A stretch of 64,000 nt of DNA, taken from positions 10,664,001-10,728,000 of the forward strand of contig CM120640.1 in the NCBI GenBank assembly GCA_051362555.1. Reading direction: 5' to 3'. The notes below the pieces were generated by a model that worked only from the letters and a program-made list of their open reading frames with translations, did no database searches and had not been told where the DNA came from. Made by a program: the position numbers and the translations under genes. This DNA is from Lingula anatina (Eukaryota; Animalia; Brachiopoda). This document shows, one piece after another, positions 1 through 64,000 of this stretch (positions are counted from its first letter, which is position 1; every line of letters begins with the position of its first letter).

Positions 1-982
1 TCATTGTAAACACAATAAGTGGAAGTCAATTTTACTTTTTGGCTGTATATTTACAGAGCTGATGAATATTCATAAAATGCAGGTCAAATTCGAAAATCAG
101 CATGATCGAGCCATTATTGTAGAAGTTATGCTGTTTTTTCACTTTTCAGCATATATGCAACACTGTAAACACATTTCAAGGAAAACCGATAGGCCTGTTG
201 TCATGAAACTCACAGGAGTAATCGATCTTACTAAAACGCAGATCAAGTTTGAAAATCGGCATGATCGGGCCACTATTTTAGTAGTTATGCTGTTTTTTCA
301 TTTTTCAGCATATATGCAACACTGTAAACACAATATAAGAAAAACAGATGGGCGAATTGTCATGAAAGTCACAGGAGGGGTCAATTTTACTAAAATGCAG
401 GTTGAGTTCGTAAATCAGCATAATCGTGCCATTATTTTAGAAGGTGTGCTGTTTTTTCACATTTCCTCAGATTCAATTCTTAGGCATGTTAACAGTCTCA
501 TTATTAAACTAATAAGATACGTAAAAGTGTTTGTTTGACATTTCCTGCATCTTTACAACATTGTTAGTTGATCATGTAAAAATGATGGTAAACTTTTTAT
601 CGTGTATTGTGTAATAAAGTGTCAAAAATGGAAATAAACTCATATCATTGCAGTTTGTCAGATTCAATCATCCACTATGTTCAGAATCTCAGAATGGAGG
701 AAATTGGACATTTAACACTGTTCTATTGATATTTTTCCAATATCATTAATTTTCTTAGTTGATCATATAAAAATGGCAGTAAACTGTTCATTTTGTTTTA
801 TATTAAAAAAGTGTTAAAAATGGAAATAAACCCATTTCAGAACAGTGCTGTCTTGTTAAAATTTGATGTTGAATTTGCAGTTTAACATTATGTACTTTTG
901 CATCAGAATTGGCAGTAGCCTATTTTGTGCATAGTTATTTCCTGCTTTTTGTCTGTACATTTGACAGCTTTGCTGCCTTGTT
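1..982 (+). mobile_element. Helentron/DINE-1-like non-autonomous element (family A), 5' end outside window
   Basis: Same sequence as the copies at 15542-18232, 36750-43630 and 57613-59610. Ends in the family 3' module TTTGTCTGTACATTTGACAGCTTTGCTGCCTTGTT (sub-terminal IR plus CAGC-TTT-GCTG hairpin) followed by a T run. Confidence 0.8.
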
Positions 983-1203
983 TTTTCAGTCTGTCTAAAG
1001 CCTCAAACTAACCTGAATGAATCCTGTTCAGTTTGAAAGAAATGAAACTGATAATTCATTACACACAAATTTCAATACTATAAAAAGAAAAGCAAGAAAA
1101 ACTAAAAGCCAGTACTAAGCTCAATGTATATGTACACATGTTATCACAGCTGCTTTGATAAGTTTCAGGACTCCTGAAGTTTGAAACAGAGATAGAGCCA
1201 CAG

Positions 1204-1207
<4 letters not shown>

Positions 1208-1240
<33 letters not shown>
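1208..1240. repeat. (TA)n microsatellite
   Basis: Direct reading of the sequence. Confidence 0.95.
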
Positions 1241-1241
<1 letters not shown>

Positions 1242-1762
1242 CTGAGTGGATATCCTGTAAGCCATTAAAAAAATACTAAATTTATAACAACCATTCTGTA
1301 AAACTACACTTGCCCAAAATAATGAGCTATCAGTTGCCACAATAACTGTTGCTATCAGATTAAGCACTACAATTCAATATGAACAAGAAATCTGGTTCTT
1401 CACAACCTATCAAATTGAATGTAAATAATTCCTGGTATAAAATGTATTTCAAAAATATACAGTGGTTGCAGAAATACCTTTCATAGCAAACTTGGAAAAA
1501 ATACAGTTAAAAATTCAAAATCAAAATACCCAACAAAAACATTCCTATTATCTTATAGAAATTGCTTCAGAATGCTAAGAATAGCTCATTTATCTGCTAG
1601 GGGTTTAAGTTTTGATTGAGGTGTACATTTATCTTTGGATGAAATGACTGAAAAGGGAAAGCCAACATATGGGTATGGCACACTTGATAAATAACTATGA
1701 TCATATTTTAGAATATATATATATACATATATTCCAAAACCTTTTAAAAAAGCACTCTCCAA

Positions 1763-4700
1763 CTACTCTCCATGATATATTTTTTGCGTTCTAAGAGTGC
1801 CGTTTTTAGTAATTTTTTCATATGGCTTGGCAATTTCCTTTCTCTTGTTGTATGTTTGATGGTAGAAATTGCCAAAGAGAACTATGTGGGAGACCATGTA
1901 GAGGATGAGAGCTGCATTGTATCCATTTGGGAAACCACAGTCCTTGTACATAGCGAAGCTGGTATGGAACAGAATAATTACAAATTGCAGCTGAAATTGA
2001 AGAATAAACAACTGTTAGAGTTCTTGGACAAGTGAAGATTTTAGTAGACATATATAACTGGTAATTTATTTTATAATGAAATTATTTTTCATTATGAAAA
2101 CATTTTTTCATATATAAAAAGTGATTTTTATAACATCAAGATAACACTTTACACAGTATAAAGGATGAAAACGACTGCAACAAAAATATTGATGTGGACA
2201 AAATGATTCTAAATATTATTATGATTATATAAAAATTATCATAAACCATAATGATCTTCAAAGCACTTTTCCAAATCTATATAATATGTGCTGCAGTCAA
2301 ATAAGGACTCCTCACAGGACATGCTTAGTCAAAACAGTCAAAAGCTATTCTTGTTGGAAGATCATAACATGAGCTGCACAGCAGGAATCAAGTAGTCCCC
2401 CCCCCCTCCCATAAATTCATAGAAAAATGTCATCTTTTCCCCATAGAAATCATGGCTCACCAACTGCAGAGATGTCATATACTTCTTCCACCATAAGTAT
2501 TTTTGCATATGTGGACCAATGGCAGACAGTCCATAGTAAGTGTACATCAGAATATGGATCAAGCTGTTAACCAAGGCAGAAAAATAGGCTGGAATAATCA
2601 AAGCAGTAGGATGATTCCATTCTTGTTACATATTATTTACTGGTCAATTTTCAAAAAGATCTGTACAAAGAAAAGGTTAGCAGTGTAATCTTCTTTACGA
2701 CTGATGGAAAAGATGGGTCTGACAGCTAGTATACTCACATTCGCCTCCTGGTACAAACTTGACTCCAATCCACCATAGTAACACCATAGTAGAGTGATGG
2801 TACACATGGAGGAATGTTATCTGATTGTTCTTTTTTCGCAGGATGAAGAAAAACTTGAATGAAAACAAAAATAAGTATTATTATTTTGTAATTTATAAAA
2901 GTTCTCCACACCAAAAGACAACTCGGTTTTTTATTAATAAAATAAACGAACACATAAAAGTGTGCAGCATTTGAGTTACCTCGACAACACTGAATCAACG
3001 AATAATTAACATAAACATGTGTCAAACATTTTTATTGGTAATATAGAACAGCGTTTTCTAATTCATGGCCTGCCGGGTGTTTTTAGTCAATTCCATTGCT
3101 CTTTGTTCTGAACAATGACTACGGTACTCCAATTTCTTATTTAGTTTTGCAATATGAACTTACTGTGTCCATAAACTCAATTATCTTGGAAAAGAAATAC
3201 CACCAGCATACATTAGCCAACTACAAAATAAATAAAATAAAATAAACAATCATGTTAATTAGTCATGGTTATTACAGAGTGCATGCATACCAAATGAAAG
3301 AAAACATGGCTTTATTTAAATGGTAATTAGTCTCAAGGGTAAGACTGGGTTCCCATGCCTAGAACGAACCATCTGGATTGGTCTAACTCCCTATGGAGTC
3401 TCACTAAATTGCTATAAACTTAACTGGCTTAATTGTCTGTCACACCTACTGAATCAGCTAGGGGGTAAAGATCATTACCCCTAACAGCTTTACTAGGCGT
3501 GACAGACATTTAAGCTGGTTAAATTGATAGCAATGTAGTGAGACTCCCCAGGGAGATAGATCGATCCAAATATCTGTGGGAATGGTCCCTAAGCATATAC
3601 ATTTTATCATAAGACTTGTCTGATATGTGAATATATAGTAAGTCGAGGTGTTAAAAAAACAACAACTTGAGATATTTACTGAAATGCAAATATTTGCAGA
3701 CATCAATATATAAAACTCTGGATAATACTCAATCTTGTTTATCATGATAATTTTCTATCTTACGTTTAATGCATTTATCTTGGTACCTGACATTTCCATA
3801 TTAAAATAGGACATAACTTTAAACAGGACATGCTGGCAAAGAGATGAAATTGAGTTTTTTATGAGAGTATAAGCTACTTACTCTAATTGCCATGGGATCA
3901 TCTTTGGTATCCACTGGTTGACATACCAAGCTAAAGCTGGCATTCAGTGCAGTACTTGCAAATATCTGTAAATGCAAAATTGTTTTGCCAAATACTAGAG
4001 TTGAATGTTGCCTTAATCTGTGACATATTTTACTTGCAAAACTAAACTCTGTGGAAATAAATGATCTAATTTTGAAATCATAATTCACGAGCACAGTAAT
4101 TCATGGCATTGTAGTGATCCGTTAATTAGAACTGAATCTTCTAAATTTGCATACATCAGATATGTATATATTTGTACGTTTTAATTATTCAAATATACTT
4201 AGACATGACATGTTGCATGGCAGTTTAAGAGAAGTTCATTTAAAATGCAAATTAAGATTTAATTTAAATGTATCTACAATTAAGTTAATGTACATAGGCA
4301 TGGCATGTTTCATGACAGTTATGAAAGCTAATTTGAAATGCAAATTAAGATAGAGTATAAAGGCAGTGACTGAGCCACAGAGACAGATGGACTTACAGAC
4401 TGAGAGAGTTAGAGATAGTTATAGATACGGTAGAAGAGACCTGAGTCTTCAGGCGCTTGAATAAACCATGTAACAGAAAACTATTCCTGCCTGTCTCAGT
4501 TGACTTACTGGTGAAAATGTAACTCTTAGAACAAGTGTATAACCACCGACTGGTTATTACAAATGGCGAGCTCCCAGGTTTCACCTTAAGCAGCTGAGAC
4601 AGAAAGGCAGTTTATAGTCAAGATGCTGTATGAAGACGAAGACCAGTATGAAGACCCAGACATCTACAGCAGGCTGTTAGATTGTCTGGGTGGAATCAGT

Positions 4701-7305
4701 AGTGTTCTGAAGACGCAGGAAACTAGCAAAGAAGATGCACTTTTATTGTCAAATTCCCTTGCAAATCTGTGGGAAGTTATGAAAAAAGAAACAACAGAAT
4801 ATGACGATGGAAACAAACTATCTTTCGAAGCAATGATAAGCAGCATCCAGATAGAAGTGGGGCAGAGAAGCACAGTGGGTGAGGACAGCTGTGATGAAGA
4901 GACTGCAATAGGGAAAGAAGTTAGAGAGAGGATCCAGAGCAATGAGGTTGTGATTAGCGGTGTTGCTAACAAATCTCCAAAAGAAGAATTCCCTGGTGCC
5001 GAGATGTTGCAGCTCCCCGATGGAGGCAACGATGATGTGGTCAGTGACGTTGCTGACAAAGCAAAATCTCCCGAATTTGAGATTTTGAAACCCCTTATGA
5101 CCAGTGGTGATTCAATTTCTGATGTATTAAATTCCCCTGATGCAGAAATGTTCCTGTTCCCTGATGAAGAGAGGTTGTCGCTCAGTGATGCTGAACTGTT
5201 GAAGTCTACTGATGATAAGATGATGAAGTCTCCCTGTGAGAAGATGATGAAAACCCCTGATGTCGAAATGCTGCGCGTTGAAGAAATGGCCACCAATAAG
5301 ACCAAACTGATTGAAAATGAGTGTTACCATGAAGACAACGAAGAAAATGACGAACAAGCGAAGGAAAAGATTGAGCAAAAGAGATACTATGGGGACAATG
5401 ACGGAAATGATGAACAAGTAATGGAAAAGGAAAAACTGCATGTTGGAGAAACGGACAATGATAAGACCAAACTGTTTGAATATGTGTGTTACCATGAGGA
5501 CAATGAAGAAAATGACGAACAAGTGAAGGAAGAGAATGATCTGCGTACTGAGGAAAGGGACAATGATATGGTGAATTTGAATATACCTGCTTATTACAAG
5601 GATAAAGACAGAAATGAAAAACAAGGGAAGAAAACGAATGACTTGTTTGATGTTTTAGAAAGTACTGAAAAACCTCACTTGAAAGGTATAGAGAAATGGA
5701 GGTACCCACCTCATTGCAAAATAAGGTATTTTTCTAATAAGTAAGTTGTCCATGAGTAATTTTTAATAATTATTTTTTCTTTTATTCAATGTATAAAATA
5801 AAATGGAGGTATCAACTTCTCTGGAATTTTTTTCAATAAGGCTAGGATATTGGCCTAAGATTGATTTTCATGAAATTTTCTGTTAATTTTTGTATGTGGC
5901 ACTTTCCTTTATTTGCATCCAATTTTTTTAAAATGCATGCACCAGTTTTTATGTTGTGAAACGTGTACTATCTATTGACTGATTTAAGTAAAAGATGTAA
6001 GGCAGTAAGATTTTTATTTTTAAATGTGTGTATGTCTATGCAAAGCTAAAGTATGTATAAAAGTCCTTAAATGCTTATGTAAAGCTATAGTTGTTTTTTT
6101 ATTGTTTAAATTGTTAAAAATTGGTTAAATTTGATTAGAAGATAATCATGTACTTTGTATTATAGCTTAACATTCTGTTAATTACAGTGTATAAACAGGT
6201 GTCAGTGAAATAGGTTTTAAAAAAAATTAAGTTTCTTAATTTTTTTTTCGGTAAAAAAGGGAGATATATGTGTAGTGATCCGTTAATTAGAACTGAATCT
6301 TCTAAATTTGCATACATCAGATATGTATATATTTGTACGTTTTAATTATTCAAATATACTTAGACATGACATGTTGCATGGCAGTTTAAGAGAAGTTCAT
6401 TTAAAATGCAAATTAAGATTTAATTTAAATGTATCTACAATTAAGTTAATGTACATAGGCATGGCATGTTTCATGACAGTTATGAAAGCTAATTTGAAAT
6501 GCAAATTAAGATAGAGTATAAAGGCAGTGACTGAGCCACAGAGACAGATGGACTTACAGACTGAGAGAGTTAGAGATAGTTATAGATACGGTAGAAGAGA
6601 CCTGAGTCTTCAGGCGCTTGAATAAACCATGTAACAGAAAACTATTCCTGCCTGTCTCAGTTGTCTTATTGGTGAAAATGTAACTCTTAGAACAAGTGTA
6701 TAACCACCGACCGGTTATTACAGCATGTGGTAGATAAATTTTATGCTTGTTTGCATTATTAGTCATAATGAAAAAGCATAAAACTTTTGCTCTATATTAT
6801 AATATTATAACACTGTTCTATGAAATTTCCTAATTTGAACAGAATTTCACATTCCAACATACCTCCCAAAACATGTATACAGATAGGAACACAAGGCCTA
6901 AATTATACACAACCAACACTTTGCTTAGTTTGTATGCTGGTCTGCTTTTCATCCATACTGGTCCCTTCCACACCAAGTACAAATACAGTGCAGTTGCTGT
7001 ATAAGATGGGATTGGACTGTCCATAAGAAACCATTCTGATGTCCTTGGATCTGCAGGAATTAAAGAAAATATTGATTATTATTATTTGTAGATATATCTT
7101 ATGTAGTTAAACAGTACATATAACTCGCCAATAGCTAGACAAATAACATATTTTTACAAGATACAGTTTCTGTAAAATGTACTTATATCATTTGCACTGT
7201 AACTGTTAAAAACTTGTGCGAGCAGTTGCAAAAGGAGAATAAGTTAAAATGTTTTATTTGCTGACCTGATAGAGACATGATTCCACTGTAGAGGTCTCCC
7301 ACCAT
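1763..7305 (-). CDS. Very-long-chain fatty acid elongase, ELOVL4/ELOVL8-like, 279 aa, 7 coding exons
   Basis: Coding exons on -: 7305-7266 ([13 protein letters not shown]), 7050-6863 (188 nt, [13 protein letters not shown]), 3965-3882, 3220-3164 ([19 protein letters not shown]), 2853-2739 ([16 protein letters not shown]), 2588-2461 ([17 protein letters not shown]) and 1990-1763 (stop TAG). All junctions are GT-AG with consistent phases, totalling 840 nt. ELOVL motifs KxxExxDT, HxxHH, NxxxHxxMYxYY and TxxQxxQ are present. Confidence 0.95.
3343..3589. mobile_element. Palindromic MITE (family E)
   Basis: Long imperfect internal inverted repeat (GGAGTCTCACTAAATTGCTAT...ATAGCAATGTAGTGAGACTCC) with TAA-like flanks. 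A second copy lies at 36424-36671 and a split copy at about 44078-44192 plus 48580-48685. Confidence 0.75.
4110..4561 (+). repeat. 5' LTR
   Basis: TGTAGTG...TTATTACA, TATA-like TATAAA at ~4356, AATAAA at ~4460; near-identical to 6271-6722. Confidence 0.93.
4623..5744 (+). CDS. Intact 373-aa acidic, internally repetitive orphan protein carried by the LTR element
   Basis: Single uninterrupted ORF starting 62 nt after the 5' LTR. It is D/E/K-rich, with KSP-x-x-E-type short repeats and a duplicated block [23 protein letters not shown]. AATAAA follows at ~5797. Confidence 0.7.
   Translation: MLYEDEDQYEDPDIYSRLLDCLGGISSVLKTQETSKEDALLLSNSLANLWEVMKKETTEYDDGNKLSFEAMISSIQIEVGQRSTVGEDSCDEETAIGKEVRERIQSNEVVISGVANKSPKEEFPGAEMLQLPDGGNDDVVSDVADKAKSPEFEILKPLMTSGDSISDVLNSPDAEMFLFPDEERLSLSDAELLKSTDDKMMKSPCEKMMKTPDVEMLRVEEMATNKTKLIENECYHEDNEENDEQAKEKIEQKRYYGDNDGNDEQVMEKEKLHVGETDNDKTKLFEYVCYHEDNEENDEQVKEENDLRTEERDNDMVNLNIPAYYKDKDRNEKQGKKTNDLFDVLESTEKPHLKGIEKWRYPPHCKIRYFSNK
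6271..6722 (+). repeat. 3' LTR
   Basis: Near-identical to 4110-4561, followed by TSD GCAT. Confidence 0.93.
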
Positions 7306-8400
7306 TTTCAAAATTGAAGCTATTCCTATTATTCACAGCTAGGAGTTATTTTACTAGTTGGCTCTGAAATGAGAACGCTTTTAGTAAATGTCATTATATT
7401 TAAACACAAATGTATGTACTCTCCCTATTTCTGCTAAAAGATTTGCTTCTATTTTTGAGTGTCATTTTGTTGTAAATAAATTTAAAAAAATAATTCATCA
7501 GATCTATACACTTTCATGACTATTTTGTTCACAAGAAACCTTTACAGCTTTTACTACTTTCGATAATTTCTATTTCTGACATTTATTTTAGAAAAAATGT
7601 TTAAGCTGTTTATATTTTTATTTTCAGCATCTTAATTAACAAAATTTCACCCTACATCACTAAAGTGCAGCACTCCACAGGTTTTGTTTCATTTGGTTAT
7701 TTTCTGCATTTCATTATAATTCGAACATGAGCATCAGCCTAACTACCCTGTACCCTGTAATATTAAAAGACAGCATGGATAATGTGCTAGAGAGAAATTT
7801 ATATGAACATATAACAAAATCATCTATTCCAAATTAATGAGAAAAATATTTTACAGAAAACATAACACCTTTTCTTAATACAGAATACACCCCTTTTCAA
7901 CATATAGGTCCATTTGAAGAAAATAAAAAAAAAAAATTAAAAATACAGTTAAAACATATTCATGCATTCTACCATTTTCTTAATTTCTGTTGACAGAAAG
8001 TGATAAATTAGCTTCTTTCGTAATGGACATTTTATAAATTCATGTCATGCTAGAATGGGGAAATTTTCATATTTAGCAACGAAGGTTTCAGCTGTCTTAG
8101 TGTTGAAAGTTTTGAAAATTACAAACAACCCTTTTCAATAATATTTCTTGAAGCCCTCTCTTGTATGTAAAACCTGTATATACTTTCATAATCATTAGGG
8201 GGTTGGGGAACGGCACAACTTTTCTGTACATTCGGCACACAACAATGCATAATGACTTCTATCTCCAACCAGCCAGTCTATAGCCATTTAACCCTAAACT
8301 ACAGCAGAGGCCTCTATCACTTATGATCACTTGACATCGAAAACAAGCACATTGTTTTTCTTGCAATTTTGATGCAATACTATCACCGATTGTTACTTAC

Positions 8401-9001
8401 ATTTATCGGAATACTACGCTGGTCACATCTTCAACACGTTAAAATGTTTGTACACTTTTGCTCGTGTTAAACAAGCACGTGTTTGTTTACACGGCAACGT
8501 TTAAATGACCGCCCGCTCTAGTTTTTCATCCAATGAGGCGTCGTTTTACTTTGCATCACCAAATAGCGTAATATGAGAGCTTTTGTTTTATAGGTCAAAT
8601 ATAGGAGCACTTACCGGTGTTGGAGCCAGACTTAAAGATTGTTGGTGGCAACGAACGAGTGCTCTAACTATCCAAATGCATCTATAATTCTGTTACCTTG
8701 AAGTTTAGGGGTGAGTATTTGTGCTTCATTAGCTATCTCTTACATAGACTTTGTAATAATCTCTTCACGTTAACGAAAATGCTGATTAGACCCGTAAGTC
8801 TAGTTCCCGTAGTTAGAGACCGCGCCTCACCAGTACTTGTGTTAGTAATGTATTATTTTGCTGGGACCGCGACTTCTGAGCATTTACAATATGCATCTTA
8901 TAAGACTGAATTTTTAGACATTGTATAACACTGTAGACCTTTGCAGGCCAACCGGCCTAAGGCTTATATCCAGCTTCGGCAGCTACAGATTTACACCGCA
9001 G
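8401..9001. promoter_or_regulatory. Probable bidirectional promoter and non-coding first exons of the two ELOVL genes
   Basis: CpG-enriched relative to flanks, CCAAT at ~8530. Minus-strand donors GTAAGT at 8400 and 8614; plus-strand donor CAG/GTACGT at 9001/9002. Both ATG-containing exons (7363-7266 and 10886-10969) begin at acceptors, so they need upstream exons. Confidence 0.55.
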
Positions 9002-10899
9002 GTACGTCTCGAAACAAAAATGATGATGTACCATGTTGCCAAAAATTAACCTCAGTACCTGTTTTACAATACATATACAAGAATATCATTGTAAATTTAC
9101 ACTAAAGCATTGAGCTATATAGGATACTCGATCTGGGGCCATTAAGCTGGTTTCTCGGTATCACGTCATATTATCTATCCAGGTCAATATTACGTATTTT
9201 AGACCATGTGTTCGCTGTACAATAGATTCACTGCCCTAGTTTGCATCATGTGTAAATAGATTTTTAGTCTTTCAAGCAATAGGAATTAAACATAAGGTGA
9301 AGTTAAAAATTTTACTAGAGAATAAAAATCAGCCAGTCAACTGTGGAGTGACAAGTATACATCTCGGACCACTGGCTTTAAATGCTGCTTAAAAACATAC
9401 CCACTTTCATTATCAGATGTCAAGGACTATGATTTGTCAGTGTATGAACATTTATTTAATCTGTCAATTGCTGAGAGATAACACTGATAGCAAACCACGT
9501 TTTATAGAGCATTGCACGTGGTTATCATGGCTGTGTGCATGAACTTTATTTGGATGGGCAACTGCAATGAATTGTGAACTTTGCTACCTGACATTAGCCA
9601 AAAAAAAAAAAAAAAAAAAATGCTGTGACTTTAAGTCATAACACTTTTTAGATAGGTGTGATGTAATAAGAGGTGCTTCAGGATGCTGTTACAAGTTGAC
9701 TGCAGCACCTCTTAAGCAATGCTTTATAGAACTGCCCCACTTCTCTTATGTAACATTCCTATCATATATATTTAAAAAGAACTATTTGTTTATTTGCAGA
9801 TTTTTTATACATGTTTGATATTGACAGAATAGTGCTCAGCCTTAATTGCTCCTAATAGTAAATAGTAAAAATCAAAAGTTTACTGAAACAGATCAGTTGA
9901 TCATCTAAGAGAGACTGTGATTGTAGGGGCAGATGTGTTTAGATTCTTTACTTAAATTACACAATATTGTTGCTTTATTTCTAAAATAGTTTGTCAATTG
10001 CACCAGGCCAATGTTAGGCTTAAAAATCTCAATCTTAAAGCAAAGTCAGTTTACCTGTTGAGTACCTGCACATGGTTATCAAAAGAAAGGGAATACTTGG
10101 TATTGTTAGAACAATAACTTGAGCACACACCAGGGTACTTTTGAATGGTCACTGGTCCATGTTGCTATGTTCACATGCTAACAAATCTACATGTGCCTTT
10201 TAACAATAGGTATAGATAGGTATACCAATATAGGTAAGAGTTAAATTTAAGCTGGTCAACGAACCTTTTTGTTAGTTTTATAGACCTCACATACAACTGA
10301 ACTGTGAACAAAGCTGAAGGTTAGGACTAAATGCCAATGGCGAAACTAAAAATGAAGCTTATATTTTTTTAAGTGTCAGTTTACAAGATTCAGCTGTTGA
10401 GTACACAATTAGGGCATGAATGTTATGTCAGATATTACTGTGCCAATATTTGTGTTTGAACTTAGCATGTCAGTTGCTAAGGATTGTTCTGGTCAGTTAT
10501 ATTCAGTCTTATTCCCGCTCAATATATCATGTGAACTGCCCTCTGAAACTGAGTAATCAATGCTGTTTCCTGATAGCATTAGTTTGATTCATTTGGTTAC
10601 TAGTATGTGTATTCTCAGGGATCTAATAGTAACTATTGTTCCATTATTGTTAACCAGGAAAACAGCTAGCATAAGCCTAATTATGAATGCATGCTTTTCA
10701 TGACAACCACTCATGAACAAATAGCAAAAATAACCTAAGTATCTCTGAAAGGTTTCATATTTGAAAGAATTGCACTCCAAACAAGTATGAAAATCACAAA
10801 AGATAATGATTTTGCAGACATACATAACCATGCAATTATTATTTTGACGAATTTTTCATGAATCTTGAAATTCTATATTTTTCAGCTTGAACCAGAATT

Positions 10900-13172
10900 A
10901 TGATTGAAGTGGTAACAGACACGTTTAACCATCTCTATGAAGGTTACCTATGGACTTTATCTATTGCAGGTATGAATAACAAAGCGGGTTTACAAAATAT
11001 GGTGAAGTTGCACTGAAATTTGACAGAATTTTAGAGAAAAATATCCGTGGATAGCATCTGTCACTTTCTTTATGCTTGTTTGTTTGTTTTTGTTGCACCA
11101 GACTGCATAGTTTTTCATAATTGTTTACCTTATACTCCTCCACGTCCAACAAAATCTTGCTTCTTTTACAAGAGAAGAGATTTTATATTTAGGTTATTCT
11201 TAGTTTAAGAAATTTATACAACTGCATTACTGCTGCCCCCCCCCCCCCCAAAAAAAAAAAAAGGAGAAAATAATGTTGAAAAAAATATTGACTTTGAGAA
11301 CCCATTTAATAAGTCATGTCAATAACATTTTCAGATGAACGAGTTGCTGACTGGCTTCTTATGCAGTCACCTCTTCCAACTTTGGGATTAGTTGTTTTAT
11401 ACTTATTCTCCATATGGAGTGGAATGAAGATAATGAAAAATAGAGAACCTTTCCAGTTAAGATGGGCTATATTTTCATACAACCTAGCTTTGGTTATACT
11501 AAACTGGCACATATGCTCAGAGGTAAGTCAAATGCAGAAAACAGCATGCATAAATAATTTGGGGGAGGGGGACTTGTATATATCTAACTTAACTGTTCTT
11601 TTAAAAGTTTTAGACTGTTTTTTATAGGATGTGTTATCATCATCATGATAAGTAAAAACAATAGTGATGAAGAAATGGTCTGATTATCTATATTTTCTTT
11701 CTTTTATTTTCAGCTTTTTAGTGCCTCCTGGAAATTGAATTATAGCTACTCATGTCAAACAGTAAATTATTCATATGACCCAGATGAAATGAGGGTAAGT
11801 CGATTGTTTTGCAGCATGAGATGAGTTTTCATCAATAAAGTGTTTGTACTGGTATGTGAAGTTATTTTGAAAACATAAGAATTTAATTGGAGGTAATTTT
11901 TGAGACACTTGGTCTTCTATCAAGATAATGATCGAAAAGCATTAGCTTCTGAACTTATATTGTGCACACAAAGACCTATTTATGAGAGAATATAATATTC
12001 CAGAATTTGACACAAAAATTCTGATGTTGAAAAGTTGCAGAATGTACATTAAATGTATAATTTGCATTCATTTTCATATTACTGCATAACACTTTCAAAT
12101 TTCTTTATTTTTTCAGATAGCTAAAGCCCTTTGGTGGTATTATTTTTCAAAGTGCATTGAATTCCTAGATACCATCTTCTTTGTCATGAGGAAGAAGAAC
12201 AATCAAGTATCATTTTTGCATGTATACCATCATGCCACCATGTTTCCAATATGGTGGATCGGTGTAAAATGGGTTGCAGGAGGTCAATGTAAGTGTATGT
12301 TTTTAAAACAGAAAGAAAACAATTCGCCTTAATGTGAGAACCAGGCCGCAAGATGATCTTTGGCATTTTTAGCCGAAAACCTACAAAACCCAACACTATA
12401 ATACAATGGGAATCCTCTTATGATGAAGGCAAAGTAAATATTATTCTAAGTAAAGTCTGATGGATTTACCTTTTAATACATATTAATACATACAACCCAC
12501 AGAACATTTCCAATAAACATTCTCAAAATGACACCAGAAAGCAAAAAAAAAAGAAAAAAATCAAATCAACCAGATAGTAAACACAGACAGGCCTTGCCAA
12601 TTTCAACATTTGTTTATTACAAACAGAGTGCTTTTCATGCATGCGCAGTTATTTAAATCCTGAGCTTATGTTTTTAAATTCTGGAGAACATTAAGTACAA
12701 TAAGTAATTAACAGTTATATTTCAGTTTATTACTGTTTTGTATTTTGATTTCCCACATTATATCCATATTTTATGGAGTTGCAAAGACGATCTTATCTGA
12801 ATTAATAGTTGATAGATTCTCTTTTTCTTTTCAGCATTCATGGGTGCAATGATTAATTCATTTATTCATGTAGTGATGTACACATATTATGGAGTTGCAG
12901 CCCTAGGTCCTGAGTACCAGAAGTACTTATGGTGGAAGAAGTATCTCACCAAACTACAGCTGGTAAGGGAGGTCTGATGGACATTGTTTCATTCGATCTT
13001 TAAATGTTTTATTTAATTGGGTATATTAAGCAGTCATTCTAGAACGTTTTTGTTATTATTATTATTATTTTATAAAGTCCATATTTTTATATAACACTAT
13101 ACTTAAGCATGTCTTTGTTACATATCATTTTCATGAATGTTTTACAGTATGCTATCCAAGGACTTAAAAAAA

Positions 13173-13263
<91 letters not shown>

Positions 13264-14409
13264 TATTAATATGTTTGTTGATATGAGGAGTAACTTGTGG
13301 TTTACCATTATGTTTCTTACTAACATCTTTAACTATATTTTATGCCAAACAGCTTGTAGCATTAAGGCATTCTTCAGTAACACAACTGCACTTTGCACAA
13401 TGCTTGTCTAAGTTGCTTAGGGGTATTAATATATAGAGAGTTCAGGAAGAGTGAAGGTTGCATGCTTGTTTCTGTTTTCTGCAGATCCAATTTTTTGGTG
13501 GGATGGTTTATGCAGTACAAACACTTTATGTTCAGTGCAAATACCCTCTCTGGATGACCTACACTTCAATGGGATATGGGGCCACTATAATTGCACTCTT
13601 CCTCAACTTCTACATACAAGAATATGTTCATAAAAAGAACCTCAAGGTAATTTTAGGTGTAGAAGCTTGCTTATTTTTAAATCAATTTGTTTCTTCTGTG
13701 TGTAGATACAGTTTGTGGTTGGCATGGCCCATGCAGCACAGTCACTGCTCCTACAGTGCCCATTCCCCTTGTGGATGCAGGTGGCATTGATTCTCTATGG
13801 AGGCTCAATTTTGGGCCTTTTCCTCAACTTCTATTTCCATGCCTATATCAAATCCAAACGAGATAAGCAGGTAGATATGATGTATTTTAAGACAGAATTA
13901 AACACGTGATTGTATCTATAAGAATACATTGTCATTTGTGAAGGGCATTTGATGATCAGTTGACCAATAATTACTGAAAATTCTGACATTTGTGAAATTT
14001 TTATTGTTAATTTTTCAAAATGTACAATTGTTATATGTTTAACATTATGCAGAATTTACAAAATTGTACCCTTTATATATGTGTGTATATATATGTGATA
14101 AAATTTTTGAAAAGGGACAATTTTTTCCAGTGTAGTAAGTAGCAATGTATATCTGGTCATATTCACCCTTACTTGATCCCTGATTTAATAAACTTTTCAT
14201 GCAAATTAGTTGTTGTACTATCTTGAAAAGCAAAGCTTTATACCATATCTTATAAGAATTATTACTTTTTCCAGTATAAAACCCTGCATACAAATGGCAA
14301 GGGAGACACTAATGAAGGACATATAAATCAAAATGGTCACAGCACAAATGGACATGTGAAGAATGGATATATCAAGAATGGACATATGGCATCAAAAAAA
14401 GAACAGTAG
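10900..14409 (+). CDS. ELOVL4: Very-long-chain fatty acid elongase ELOVL4-like, 311/312 aa, with alternative exon 6a/6b
   Basis: Coding exons 10900-10969 ([23 protein letters not shown]), 11335-11522 (188), 11714-11794 (81), 12117-12288 (172; [20 protein letters not shown]), 12835-12962 (128), then 13485-13646 or 13706-13870, then 14275-14409. Exon sizes 188/81/172/128 match the ELOVL4 layout as I recall it. The C-terminus KKEQ is a KKxx ER-retrieval signal. Confidence 0.95.
12330..12665 (+). mobile_element. Fragment of a dispersed DNA element shared with 52740-53005
   Basis: Shared sequence such as ACACCAGAAAGCAAA...TCAAATCA...TTTGTTTATT.CAAACAG...TGCATG.GCAGT. Confidence 0.55.
13190..13261. 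repeat. (TA)n microsatellite preceded by poly-A
   Basis: Direct reading of the sequence. Confidence 0.95.
13485..13646 (+). CDS. ELOVL4: ELOVL4-like alternative exon 6a (TM6-TM7)
   Basis: ttttctgcag/ATC...AAG/gtaatt, 162 nt, phase 0/0; [54 protein letters not shown]. Confidence 0.85.
13706..13870 (+). CDS. ELOVL4: ELOVL4-like alternative exon 6b (TM6-TM7)
   Basis: tgtgtgtag/ATA...CAG/gtagat, 165 nt, phase 0/0; [55 protein letters not shown]. Confidence 0.9.
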
Positions 14410-15541
14410 AATGTCACTTTTGTGAAGTATTCTTTATGTTCTAGCTGACTGTAGGCTGCAGTATTGTATACCCATAAAGATTTTTTTCATAGTGAATGCA
14501 AGTCCTAAAATTCAGGAACTTTTGCATGTTATTTTAAGCAATCCTTTTTGAAGCAGTGATATCTGTGCACAACTCTGTCAAGCACATGATCAACTTTATG
14601 TGAACAGTTGCAGCCTCTACATTATGAAATATTTGTTGTTAATTGATATAAAACTAGTTTTATTTTTTTTTGTAAGCAATAATTATTTTTAAATATTAGT
14701 GGATAGCATGATTTCTTTTTTATGTGAATGGAAAATCCTGTTTTTAAAACTTCTTGCGGTATGTTTCATCTTCCTGTTCATGACTTTGCTTTTGAGATGA
14801 GTAGGTGAAATAAAGGGCCCAGTGTGTCAGTGTATAAGTCTTCAAATAACGTACATGTCTTCATGTATGTAAGCAACTTTGTCAATTCTGTGAACAGATT
14901 ATCTAGTCTATTGAACAATTATCTTGTATGATATTTTTTATGATGTTAAATGCAAGCAAACAAAATCTTTGGCAGTTACCTTTGTCTCAGTGCAATTCAT
15001 GATTAAAACAGAGATGCACTCAGAGAGGCCAGACCTCCATCAAGGTAGCTCAGTTCTCATTATTTACTAATTTTAATTAATCAATTAAAATTAAATAATG
15101 GATCAATGGAATCAAAGCAGTTGTAAGTTTGGTACTCTCTGACTTTTCTGGAAATTTTAATTAAAATCTGCCCATATCCTTTTGAGTGAAGCCATCAATT
15201 AACTTACCAACAAAGGCAAAAATATAACCTCCTTGGCAGAGGTAACAATGGTAGTTAAAACTTTTGTTGTTTGCAATTGTCAATAAATTTTGTCATACAA
15301 TTGTTCATACCAAGTGCATTATGTCAGCATTTTTTTGTTATCAATTTATTTAGAAACTTAGAATGTTAAATATGGCCAAGGATATCATGCCAAGAATGCA
15401 CAACCTATTTGTATTGCATTGTTAAAAAGTTCTTAGATGTACATTCCAGTTTTGTAACATGAGCATTTTCTTGTATTGATATAATACATGTATTTTTTTG
15501 TCATATTTAATAAATATTAAAAAATGAATTAGACCATATTA

Positions 15542-18232
15542 TTATGTACAGACACAGATGTGTCTGTACATATTGCCATCACCTGCGTCTGTCGTCGCCG
15601 ATGGCGATGCCGATGCCGATGCCGATGCCGATGCCGTGCACTTTCCTTGTAAACACAATAAGTGGAGGGCAGTTTTACTTTTTGGCTTTATATTTACAGA
15701 GCTGATGAATATTCATAAAACGCAGGTCAAGTTCGAAAATCAGCATGATTGGGCCATTATTGTAGAAGATATGCTGTTTTTTCACTTTTCAGCATATTTT
15801 TCACATTTCCTCAGATTCAATTCTTAGGCATGTTAACAGTCTCATTATTAAACTAATAAGATACGTAAAAGTTTTTGTTTGACATTTCCTGCATCTTTAC
15901 AACATTGTTAGTTGATTTTGTAAAAATGACGGTAAACTTGTTATCGTGTATTGTGTAATAAAGTTTCAAAAATGGAAATAAACTCATATCATTGCAGTTT
16001 GTCAGATTCAATTATTCACTATGTTCAGAATCTCAGAATGGAAGAAATTGGACATTTAACACTGCTCTATTGATATTTTTCCCATCTCATCAATTTTCTT
16101 AGTTGATCATATAAAAATGGCAGTAAACTGTTAATTTTGTTTTATGTTAAAAATTGTTAAAAATGGAAAAAAAAAAAAAAAACATTTCAGAACAGTGCTG
16201 TCTTGTTTACATTTTGGCATTTTCAAGTTGTGACTTTGAAGTTCCATGGGCCTGAAGACCTTTGCTAGTCACATTTTCTGAATATCCATGATACTAATAT
16301 TTTATTATTAAAAATTGATGGTCATTATGCTGTTAAACATTATGTAATATTGCATCAAAATTTGAAAAAAACCTATTTTGGGCACTGTTCCCATGATGAC
16401 CATTTAAGAAAAACCATGTCACTTACTGTTCTCAAACAGTACAGTAAATATATATAGATGTGTCTGTACATATTGCCATCACCTGCGTCTGTCGTCCCCG
16501 TCATCGCCGTCGCCAGCGCCCTTCACTTTCATTGTAAACACGATAAGTGGAAGGCAGCTTTACTTTTTGGCTTTATATTTACAGAGCTGATGAATATTCA
16601 TAAAACGCAGGTTAAGTTCGAAAATCAGCATGATCGGGTCATTATTGTAGAAGTTATGCTTTATTTTTCACTTTTCAGCATATATGCAACACTGTAAACA
16701 CATTCCAAGGAAAACCGAAAGGCCTGTTGTCATGAAACTCACAGGAGTAATCTATCTTACTAAAACGCAGGTCAAGTTAGAAAATCGGCATGATCAGGCC
16801 ACTATTTTACTAGTTATGCTTTTTTTTTCACTTTTCAGCATATATGCAACACTGTAAACACAATATAAGAAAAACAGATAGGCCAATTTCATTAAACTCA
16901 CAGGAGTGGTCAATCCTTCTAAAACGCAGGTTGAGTTAAAAGATCAGCATAATTGGGCCATTATTTTAGAAGTTATGTTGTTTTTTCACATTTTCTCAGA
17001 TTCAATTCTTAGCCATGTTGACAGTTTCATTATTTAATTAATAAGATATTTAAAGTGTTTGTTTGACATTTCCTGCATCTTTACAACATTGTTAGTTGAT
17101 TTTGTAAAAATGACGGTAAACTTGTTATCGTGTATTGTGTAATAAAGTTTCAAAAATGGAAATAAACTCATATCATTGCAGTTTGTCAGATTCAATCATT
17201 CACTATGTTCAGAATCTCAGAATGGAAGAAATTGGACATTTAACACTGTTGTATTGATATTTTTCACATCTCATCAATTTTCTTAGTTGATCATATAAAA
17301 ATGGCAGTAACCTATTAATTTTGTTTTATGTTAAAAAAGTGTTAAAAATGAAAAAAAAAAACATTTCAGAACAGTGCAGTCTTGTTTACATTTTGGCATT
17401 TTCAAGTTGTGACTTTGAAGTTCCATGGGCCTGAAGACCTTTGCTAGTCACATTTTCTGAATATCCATGATACTAATATTTTATTATTAAAAATTGATGG
17501 TCATTATGCTGTTAAACATTATGTAATATTGCATCAAAATTTGGAAAAAAAACCTATTTTGGGCACTGCTCCCATGATGACCATTTAAGAAAAACCATGT
17601 CACTTACTGTTCTCAAACTTACAGGAAAGAAACATGGGACTAAAATATAGCTTCAGTAGGCAATGCAATCTGCCAGTTAAACAGTTTTTTTTTGTGAAAT
17701 TTTAATTTTTCACATATTGGCATTTTCAAGGTGTGACTTTGAAGTTCCACAGGCTTGAAGACCCATGCTTGTCACATTTTCTGAAAATCCATGATACGTA
17801 TATTTTATTATTAAAAATTGATTGTCATTATGCTGTTAACCATTATGTAATATTGCATCAGAATAGAAGAAAACACAATTTTGGGTGCTGCTGCCATGAT
17901 GACCATTATGGGAAAACCATGTTACTTATGATTGCCAAAACTTTCAAAAAAGAAATACAGGACTAAAATGCAGCCTGAGTTGGAAAAGCAAACTAATTGA
18001 CTTCTTTTTCTGGAAGTTTTACATTTTCAAAGGGTGAACTTGAACTCCCAAGGGCCTGAAGCCTTATGTTTGTTACACATTTTACTTACATTGGTATTAC
18101 CTGTTGAGCATAATTAGAATTTGATGTTGAATTTGCAGTTTAACATAATGTACTTTTGCATCAGAATTGACAGTAGCCTTTTTGTTATTTCCTGCTTTTT
18201 GTCTGTACATTTGACAGCTTTGCTGCCTTGTT
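15542..18232 (+). mobile_element. Helentron/DINE-1-like element family A, composite copy with two 5' modules
   Basis: 5' palindrome ATGTACAGACAC-AGAT-GTGTCTGTACAT, (GCCGAT/GCCGTC)n microsatellite, ~125-bp internal repeats, 3' TGTCTGTACAT plus hairpin, TT target, no TSD. A second 5' module starts at ~16455. Confidence 0.85.
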
Positions 18233-19221
18233 TCTCATGAGTTTTTATGAAATGTTATAGATATTTAATATGTACAAGACTACGACTGTAAAGGGACACC
18301 TACACTGGGCAAATTATTAGGCAATTCAGGCAAATTAATAGTCATTTAATGCAGTCCAAGCACTGTTCACTTGCATGACGTAACATTTCAACTTTTTACC
18401 AACTATGCAATTTGAATGGGGTGGACTTCACATTGATGCAGTGCTATAGATATAATTCACAAGACCTCCCAAAAATCATCCCATATATTTTTGATGATAA
18501 CTTGATATTACAGTCAAAATATTTGCTCAATCTGTTTTTTTTTTTTTTTTTTTTCTGCTCAAATCAAACCTTACACATTCAGTTAATAACATCTGAAAAT
18601 TTAATTGGAGGTTACTTTCATAACGGACCAAGATATTGCATATGAATAAAAAGTTTATTCTAACAGCTATTCATTTCATATCATTTTATCAAGTAGCAAA
18701 ATAATTTAGGAAAATCAGCGACCAGTCTTGCAGATTATGTGCAAATAGGTGAATAAAAGATCGCGGTCATTATTTTTGAAACTCGATGCAATTTTGGATT
18801 CTATTTATTTATTTATCGAGGGATATAATTATTACTTTTAATATAAATACTGGGCAAGCTGTAGACAGGTTTAAGAAATAGTATGGCTATTATAAATCTA
18901 CTGTCTCTGCTCAGGCTGTTTGACACGTCACTTGGTCCAATGGAAAAAAGTGGAACAATAAATACTTGAAACATCGAGTTGCAAACAACTAAAATATATA
19001 GCGTTTGATTGATTGATTGATTGATGCTTCTTCAATAATGTTTCTTAATCATTATAATTTAAACTGCCTATGTTTTCAAATTTTGCAGGAAAAATTGAAA
19101 TGGAGAAAGGGGCATTTACTTGTACCAAATATAGGCTAACACCGTCCAGTCAGGTTATATTTCCTACTTCAGCGCTAGCGCTTTTATTTTGTCAAGAATG
19201 CTTCTCAGTGAATACTACTAA

Positions 19222-19488
19222 GGCTTCGTTCACATGCAATGTCTATTTTCTAAATTCTATTTTCTATTTGCGGCATGTCTTATGATCACGGTCTGTGCAC
19301 TGAATATCCCGCCGCGTAATTACTGGCAGCGCGAGCCAGTTACTATAAGTTACTATAAGTTACTATAAGTAACTGGCTCGCGCTGCCAGTAATTACGCGG
19401 CGGGATATTCAGTGCACAGACCGTGATCATAAGATAGCGCGAATAGAAAATAGAATTTAGAAAATAGACATTGCATGTGAACGAAGCC
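19222..19488. mobile_element. PIF/Harbinger-type MITE forming a near-perfect 267-bp hairpin
   Basis: TIR GGCTTCGTTCACATGCAATG, TAA TSD on both sides, arms of ~120 bp, centre (AGTTACTATA)x3. Confidence 0.85.
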
Positions 19489-20257
19489 TAACTTTCGTAT
19501 TTTTTTCAAGTTAAACGGCTTTTTAAATTTGGAAATTAAAACACGTATAACTAATTTTATTCTGTGTTGACAATAAAATCCACTCAGCAACACGCTGATA
19601 ACCATCATTTTATGGAAGCGAATGCACGTATATTGTAAACAGCAATAACCTATCAATCCAACATACTACACCAATATGACATTTGTCACTGAAGAGATTT
19701 CTGATTTTGGCCTTAATGTGTGCAGTATGTGTGATCGCGTGCCAAACTTCTGCAGTTGTGCACGAGCTGCTGCATTTGAAAAAGAATCCTACTAACCATA
19801 TGATTTGTAACATTTTAAAATTACAAGCAACAAAGTATATCCCCATGGCATGAGGTCGTCGGGCCGATTGCACATTTCTGCAAGATAAAAGCTTTATCAT
19901 GGGCCTAATCACCTTGTTGATGAAAAGAAAAAATAAATAAATGAATAAAGCTAAAATTTCATCTATAAAGAAAAACTTTTATACGAAGTTTAAGTTGATC
20001 TTTATATATGTATTTTTTGCTTTATTTATTTATTAGCAAGTAAAAGCGACGCGTCGCCCTCAGGCCAACGCGCAGAACAGATCTCGACGAGTCTTACGAG
20101 CGGTCGAGATATTCTCCGTAATTAGTTCTTTTTTTTTTTTTTTTTCAAATTGTATGTCTGCTCGAGAATATGGACAAATTAAGCCATTAAGCTGGAGAAG
20201 CAACCAAAATTCAACTGTTCCTACATGTAGTTACACTATAAATCAAACTTAAATCGT

Positions 20258-20742
20258 TTTAGTAACCAGTGATGGAAATTCAACAAAGGATGTTCGGCAA
20301 TTGAGAATCGGAATGGCAAAGGCCAAAACAAATGAACTGGTTAATATCTGGAAGGACAGAAGTATCCCAACGGCGTTAAAGGTGAAACTTGGACACAATA
20401 ACGTTATAATGTCCAAGGGTGAAATTAGGGAAGAGCTTGATATGGGTGCGAAGGATGTACGGGTGCGAAGGATGGGTAATCAAAAAAGAGCAGGAAAAAC
20501 GAATAGATGCAGATGAAATGTGAATTTATCGAAGAATATGTTACGCATCTCGTGGTGGGAAAGAAGAACGAACGACAGTATTCTTGAGGATCTCGGACTG
20601 AAAGACCAACATACAAAAATGGACAAGAAAAAGTTTAATAGAGGTCACGAGCACGGCAGTTGACAGAAAGCAGTTGAGGGGCTTGACCCATGGACTGTGC
20701 CGACAATTTTCGAAATACGGAGGATCAGGCTGATGATGATGA
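20258..20742 (+). mobile_element. 5'-truncated, degenerate RTE-type LINE (RT C-terminal region)
   Basis: Remnant peptides RIGMAKAK..LVNIWKDRSIPTALKVKL and YGCEGWVIKKEQEKRID..EM*IYRR are typical of RTE-clade RT C-termini. Ends in a (TGA)n tail. Confidence 0.75.
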
Positions 20743-21489
20743 ATATTGGTGTTGGCTATCTTATTTATGTATAACATGCATTCTTTCTCATCAGCCCGTT
20801 TGTAGACAAGTCATGAGGTCCAAGTAGTTGCGCCTCGTAATTTCAGAAAAAAAAAATCTTTTTTAGAAATCTATAGGCCTACCCTCCCAGCTCATGAGGG
20901 GTTCTCCACAACTATCCCTTTTGTGCGTTCTTTCCCAACTTGTACAATGTAGTCGACATAAAAGCGTAAATTGTAGCCTATATAGGGCCTACATGTACAT
21001 GTAGGCCTACTATAGGCCATACGGAATCTTTGCGCCAAATTGTAGGGCCTCCCATTTCTCGACTCGTGCTCGTGAATTCATCGTTTTGCGCCATTTCCAA
21101 TTGAATAATTTTAACAACTTAAAGTTAATGAATAATGGTTCGTTTCAGTCATTTGGACCGCCCATGTCTCCCTGATGTTTTCTTCTCATACCTGAACATG
21201 CATTAAAATTCGGAACATTGACCCGACTTTTACCAAGGAGTTAGGCCTACAACAGTTGTAACTTCTTGCTTTTACACAGCTTTTACTTGAGAAGTTTTTC
21301 TCGTTCTCAAGGTCAGAATTGGAAAAGGTAATTCGGTACGTAGACAGAGAAATATGACTTTGGGTCATGTACAAATGCGTTAAGACATAATGTGACTAAT
21401 ATACCTAAACCAGGGAATTATAGCGTAGACGATATATTTCTGCAGATAAGTAGGGCATGGCCTACAGTACACCGAATCGCCAGTAAATG

Positions 21490-21570
21490 TAACGCATGCG
21501 CAATTTGTTTTCTTCCTGTGCCCTGTTATTCCCTGTCTGTGCTGTTCGAAGAAGACAAATTTCGTCTTGG
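21490..21570 (+). promoter_or_regulatory. Likely promoter/first exon of microprotein gene 1
   Basis: NRF1-like CGCATGCGCA at ~21493, ETS-like CTTCCTG, donor TGG/GTAGGT at 21570/21571. Acceptor tttcag at 21813 precedes the ORF. Confidence 0.45.
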
Positions 21571-21871
21571 GTAGGTGGCTTTTGTACAAGGCAAATAATT
21601 CGTACTTTGCGTTTTAAGAAGACACTGAGAACTCACTTCTGTACTTAATCAGGATGCCTCTGCCGTTACCGGTGGGTAGCTAGAGGATGCTAATTGTAGA
21701 GAGGTGAATAATGTTCAGCTAATATTTCTGTGCAAGTGTAGAAATTTATTATTAAATATCACTTACTTGAATGTACAACTATGCGTGGTTGAATGTTTAC
21801 TTTACCATTTCAGAAGAGGAGGACATGTAAATTATTCAAAACAATTCACAAAGTTAATGTACACATTTAAA

Positions 21872-22084
21872 ATGGATCCGAGAAGTGGAAACAGAAGGCA
21901 TTGGAGTGACACAAAAGAGAAATCACATTTTTGGTCTAATTGCACATGCTTGTTCAGTATAATACTGTTGGTGATATTTTCTCTATTCCTGCTGGTAATG
22001 ATTGTATTCGGACGGAAATTTATGACGCCAGAGCTGTATTTGATGGATCTGATAATGGAAAACAGATCACATACTGCACACTAG
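21872..22084 (+). CDS. Uncharacterised single-pass membrane microprotein 1 (70 aa; 75 aa from ATG 21857)
   Basis: MDPRSGNRRHWSDTKEKSHFWSNCTCLFSIILLVIFSLFLLVMIVFGRKFMTPELYLMD..., good Kozak context AAAATGG. Shares SLFLxVxIxFGRxFMTxxLYxxD with 25921-26193. Confidence 0.7.
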   Translation: MDPRSGNRRHWSDTKEKSHFWSNCTCLFSIILLVIFSLFLLVMIVFGRKFMTPELYLMDLIMENRSHTAH

Positions 22085-24218
22085 TACATTTATACTTTCC
22101 TGTTTGCATTGGATATGATATGTGGTTCTGACGAGGTTATGATTATATGCTGAAATTCAAATGCTGTCCTTACATACATGTGTTCTTAATCTGCAAAGCC
22201 TAGAAGAAGACAAACATTTTACCTTTTGAAACCTGTTATATCAGATGAGAACTATATTTATTATATAAACAGTTTCAAGAACCATATCATATCATATCAG
22301 ATAAATCCTATGTTATCTAATGGAATATTGCATTGTTAATCAGGGCTTTCTCTGCAAATAGATGCTTTTCCTCCCAAGATCAGTGAGAAGGTCAGTTGAC
22401 ACCAAGAACATGGAAAAAATGGAAGTTGAACTTGCACAAAAAAGTACTAGTGTGATTAACATTCAACCTTCAGGAAAATATTTCATGTATGGACTTTTGA
22501 TAAAGGTCTTTGGATGGAATAGTTAACGGCCAGTTTGTTTGACTCATTCGTGTTTGATTAAAATTGTGATGCAGAAGCATGAAGGGAAACATTCCTTTAT
22601 AGATGTATACAATTGCAGTATGCATATATAGAATAGCAGGATATATCATTAAATCCCCTCTCCATTTCTTATTTAAGGGGTTCAAAATGTTTAAACGCAC
22701 ACAATGATCCTGTCATCAACAAGGATGTCAATTAAAATAACAATATTTGTCTTTTTAATGGGTTTTGTTTACAAGTTCCAATAACAATTGTAATCATCTG
22801 TTTAGTTGTTCAAAAACAAGTGCAGCTTATCTAGAAAATAGATAGCAGAAAATGTAATTTATGCAAAATTGTTAATATGTTTCTCAACTAAATCTATTTG
22901 AGTAGTAGAAACTGGATTTAGAGAAGATTTGATTCGTTTCTGTTTCAAAACCTGTTTGTATACATGCATATATTTGCTGTTGCTTAGGGTGATTGGTATC
23001 TATATTTACATCTTAGTAGTGTACAAGGTGTTTCTGAAGAGTTTCTTACCTGTGATGCTGAGACAAATGCCTCCCATCTGAATTCCATCCCAAGAGTAAC
23101 TTCCTCTAGATATCTTCCAGTACATTGTATTGTATCTCAATGATATACAAAGAGATGTATGGAGATCCAGGTTTACCACGTAGGCAATGTGAAAGGGAAG
23201 TGATAGTACATTACCCAACAGCTTTCAGACCTTCAAATTATCAGACAACCAAGAAGAATTGGTTGGGAGGTGTACATGGTAACTTAGTTGCTCAGAAAGT
23301 ATTTTAATAAATTGGAAATGAACATTTTTGGACATCAATAAGCTTTCAAATAACTTTCTTTTTTGTAAAGTAATCTGTTATTAAATAGTTATCAACTCTA
23401 GTATTGTTTATTTTGATGTTGCTTTTTAAATGAGCTTGGCCCATGTAATACTGCCACATAAAGGCACAGTTACTGTTAAACACTATACAGGAAATCATTT
23501 ATAGGCTTTCATTCTGTGCCTTGCTTGATTACCTTGAGTGACTGAAAGGTCAAATGTGGACCAAGGACATCTCAGGACCTTAACATTCCAGTAAGACTGT
23601 TCTTGGCGGAGTTTTATTTTATTAATTTATCAAGCACTTTTTTTCAAGTGGAGGTCTGCACTGTCAGAATGCCATCTGGTTATTTTATATTTTCAAATTT
23701 TTATAAATAAAAATATTTACCTGTTGGTTCCGTTTTCTGCTCATCTGCTCATTTCTTTACACCAAAATCTATGAAGGTTGTGTTCTTAGTAGGTGTGTTA
23801 ATTTAAGATAAAAAATAAAAGTTTGCATCTTGTGTTTACGCAGTGTGAGATACACTGGTCTTTGTTGAAACATGCATAATTAAGAAATTGACTTAATTAA
23901 TAACTATGCTATTAAATAAGAGGGTCACTTTAGTGAACCCCCAGGTGACCAAATTAATTTTAATTGGTCCAAACAGTAAAGTGACCTTGTGAGAGGGAGC
24001 AACAGCCCAAACAGTAATCACATGTTGGGACCAGTCTAGAATGCATAGAATACAAAGCAGCGTATAATATATATTGTGAAAAAGCCTTAACAATAAAAGG
24101 CTTAACAATAAGTTGCTTTGCAGTTGATATTTGCACAAACTACCTTCCAAAATGTGTTCCCTTACATACTGTATTCTCCATCCGTTGACTTATCCATTAT
24201 TCTGTCCAATTTGTCTAA

Positions 24219-24512
24219 GAGCCCATTCAGAACAAATGATGCTCAGATCTACTGATCCCAAATCAAATATGGCACACCCTACATGAAATCAAGACTACTA
24301 AATCCCGTAATGGTATCACTGCCTCTACATGCTCCATTTAATGGATAAAAGCTAATCTCCATGGTTGAATTGCAAGGCCCCTGGGGGGGGGGGGGGGGGG
24401 GGGGGGGGGCAGGAGACCATTACAGGATTTAGCAGTCTTGCTTTTACATAGAGTCTGCCATATTTGATCAGCAGATGAGTAGATCCAAGGATCATCTGTT
24501 CTGAATAAGCTC
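24219..24512. mobile_element. MITE with long imperfect TIRs (PIF/Harbinger-like)
   Basis: GAGCCCATTCAGAACA...TGTTCTGAATAAGCTC, TAA/TTA flanks, poly-G in the spacer. A related element lies at 63808-63981. Confidence 0.7.
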
Positions 24513-25920
24513 TTATACAGACCACTATTTTTTCAATTATGAGAAAATTATCTAAAAATGTTCAAAAATCTACACTAATACATATCAATATGTGTATAAT
24601 CTCTTAATTCTTTAAAACAATATTTTATTATTGGTATTTTTGTTTTTGGTGCTATGGCATTTATCTTTTGTCTTCAGGAAAACTCCAGCAAATTTGAAAA
24701 GAAAGATGCCTTTTTTTTTCAAATTCAGATATCCCCACGATACTGTTAGAAAAAAATAAATAAGGAAGAGTAGACTATATAGCAAAAGGAATTCCAGTAA
24801 GCCTGAAGGCAAACAAAAAAAAAAAGACTCGTAGACATCCTAATCACAATAGAACATGTACCAATTCAAGTGTTAATGATGAACTATTACAGCCTTTAAC
24901 TTAGGAACAGGTTTAAGTTGTAACGTTAAACGTAAACACCTTCGTAATATATTGGAGTATATAGGAGTCCGGGCTATAAAAGACACGAACTATTTTGTAA
25001 ATAACAACGCAATTTTCTTTGAAAAAAATCTCTCCAGTAAATTGAATCAACAAGAGACTTCAAGTTTAACCCCTTATTTAGTCTAATTAAATGTAGTTTG
25101 TGTTGCCAACAGGGGGGCTGTCCGAACCTGATTTTGCAGCCGAAATAAGCTATCTCTTTATGCCTCCTTTCATTGGAGAGTTTGATGTTGTTTCGGTTGT
25201 TTACATGCACAAAACATGGAATTACAGACAAATTTAGTTTTAATACAAGAAAAAGAAGGAATAAGATAAATATTTCTAAAGTGTGAAAAGCGTGCTGTAC
25301 AAAGTCGTGTGGAGATCGGGTTGTGCTTGTACAAACACTGCGATGTGTTAATTGTCACGTCCGCCGCTCTCTCGGCCTGCTGACGTGCAAAATTTAGATC
25401 TACTTCATGATCTTTACAACGACGCTGATGACCTAGAGCCAGAACAAGGAACCCGTGATTATTTTTAAGCGGACAGCAGTGCACTTTATACTCAAAAAAG
25501 TGTTGGTTTGTTTTTCTCAATATGCCTAAATTTAAGTATTTTACTAATTAAGTTTGTACTAGAGGTGCAACACTGCACACTATTTAATACTGACTTCAAC
25601 AGGTCTTAATAGTGTAATTACAGTTACTACTTTTACTCTAATTCCTTATATTTAGGTCATTTTGATTGGGGTTTAATACAGTGTTTAGCATCATCATAGT
25701 AAGTATAATAGTTGTTGCAACTTCAACTTGATATCAATGCACAGCCCTCTCAGTTTCCTTATGTTTAATTATGATTCAAGTATAACAGACATATTTATTT
25801 TGCCATGCAAATAACACTGTCCTACATATGTATTAAATGCATTTGTTACTGACCTGCATAAGCATCATTTTCATTTTTTTTTTTCAGTTTAAATTTGGTT
25901 CATTGACAGAAGAAGTTTAA

Positions 25921-26193
25921 ATGGATGAAGAAACCTTTTCTGACGAAGATGGTGGCAGTAGGCACAAAAAGAAGCATTTGGGAATTCAAGATACCCTCGA
26001 CAGTTCCTGGTCCAAAAAGAAAGGAAGCAGATGGAGCTATGTGTGTAACTTATTGGGTTTAATATCAGCCTCTTTGTTCCTCTTCGTGATAATAATGTTT
26101 GGGCGGTCTTTTATGACAGAATGGCTATATAATGTGGATGATGAAGTTACTGATATTCATGAACCCAGCACCATTTCTCACCATCAGGACTAA
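25921..26193 (+). CDS. Uncharacterised single-pass membrane microprotein 2 (90 aa)
   Basis: ORF follows a strong acceptor (T-run + CAG ending 25887) with AAAATGG Kozak context. One TM segment, motif shared with microprotein 1, AATAAA at ~26747 and ~26883. A CpG-containing promoter-like region lies at 25300-25520. Confidence 0.75.
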   Translation: MDEETFSDEDGGSRHKKKHLGIQDTLDSSWSKKKGSRWSYVCNLLGLISASLFLFVIIMFGRSFMTEWLYNVDDEVTDIHEPSTISHHQD

Positions 26194-27620
26194 GGCAGAC
26201 TGTGCACGTACCATACGAAGAAAATAAGTCACAATGTCAGCAATTTTCATTTGAGGTCTAAAACATTACAATGGAAATCTTGTACTGTAAGGCTACCTGC
26301 TCTTATCAGCCTGCAGATCAGTGTGTAATCTTTCTGTTCCTTGGCGTTATGTTGTTGCACCTGCAATGTACATCAAAAGTTGTGATTCTTCAGAGAACTC
26401 CACATAATACGTTTGTCAAAAAAAAAAAAAAAAAAATGAAAGAAAGAAATCCATTACCAAAGGAAAACCCTTAATTGAAGGAAATCGGATTTACTAATTT
26501 CAATTGGTACCTGGAAGAGAGGGAATCAAGATCCTGTGTTGTTTGCAGTTTATATATGATCCAACAGTTATAACCAATCAATTCCGTATCTCACAGTATT
26601 TATGAATGTGATCACAGCCTTCATGTCATACTTTTCCTCCGTTTTGCCAAAAATCAAGCATTATGTACATGCCAAGAGTAATGGAATCTTTGTTGCTTAG
26701 AATGTATTTGATAGGTGATCTGGTTCCTTTCTCATATTTGGATCCCAATAAAAGTTTTCTGTGAAATTATAACATTATTTTTAACTTTTTCATGTGAACA
26801 TTATAGTTGATATATTTTAAATTGTGTGTATTATATTTTAATATATTGTAATTGACTGGTTTTCTATGTATTGTCTTAATCTAATAAAAGAACAAAATGA
26901 TTGTTTCATGTTTGCTTTACCTTAATGAAATAGGAGGATGATTGATCCAAACTAAAGCAGCATTACAAGTCAAGATTCAGTTTGATTAAATTCAAAATTT
27001 TTCAGGTAATATGAAACTTTTTCCTTTCATTCTTTAAATTATACTAGTTGAAACAATGTGTCGGCATTTGATTGGACTTTGCAGCCAAAAATGGACTTCA
27101 AATGCATTTTAAACATTTTGGGACAGACGTACTATCCCCCCTCCCCAATTCCCTTACTACATTTTAAATGCTAGACCAATAGATGGATAACACTGCTTCT
27201 TTAACTGGTTGACAAAGAAAAATTATAGCAAGGAATATGGCTAAAAACTAGTATACTGACAACAAGACTGATGTCACATACATAGAAAAGTTACTTTATT
27301 GTACCCATCTTACTCTTTACTAACAAAGACAGATGGAATGAAAATGACTTCCACTACCCACTAAATGGCCAGTAAAATAATTAGGCACTACCATCTGAAT
27401 AAAGGTCAGTTAAATAGTAACAAGTAAACTTGTTGTCTGAATGATTTTAATTAGTGGAAAATGGTCAATCTAACCACTGAGATCCTTACATTCAATATCA
27501 AATTATGTTTGATGATGACATATATTTGTGATGCTTGATAGGCAGATTTTATTCATGTATGTGAAAAGAAAGGTATCTTGCAAATTGTCCATTCTAACAG
27601 ATAAAGGTTCTCTTATGAAA

Positions 27621-28049
27621 TCAGTATCTGTACTTAGTTGAATAATCCTTCGGAGAAACCACAAGACCTCTGCCTTTCCTTGCACCTCTGTACACAGTTT
27701 CAATAATGTCCACGAATTCTTGCTCATCTTCCATGGCCCAATTAATTTTGTTGTTGTTTCCTGTGCCCAAGTCAATCATAATATGTTTGTTGCGGTAGAA
27801 AAACATGCAAGTACATGGATCATATAACTCATACATTTTGTTAAAATCTGGAACTTCAGTAACATCTACTAAATATACAACTGCAAAGTTTTTCACTTTT
27901 TCTGCCACTTTATACAGTGTTTCATCCATGATCATACAGGTAGGATCCCAGTCATGTCCAAAACGAATGATTACCACCCGGTCTTCTTCAGACAAAATTG
28001 CTTGATCCACTTGCCAGCCATTCTCTAAATGTGGTAACATGTAAGACAT
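27621..28049 (-). CDS. TXNL4A: Thioredoxin-like protein 4A (DIM1, U5 snRNP 15 kDa), 142 aa, single coding exon
   Basis: MSYMLPHL...VIIRFGHDWDPTCM...PKDYSTKYRY is the highly conserved Dim1 sequence. Acceptor at 28109-28110 in the 5' UTR; minus-strand AATAAA at ~27295-27300. Confidence 0.98.
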   Translation of the reverse strand: MSYMLPHLENGWQVDQAILSEEDRVVIIRFGHDWDPTCMIMDETLYKVAEKVKNFAVVYLVDVTEVPDFNKMYELYDPCTCMFFYRNKHIMIDLGTGNNNKINWAMEDEQEFVDIIETVYRGARKGRGLVVSPKDYSTKYRY

Positions 28050-28187
28050 GCTGACTTCAGTTTCGAATGACCTGACGCAGATACAACAATCCTTTGGTTT
28101 TGAACCAACTGAAAAAAAGACAAGAACTAATGTTTACAATTGACAAAAGGGTGGTTGTTGGTAATTTAATAAGTTAAACTCATATTG

Positions 28188-28549
28188 CAGACATGCTGAA
28201 AACTTTTCAGAATGGCCGGACATTTGGACCGGCAGTAATGAAAAATTTGCCGGACTGAATGGATCTTTGTCGGACCGAAAATCACCCTATTCATTTGATA
28301 CAGATACTACTGGTACGATTCGGGTAGCTTACTTAGTTTGTGAATGTGACAGGTTTGAAATGGAAGGGAAAAAAAGCATTGGGTTTTATATAATTTTATT
28401 AGTGAAGTATGTCGAATGATGACTGTAAATTCAAAATTGCTGCTCTTAAAACTTGTTCGGTCCTTTCGGCCTACCAAGTCCAATTTTTTACCGGTCCAGA
28501 CAAATTTTCCCGGTCATGACTGATCGGACCGACAGTTTCAGCATGTCTG
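28188..28549. mobile_element. MITE with CAGACATGCTGAAA TIRs
   Basis: 14-bp TIR, 5-bp TSD TATTG; same TIR as 50466-51785. Confidence 0.8.
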
Positions 28550-30094
28550 TATTGAGGCTTTATATGCTTGCTGCAGGTGAAATCTTTTGGCTGCATTGGG
28601 GAAACATAAGAGACATTAAAACTGAAGTGATGGACAACCATACATTCTTATCTACAGTATAACTGCCTGGTATCTTTAGAAAATGTCAAAATGTCGATGC
28701 ATTCAGATTGCTAAGATTTCCTGTACATTTCAGAAAGATGTATCAACATCAGATCATATATGTATCTAAGTTTTATTGTTTTTAAGGTCTGAGGCTTTGC
28801 AGGACAACTAGACATAAAAAATGACCATTGGGCAGTCTCAAACATGAATAGTATACCTTTTAATCCATCTATAAATATTTAACCAATTTTTAAAATAAGT
28901 TTATGGTAAGAGAAGAGTTTCATTAGCTCTGTATGTATCAATTTAAATTATTGTTTTTCTTTTTATCAAGAGCTTATAAAATATGTAGGTTTTACCTCCA
29001 ATATTTCTGTGACTGTCAGTCACCATCATCAGGGAGTAAATGACTAGGGTCATTTCACCTGGAATGAAAATCCAGGTCAATTGCCCCTAATCACTGGCCT
29101 TGTGTTGTAACTGTTACATCTTCCCCCCCCCCCCCCCCCCCCTGGATGTTTGCAGGTATGTTCTCCAAGGGCTGATTTCCAGTTGTTTTTGGCCACTGAG
29201 TCTTTGTGTTCTTTCATTGTAGCAGAAGGCTTATGCTAGACATACCCACTGCATTTCTCTGTGAACACAACTTCACCCTAGGTGTGAAAAAGGTATATCC
29301 CTGTTTGTGTTATTAAACGTATTAATTGCTGTAAACATTAGGTCAAGCATGGACTCAGACCTATTCTTGGTGCCCAGCTGTGTGATACCCCATAATCATT
29401 GGTACTTTTGTAGTATTCCTTCTCCTTTTAAATATGTAACTTTAATCCTAATCCAAATTAAGTTATGTGGTGACTTTATTCAAAGTCTAACTTATTTTTT
29501 ATTGTTTTCTATTACTCCTTCAGGTTCTTTGACCAGGACCGTAGCAATCGTCCGAAGGTTCACTGGTCTGAACTTCAATTGTCCGAATTAATGCATGAAT
29601 TAAATGTAAGTGTACTGGTAATAAAGTTAAGTTCATCGCAGGCATGTGCACATGGCATATGATTTTTGGACCAATGAATCTTCAGACCAATGAACCTTTG
29701 GATTAGCGAGACCCCCCCCCCCCCTTGACCAATGAGATTACAGCAAGTTTCCCCCTTGCCCTAACCATGGCTCCCATATCTTAGGAAGACATTAAGTGTC
29801 ATGTAAATCTTAAAGTTGGGTATCGGAGACATTGAGTGTGTTCAGTGGACTAACAGATTCGCGGATCAAATATGGCTGACCTACTTGAATGCTTGTTGCG
29901 TAATCCTTGCAGAGAACCCATTTAATGTCTAATTGGGAATTTAGCTGCAAGCTTTTTAGTGGGTCGTTATATTTGATCCATGGATCTATTAGTCTGCTGT
30001 TTTGAATGCACTCATTGATCAAAGTCGCCACACAAATTAATTTAGAAAAGACATTTAATATCACAGTTTTATGGTGGGGGAGGGGGTGGGACTG

Positions 30095-30460
30095 CAAATG
30101 TGCAATACGCCTCTACAAAAAAGTGATACACTAGAAAAAAGCAAAACACTAGAAAAAAAAAAAGAGTCCAGTTGCAAGTAAACACAGGAAATGGTTATTT
30201 GCAGGAAAACAGGGCAATATAGAGACAAAATAATTAATAGTTTTGATGCAACTTAACAAATTGGAATGAGCTGTTTATAGTTGGGTCTTCTACTCTGTTG
30301 GCTAGTGGCTCTTCTTGGCAATGGCGATATTAATGACATAGTAATATATATTGCTTTTATATCACCCTATTTTCTCGGGAATGACTGTTTCCTGTTTACT
30401 TTCAACTGTACTGGTCTTTTTTAAGTGTATTGCACTGTTTTGTGGTGTATTGCACATTTT
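30095..30460. mobile_element. Old palindromic MITE
   Basis: AAATGTGCAATAC...CCAGTTGCAAGTAAACACAGGAAA is mirrored by TTTCCTGTTTACTTTCAACTG...GTATTGCACATTT. Confidence 0.55.
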
Positions 30461-30492
30461 AAGTAGACACCAGCAAAAGTGCCCTATTCTAT

Positions 30493-31043
30493 GAGCGCAT
30501 TCTCAACGAATTAAGCCAGGCTTTACAAAACCCGTGACCTAAAAATGGCGGACGTACATGAAAGAAAAAACGCCTAATCTTTTAATAGTCTCTCCGCCTC
30601 TCACACGCCTCCCCACACGTCGTCCCTGCGGGGTACAGTAATTAAATCTCGGCTCCGAACATTAATATTTCCGTGAATATCTCTGGTGATATTATCTCCT
30701 TAGATAGTCGATTCATTGCTGCTCATTGCTGCCAAATTATTCCTTTTTCGTTTTCTCTGTTTTCAAAGATAATAGAACAGAAGAGCTTTTTTTTTTTCGA
30801 TCGCCTTCAGCCGCTATGCCTTCTTCACCACGAGTTTAACTGATGAGCATGCGCACTTAATATTTCTCAGGTAGCTTCCGCATGGCGAACGGAGCCGAAA
30901 TTTAATTACTGTACCCCGCAGGGACGACGTGTGGGGAGGCGGAGAGACTATTAAAAGATTAGGCGGTTTTTCTTTCATGTACATCCGCCATTTTTAGGTC
31001 ACCGGCTTTGTAAAGCCTGGCTTAATTCGTTGAGAATGCGCTC
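30493..31043. mobile_element. Foldback element with ~160-bp inverted arms, possibly two nested MITEs
   Basis: Arms 30493-30657 and 30890-31043, TAT flanks. Inner TAGTCTCTCCGCC...GGCGGAGAGACTA unit (30586-30950) is flanked by TTAA. Confidence 0.8.
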
Positions 31044-31473
31044 TATGACTATGCCACCTGCACCCTACTGGCGAGTAGGGTGCAGAGTTAAAAAGCTTGA
31101 TCACCTCAAATTTAACAGGGGGCTCTTCTGCAATTTTGTAACAGGTTGTACTAGAGCCCCAAGTGACATCAGAGGTGTAACTGTAGGTGCAAGTAACGGT
31201 GGGGGCTGTGTAGTGGATTATTGGCATTAATATGATAAAATGCCCATACCACACCTTGACCATAATGGTTGTTTGGTTGGGTTTTGCACTTATTTTTGTC
31301 GCTCGAGCAACCAAATCTTGACCAGCACAGCACGTGGTTGCGCTGATGCCTACTGATGAAAATTTGTACCTTAAATTTCATCATTTAAACCAACTTCAGA
31401 CAAACATGCCGTCAGTAGCAACAGAGCATAGGTACACCAGAAAAAAAATTAGAATGTGCCAGATATAAACACA

Positions 31474-31740
31474 AGTTATATTTTCTGAAAAGTCTTTTCA
31501 TCCAGAATGTAATACTTTTGGAATTTTGATATTATCTCTAAAATTAGAGGAAATATCACAATTTTTTAAAATAGCAATATTCGGGCAAATGTACGTGTAC
31601 TCACATTTTATAGTTATATTTTCTGAAAAGTCTTTTCATCCAGAATGTAATACTTTTGGAATTTTGATATTATCTCTAAAATTAGAGGAAATATCACAAT
31701 TTTTTAAAATAGCAATATTCGGGCAAATGTACGTGTACTC
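31474..31740 (+). repeat. Exact tandem duplication, period 138 bp
   Basis: AGTTATATTTTCTGAAAAGTC...GTACGTGTACTC occurs at 31474 and again at 31612. Confidence 0.9.
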
Positions 31741-33435
31741 CCATTTTAGCCAGAAAGCTGTGACCACTGAGCGCTTTTGTACCACCTTAAAAATATACTT
31801 CACCTTCATCAATTTTCATGGGGTTTGTTGCACAACACTACAAATGTTCTATACTCTCACAAAGTATAAAAAAATAGGCAAAGAGAGATTATTACTCTGC
31901 AAGGATTTGCAGAGTATATTCTTTGCTTTTGTGTTTTCGCAGCACATGGTTAAGCGGGCAGGATGCCAAGATAAAAGGCTTGTTTGCCAGGAACATGCAT
32001 GGTTAAAAGGGCAGAGGAAGTTGAACGGCCGCCAGAAGTCCTTCGATGAAACACGCAAATTTGACGTTTTTGACGTGAAAATCGTTTTTTGAGACGAGGT
32101 AGGTGTTACGAGGGGGTAAATGTATGCGTCGTATGACAGAGGGTTGCTTCGTTTAATTTGTGATTAATTAATTTGATTAATTGTGACATTCAATTTGCAG
32201 TTATTAGTGTTTAAACGCGAGGCGAAAAGGAAAAATTATAGGTTTTCTTTTGTCAACGAATGCATGTTTAGACTTTGTGCACGCGACACTACTGATCTAT
32301 TAACTACTTCAGTTGAATAGGTGGAAGAGCTGAAGCGGTAACGCGTTCGGTTTAAGCAGGAGGTCCCGGGCCCTGGTGTGGCCATTTAATTTTTTTTTGC
32401 TTTATTATTTTGTTTCTATTTTATGTTTCAATTATATTTTGTTTCTATTTTTTGTTTCAATTATATAGTAATTGTTTAAATTTAACATGAATAGATGATG
32501 TAATGAATTAAATTACCTACTGCAAAGCAAGCCAAAAGGTAGGTGAACTGTGTTTTATGTTTATTTTAATTGTGTATTCATGGCTTTTACCAAAAGGTAC
32601 AATTTTAACTGTGTGGCGTGTGATTGTTTTTTTTTCTCTTTTTTTTATACTGCAAATGCAGAAGCATTTGTTTTTGTTTTTATTTTTTTTTTTTGCTTTA
32701 TTTTGTTTCTATTTTTTTTGTTACATATTTAAGCATATGTTAACATTTTTTTATTTATTTATATGAAAAGATAGTTACATTATTATCAGATATCTTCTTA
32801 TGAAATAGACCAAAAAATATGGCAATCATATAATGCAGTGTAAAACAAAGATGGAATAAATATGCTTCCAGTACAACTTGCATTTTCTTGTTTAATTTGT
32901 AATTAAAGCAATAATAACTCTTCGTTTCGGCCAAAAAAGAATTTTCCTGGAGTAAACAACAATTTTCCCATACTTACCAATGGTTAATGAATCCATTTTT
33001 ACATTCAAAGTTAGTCCCTGGTTTTTTTCTAAAAAGTTTGGTTTTTTGTTAAAATCTCTTAAGAGATTTTAACAGAGTATAGACATCAATGGAGGTCACG
33101 TGGTCTAAAGACAAGTTCAGATATCAGAATAAAAGCTATAACTGCTGTTTTTTGGTAAAACAGAATATATTATATTTCTATGAGTTATTCACAAGGTTTT
33201 TACTGTGAAATATAGATATCATACGAAGAGTTATTATCCCTTTAAATCTAAATATTACTAGATTCAAAACTGAATAAAAATTAAAATTAAATTGAAATTG
33301 TAAGAAATTTACAAAATTTGCAGAGTTTTTTGCTCTATGACGTATGAGCAATTTTATTGTATAGGTCGTTAAACAGTGTGCCTCAGACCTCAGTGATCAC
33401 TGGTCACATATGCAGGCCAGAGATGCTGCAGGACA

Positions 33436-33510
33436 GGGGCCCGTTTCACAACGCTGTTAATCAGTCTATTAGATATTCTAACTAACGACAGCTTCGTGAA
33501 GCAGGCCCTC
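33436..33510. mobile_element. Tiny MITE remnant
   Basis: GGGCCCGTTTCACAA...TTCGTGAAGCAGGCCC imperfect TIRs. Confidence 0.45.
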
Positions 33511-33699
33511 AGGACTGACTGTGGCGTCTCTCGTGCATTTTGATATACCTACACGCTACCGTACAAAATGTTAATGTCGAGCCCTGCTTGTACGTGGGAA
33601 GTATCAGCATCGGTTATATGATTCTTGGAGTGGTTGCTTAGAACTCAGTTAATGCATAACTTTCATGTAAAATTTTGTTGTAGGTTATTTCTCACACAT

Positions 33700-34104
33700 T
33701 TAAAATACTTACCACAAACTAGGCAAAACTTACACACAAAATACGTTCGTGTTACCACCGGATGTTTCCTTCTCTTCAAATCTCAGAATATATCGTTTGT
33801 TTTTCCAATTTTTAGAAACAATAAAGATTCATGCAGACATTTTTAACGCTTTCTACAGACATTTCTAACAGTATGTCAACAAAAAAATGACCATTTCTCA
33901 TGAAAACTAAAAATATATAAGTCCTTTGTGAGGTGTCACTCGTTTTCAAAATGAAAACTGTCAATTGACATACATCTAAAACGAGGCAATTTATAGGAAG
34001 GCGAGTGAGTGGGTTACTCCACTGACTCGGAACTACTCGGATGTCTCCGCACAGCTTGCGGAGTCAGCCGAGGATTGCCGATTGTGGTTTACTCCTGTGT
34101 CAAG
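33700..34104. promoter_or_regulatory. Probable bidirectional promoter of TXNL4A (-) and NDUFA9 (+)
   Basis: Minus-strand donors GTAAGT at ~33712 and ~33733 could close the TXNL4A first exon. CpG-rich stretch 34000-34100; YY1-like CAAGATGGCG overlaps the NDUFA9 ATG. Confidence 0.5.
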
Positions 34105-37100
34105 ATGGCGACCTTGGTGGCCAGGGGAGTCATACGTTTTGGAGGTATACGTTTGTTCTCGCTTTGTTCTTAGATCCAAGCATGATTTAAACAGCCAATT
34201 TATACCTTGTTATACCTTTACATATTACACCTTTACATATTAAGTATCTTCTTGTGCTGTTTCAAGCGGTGGATCTGATGGGGATGCCGTTACTGATCGG
34301 TTGTGTAAAGGCCAAAAAACAGTTCTACAATGAATTTGATATGTATTTCTCTATTTTTTTTAGCTCACCGCCCCTATGCTGTCAATGGGACAGCTGTCAA
34401 AAGCAAGCGATATACAAGCACTATTACAAAGTATAAACGAGGTGTTGGAGGGCGCTCTTCCTTCAGCGGCACTGTTGCAACTGTCTTTGGTGCCAGTGGA
34501 AACGTAGGCCGAGGGCTTGTCAATAGGCTAGGTAGAAAAAATAATATAAAAAATCCATTTTCACTAAAATTCACTATTTGGCTTTCAAATACTAACAAAT
34601 ATATGTCACAATGCAAACTATGTGGAAAATAATGGTATGATGACTAAATATGAAGTAGGGCCTTTTCTTCATGGGTGTCCAGATCCCATGGGTATGAAAA
34701 TTAGGATTTTTTCGTGATATATATTTTCATTTTCTTCAATTCCATTTTTTTATACACATTTCACATTGCATTTTAATAGAAGTTGTGTTGCAGTATATAT
34801 TTTCTCATTTGGCTGTAATTTTTCAGTTTTAATTTTCTTTCCCATCATAGAACATTTAAAGATATTTTGTCTCCATTCTTGTTTAAAAATACTTTTTTGT
34901 TTGTAAATAGTCTCTAAAATAGTGTTTAAATGTATTTAAAGCCTACTAGTATTTGCATCCTGTAGTGAGTTTTTAAGTTTGGAATTTAGATTTTAACAGT
35001 TATAAAAATTCATGTAAAGAACTTATTTGAGGCATGACATGAAACTTTGGCGTGAAATGAAAGGAGTAGTAGTTCACATGGCTTACAAAATAAACAAAAC
35101 GGATGTGAAGGTTTTGACATCGTGCAGACTTTGTTTCTTTTTGTCTTCAGCTTTATGTTGTATACTATCTTAAGATTTTCTTAAGGAAACTAATGAATAA
35201 AATTTATGGTTAATAGGTTTCTTGGAACTATGGAGTCATGTCAAGGATGTAATTTTTTTTTACTAAGTATTGCACTGTGAAGGTGTTTTTTTTTTTTTAG
35301 GTTAAGTTGAGGACTCAATTGTTCAAATTTCACAAGCACTTCTCAAGGTTAATTTTTGTCTTCTATTGTGGCCCTGGCATTCTAATAATTAACCATAAAA
35401 GGCGGAGGGCTCTATTAGTGGAGATTGCAATGAATATTGTTATCTGCTGTCTATAAAGGGGCCCGCACACGGTGAGCATTCGGCGCGCGCCACTTGCGCT
35501 GCGCCAGATGCTCGCGCTCCTCAGCTCCCTGCAAACGATGTGCTCTTTGCTCAGCAGAGGTGCCTCCCGGCCTGCCCCTAGCGGACGCACTGTGAACTGT
35601 GGAATCATGTGTTTAAGGAAACATTACATATTGTTGTTTTTTCTGATAGTAATGGATAATGGTGACCACGTTAATCAATCAGACTAACTATAACTGTGTA
35701 CATTTTTGTTGACTTCGCTGGGGGCTGCCATTTTTGTTTGTTTCCGGCTACTGGCACATGCGCATTGTTAGCATGGCGTGAGCAATCGGCGCTTGCACCC
35801 CGCACACGCTGAGACATTTGCCTCAAGAGACCAAAAAAAATCAAACACGTGAGAAATTTTGCTCAGCCGCGTGTGAGACAAAAATCTCACCAAAATACCC
35901 CCACACACGATGAGAAATCGGCGCAGCGCAAGTGGTGCGCGCCAAATGCTCACCGTGTGCGGGCCCCTTAATATACGTAATTTTGTCAACCTTGAAATAA
36001 GATTTGGAAAGAACACCATTCAGGTTTTATAGAGGCAGTTGTTAATTTTATCATTTGATATGATAAGTTTATTTTCTTTCCATTATCAGGAAAAACAGGA
36101 AGCCAGGTGATAGTGCCCTACAGGGGAGCTGACTATGATGTGAAGGATCTGAAGCTATCTGGAGATCTTGGGCAAATTCTTTTTACAGTACGTGCATAAG
36201 TCTATGAATGACTTCTCTATTTTCACCCTAGACAGAGAGTTGTGCCTAAATTGTGAAGGTATCATTATTTGGATTTTCCAACCAAACCATATTTTCCTCA
36301 AAAAAAGAAAAGTAAATTATTTTCTCTTACTCACAATTTATAACTCTTCCCATCCATGCACTTTGATTTGATGTTTTATACCATTTCTAGTTAATTTAAT
36401 CCTTAAAGACTGACCAGTCACTAAGACTGGGTTCCCATACTAAGATTGATCCATCTGGATCGACCTAACTCCCTGGGGGTTCACGCTAAATTGCTATCAG
36501 CTCAAGAGGCCTAAATGTCTGTCACGCCTACCAAATCAGCTAGTGGTAAAGATAGTTACCCCCTAACAGCTTTACTAGGCGTGACAGATGTTTAAGCTGG
36601 TTAGTATGATAGCAATTTAGTGAGACTCCCCAGGGAGATAGATTGATCCAAATATCTGTGGGAATGGTCTCTTAGACTACTATGTCTTCCAGTGTAACAT
36701 GAAAATCTGACTCCCATGAAAATCTTACTTTTTAATTAATTAATCCCTTTTTATGTAAAGACACAGATGTGTCTGTACATATTGCCATCACCTGCGTCTG
36801 TCGTCGCCCTCGCCGTCGCCGATCATGTCGCCGTCGCCGTGCACTTTTAGCGTTAACACCATAAGTGGAAGACAATTTTACTTTTTGGCTTTATATTTAC
36901 AGAGCTGACTAATATTCATAAAACGCAGGTCAAGTTCGAAAATCAGCATGATGGGGCCATTATTGTAGAATTTATGCTGTTTTTTCACTTTTTAGCATAT
37001 ATGCAACACTGTTAACACATTTCAAGGAAAACCGATAGGCCTGTTGTCATGAAACTCACAGGAGTAATCAATCTTACTAAAACGCAGATCAAGTTCAAAA

Positions 37101-38932
37101 ATTGGCATGATCGGGCCATTATTTTATAAGTTATGCTGTTTTTTCACATTTCCTCAGATTCAGTTCTTAGGCATGTTAACAGTCTCATTATTTAACTATA
37201 AAGATTCGTAAAAGTGTTTGTTTGACATTTCCTGCATCTTTACAACATTGTTAGTTGATTATGTAAAAATGATGGTAAACTTGGTATCATGTATTGTATA
37301 ATAGAGTTTTAAAAATGGAAATAAACTTATATCATCGCAGTTTGTCAGATTCATTCATTCACTATGTTCGGAAACTCAGAATGGAGGAAATTGGACATTA
37401 AACACTGTTCTATTGATATTTTTCCCATCTCATCAATTTTCTTAGTTGATCATATAAAAATGGCAGAAAATTGTTAATTTTGTTATATGTTAAAAAATTG
37501 TTAACAAGGCAGCAAAGCTGTCAAATGTACAGACAAAAAGCAGGAAATAACAAAATATGCTACTGTCAATTCTGATGCAAAAGTACATTATGTTAAACTG
37601 CAAATTCAACATCAAATTTTAATTATGCTCAACAGGTAATACCAATGTAAGTAAAATGTGAAACAAGCATAAGGCTTCAGGCCCATGGGTTCACCCTTTG
37701 AAAATGTAAAACTTCCAGAAAAAGAAGTCAATTAGACTGCTTTTCCAACTCAGGCTGCATTTTAGTCCTGTATTTCTTTTTTGAAAGTTTGGCAATCATA
37801 AGTAACATGGTTTTCCCATAATGGTCATCATGGCAGCAGCACCCAAAATTGTGTTTTCTTCTATTCTGATGCAATATTACATAATGGTTAACAGCATAAT
37901 GACAATCAATTTTTAATAACAAAATATATGTATCATGGATTTTCAGAAAATGTGACTAGCCTGGGTCTTCAAGCCTGTGGAACTTCAAATCACACCTTGA
38001 AAATGCCAATATGTGAAAAATTAAATTTTCACAAAAAAACTGTTTATCTGGCAGATTGCATTGCCTACTGAAGTTGTATTTTAGTCCCATGTTTCTTTCC
38101 TGTAAGTTTGAGAACAGTAAGTGACATGGTTTTTCTTAAAAGGTAATCATGGGAGCAGTGCCCAAAATAGTTTTTTTTCAAATTTTGATGCAATATTACA
38201 TAATGTTTAACAGCATAATGACCATCAATTTTTAATAATAAAATATCAGTATCATGGATATTCAGAAAATGTGACTAGCAAAGGTCTTCAGGCCCATGGA
38301 ACTTCAAAGTCACAACTTGAAAATGCCAAAATGTAAACAAGACAGCACTGTTCTGAAATGTTTTTTTCCCCATTTTTAACAATTTTTAACATAAAACAAA
38401 ATTAACAGTTTACTGCCATTTTTATATGATCAACTAAGAAAATTGATGAGATGAGAAAAGTATCAATAGAGCAGTGTTAAATGTCCAATTTCTTCCATTC
38501 TGAGATTCTGAACATAGTGGATGATTGAATCTGACAAACTGCAATGATATGAGTTTATTTCCATTTTTGACACTTTATTACACAATACACGATAACATGT
38601 TTACCATCATTTTTACAAAATCAACTAACAATGTTGTAAAGATGCAGGAAATGTCAAACAAACACTTTCACGTATCTTATTAGTTTAATAATGAGACTGT
38701 TAACATGCCTAAAAATTGAATCTGAGGAAATGTGAAAAAACAGCATACCTTCTAAAATAATGGCACGATTATGCCGATTTACGAACTCAACCTGCATTTC
38801 AGTAAAATTGACCACTCCTGTGACTTTCATGACAATTGGCCCATCTGTTTTTATGTACAGACACAGATGTGTCTGTACATATTGCCATCACCTGCGTCTG
38901 TCGTCGCCGTCGCCGTCCCTGTCGCCGTCCCT

Positions 38933-38964
<32 letters not shown>

Positions 38965-41900
38965 GCACTTTCATCGTTAACACAATAAGTGGAAGACAGT
39001 TTAACTTTTTGGCTTTATATTTACAGAGCTGATGAATATTCATAAAACGCAGGTCAAGTTCGAAAATCAGCATGTTTGGACAATTATTGTAGTATTTATG
39101 CTGTGTTTTCACTTTTTAGCATATATGCAACACTGTTAACACATTTCAAGGAAAACTGATAGGCCTGTTGTCATGAAACTCACAGGAGTAATTAATCTTA
39201 CTAAAACGCAGATCAAGTTCGAAAATCGGCATGATCGGGCCACTATTTTAGTAGTTATGCTGTTTTTTTCACTTTTCAGCATATGTGCAACACTGTTAAC
39301 ACATTTCAAGGAAAACCGATAGACCTGTTGTCATGAAACTCACAGGAGTAATTAATCTTACTAAAATGCAGGTCAAGTTCGAAAATCAGCATAATCGGGC
39401 CATTATTTTATAAGTTATGCTGTTTTTAAACATTTCCTCAGATTCAATTCTTAGGCATGTTAACAGTCTCATTATTTAACTAATAAGATTTGTAAAAGTG
39501 TTTGTTTGACATTTCCTGCATCTTTACAACATTGTTAGTTGATTATGTAAAAATGATGGTAAACTTGTTATCATGTATTGTATAATAGAGTTTCAAAAAG
39601 GGAAATAAACTCATATCATTGCAGTTTGTCAGATTCATTCATTCACTATGTTCAGAAACTCAGAATGGAGGAAATTGGACATTAAACACTGTTCTATTGA
39701 TATTTTTCCCATCTCATCAATTTTCTTAGTTGATCATATATAAATGGCAGTAAATTGTTAATTTTGTTATATGTTAAAAAAATGTTAAAAATGGAAAAAA
39801 AAACATTTCAGGACAGTGCTGTCTTGTTTACATTTTGGCATTTTCAAGGTGTGACTTTGAAGTTCCTTTGGCCTGAAGACCTTTGCTAGGAACATTTTCT
39901 GAATATCCATGATACTAATATTTTATTATTAAAAATTGATGGTAATTATCCTGTTAAACATTATGTAATAGGCATCAAAATTTGAAGACACCCCTATTTT
40001 GGACACTGCTCCCATGATGACCATTTAAGGAAAACCATGTCACTTACTGTTCTCAAACTTACAGGAAGAAACATGGGACTTAAATAAAGCTTCAGTGGGC
40101 AATGCAGATTATTTGGTAATTTTTTTATTTTTATTTTTTGGCAGTTAATCAGTTTTTTGTGAAAATTTAATTTTTCACATATTGGCATTTTCAAGGTGTG
40201 ACTTAGAACCTCCACGGGCTTGAAGACCCATGCTAGTCACATTTTCTGGAAATCCACGATACGGATCTTTTATTATTAAAAACTGATGGTCATTATGCTG
40301 TTAAGCATTATGTAATATTGCATTAAAATAGAAGAAAAAACAATTTTGGGTGCTGCTGCCATGATGACCATTATGGGAAAACCATGTTACTTATGATTGT
40401 CAAACTTTCAAAAAAGAAACAAAGGACTAAAATGCAGCCTGAGTTGGAAAAGCAGTCTAATTGGCTTCTTTTTCTGGAAGTTATACATTTTAGTGAAATA
40501 TTCATTTTTATCATGTTGGCATGTTCATTGTTGGACTCGAAGCTCCCATGGACATGAAGCCAAATGGTAATCAAATTTTCTACATGTCCATGCTATTTTT
40601 AGTCAATAATCAAAAATTGGTGATAATTATTCTGTAATTTATTATGTAATGTTACATCAAAATTGACAAAAATCTTTTTGCACTGCTACTACAAACATTA
40701 TGAAAAGAAAACTGTTACTTATTATTATTTTCAACTTACAAGTATGATTTGTAGGATTGGCATGCAGTTCAAATTAGAAAGCCAGCTCAACTGGATTATC
40801 ATTTATTATTGAATTTAAGCAGTTTTATGTGAAATTTTCATTTTTCTCATTCTGGCATTTTCAAAGTGTGAACTTAAACTCCCATGGGCCTGAAGCCTTA
40901 CGCTTGTTACACATTTCACTTACATTGGTATTACCTGTTGAGCATAATTAAAATTTGATGTTGAATTTGAAGTTAAGCATAATGTACTTTTGCATCAGAA
41001 TTGACAGTAGCCTGTATTGTGCATTGTTATTGTCTGCTTTTTGTCTGTACATTTGACAGCTTTGCTGCCTTGTTCTTATATTGTGTTTACAGTGTTGCAT
41101 ATATGCTGAAAAGTGTAAAAAACAGCATAACCAGTAAAATGGTAGCCCGATCATGCCGATTTTCGAACTTGACCTGCGTTTTAGTAAGATTGATTACTCC
41201 TGTGAGTTTCATGACAACAGGTCTATCGGTTTTCCTTGAAATGTGTTAACAGTGTTGCATATATGCTGAAAAGTGAAAAAACAGCATAACTACTAAAATA
41301 GTGGCCCGATCATGCCGATTTTCAAACTTGATCTGCGTTTTAGTAAGACTGATTACTCCTGTGAGTTTCATGACAACAGGCCTATCGGTTTTCCTTGAAA
41401 TGTGTTAACAGTGTTGCATATATGCTAAAAAGTGAAAAAACAGCATAAATTCTACAATAATGGCCCGATCATGCTGACTTTCGAACTTGACCTGCGTTTT
41501 ATGAATATTAGTCAGCTCTGTAAATATAAAGCCAAAAAGTAAAACTGTCTTCCACTTATGGTGTTAACGCTGAAAGTGCACGGCGACGGCGACAGCGACG
41601 GCGACATGATCGGCGACGACAGACGCAGGTGATGGCAATATGTACAGACACATCTGTGTCTGTACATAAAAATGGAAAAAAACATTTCAGGACAGTGCTG
41701 TCTTGTTTACATTTTGGCATTTTCAAGTTATGACTTTGAAGTTCCATGGGCCTGAAGACCTTTGCTAGTCACATTTTCTGAATATCCATGATACTAATAT
41801 TTTATTATTAAAAATTGATGGTCATTATGCTGTTAAACATTATGTAATATTGCATCAAAATTTGAAAAAAAAAAACTATTTTGGGCACTGCTCCCATGAT

Positions 41901-44900
41901 GACCATTTAAGAAAAACCATGTCACTTCAGAATCTCAGAATGGAAGAAATTGGACAATTAACACTGCTCTATTGATATTTTCCCCATCTCATCAATTTTC
42001 TTAGTTGATCATATAAAAATGGCAGTAAACTGTTAATTTTGTTTTATGTTAAAAATTGTTAAAAATGGAAAAAAGAAAAATACATTTCAGAACAGTGCTG
42101 TCTTGTTTACATTTTGGCATTTTCATGTTGTGACTTTGAAGTTCCATGGGCCTGAAGACCTATGCTAGTCACATTTTCTGAATATCCATGATACTTATAT
42201 TTTATTATTAAAAATTGATGGTCATTATGCTGTTAAACATTATGTAACATTGCATCAAAATTTGAAAAAACCTATTTTGGGCACTGCTTCCATGATGACC
42301 ATTTAAGAAAAACCATTTCACTTACTGTTCTCAAACAGTGCAGTAAATATCTATAAATGTGTCTGTACATATTGCCATCACCTGCGTCTGTCATCGCCAT
42401 CATCGCCATCGCCGTCACCGTGCACTTTCATTGTAAACACGATAAGTGGAAGGCAGTTTTACTTTTTGGCTTTATATTTACAGAGCTGATGAGTATTCAT
42501 AAAACGCAGGTCAAGTTTGAAAATCAGCATGATCGGGCCATTATTGTAGAAGTTATGCTGTTTTTTCACTATTCAGCATATATGCAACACTGTAAACACA
42601 TTTTAAGGAAAACCGTTAGGCCTGTTGTCATGAAACTCACAGGAGTGGTCAATCTTACTAAAACGCAGGTTGAGTTCGGAAATAGGCATAATCGGGGCAT
42701 TATTTTAGAAGTTGTGCTGTTTTTTCACATTTCCTCAGATTCAACTCTTAGGCATGTTAACAGTCTCATTATTTAACTAATAAGATACGTAAAAGTGTTT
42801 GTTTGACATTTCCTGCATCTTTACAACATTGTTAGTTGATTTTGTAAAAATGATGGTAAACTCGTGTATTGTGTAATAAAGTGTCAAAAATGGAAATAAA
42901 CTCATATCATTGCAGTTTGTCAGATTAATTCATTCACTATGTTCAGAAACTCAGAATGGAGGAAATTGGACATAAAATACTGTTCTATTGATATTTTTCC
43001 CATCTCATCAATTTTCTTAGTTGATCATATAAAAATGGCAGTAAACTGTTAATTTTGTTATATGTTAAACAATTGTTAAAAATGAAAAAAAAAAAACACA
43101 TTTCAGGACAGTGCTGTCTTGTTTACATTTTGGCATTTTCAAGGTGTGACTTTGAAGTTCCACAGGCTTGAAGACCCATGCTAGTCACATTTTCTGAAAA
43201 TCCATGATACATATATTTTATTATTAAAAATTGATTGCCATTATGTAATATTGCATCAGAATAGAAGAAAACACAATTTAGGGTGCTGCTGCCATGATGA
43301 CCATTATGGGAAAACCATGTTACTTATGATTGTCAAACTTTCAAAAAAGAAATACAGGACTAAAATGCAGCCTGAGTTGGAAAAGCAGTCTAATTGACTT
43401 CTTTTTCTGAAAGTTATACATTTTCAAAGTGTGAACTTGAACTCACATGGGCCTGAAGCCTTATGCTTGTTACACATTTTACTTACATTGGTATTACCTG
43501 TTGAGCATAATTAAAATTTGATGTTGAATTTGCAGCTTAACATAATGTACTTTTGCATCAGAATTGACAGTAGCCTTTTTTGTTATTTCCTGCTTTTTGT
43601 CTGTACATTTGACAGCTTTGCTGCCTTGTTTTGTTCAGTTTTTGAAAAAAAAAATAATGGGAAACAACAGCAAGTGTTTGTTGGGCTTGGCTGCTATATA
43701 TGAAGTATTCAAATGAAAAGGCCAAGGGGCCTGATTATTGAGCTAAAAATGAAATGTGTAGCATTTTGATATGGGACTCCAAATCCTACAGGTAGTAAGA
43801 TGATTCTTAGATGATTACTTGTTATAAAAATTATCAATTTTCACTAAAATTTCACCATTCGGCTTTCGAAATTATGTATAACAAATATATGTCACAATGC
43901 AAACTATGTGAAAAATAATGGTATGGTAACTAAGTATGAAGTAGGGTCTTTTTTTCATGTGTCCAAATCCCATGGGTATGAAAATGAAGATTTTTCGTGA
44001 TGTTTTTTTTTTTTCATTTTCTTCACCCAATATTTTACCATCAGACTTTCAGATATTTCCAATATATTCTTCATACACCCCATTTCCATAGATTTTTAGA
44101 TCGATCTATCCCTGTGGGGAGTCTCACTAGATTACTGTCAGCTTGGCCGGCTTAAGCGTCTGTCCCACCTACTAAAAGCTGTAAGTTGGTAATTGTACCA
44201 CCAGCGTTTAAAAAAAAACGAAATTTTTTTCGAAAAAAAATTATTTGCGCTGTTATTCAGACACTACACAGACTTAACCAATAATATTATTGGAAAGTGT
44301 ACCCTTCGGGTCATCTTTCATATCCGTGAATTTGGGGTCAATCGGTGCATTTTCACGGGAATAGCATCCATAAGATACCGAAACTGAAAACTGTCTCTAA
44401 TTCGGGAACCGTTAATGCTAGAGACCCATTCTTTTTTGCAGCTTGTAGAGCATGTAAAGCCCAACACTGGGGGTGGTCTCTGTTTTTTTGTATTCCCTAC
44501 GGTTTTCGAGTTACGCTGTATCAAAAAGTACATATTGTTGGTGAAAGCAAAATGTGCAGTACGGTAATGGATAATAAATTTTGAACCCCGGGAAAATAAA
44601 ACATAAGGCTTGGCGAGGCAGACAACTTCTGGTCAAAAATGACATTATTTCACAAAATTTGAACATCTGGAACTTCTGAGCACCTCCCATTTCAAGAATT
44701 TCAACCAAAATGACCTTTTCTTTATTTTAATTAATTTTTTCTGTAGGAAATTTATGGCACATTATTGTAACTCCAAAATTATAACATTTAGTCCCTTATA
44801 TCTCCAAAACTGGCAGAGATAGGTCCATAGTTACTATTGAACTTGAATAGGAAGTCATATACTGGCAATCTTAATGTGACCTTGAAATTGACCTTTGACC

Positions 44901-47900
44901 TACTTTTCATCATGAATTGAACTTTGCAAATTTTGGTTCCCTTTTATCTCCAAAACTGGCAGAGATAGTTCCATAGTTACTATTGAACTTGAATAGGAAG
45001 TCATATGCTGGTAATCTTACTCTGACCTTGAAATTGACCTTTGACCTACTTTACACCATAAACTAAACTTTGCACCTTTTTTAATGCTTACACTTTCAAA
45101 ACTGGCAAAGATACACCCATAGTTACTATGGAATTTGAATAGAAAGTCATTAGAGGCAATTTACTGTGACCTTAAAATTGACCTTTGACCTACTTTTTAC
45201 CATGAACTTAACTTTGCAAATTTTATTTCCCTTTTATCTCCAAAACTGGCAAAGATACGCCCATAGTTACTATGGAATTTGAATAGAAAGTCATTAGAGG
45301 CAATTTACTGTGACCTTAAAATTGACCTTTGACCTACTTATCACCATGAACTGATCTTTGCTAATTTCTTTCCCTTTTAACTCCAAACCTGGCAGAGATA
45401 GGTCCATAGTTACTATTGAAGTTGAATAGGAAGTCATATAATTGTAATCTTACTCTGACCTTGAAATTGACCTTTGACCTACTTTACACCATAAACTAAA
45501 CTTTGCAACTTTTTAATGCTTTTATTTTCAAAACTGGCAGAGATACGCCCATAGTTACTATTGAATTTGAATAGAAAGTCATTAGAGGTAATTTACTGTG
45601 ACCTTAAAATTGACCTTTGACCTACTTTTTACCATGAACTTAACTTTGCAAATTTTGGTTCTCTTTTATCTCCAAAACTGGCAAAGATACGCCCATAGTT
45701 ACTATTGCAAATTATGGTTACCTTTTATCTCCAAGACTGGCAATGATACGTCCAAAGTTATAATTGAATTTAAATATGAAGTCATTAGAGGCAATTTACT
45801 GTGACCTTAAAATTGACCTTTGACCTACTTTTTACCATGAACTTAACTTTGCAAATTTTGGTTCTCTTTTATCTCCAAAACTGGCAAAGATAGGCCCATA
45901 GTTACTATTGAATTTGAATAGAAAGTCATTAGAGGCAATTTACTGTGTCCTTAAAATTGATCTTTGACCTACTTTTAACCATGAACTGAACTTTGCAAAT
46001 TTTGTTCCCTTTTGTCTCCAAAACTAGCAGAGATAGGTCTATAATTACTATTGAACTTGAATATGAAGTCATTAGAGGCAATTTACTGTGACCTTAAAAT
46101 TGACCTTTGACCTACTTTTCACCATGAACTGAACTTTGCAAATTTTAGTTCCCTTTTATCTCTAAAACTGGCTAAGATACGCCCATAGTTACTATTGAAT
46201 TTGAATAGGAAGTCATATACTGGCAATCTAAATGTGACCTTGAAATTGACCTTTGACCTACTTTTCATCATGAATTGAACTTTGCAATTTTTTGTTCCCT
46301 TTTATCTCCAAAACTGGCAGAGATAGGTCCATAGTTACTATTGAACTTGAATATGAAGTCATTAGAGGCAATTTACTGTGACCTTAAAATTGACCTTTGA
46401 CCTACTTTACACCATAAACTAAACTTTGCAACTTTTTAATGCTTTTATTTTCAAAACTGGCAGAGATACGCCCATAGTTACTATTGAATTTGAATAGAAA
46501 GTCATTAGAGGTAATTTACTGTGACCTTAAAATTGACCTTTGACCTACTTTTTACCATGAACTTAACTTTGCAAATTTTGGTTCTCTTTTATCTCCAAAA
46601 CTGGCAAAGATAAGCCCATAGTTACTATTGCAAATTATGGTTACCTTTTATCTCCAAGACTGGCAATGATACGTCCAAAGTTATTATTGAATTTAAATAT
46701 GAAGTCATTAGAGGCAATTTACTGTGACCTTAAAATTGACCTTTGACCTACTTTTTACCATGAACTTTGCAAATTTTAGTTCCCTTTTATCTCCAAAACT
46801 GGCAAAGATAGGCCCATAGTTACTATTGAATTTGAATAGAAAGTCATTAGAGGCAATTTACTGTGTCCTTAAAATTGATCTTTGACCTACTTTTAACCAT
46901 GAACTGAACTTTGCAAATTTTGTTCCCTTTTGTCTCCAAAACTAGCAGAGATAGGTCCGTAATTACTATTGAACTTGAATATGAAGTCATTAGAGGCAAT
47001 TTACTGTGACCTTAAAATTGACCTTTGACCTACTTTTCACCATGAACTGAACTTTGCAAATTTTAGTTCCCTTTTATCTCCAAAACTGGCAAAGATACGC
47101 CCATAGTTACTATTGAATTTGAATAGGAAGTCATATACTGGCAATCTAAATGTGACCTTGAAATTGACCTTTGACCTACTTTTCATCATGAATTGAACTT
47201 TGCAATTTTTTGTTCCCTTTTATCTCCAAAACTGGCAGAGATAGGTCCATAGTTACTATTGAACTTGAATATGAAGTCATTAGAGGCAATTTACTGTGAC
47301 CTTAAAATTGACCTTTGACCTACTTTACACCATAAACTAAACTTTGCAACTTTTTAATGCTTTTATTTTCAAAACTGGCAGAGATACGCCCATAGTTACT
47401 ATTGAATTTGAATAGAAAGTCATTAGAGGTAATTTACTGTGACCTTAAAATTGACCTTTGACCTACTTTTTACCATGAACTTAACTTTGCAAATTTTGGT
47501 TCTCTTTTATCTCCAAAACTGGCAAAGATAAGCCCATAGTTACTATTGCAAATTATGGTTACCTTTTATCTCCAAGACTGGCAATGATACGTCCAAAGTT
47601 ATTATTGAATTTAAATATGAAGTCATTAGAGGCAATTTACTGTGACCTTAAAATTGACCTTTGACCTACTTTTTACCATGAACTTTGCAAATTTTAGTTC
47701 CCTTTTATCTCCAAAACTGGCAAAGATAGGCCCATAGTTACTATTGAATTTGAATAGAAAGTCATTAGAGGCAATTTACTGTGTCCTTAAAATTGATCTT
47801 TGACCTACTTTTAACCATGAACTGAACTTTGCAAATTTTGTTCCCTTTTGTCTCCAAAACTAGCAGAGATAGGTCCGTAATTACTATTGAACTTGAATAT

Positions 47901-50900
47901 GAAGTCATTAGAGGCAATTTACTGTGACCTTAAAATTGACCTTTGACCTACTTTTCACCATGAACTGAACTTTGCAAATTTTAGTTCCCTTTTATCTCCA
48001 AAACTGGCAAAGATACGCCCATAGTTACTATTGAATTTGAATAGGAAGTCATATACTGGCAATCTAAATGTGACCTTGAAATTGACCTTTGACCTACTTT
48101 TCATCATGAATTGAACTTTGCAATTTTTTGTTCCCTTTTATCTCCAAAACTGGCAGAGATAGGTCCATTGTTACTATTGAACTTGAATATGAAGTCATTA
48201 GAGGCAATTTACTGTGACCTTAAAATTGACCTTTGACCTACTTTTCACCATGAACTGAACTTTGCAAATTTTAGTTACCTTTTATCTCCAAAACTGGCAA
48301 AGATACACCCATAGTTACTATTGAATTTGAATAGGAAGTCATATACTGGCAATGTAAGTGTGACCTTGAAATTGACCTTTGACCTACTTTTCATCTTGAA
48401 TTGAATTTTTTTGCATATTTTGAGAATTCTTGTTGATTGTATTTTTTACAGCTTGTCAAGCACAAGCCTGGTGGTGGTGTCCCTTCTTTTTGTGGGGGGG
48501 GGGAGGTCTATATGAATGCGCTTACTCCAGCTGGTGGTACAATATTCGGAGGCGGCATCTCCTCTCTGATCCTCTAGTTAACTATGGTGCCTGCTCAGCT
48601 GACTGCAATTAAGCGTGAACCCCCAGGGAGTTAGGTCGATCTAAATCTTAATTTTTAGATCAATCTAAATCTCTGGTAAAGCACCCATAAAGTATATTAA
48701 AAGGAAAGATGTTGAAATGATCACCAAAATGCAAATAAGTAGCTTTTTCATAGGGGAGGCATTGGGTGGTAAAATACACCTTTTTAAATTTTTTTATTTT
48801 CACATGAAAATTTTCACCTGCACCATTATGCATACTACAAGATTAAATTCATACACTCAAATAAAATAAGATTTTATGAAGTTTTGTGGGGGAAGTCTAA
48901 ATTTCATCATGAAATTTTGACTGGGAAGTCAGATTTTCATAATGAAAATCTTACTGGGGAGTAACCTTTTAGGGGAGTAGAATTTTCATGGTACAACGGT
49001 ACATTTTGAAAGAAATGCTAATGTCAGATACTTTCATTCAGAGTTTTATCATCTCTAGGTTTGAAAGGGAAAGATGAGCAGCTTTGCATGATATGTATAT
49101 CAGAAAATACTACTTTAGGGCATGTTCAAATGAAGATAGTATACCTTTAATTTCTTTTGTGCTGCATATTGCAGTTATGATTGAGTATAGTGAAATGTAG
49201 ATTTTAGACTGTGTTTCAATGGAATGATGATAACTGTTGTTGAAAATTTTTTGTATTACTACAGCCATATGATCCAATGGATGAAGAATCAATATACCGC
49301 TGCATGAAGTACTCTAATATGGTAGTAAATCTAATTGGACAAGAAGTGCCAGATAGGTAAGGATATATTTCCTTTTACAATACCAAGCCCCTCCAGCCCC
49401 CCCCCCCCCCCAATCCTTAAACCCAAAAATAATTTTAAAAAGTTATGATAATAACTAGATTGTCATTAAAAATATCTAGATTGTCATTTACAACTCAAAC
49501 ATCATCAAACTTTCTCCAAAATTGGAAAAATAAAACACTGAAAACTTACTTAGATATCACCACTCACAAGACAACAAAATGCCAATTTTTCTGAGATACA
49601 CATATATGTGATTCTGGGCCTTATAAGCAAATGAGAATATTGAACGTCGTATGTAGTCACAGTTAACAGTAGATCTTTCTAGCCTCAATGTGTATAATGT
49701 TGACATATTCTAGGAATTATAACCTGCATGATGCGCATGTTGTGACACCTCGGTTGATTGCCAGTGCTGCTCGCCAGGCAGGTATCAAGACCATGGTTCA
49801 CTTCTCTGCAATGGGAGCCACACTTGATCCACCCACACCATGGACAAAGGAGGAAGCAGAGGAGTATGCAAAGAAAAATATCATACTTGGGAAGTCTGAT
49901 TTCTTGATTACAAAGGTAAGAATTAGGTAATGGTTTTTTCATACAATTCCCTTAATTATTATGTTTGTTTGCACTCATGTTTATTATACCAACAGCTGTA
50001 TGTAATAAGTTGTGTCTGTACATATTCCCATCAGTTCAGTTTGTTTACATCATTGCAGTCGGGTCCAGAGAGGGATCCATGCACACTTGTTGTTGCTGCA
50101 ACTGTAAAGCAATGGTGCCATTGTGCTTTAAACTATTTATTAAGATAAAATTTTGGTCCTGAATTTCTAGTCTCATTTCAAACTGAGCATGATCCAATGA
50201 TTAGCACCACTAGTGTGTAAGCTGGTGGTACTCTTGGTTTTAGTCTTGACCTGTTTCGTACAGCTCCGCAGGATGGCATGGGATACAAGTTACTGTTACC
50301 GCTTCTCCTAGACCGCAAGGACCTGTGTCCCCATCTCTTGGATTTAGGTCACATATAATCTCAATTTGAACACCCTGGTTTTTTGTCTCAGTCGGTGCAT
50401 TGGCCTGGGCGTGACGCTCGTTGAAACCCACCCTTGTTAAATTTTTGAAAATTCAATGCTAAATACAGACATGCTGAAAACTGAGGGCAATGCAGGCCAA
50501 TTGGCCTGCTTAGATCTGAATATTGCAGGCCTGGACAAGATATTGCCCGAATGTTTTTTGTATTAATTTGTATATTTACCCTATTTCACGTAAAAATTGT
50601 GCACTTTTAACTTCTGCTTTATACACTTAAAAAGGGCAGTTGAGTAGCAATTAGGCGATTAAAAATCAAATAACTGAATGTTTGAATAGATCTTTTATTG
50701 AAGAGACATTTTACTGCTCAGATAACATCTGGGTAATATGACCTAAAGGTAAACTAAAGGCCAAAAAGGCATCAAAACTCACAGAAAACAAATTTCCCAT
50801 AGGTAAACTGCAGTTTTCCTGGACTAACCTTAAACCAGGCCTTAATTGAGCTAAATCATCCGCCTAAACTACCCAAGAGCACTTTTCCAATTTTTGAGTT

Positions 50901-53900
50901 TCTTACAGCAGCTTTAGACAAAGTGTCAAATTATCCCAAGCTACACATGACTTTAACTTGCATTAGGTAAATAGAGCTTAACAGTAAATTGTATTTTCAA
51001 ACAAATTATGGTATTTACCAAACTCTTATGGTTGAGGAATAAGTTAATTACTTTTTTAAGAAATCATAGACTTGCCCTTCATGGCTTCAAGAAATCAATG
51101 GAAAATAGCTCTTTTTCAAATTTGAATGGGCACTGTAGAAAACTTATGGTAGCTAAAGCTCTCAAATTACACACATAGGTGTGATATTATGTGAAGAATA
51201 AGTGTTGTAAATTTCAATCCAAGCGGTTGCGTATATTTTGAGATGAAACGCTTTAAATGTTCAGCAAGCCGTAATGCTAATTCTTTCTAGATCTCGACGA
51301 AAACCGGAAGTGCATCGTGACGTCACTCACTTGTACTTGGAAAGCTGCTGGGTGATTTTCGGATGAGAAATATTTCGTAGCTTATACAAATGTTCAGAAA
51401 ATGAGAATGCAGATAAAAGAAAATTCACTAATCATCCTCACACAAATCACACGCCACGTGTTTTGTGTGCATCAATTATGACCAATCAGCTGGCAGATAG
51501 TAAATGCTGTGTGCCTACTATATACTGTGTTCCTATTGAAAATGGCTGCCCCCATCGTTTTTTAGTGAGTGAAGAATGATAATGGCTTCTTTAATTTTTT
51601 TTTATTTTGGATAAGATTACAAAGTTTGAGAAATAAAATATTTTGTTAGAAAGTTTCACTAGGTGAGTCAGAAATTATTGCCGGCCAATTTGGGCCGACA
51701 TTCACTAAAATTTTAAGAATATTGTTGGCCCGACTCCCTGATTGGTGGGTCAAGGGCCGGCGGCCGGCAATTTTCAGCATGTCTGTAAATATCTCCCAAA
51801 CCGAAGGAGTTATGGAAAAAATTTCTACAGATGGCTAACTGAAAGACATATGTGGAGATTTCAATTGTGCCCTTGGATTTGACCTTTGACCTTTATTTCA
51901 AAGTCGAACAGGCCAAAATTTATAAAAGTGGGAATTTTTTGCAAATAAATTTTTATTTCTGTGGATTTTCAGAAACTACACAGACCTATAATATTATGGG
52001 GAGGTATTACCCTAGGGTCAATCGGTGCATTTTCACGGGAGTAGCGGTCATTAGATGCCAAAACTGAAGACTCTCTTATTCTGGAGTCGTTAATGCTAGA
52101 GACCTCTTGTTTTTTGCATTTTGTAGAGGTTGTCAAGTGCAATACTGGAGGTGGTGTCTGTTTTCTGTTTTCCATACAGTTTATAAGTTGCGCTAAATAA
52201 AAAAGTACAACTTAGTGGTGAAAATAAAATGTGCAATACGGTAATATGTAAAAAATTTTGAACATCTGGAAAAGATAACATAAGGCAGCACACGAACAAT
52301 ACGTGGTGCCTCAATTTGAAACCATACAACTTTTGTGTTTTTAATCTCCAAATACTTAAAAAAATCAATAAAGCTAATAAATAGGCCCTCGACAAAAACT
52401 TTTTATATCGTATCTTTTATATTAATTATTATTACATATCACAATAATAAACGAGTCGCCTTTTGATGTACACCCAGCTATAACCTCTGTTAAAAAATAT
52501 CCATTTTTACGAGATTACAAATTGTATCGTATTGTTTGCTTCCATTGCCTCGCTTTCAAAAATTAGAACACGTGCTCCAAAATCGTAAGACAAAGTTAAA
52601 ATTTTGATATTGGCCGAGTTTGCCCCAGACTAGAATATCCTCAGAGCAGAGCTTTGTATTTTGCAATATAATTTTCAATCTGCCTGATGAAGAATTTTAT
52701 TAATCAAGAGTGGGGGAGGGGTGGAAAATCCCCTTGGGGCCACATATAACACTATAAATGGGAAGGCAATCCCCCTTACAATGACGGCAAAATGAATTTT
52801 AAAAAAAGGAAAGTCCGATGGATTTGCTTTTTAAAACATACAATCAACGGAATATTTCTAATATAATTTCTCAAAACAACACCAGAAAGCAAATTAAATC
52901 AAATCATCTAGATGGTAAACACTGGCAGGCTTTGTCAATTTCACCATTTGTTTATTTCAAACAGCATACTTTTCGTGCATGTGCAGTAGTTTGAGACCTG
53001 TGCTACATAAGGCTTGGTGAGGGACAGGCAACTTCTAGTCATATTGACAGATTTTCATGAAAATTGAACATCTGGAATTTTTGAGCACCTCCCATTTCAT
53101 GAATTTCAACCAAAATGATCTTTTCCTTATTTCTTCTGTACGGAATTCATGGCACATTACTCCAAAATTAGCAAAGGTACACCCATTTTAGTCTCTCCAA
53201 AACAGGCTGAGTTAGGACAATACGGTAATGTGCCAAGCATTTCGACGGGCCCAGTCAATCCGACGAAAAAAATTATATTATAAAATTAATTTTTCTGGGC
53301 TCAAACATTTAGTCCATACGTCAAAATCATGCGACAGAATTTTTTTCTTGTTCCGAATGTTTGACCACATCATCGGCAAGACTCGGTAGATTTTCAAGCC
53401 AGTGAAATAGATGCTGCATGTCTCGGCCCTTTGTCAATTGTTGTCCTTTCAAAAGCTTTTGTCAATGAGGAAGAAACAATTAATTGAAGATCTAATCTGG
53501 AAGCGAGACGTACCTGTCATTTCCTTTGTCCCCGATGACAATAATAGTGCTTATAGACATACAATTTGTGCTAATTTAGCAGACTTGCCCTCGCTGACTG
53601 ATTTGTCACGCCCGTAACTGGGGGGGGGGGGGGGGGGATGTCTGTTCTGGATGAAACCAAATGTCGACAGTGGGTAGGATATGTAGTAAACATCTTTATA
53701 TGGACCATACATAGCGTATGCTAGCAATAAAATTTTTGGGAATAATAAGCAATTTGTTTTCAAGTTTGATTGAAATATATATGCAGGGGAAACGTTCTTG
53801 AAGTCAATGCCGCGATATTCTACATTTACTACAGTCGACTGAAAGATCAGTGAGATCGACCGCCTAGACTTCTTGGTGCCAAATACCATGCTCTGTCAAA

Positions 53901-56900
53901 ATCTGACGAACCCGTGTAGCTATTCACCGACATGGATAACTGTTTTGTCAACAATAAAAATGACGTCTTCGTTATTAGAAAAAAAAACAGTAACTTATAT
54001 GACGGTGAAAATTGGAGCTTCACAGAGAGTTCCACTGGGTATTTACGTTACCTGTGAGTCACTTTTTACCCCCAGATGCATGAAACGTTGATATTATTTA
54101 GCATAATCTGTGAAGAACTCCATTCCTGTGACCCCCCTCCCCCACAATGGGACCGTCTTCATTAACATGTGGTTTGCAATAGGTGTGCTGGAGCAGACCA
54201 GATAAGACCAGTCTTTCATTTCTGCGTTTGCTCAATTCTCACGTCAAATTATAAATGCATCTGTTTTGTGTAAATCATGGCAATTAAATGCTTATTTTAC
54301 GTTCGGATTGTATCAGTGGGGTTTTCAATATGCACTGTGGCTTGTGCACAGCTAGTGTATATATGTAAGAAAATCGGAAGAGTGCCAACAAGATATGTCT
54401 ATCGGCACAGGTAGGCTCCGTAGATTGCCTTTTCTCAATGTTTTAATATGACATGGTTTTTAAATTAAATACTGAAAAGTAATTTAAAGTTACACTGAAT
54501 TCCGTTTGAGTACAACTTGGTATTTTTTTGATAGGGGCGATTGAATTTTCTTCGGAAATGCATACATCTACGCTGAACAAGCCTTGCAAGTTGAAAACAA
54601 CTGATCTCAGACTGGTAAAAAAATATCTCAATTTGGTTGATTTCAGTTGACATATTAAATTTCAAATAGGGCGTACGTAGATCACATAACTGGTTTAAGT
54701 CCACTAAAGCTACCGGTTTCAAATATATGTGACCGGGCATTGTTTATAACACCTGTCTCCGGGGGAAATACGCCCCACTTGTGAAGCGCGTCATGAAAGT
54801 GATCGTCGGTGAGGGAAATAAATAGATAGAAATTATGAACTGTCATCTGTTTGAATCTCAAGTTATGTTAGCACATATTGTACACAGCAAAATAAAATTT
54901 CTAAAGGAGGATAGAACTTGCTTGAAACACGTGTTAGGTGAAAATTGCGGCTTAACTTGCGTTACACTTCCGGTAAAGTGCAATACTTCCAATAAGATGG
55001 ACGCTTTGGCAGATGCCCCTAACAATCCGACGATATCAAAGATTTCCATTTACTGTATTTTAATCAATTCGACCAAACTGACATTTCCATGAAATTAATT
55101 AATTAATCTTGGTCGAATTGTTTGGCATATTACCGTAGTTGCAATGGAACTTCTGGCAACCTAACTGTGACCTTGAAATTGACCTTTGACCTACTTTTCA
55201 CCACAGATGCAACATTTTAGTCTCTTAAATCTCCAAAACTGGCAGAGATAGGCCCATAGTTACCATTGAACTTGAACAGAAAGCCATATACTGGCAATTT
55301 AACTGTGACCTTGAAATTGACCTTTGACCTACTGTTCACCGTGAACTGAACTTTTTATCCTTTATACCTTCAAAACTCGCAAAGAAAGGCCCATAGTTAG
55401 GATTCCCCATAGGGGAATACTATTGTTTTTCCTGTTCTTCTTCTTCTTCTTCTTCTTATTATTATTCTTCGTCAAAAAATTTCTTTCTAAAATTCTGAAA
55501 AAATTCATACTGAAAAAATTCATACTGATAGCCTATGAAAAGTTATTCCGGTCCACCCAATTTTTTTTTACCTTGACCTAATTTTCAAGGTCACAGAGCC
55601 TTTTAAACTGAAAATTTTGCAAATTTCAAAATGCAATATCTCCTAGAATTTTCAACGTTTTGACAAATCCTTACTTAGGTGAGATCACACAATGACCCAA
55701 TTTTAGGAAAAGTAGGTCAGGTCAAGGTCAACTTATTGCAAAATATGCTCTAAGTAGTTGACACTCGGCAGGGGGTAAACCAGATGTCATAGAGCCACAA
55801 GGATGATGTAAAAAGTTGCCCTAGATATCTATCCAGTGCAGTCACTAATAATATTGACTATTGATTAATTAGATTTTTTAATATAGATTTTTGAATATTA
55901 ATAATTTCACAGAAATAGTGACTTTGTCAATTTCTCCATGCAATCGTGATTTTTTGTGATAACATGCCTTAGTAAACTACCCCAAACATATACCCAACAC
56001 CCCCAAATCAAATGTCACATTTGACCTTGACCCTCATTTTCAAGGTCTATCGGCTATTTGATAGAGAAATATTGAAGTGGGCTAAAAGTGATGTTTTGTT
56101 GACCCCCCCTCCCAATTCGCACATGCTCTTTCAGAATATGGGGTCAAATTTAACCCCTGACCTTCACATGACCTTGTAAGAGCATTTCCACACCTATTTT
56201 GCAGGGGAATCCTCCGCCACTGGCTTTAGCCAGTTGCAGTCTAGTTACTATTGAACTTGAACAGGAAGATATATACTGGCTTTAGCCAGTTGCAGTCTAG
56301 TTACTATTGAACTTGAACAGGAAGATATATACTGGCAATTTAACTGTGACCTTGAAATTGACCTTTGTCCTACTTTTCGCTATGAACTGAACTTTGCAAT
56401 GTTTCCATCCCTTATATCTCCAAAACTGGCAGAGATATGCCCATAGTTACTATTGAACTTGAATAGGAAGTCATATACTGAAAATCTGTGACCTTAAAAT
56501 TGACCTCTAACCTACTTTTCACTATGAACTGAATTTTTCTATCCCTTATATTTCCAAAATTTGCAGAGATAGGCCTGTAATTACTAATAACTTGAATAGG
56601 AAGTCATATACTGGCAATCAGTGATCTTGAAATTGACCTTTGACCTACTTTGCACCATGAACCCACTTCACATATTTGGATTTAAACTTTATTTTCCCCA
56701 TGATTTTGTTTTAAACGGCAATTTTTGAAAAACAAATTGAGAACTCTTGTTTACTGCATTTTGTAGAGCTTGTCAAGCACAACACTGGAAGTGGTGCCCC
56801 CCCCCCCCCCCCCCTTTTTTTTTTTTATCCCCGCCCTTTGGGACAAAAGATCATGTTATCCTGCCCGTCTGTGCGTCCGTGTTAGTAATTTCCGCTATCT

Positions 56901-59900
56901 CCTCCTAGACTATTGCAGGTAGGAAGTTGAAACTTCGGGAATTGGTAGACCCATAATCAGGGATGTGCATGGGCACATTGGAATTTTAGTGCAACAGGAG
57001 GTTGGGCTTAAATCTCCTCCTAGACCATTGCATGTAGGAAGTTGAAACTTTGGGAATTGGCAGACCCATAATCAGGGATGTGCATGGGCACATTGGAATT
57101 TTAGTGCAACAGGAGGTTGGGCTGTCCCTGGAGATGGTTGATCCAAATTTCTTGTGACAATTTCTGCCATCTGCCCTGGACCATTAGAGTTAGGAAGTTG
57201 AAACTTTAGTGATTTGTATACCCATCATCAGGGAGGTGCATGGGCACTTAAGAATTTTAGTGCAACAGAGGGTTGGGCTGTACCCTGGGAGGTGGTTGAT
57301 TCTAAATTCTTATGGCATTGTAATTTCTGCTATCTGCTCCTAGACCATTGCAGGTAGGAAGTTGAAACTTGGGGAATTGGTAGACCCATCTTCAGGGATG
57401 TGCATGGGCACTTTGGAATTTTAGTGCCACGGGGTGTTGGGCTGTCCCCGGGGGGTGGTTGATTCTAAATTCTTATGACATTGTAATTTCTGCTATCTCC
57501 TATTTTTTTTTTTTTTTATATACTTTTATACTTTTCTGTTCTCTTTTCTGTTTCTTAGCGTATAAATATATGTACCAGTGTACATTCATGTATTTTTATA
57601 TTTATAAAGATTTTTATGTACAGACACAGATGTGTCTGTACATATAGCCGTCATCTGCGTCTGTCGTTGCCGTCGCCGTACACTTTTACCGATAACACAA
57701 TAAGTGGAAAGCCATTTTACCTTTTGGCTTGAAACTTACAGAACTGATGAATATTCATAATACGCAGGTCAAGTTCGAAAATCAGCACGATCGGGTCACT
57801 TATAGGGAATTTATGCTGTTTTTTCACTTTTTTCAGTATATATATGCAACACTGATAACACAATATAAGAAAAACAGATTGGCCAATTGTCATTATACTC
57901 ACAGGAGGGGCCAATCTTACTAAAACACAGGTTGAGTTTGAAAATCAGCATAATCAGTCCATTATTTTAGAAGTTATGCTGTTTTTTCACATTTCCTCAC
58001 ATTCAATTCTTAGGCATGTTAACAGTCTCATTATTGAACTAATAAGATACGTAAAAGTGTTTGTTTGACATTTCCTACATCTTTACAACATTGTTAGTTG
58101 ATTTTGTAAAAATGATGGTCAATTTGTTATCATGTATTGTGTAATAAAGTGTCAAAAATGGAAATAAACTCATATCATTACAGTTGGTCAGATGCATTCA
58201 TCCACTATGTTCAGAATCTCAGAATGGAGGAAGTTGGACATTTAACACTGTTCTATTGATACTTTTCCCATCTCATCAATTTTCTTCATTGGTCATATAA
58301 AAATGGCAGTAAACTGTTTATTTTGTTTTATGTTAAAAAAGTGTTAAAAATGGAAATAAACCCATTTCAGAACAGTGCTGTCTTGTTTACATTTTGGCAT
58401 TTTCAATATGTGACTTTGAAGTTCCATGGGCCTGAAGACTTTTGCTAGTTACATTTTCTGAATAACCATGATACTAATATTTTATAATTAAAAATTGATG
58501 GTCATTATGCTGTAAAACATTATGTAATATTGCATCAAAATTTGAAGAAACCCCTATTTTGGGCACTGCTCCCATGATGACCATTTAAGGAAAATCATGT
58601 CACTTACTGTTCTCAAACTTACAGGAAAGAAACATGGGACTAAAATACAGCTTCAGTAGGCAATGCAGTCTGTTTGGTAAATTTTTCTGGCAGTTCAACA
58701 GTTTTTTGTAAAAATTTAATTTTTCACATATTGGCATTTTCAAGGTGTGATTTAGAACCTCCACGGGCTTGAAGACCCATGCTAGTCACATTTTGTGAAA
58801 ATCCATGATACATTTATTTTATTATTAAAAATCGATGATCATTATGTAATGTTGCATCAAAATAGAGGAAAACACAATTTTTGGTGCTGCTGCCATGATG
58901 ACCATTATGGGAAAACCGTGTTTCTTATGACTGTCAAACTTTCAAAAAAGAAACACAGGACTAAAATGCAGCCTGAGTTGGAAAAGCAGTCTAATTGGCT
59001 TCTTTTTCGTGAAGTTATACATTTTAGTGAAATATTCATTATTATCATTTTGGCGTATTCATTGTGGGACTCGGAGCTCCCGTGGACATGAAGCCAAATG
59101 GTAATCAAATTTTCTACATGTCCAGGCTATTAATAGTCAATAATCAAAAATTGGTGATAATTATTCTGTAATTTATTATGTAATGTTATATCAAAATTGA
59201 CAAAAATCTTTTTGCACTGCTACTACAAACATTATGAAAAGAAAACTGTGTTACTTATAATTATTTTTAACTTTGAAGTATGATTTTTAGGATTGGCATG
59301 CAGTTCAAATTAGAAAGCCAGCTCAATTTGGTTATCATTTATTATTGAATTTATGCAATTTTGTGTGAAATTTTCATTTTTTCTTATTCTGGCATTTTCA
59401 AAGTATGAACTTGAACTCCCATCGATCTGAAGCCTTATGCTTGTTACACATTTTAATTACATTGGTATTACCTGTTGAGCATAATTAAAATTTGATGTTG
59501 AATTTGCAGTTAAGCATAATTTACTTTTGCATCAGAATTGACAGTAGCCTATGTTGTGCATGTTATTTTCTGCTTTTTGTCTGTACATGTGACAGCTTTG
59601 CTGCCTTGTTTTACATTTATATTTTTTAAATACCTTTGGATGAAGCAGTTATGTGTGTGCGTACATGTGTGTGTATGTGCACATGTGGTAAGTGGTCCCT
59701 AGGGGTGAGCTGCTCTTGATAATGTGGGGAAGTGCGGGGATATGCAGTGGCTACCCATTGACACCATCTAGTTTTTTATTTCCATATGAATGCGTTTACT
59801 CCAGCTGGTGATACAAAATAGAGAGGCGGTATTGCCTCTCTGATCCTCTAGTTCTGTATAACTTCTTTTTATGTCTTTTATATCAGTATCTTGGGGAGCA

Positions 59901-62900
59901 AGCTGTACAAAATGAATTCCCTGATGCAGTTATTGTCAGACCATCAACATTGTTTGGGATATGTGATAACTTTATAAACTTCTACTCTGCCAATGGTATG
60001 TATTCACTACTTCACAATAACATATAATGTGATTATATAAATTGATGCAAAAAATGTCAACCTGTAAGACAGATATACTGTTATTATCATAAAGATTAAT
60101 GTTTTAGGAGCATGTATGTAAAAATTATAGAATTGGTCATGTATAATTACTTCTACCCAGATGATCTGTGTGTTATTAAATGTGTGATTTATTTATCATA
60201 ATAGGCAGAAAAGGAAGATGTGTTTTGGGTACATATACAGTATATATGTGGAAGAAAGGATTGGAGGCTATCAAGAGACCCCTCTTTGTAAGGGTCATCA
60301 TTTTGTTTCCCAAATCATAAAAAAGTTAAACATATATGAATCAAAGTACTTTGTTTGTTAAGGTAGAAAAATATCCAGGGCTCAGCAGCCCTATTGTTGA
60401 AACTCCAATCAGTCATTTGTGGTAGTTTTAAAGACTGTACATATAGCAGTTTGCTTAAATAGCAGTTCTAAGTTCCATTAATATTGCATATGTGCTTCAG
60501 GTGAGCGATCTGCTAGATGCTGTAGAGGTTTTAATGAGAGACAAATCTGCTAGAGGAAAGACATATGAGTTTTATGGGTATGTAGGAATTAACATTAACA
60601 CATAACTTATCAGTGGTAAAACTGGTACTTGCTTTTCACATAAGTATCTTACATTCCATTCTCTTCATTGATTTTGAAAGGTCTTCCCCATTAATTGAAT
60701 GTTACTTTACATTAATGTTCTCTTGCATTTTTTTTTTAAATTAATTTTCACTGTTTCTTCATTTTAGTCCTCACGCATACTTACTTCATGATTTAGTGGA
60801 GTATATTTCCAACATTCAGAGGACCACATTAAAAATTGAACATGGCCTGTTGTGGAGAAGATCTTTTACTGGGTAATTAAATAGCTGAAAGATAACAAAT
60901 GTGTGTCTTGCATGAGAGTTCTTTGTCCAGTACTAGCAAAAATAAAAATAAAGCATTAATGTTATCTAACCAGAATAATTGCTTGAATCATACGAGGATT
61001 CAGATTGAATATATTTGGTTCCCACTGTATTGCAAAGCATTAAGAAGTTAATTCAAATGATTTGCAAGTCGTGTTAAACCATGGACTTATATCGTAGATG
61101 GAAAGGAAAAGGGGTGGGGTGGGGGGTGGCTATGTGACATTTTCGAGCAATATCACTGGTCTTTATCAATACATAGCTGATAACAAAAGAACCTGAAATT
61201 TGTTGAGGCCACGTGATTTAACAGAGACAAGCCATAGCCAAGCATAGCATACCTGACCATAAGACATGAGTTGCCTTATAGACACAGATTTTTCGTGGAC
61301 ACAAATGTGTACAACTTCTACTGGAAATTATACCCTACCAGTACATCATGATCCATTATGCTGAGATTCAAGATTGCATGCAAGATGGAAAATGTCATCA
61401 GTTTGTGAGTAAGGTAAAGTTTACATATTTTATCATACAGAAACCTGTTAGAGCCTGTTGCCAGAAACAAGTCACAGTTACCGCTTCTTCTTGTAGACCA
61501 CAAGGGCTTGTGTCACCATCTCTTGGATTTAGGTCACAAAAAATCTCAACTTTAACCCCTACCCCCACCCCCCCTTTTTTTGTTTCAGTTGATGCATTGG
61601 CCTGGGTGAGATGTTCTTTGAAAGTCATATGTGGAGATTCCAAATATGCCATTGGATTTGACCTTTGACCTTATTTCAAGGTCAAATCATAATGTGCCAA
61701 AATTGTCTAAAAATGGGAAATTTTTGTAAAAACATACTTGTTTGTGCCAATTTTCAGAAACTACACAAACCTAAGCTCTCAAATTATAGTGAGGGGTTAC
61801 AACTCGCAACTAGGGACTAGGAAGTGGTGTTTGTTTTTTTGTTCTCCATATGGTTTCATAGTGACACTATATCAAAAAAACAACATTGTGAAATTCAGTG
61901 GTGATAACAAAAATGTGAAATAATCCAAAAATAGTAGAGATACACCAAAAGTTTCTGTAGAACTTGAATAGGTAGTCATGTACTGGCAATCTAACTGTAA
62001 CCTTGAATTTGACCTTTGACCTACTTTTAACTGAACTGTACTTTTAAAGACTTGTGAAGATTCTTTTGTCTATAGCTACTTATATATGTCTGGTCTTACC
62101 AGTCAATATTTCATCTGCTTACAGTCAGACTTCATCAGGGAATGAGGTTGTGATAGGTGTGACAACCTATCACCCCCTCTGGTGTGCTATTTGGCCAGAC
62201 CCCCCCCCCCCCCCCTCCTCTTGCCTGCCCCTCCGTTAGGAGTGAGAGGTAGAGGTTGAGTAGCTCGGTCTCATCATTCCGATTCAGCTTGGTCCCATGT
62301 AAGCAGATGCTGATTGCTTCAAGAACTTTATGGTGTAGGTCCCGTGGCTCTCTTTCAAAGATTTTTATGTCTTCTAGGTCTTCTGATGAAGTCTGACTGC
62401 AAGCAGACAAAATATTGGATGGTAAGACTTATTACAATAACATAGCTTATGAAATTGTTCTACACTGCAGTTTTCCAGCCCTTGTATCTCCAAAACTGGC
62501 AGAGATAAGCCCATAGTTACTATTGAACTTGAATAGGAAGTCACATTTTGGCAATCTAACCGTAGCCTTGAAATTGACCATTGACCTATTTTCACCATGA
62601 ACTGAACTTTGCACATTTTCTGGTACTTATATCTCTGACACAATCAGAGATTTGCCCATAGGTTCTATTAAACTTGAAAAGAAGGTCATATTCTGGCAAA
62701 CTAACTGTGACCTTGAAATTGATCTTTGACCTACTTTTCATGATAAACTTAACTTTGCAAATTTTCTGGCCCTTGTATCCCCAAAACTGGCCGAGAAATG
62801 CCCATAGTTACTATTGAACTTGAATAGGAAGTCATATACCAGCAATCTAATTGTGACCTTTAAATTGACTTTTGACCTACTTTTCACCCTGAACTGCACC

Positions 62901-63248
62901 TATACAAATTTCCAGGCACCTATATTTACTATTGAACTTGGATTGGAAATCCTAAATTTAGGATCTTACTGCAACCTTGGATTTGACCTTTTACTTTTCC
63001 CCACAATTTTGTTGTAAATTGTAATTTTCTACAGAAAAATTGAGAGTTCTTGACTGCATTTTTGATTGCAAAGCCAAAATTGACACTGGAGGTGGTATCC
63101 CTTTTTTTTTTCCATATAAATGCATTTACTCATCGCATCTCTGATCCTCTAGCTATCATTTCATTTTAGGCTAAAGTTTATCATTCAGGTGGATGAAATG
63201 CCAGTAAATGCCATACTTTCTGATGTAACAGTTCATGGAGATATTGAA
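34105..63248 (+). CDS. NDUFA9: NADH dehydrogenase (ubiquinone) 1 alpha subcomplex subunit 9, 39 kDa SDR-fold subunit; 3' end incomplete
   Basis: Exons 34105-34144, 34364-34531 (KRGVGGRSSFSGTVATVFGASGNVG), 36090-36187 (GSQVIVPYRG..GDLGQILF), 49265-49356 (KYSNMVVNLIG), 49714-49915, 59887-59995 (GEQAVQNEFPDAVIVRPS), 60205-60287, 60501-60577 (GKTYEFYG) and 60768-60872, plus tentative 63170-63248. All are GT-AG and in phase. The terminal exon was not found in the window. Confidence 0.93.
34558..34745 (+). repeat. Dispersed repeat fragment, also at ~43838-44025
   Basis: Shared TAACAAATATATGTCACAATGCAAACTATGTG...CCCATGGGTATGAAAAT block. Confidence 0.7.
35457..35968. mobile_element. GC-rich PIF/Harbinger-type MITE in NDUFA9 intron 2
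   Basis: ~50-bp TIR AGGGGCCCGCACACGGTGAGCATT..GCGCCACTTGCGCTGCGCC, TAA TSD. Confidence 0.85.
36424..36671. mobile_element. Palindromic MITE (family E)
   Basis: Homologous along its length to 3343-3589. Confidence 0.75.
36750..43630. mobile_element. Three-level nest of family A Helentron/DINE-1-like elements
   Basis: Outer + copy 36750-37502 and 41671-43630; middle - copy 37503-38850 and 41075-41670; inner + copy 38851-41074. The host sequence rejoins seamlessly across each insertion at T runs. Confidence 0.85.
44193..48579 (+). mobile_element. Helentron/HINE-like element family B carrying a satellite array
   Basis: Sub-terminal IRs TTGTACCACCAGC (44193) and GCTGGTGGTACAA (48530), GC-rich 3' hairpin, end CTAGTT. 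It interrupts a family E MITE. The same 3' end occurs at 59853 and 63153. Confidence 0.8.
44795..48410 (+). repeat. Tandem array of ~24-25 monomers of ~145 bp with a ~920-bp higher-order repeat
   Basis: Monomer TCCAAAACTGGCAGAGATAGGTCCATAGTTACTATTGAA...TGACCTTGAAATTGACCTTTGACCTACTTT. The variant CCAAGACTGG recurs at 45731, 46654 and 47572. Confidence 0.95.
50466..51785. mobile_element. Non-autonomous DNA transposon with CAGACATGCTGAAAA TIRs
   Basis: TIRs match 28188-28549; 6-bp TSD TAAATA. Confidence 0.8.
52286..53005. mobile_element. Non-autonomous DNA transposon with 7-bp TSD (P/hAT-like)
   Basis: TSD CATAAGG on both sides, with the single-copy empty site visible in the family B copy near 44602. 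Weak TIR CAGCACA/TGTGCTA. Confidence 0.6.
53223..55135. mobile_element. Tc1/mariner-superfamily-like non-autonomous element
   Basis: TIR CGGTAATGTGCCAAGCATTTCGAC / GTCGAATTGTTTGGCATATTACCG, TA TSD. No transposase recognised. Confidence 0.75.
55398..56245 (+). mobile_element. Helentron/HINE-like element family C
   Basis: AGGATTCCCC-ATA-GGGGAAT 5' palindrome, (CTT)n/(ATT)n microsatellite, 3' GGGGAATCCT, hairpin ACTGGC-TTTA-GCCAGT, end CTAGTT. Inserted at TT within a family B monomer. Confidence 0.8.
56824..57500 (+). mobile_element. HINE-like element family D with ~120-160-bp tandem repeats (3' end not seen)
   Basis: TTTTTATCCCCGCC start, degenerate CCGT/CTGT microsatellite, four copies of TAGGAAGTTGAAACTT...TGCATGGGCAC..AATTTTAGTGC. 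Confidence 0.6.
57613..59610 (+). mobile_element. Family A Helentron/DINE-1-like element, full length (~2 kb)
   Basis: Both terminal modules present; more diverged than the other copies. Confidence 0.85.
61330..63153 (+). mobile_element. Older family B Helentron-like copy
   Basis: 61470-61690 is homologous to 50285-50420 and 51860-51900; satellite monomers at 61960-63000; 3' end CTCTGATCCTCTAG. The 5' boundary is uncertain. Confidence 0.6.
62088..62430 (-). mobile_element. Penelope-like element fragment (GIY-YIG endonuclease C-terminus with inverted pseudo-LTR)
   Basis: The peptide IKIFEREP..HKVLEAISI..LNRNDETELLNLYLSLL resembles the PLE C-terminal motif (ILDRE..R..KEAI.I..LNRD). CTGATGAAGTCTGACTG.AAGCAGA occurs in inverted orientation at ~62095-62137 and ~62383-62430. 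Confidence 0.7.
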
Positions 63249-63807
63249 GTATGTGAACTTTGAGGTCACCAGTAATCCTGCTTCTGCTGCAACTATACAC
63301 AGGCTGCTGTCTTCTGCTGCTACGTTAGACAGGTTGCTGCTATCACATATAGATACTGCATTGAATTTTAAATTGAAATATTCATCCATTGCAACTTGGT
63401 CTGCTGTCTGACATTTTAATCCTCACATGTATTATACAGTTAAAATCTCCATGAAAATCCTACAATAGTGCTACATGAACTAGCAAATGAATGAGTTACA
63501 GGATTCAAATAATATCCATAATACTCCAACAATTTACGCATATATGATATTCTGATAAAAAAAGGTATAGTAGATATATATTTCTCATTCCTGATCACTG
63601 AAAAAAATGTACTATATATGCAGTTGTCATTTTGTGTCAGCACTATTCATGATATTGAATACAAACCCATGGGATGGTCTGTTAAATATGATGATATGTA
63701 AAGAAGTCATTTCACATATCCGTCTACATCATGCAGGAGACAAGGAGAACAGCCTTACTAGTACTTGCCCATCGGCATTTACTCTCCACTGACATATTGG
63801 TACTTAT

Positions 63808-63981
63808 GGCCCCATTCAGAATAGGGGACTAACTAGTCTGAGGGTCAAATGTGGCAACCTACTACAAAGCTTGCAGTCTAATCTGCTAATAGACACTGAA
63901 TAGATTCCACATGGGGAAGTATTCAGGTGGGTCGACCATATTTGACCCTTGGACTAGTGAGTCCACTGTTCTGAATGAACC
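63808..63981. mobile_element. Palindromic MITE related to 24219-24512
   Basis: GGCCCATTCAGAATAG..ACTAGTC..AGGGTCAAAT is mirrored by ATTTGACCCT..GACTAGT..CTGTTCTGAATGAACC. Confidence 0.65.
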
Positions 63982-64000
63982 TTACAGCACTTAATGAATT

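Follow-up and report, generated by a model that had tools for sequence, protein, structure and literature searches.

The window, a 64,000-nucleotide stretch of the Lingula anatina genome, carries on its plus strand an ELOVL-family gene, elovl4, in which the segment encoding TM6, loop 6 and TM7 is present twice in tandem. The gene name is the RefSeq label, our own tree being built from exon-6 segments only. The gene is laid out as follows:

10900..10969, plus strand: elovl4 coding exon 1 (spliced coding sequence equal to the RefSeq proteins P0021/P0023)
11335..11522, plus strand: coding exon 2 (spliced coding sequence equal to the RefSeq proteins)
11714..11794, plus strand: coding exon 3 (spliced coding sequence equal to the RefSeq proteins)
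12117..12288, plus strand: coding exon 4, with the HxxHH catalytic box (spliced coding sequence, HMMER alignment)
12835..12962, plus strand: exon 5, common to both isoforms, its end being the start of TM6 (spliced coding sequence)
13485..13646, plus strand: exon 6a, derived TM6-loop6-TM7 module with Tyr at ELOVL7 position 221 and Ser at 242 (10 reads joining 6a to 7, RefSeq X2)
13647..13705, plus strand: intron of 59 nt between 6a and 6b, with a candidate branch A at 13679
13706..13870, plus strand: exon 6b, ancestral-type module with His at 221 and Leu at 242 (39 reads joining 6b to 7, RefSeq X1)
14275..14409, plus strand: exon 7, terminal coding exon with the common C-terminal tail and dilysine end (junction reads, spliced coding sequence)

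Exons 1-5 joined to 6b and 7 give, letter for letter, XP_013410765.1 (RefSeq L. anatina isoform X1, P0021, 312 aa), and joined to 6a and 7 they give XP_013410772.1 (isoform X2, P0023, 311 aa); both elongase proteins are thus already in the databases as automatic isoforms. Exon 6b is 100% identical to RefSeq L. anatina ELOVL4. The products have the attributes of the elongase family: a PF01151 match of 230-234 bits, the HxxHH box, the loop-6 Cys and the seven-helix ELOVL fold. The same exon pair, with three residue differences, occurs at a second RefSeq Lingula locus, which is probably an allelic scaffold. A profile scan of the window recovered no third exon-6 copy within elovl4. Head-to-head with this gene lies a second ELOVL-family gene (7072 to about 1765, minus strand), in which TM6 is likewise preceded by a phase-0 boundary but exon 6 is present only once. 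One of its introns contains an element (about 4110-6720) bounded by direct repeats starting at 4110 and 6271, 393 nt of which are identical, with a 373-aa ORF (4623-5744) lacking any Pfam match; it looks like a recent non-autonomous LTR element.

Exons 6a (162 nt) and 6b (165 nt) both have AG/GT ends, phase 0/0 and open frames, and the coordinates, lengths and absence of stops given in the initial annotation hold on re-reading the sequence. Its hand count of about 26 identities in 54 residues is also what computation returns (26/54 aa, 58% nucleotide identity). Among the degenerate codons of residues identical in 6a and 6b, 12/23 differ synonymously, and tblastn matches 6a to 6b at an E value of 5e-15, far beyond chance. 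Two HMMER alignments place exon 6 at ELOVL7 residues 213 to about 266, that is TM6, the disulphide loop and TM7, and together with the structural model they bear out the earlier proposal that each exon encodes this whole segment. Adjacent homologous exons of the same phase and similar length, encoding the same protein region, are what tandem duplication of an exon produces.

Splicing was followed in 8 of the 9 RNA-seq runs under the species label (X1-X8), with about 6% or 25% of each run read. Exon 6a is joined to exon 7 in 10 reads from 3/8 runs (4, 2, 4 and 0 in runs X1, X4, X7 and X8; not listed in X2, X3, X5 and X6), and exon 6b is joined to exon 7 in 39 reads from 7/8 runs (7, 5, 1 and 0 in X1, X4, X7 and X8; 10, 8, 6 and 2 in X2, X3, X5 and X6). 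Each exon is therefore spliced to the constitutive exon 7 while skipping the other: elovl4 splices in 6a or 6b alternatively, as had been claimed, and the 6a reads in three runs speak against the dead duplicate that the initial annotation had named as a possible outcome of such a count. No 6a-6b joint is listed in the eight runs, at low depth and a listing threshold of 3 reads. Since the depth at the end of 6a equals the ten 6a-to-7 reads (runs X1, X4, X7 and X8), none of the roughly 10 reads that leave 6a continues to 6b, with a 95% upper bound of 26%.

The reads were mapped to a stretch that does not include exon 5, so that joints from exon 5 to 6a or 6b are visible only as loose ends. Three reads of run X1 support the 5-to-6b joint, the tail of exon 5 forming a loose end at 13705, and no direct 5-to-6a junction was seen in the eight runs mapped in this way. 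In X2 and X3, polyA reads that cover the end of intron 5 (13350-13484) run on into exon 6a, which could mean that the 6a acceptor is spliced slowly, that the intron is retained or that there is an internal start. The existence of mature mRNA of the a type is supported by the RefSeq model and also by a-type ORFs, complete in length, on Logan contigs of 1.5-3 kb (P0004, P0006, P0052); these ORFs either cluster with proteins of oysters, mussels and scallops or are similar to them. Run X7 has both junctions, mostly 6a. Over 14275-15200, reads of X7 and X8 match the window at only 90-99% and carry numerous fixed differences and indels within the 3' UTR; these two runs possibly come from a different population, or from a cryptic species given the same name.

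How one exon is kept from joining the other is suggested by the intron between them. At 59 nt it is the gene's shortest by a factor of three, the other six measuring 191-546 nt, and the A of a TTTAA motif at 13679, a candidate branch point, lies 33 nt from the 6a donor and 27 nt from the 6b acceptor; both the separation and this branch A had been described correctly. Indeed, setting aside the last 2 nt before the 6b acceptor, all As of the spacer fall within 39 nt of the 6a donor. Any branch point used would thus lie below the donor-branch distance of about 50 nt, derived from vertebrate introns (PMC5740500 and PMC7969005, available parts), under which the two sites obstruct each other, and the spacer would then likely block 6a-6b joining sterically. 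Exclusion enforced by a frameshift and nonsense-mediated decay (NMD) is ruled out because co-inclusion of 6a and 6b keeps the frame (366 aa); retention of the spacer leads to a stop at 13788.

In relatives, spacer length was measured through 14 read-through ORFs in which exon b was scored against 40 shuffles. Eight of these give spacers of 38, 43, 44, 51, 65, 65, 67 and 73 nt, with scores above all 40 shuffles; five have no exon-b signal, two of them running on for at least 93 nt (P0075) and at least 147 nt, and one is too short. The ORF of at least 147 nt is Elysia-like and matches the E. crispata a exon; so small a spacer is therefore common among relatives but does not occur in all of them. 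Moreover, Crassostrea virginica RefSeq X3 (348 aa) and Mytilus coruscus P0030 join a and b in frame, the former reflecting either leaky splicing or a modelling error. Further models concatenating both exons, with two extra helices, are P0003, P0046, P0047, P0048, P0188 and P0175 besides P0030; most are probably annotation errors, and several published gene models of this fused kind may thus be wrong.

The initial annotation had called the exons probably mutually exclusive, on steric grounds. The short spacer and its counterparts of 38-73 nt in eight relatives support that proposal, and the Elysia-like ORF and the C. virginica model weaken it. These same two observations, together with the M. 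coruscus a+b model, the in-frame a+b product and the spacer of at least 93 nt in P0075, speak for exclusion that depends mainly on splice-site competition, repressor proteins or RNA pairing, with a+b products cleared at the protein level, and some invertebrates do splice introns of 40-60 nt. We consider such a non-steric basis unlikely, though to be taken seriously, as the spacer is exceptionally short in this gene and in eight relatives, and as no stable local RNA fold was found (z +0.87) and the 25 longest inverted repeats listed all derive from an AT microsatellite, beyond which no competing pairings appeared in the Lingula sequence. Steric exclusion is in our judgement rather probable, and it is probably leaky.

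The exon pair is not confined to Lingula. Nine pairs of a and b proteins from eight species are identical outside the exon-6 core, those of Lingula (two loci), five Mytilus species, C. virginica and Mya arenaria, and the order a-then-b recurs in models of Tegillarca, Sinanodonta, Elysia marginata, E. crispata, M. coruscus and C. virginica X3. Proteins of the a type are also found in Magallana, Saccostrea, Ostrea, Pinctada and four scallops. Absence or disruption of 6a in relatives, which had been named as evidence against a functional pair, is thus not what is seen: the a exon is present in the bivalves named above and in Elysia. Compared with mollusc a, Lingula a shows 62-70% identity, and compared with mollusc b 45-53% (6/6 species); a tree of 30 exon-6 segments separates a from b with support of 95/89 (79/89 for the a clade alone, on 50 columns). 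Both the order and the a/b class identity are conserved across two phyla.

As a exons group with a and b exons with b across phyla, a single tandem duplication of one exon before brachiopods and molluscs split seems likely. That split dates from the early Cambrian or earlier. Independent duplications in the two phyla would be compatible with a tree in which Lingula a and b are forced together (p-AU 0.052, not rejected at 0.05), Lingula a being a long branch, but they would have to account for an a-a identity exceeding a-b identity in 6/6 species and for common diagnostic residues and order; an annotation artefact or a dead duplicate would have to account for the spliced 6a reads. We regard all three as highly improbable. 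The annelid, echinoderm and sponge proteins found have one His-type segment each, at loci L001 and L003 exon 5 is followed by a single exon 6 with no a exon in between, and none was found in the four loci from a metagenome scan. Two oddities were met: an a-type elongase ORF running without introns across the equivalents of exons 2-6 on a 24-kb contig (P0055), possibly a retrocopy or an intron-poor gene fixed for the a module, and a RefSeq isoform of Mizuhopecten (P0185, X3) that reads past exon 5 into a different C-terminus without TM6-TM7.

To define what the swap changes, we tabulated 13 a exons, 7 b exons and 5 single-copy outgroups by column, leaving out Elysia b (one-residue insertion). 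Only four columns share no residue between a and b, corresponding to ELOVL7 positions 216, 221, 242 and 250: 1) position 221 is Tyr in 13/13 a and His in 7/7 b, so that the earlier contrast of a His in 6b with a Tyr in 6a on TM6 proves to be class-wide; 2) position 242 is Gly, Ser or Ala in 13/13 a and Leu or Val in 7/7 b, this Ser/Leu column aligning to ELOVL7 Ile242 in both HMMER alignments; 3) position 250 is Ile in a and Leu in b. All five single-copy outgroups have His at 221 and Leu at 242, which argues that b is ancestral and a derived; 6b would be the original ELOVL4 module and 6a a re-tuned copy. The CKYP versus CPFP difference described earlier is not a class feature, as F and Y vary within a.

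Several lines of published work bear on these positions. The available part of the ELOVL7 structure paper (bioRxiv 2020.11.11.378570) names Ile242 among five residues lining the acyl pocket, places TM7 beside the proposed entry portal, describes TM6 and TM7 as a dimer contact in the crystal and, in that part, does not name His221 as catalytic or tunnel-lining. The TM6-TM7 region is reported to set elongase substrate preference (PMC10449689, available part), and single residues within it to change substrate range (PMC8042400 and PMC4746653, likewise in part). According to the same portion of PMC10449689, ELOVL5 G230 and ELOVL4 W246 lie five residues past the loop Cys, and ELOVL5 W231 and ELOVL2 C217 six. 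In every a and b exon the ELOVL4 W246 column is Trp and the ELOVL2 C217/ELOVL5 W231 column is Met; the ELOVL2-Cys/ELOVL5-Trp switch therefore does not differ here, and the analogy drawn to it in the initial annotation fails.

Might isoform a be a poor enzyme, with low activity or with a regulatory role and no catalysis, or might it exist in Lingula mostly as unproductive RNA? It lacks the TM6 His kept in 7/7 b exons, five outgroups and ELOVL7, 6a is the minor junction (10 versus 39 reads), and there are the intron-5-containing reads of runs X2 and X3. However, the residues listed as catalytic in ELOVL7 are either encoded outside exon 6 or retained by both isoforms (Gln214, Cys231 and Phe253 are present in both a and b), full-length a-type ORFs occur on the Logan contigs, and the isoform a model has the ELOVL fold (pLDDT 72, rmsd 2.1 to ELOVL7 6Y7F). 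This possibility appears improbable. The claim that both elongases have the same catalytic core stands, the proteins being identical outside exon 6.

A difference in substrate range between a and b can be predicted from the residues. The change of Leu to Gly, Ser or Ala at the Ile242 position, combined with that of His to Tyr on TM6, may leave the closed end of the tunnel wider or reshaped; the widening is judged from side-chain size at one aligned position. In that case the acyl-CoAs accepted by isoform a would be longer or more bent than those accepted by b. The isoforms could instead differ in stability, in dimer or complex partners (KAR, HACD, TER), in temperature optimum or in tissue use, the exons being conserved and mutually exclusive all the same; TM6 and TM7 form the crystal dimer contact, a and b have the same residue at the known chain-length position, and several of the a/b differences may face the membrane. 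That a named acyl-pocket residue is among only four fixed differences, with a large side chain replaced by Gly, Ser or Ala in 13/13 a exons, counts against this explanation, which we consider rather unlikely.

The alternative exon pair at this locus is real, is expressed and is deeply conserved. The combined reading, in which 6a and 6b are spliced either-or, descend from one duplication before the phyla split, are likely kept apart by a steric spacer and yield enzymes predicted to differ in the acyl chains that they accept, seems reasonably probable. More tentatively, and with somewhat less than even confidence, the pair may be a lophotrochozoan switch older than that split, exchanging the whole TM6-TM7 caliper, with a opening the Ile242 position to give a second elongase for very long or unusual (e.g. 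non-methylene-interrupted) fatty acids. If this is true, each published assay of a mollusc Elovl4 covers only one enzyme out of two, and the pair amounts to a natural experiment in chain-length measurement by elongases. Chain-length setting in ELOVLs is only partly understood, and here are matched natural pairs from many species, with about 260 of 311 residues identical, that point to the Ile242-equivalent residue. Assessments of omega-3 and very-long-chain capacity in farmed bivalves rely on single cloned cDNAs, so it may be of consequence which of the two exons a clone contains.

Ran et al. reportedly described, in 2019, Elovl4 isoforms a and b in Sinonovacula constricta, a razor clam; these may be this exon pair, assayed in yeast. 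The searches made here named no sequence from a razor clam. A literature search covering titles and abstract openings, mostly outside subscription journals, found no description of alternative TM6-TM7 exons in an ELOVL, and the available parts of PMC4550275, PMC13701199 and PMC8073319 hold nothing on the exon pair. In the available part of Surm 2015, C. gigas X1 and X2 are entered separately and without comment. The kind of splicing is already known and both isoforms are annotated in RefSeq; what we did not find described is the conservation across phyla, the very short spacer and the tunnel residue that differs by exon class.

Alpha-tropomyosin exons 2 and 3 are a case of exclusion by donor-branch proximity. 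The same principle has been put forward for OGDH exons 4a/4b (PMC7969005) and for 57/629 human clusters (PMC5740500), as far as the available parts of these papers go. Like OGDH 4a/4b, the elovl4 exons are a homologous in-frame pair in a metabolic enzyme, long retained, with a short conserved spacer and a candidate branch A less than 50 nt from the donor. Unlike in pairs of the OGDH type, where a distant branch point sits in a longer intron, the intron here measures no more than 38-73 nt in all, the branch point is a candidate only, and the module comprises two transmembrane helices of a substrate tunnel. With ELOVL4/GNS1-SUR4 elongases (PF01151; ELOVL7 6Y7F) the gene shares the HxxHH box, the loop-6 Cys and the seven-helix fold, but its TM6-TM7 comes in two versions, whereas single-copy relatives (the sponge, echinoderm and annelid models, L001, L003 and the neighbouring elongase) have one His-type exon 6. 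According to the available part of PMC11286186, a single Elovl4 is usual in invertebrates. Two variants with TM6-TM7 implicated in substrate range are also seen in ELOVL2 versus ELOVL5, teleost Elovl4a/b and Platynereis EloB/EloC (PMC11286186 and PMC4746653, in part); those, however, are encoded by separate genes, and the residue of the ELOVL2/5 switch is the same in both modules of elovl4, which are alternatives within a single gene.
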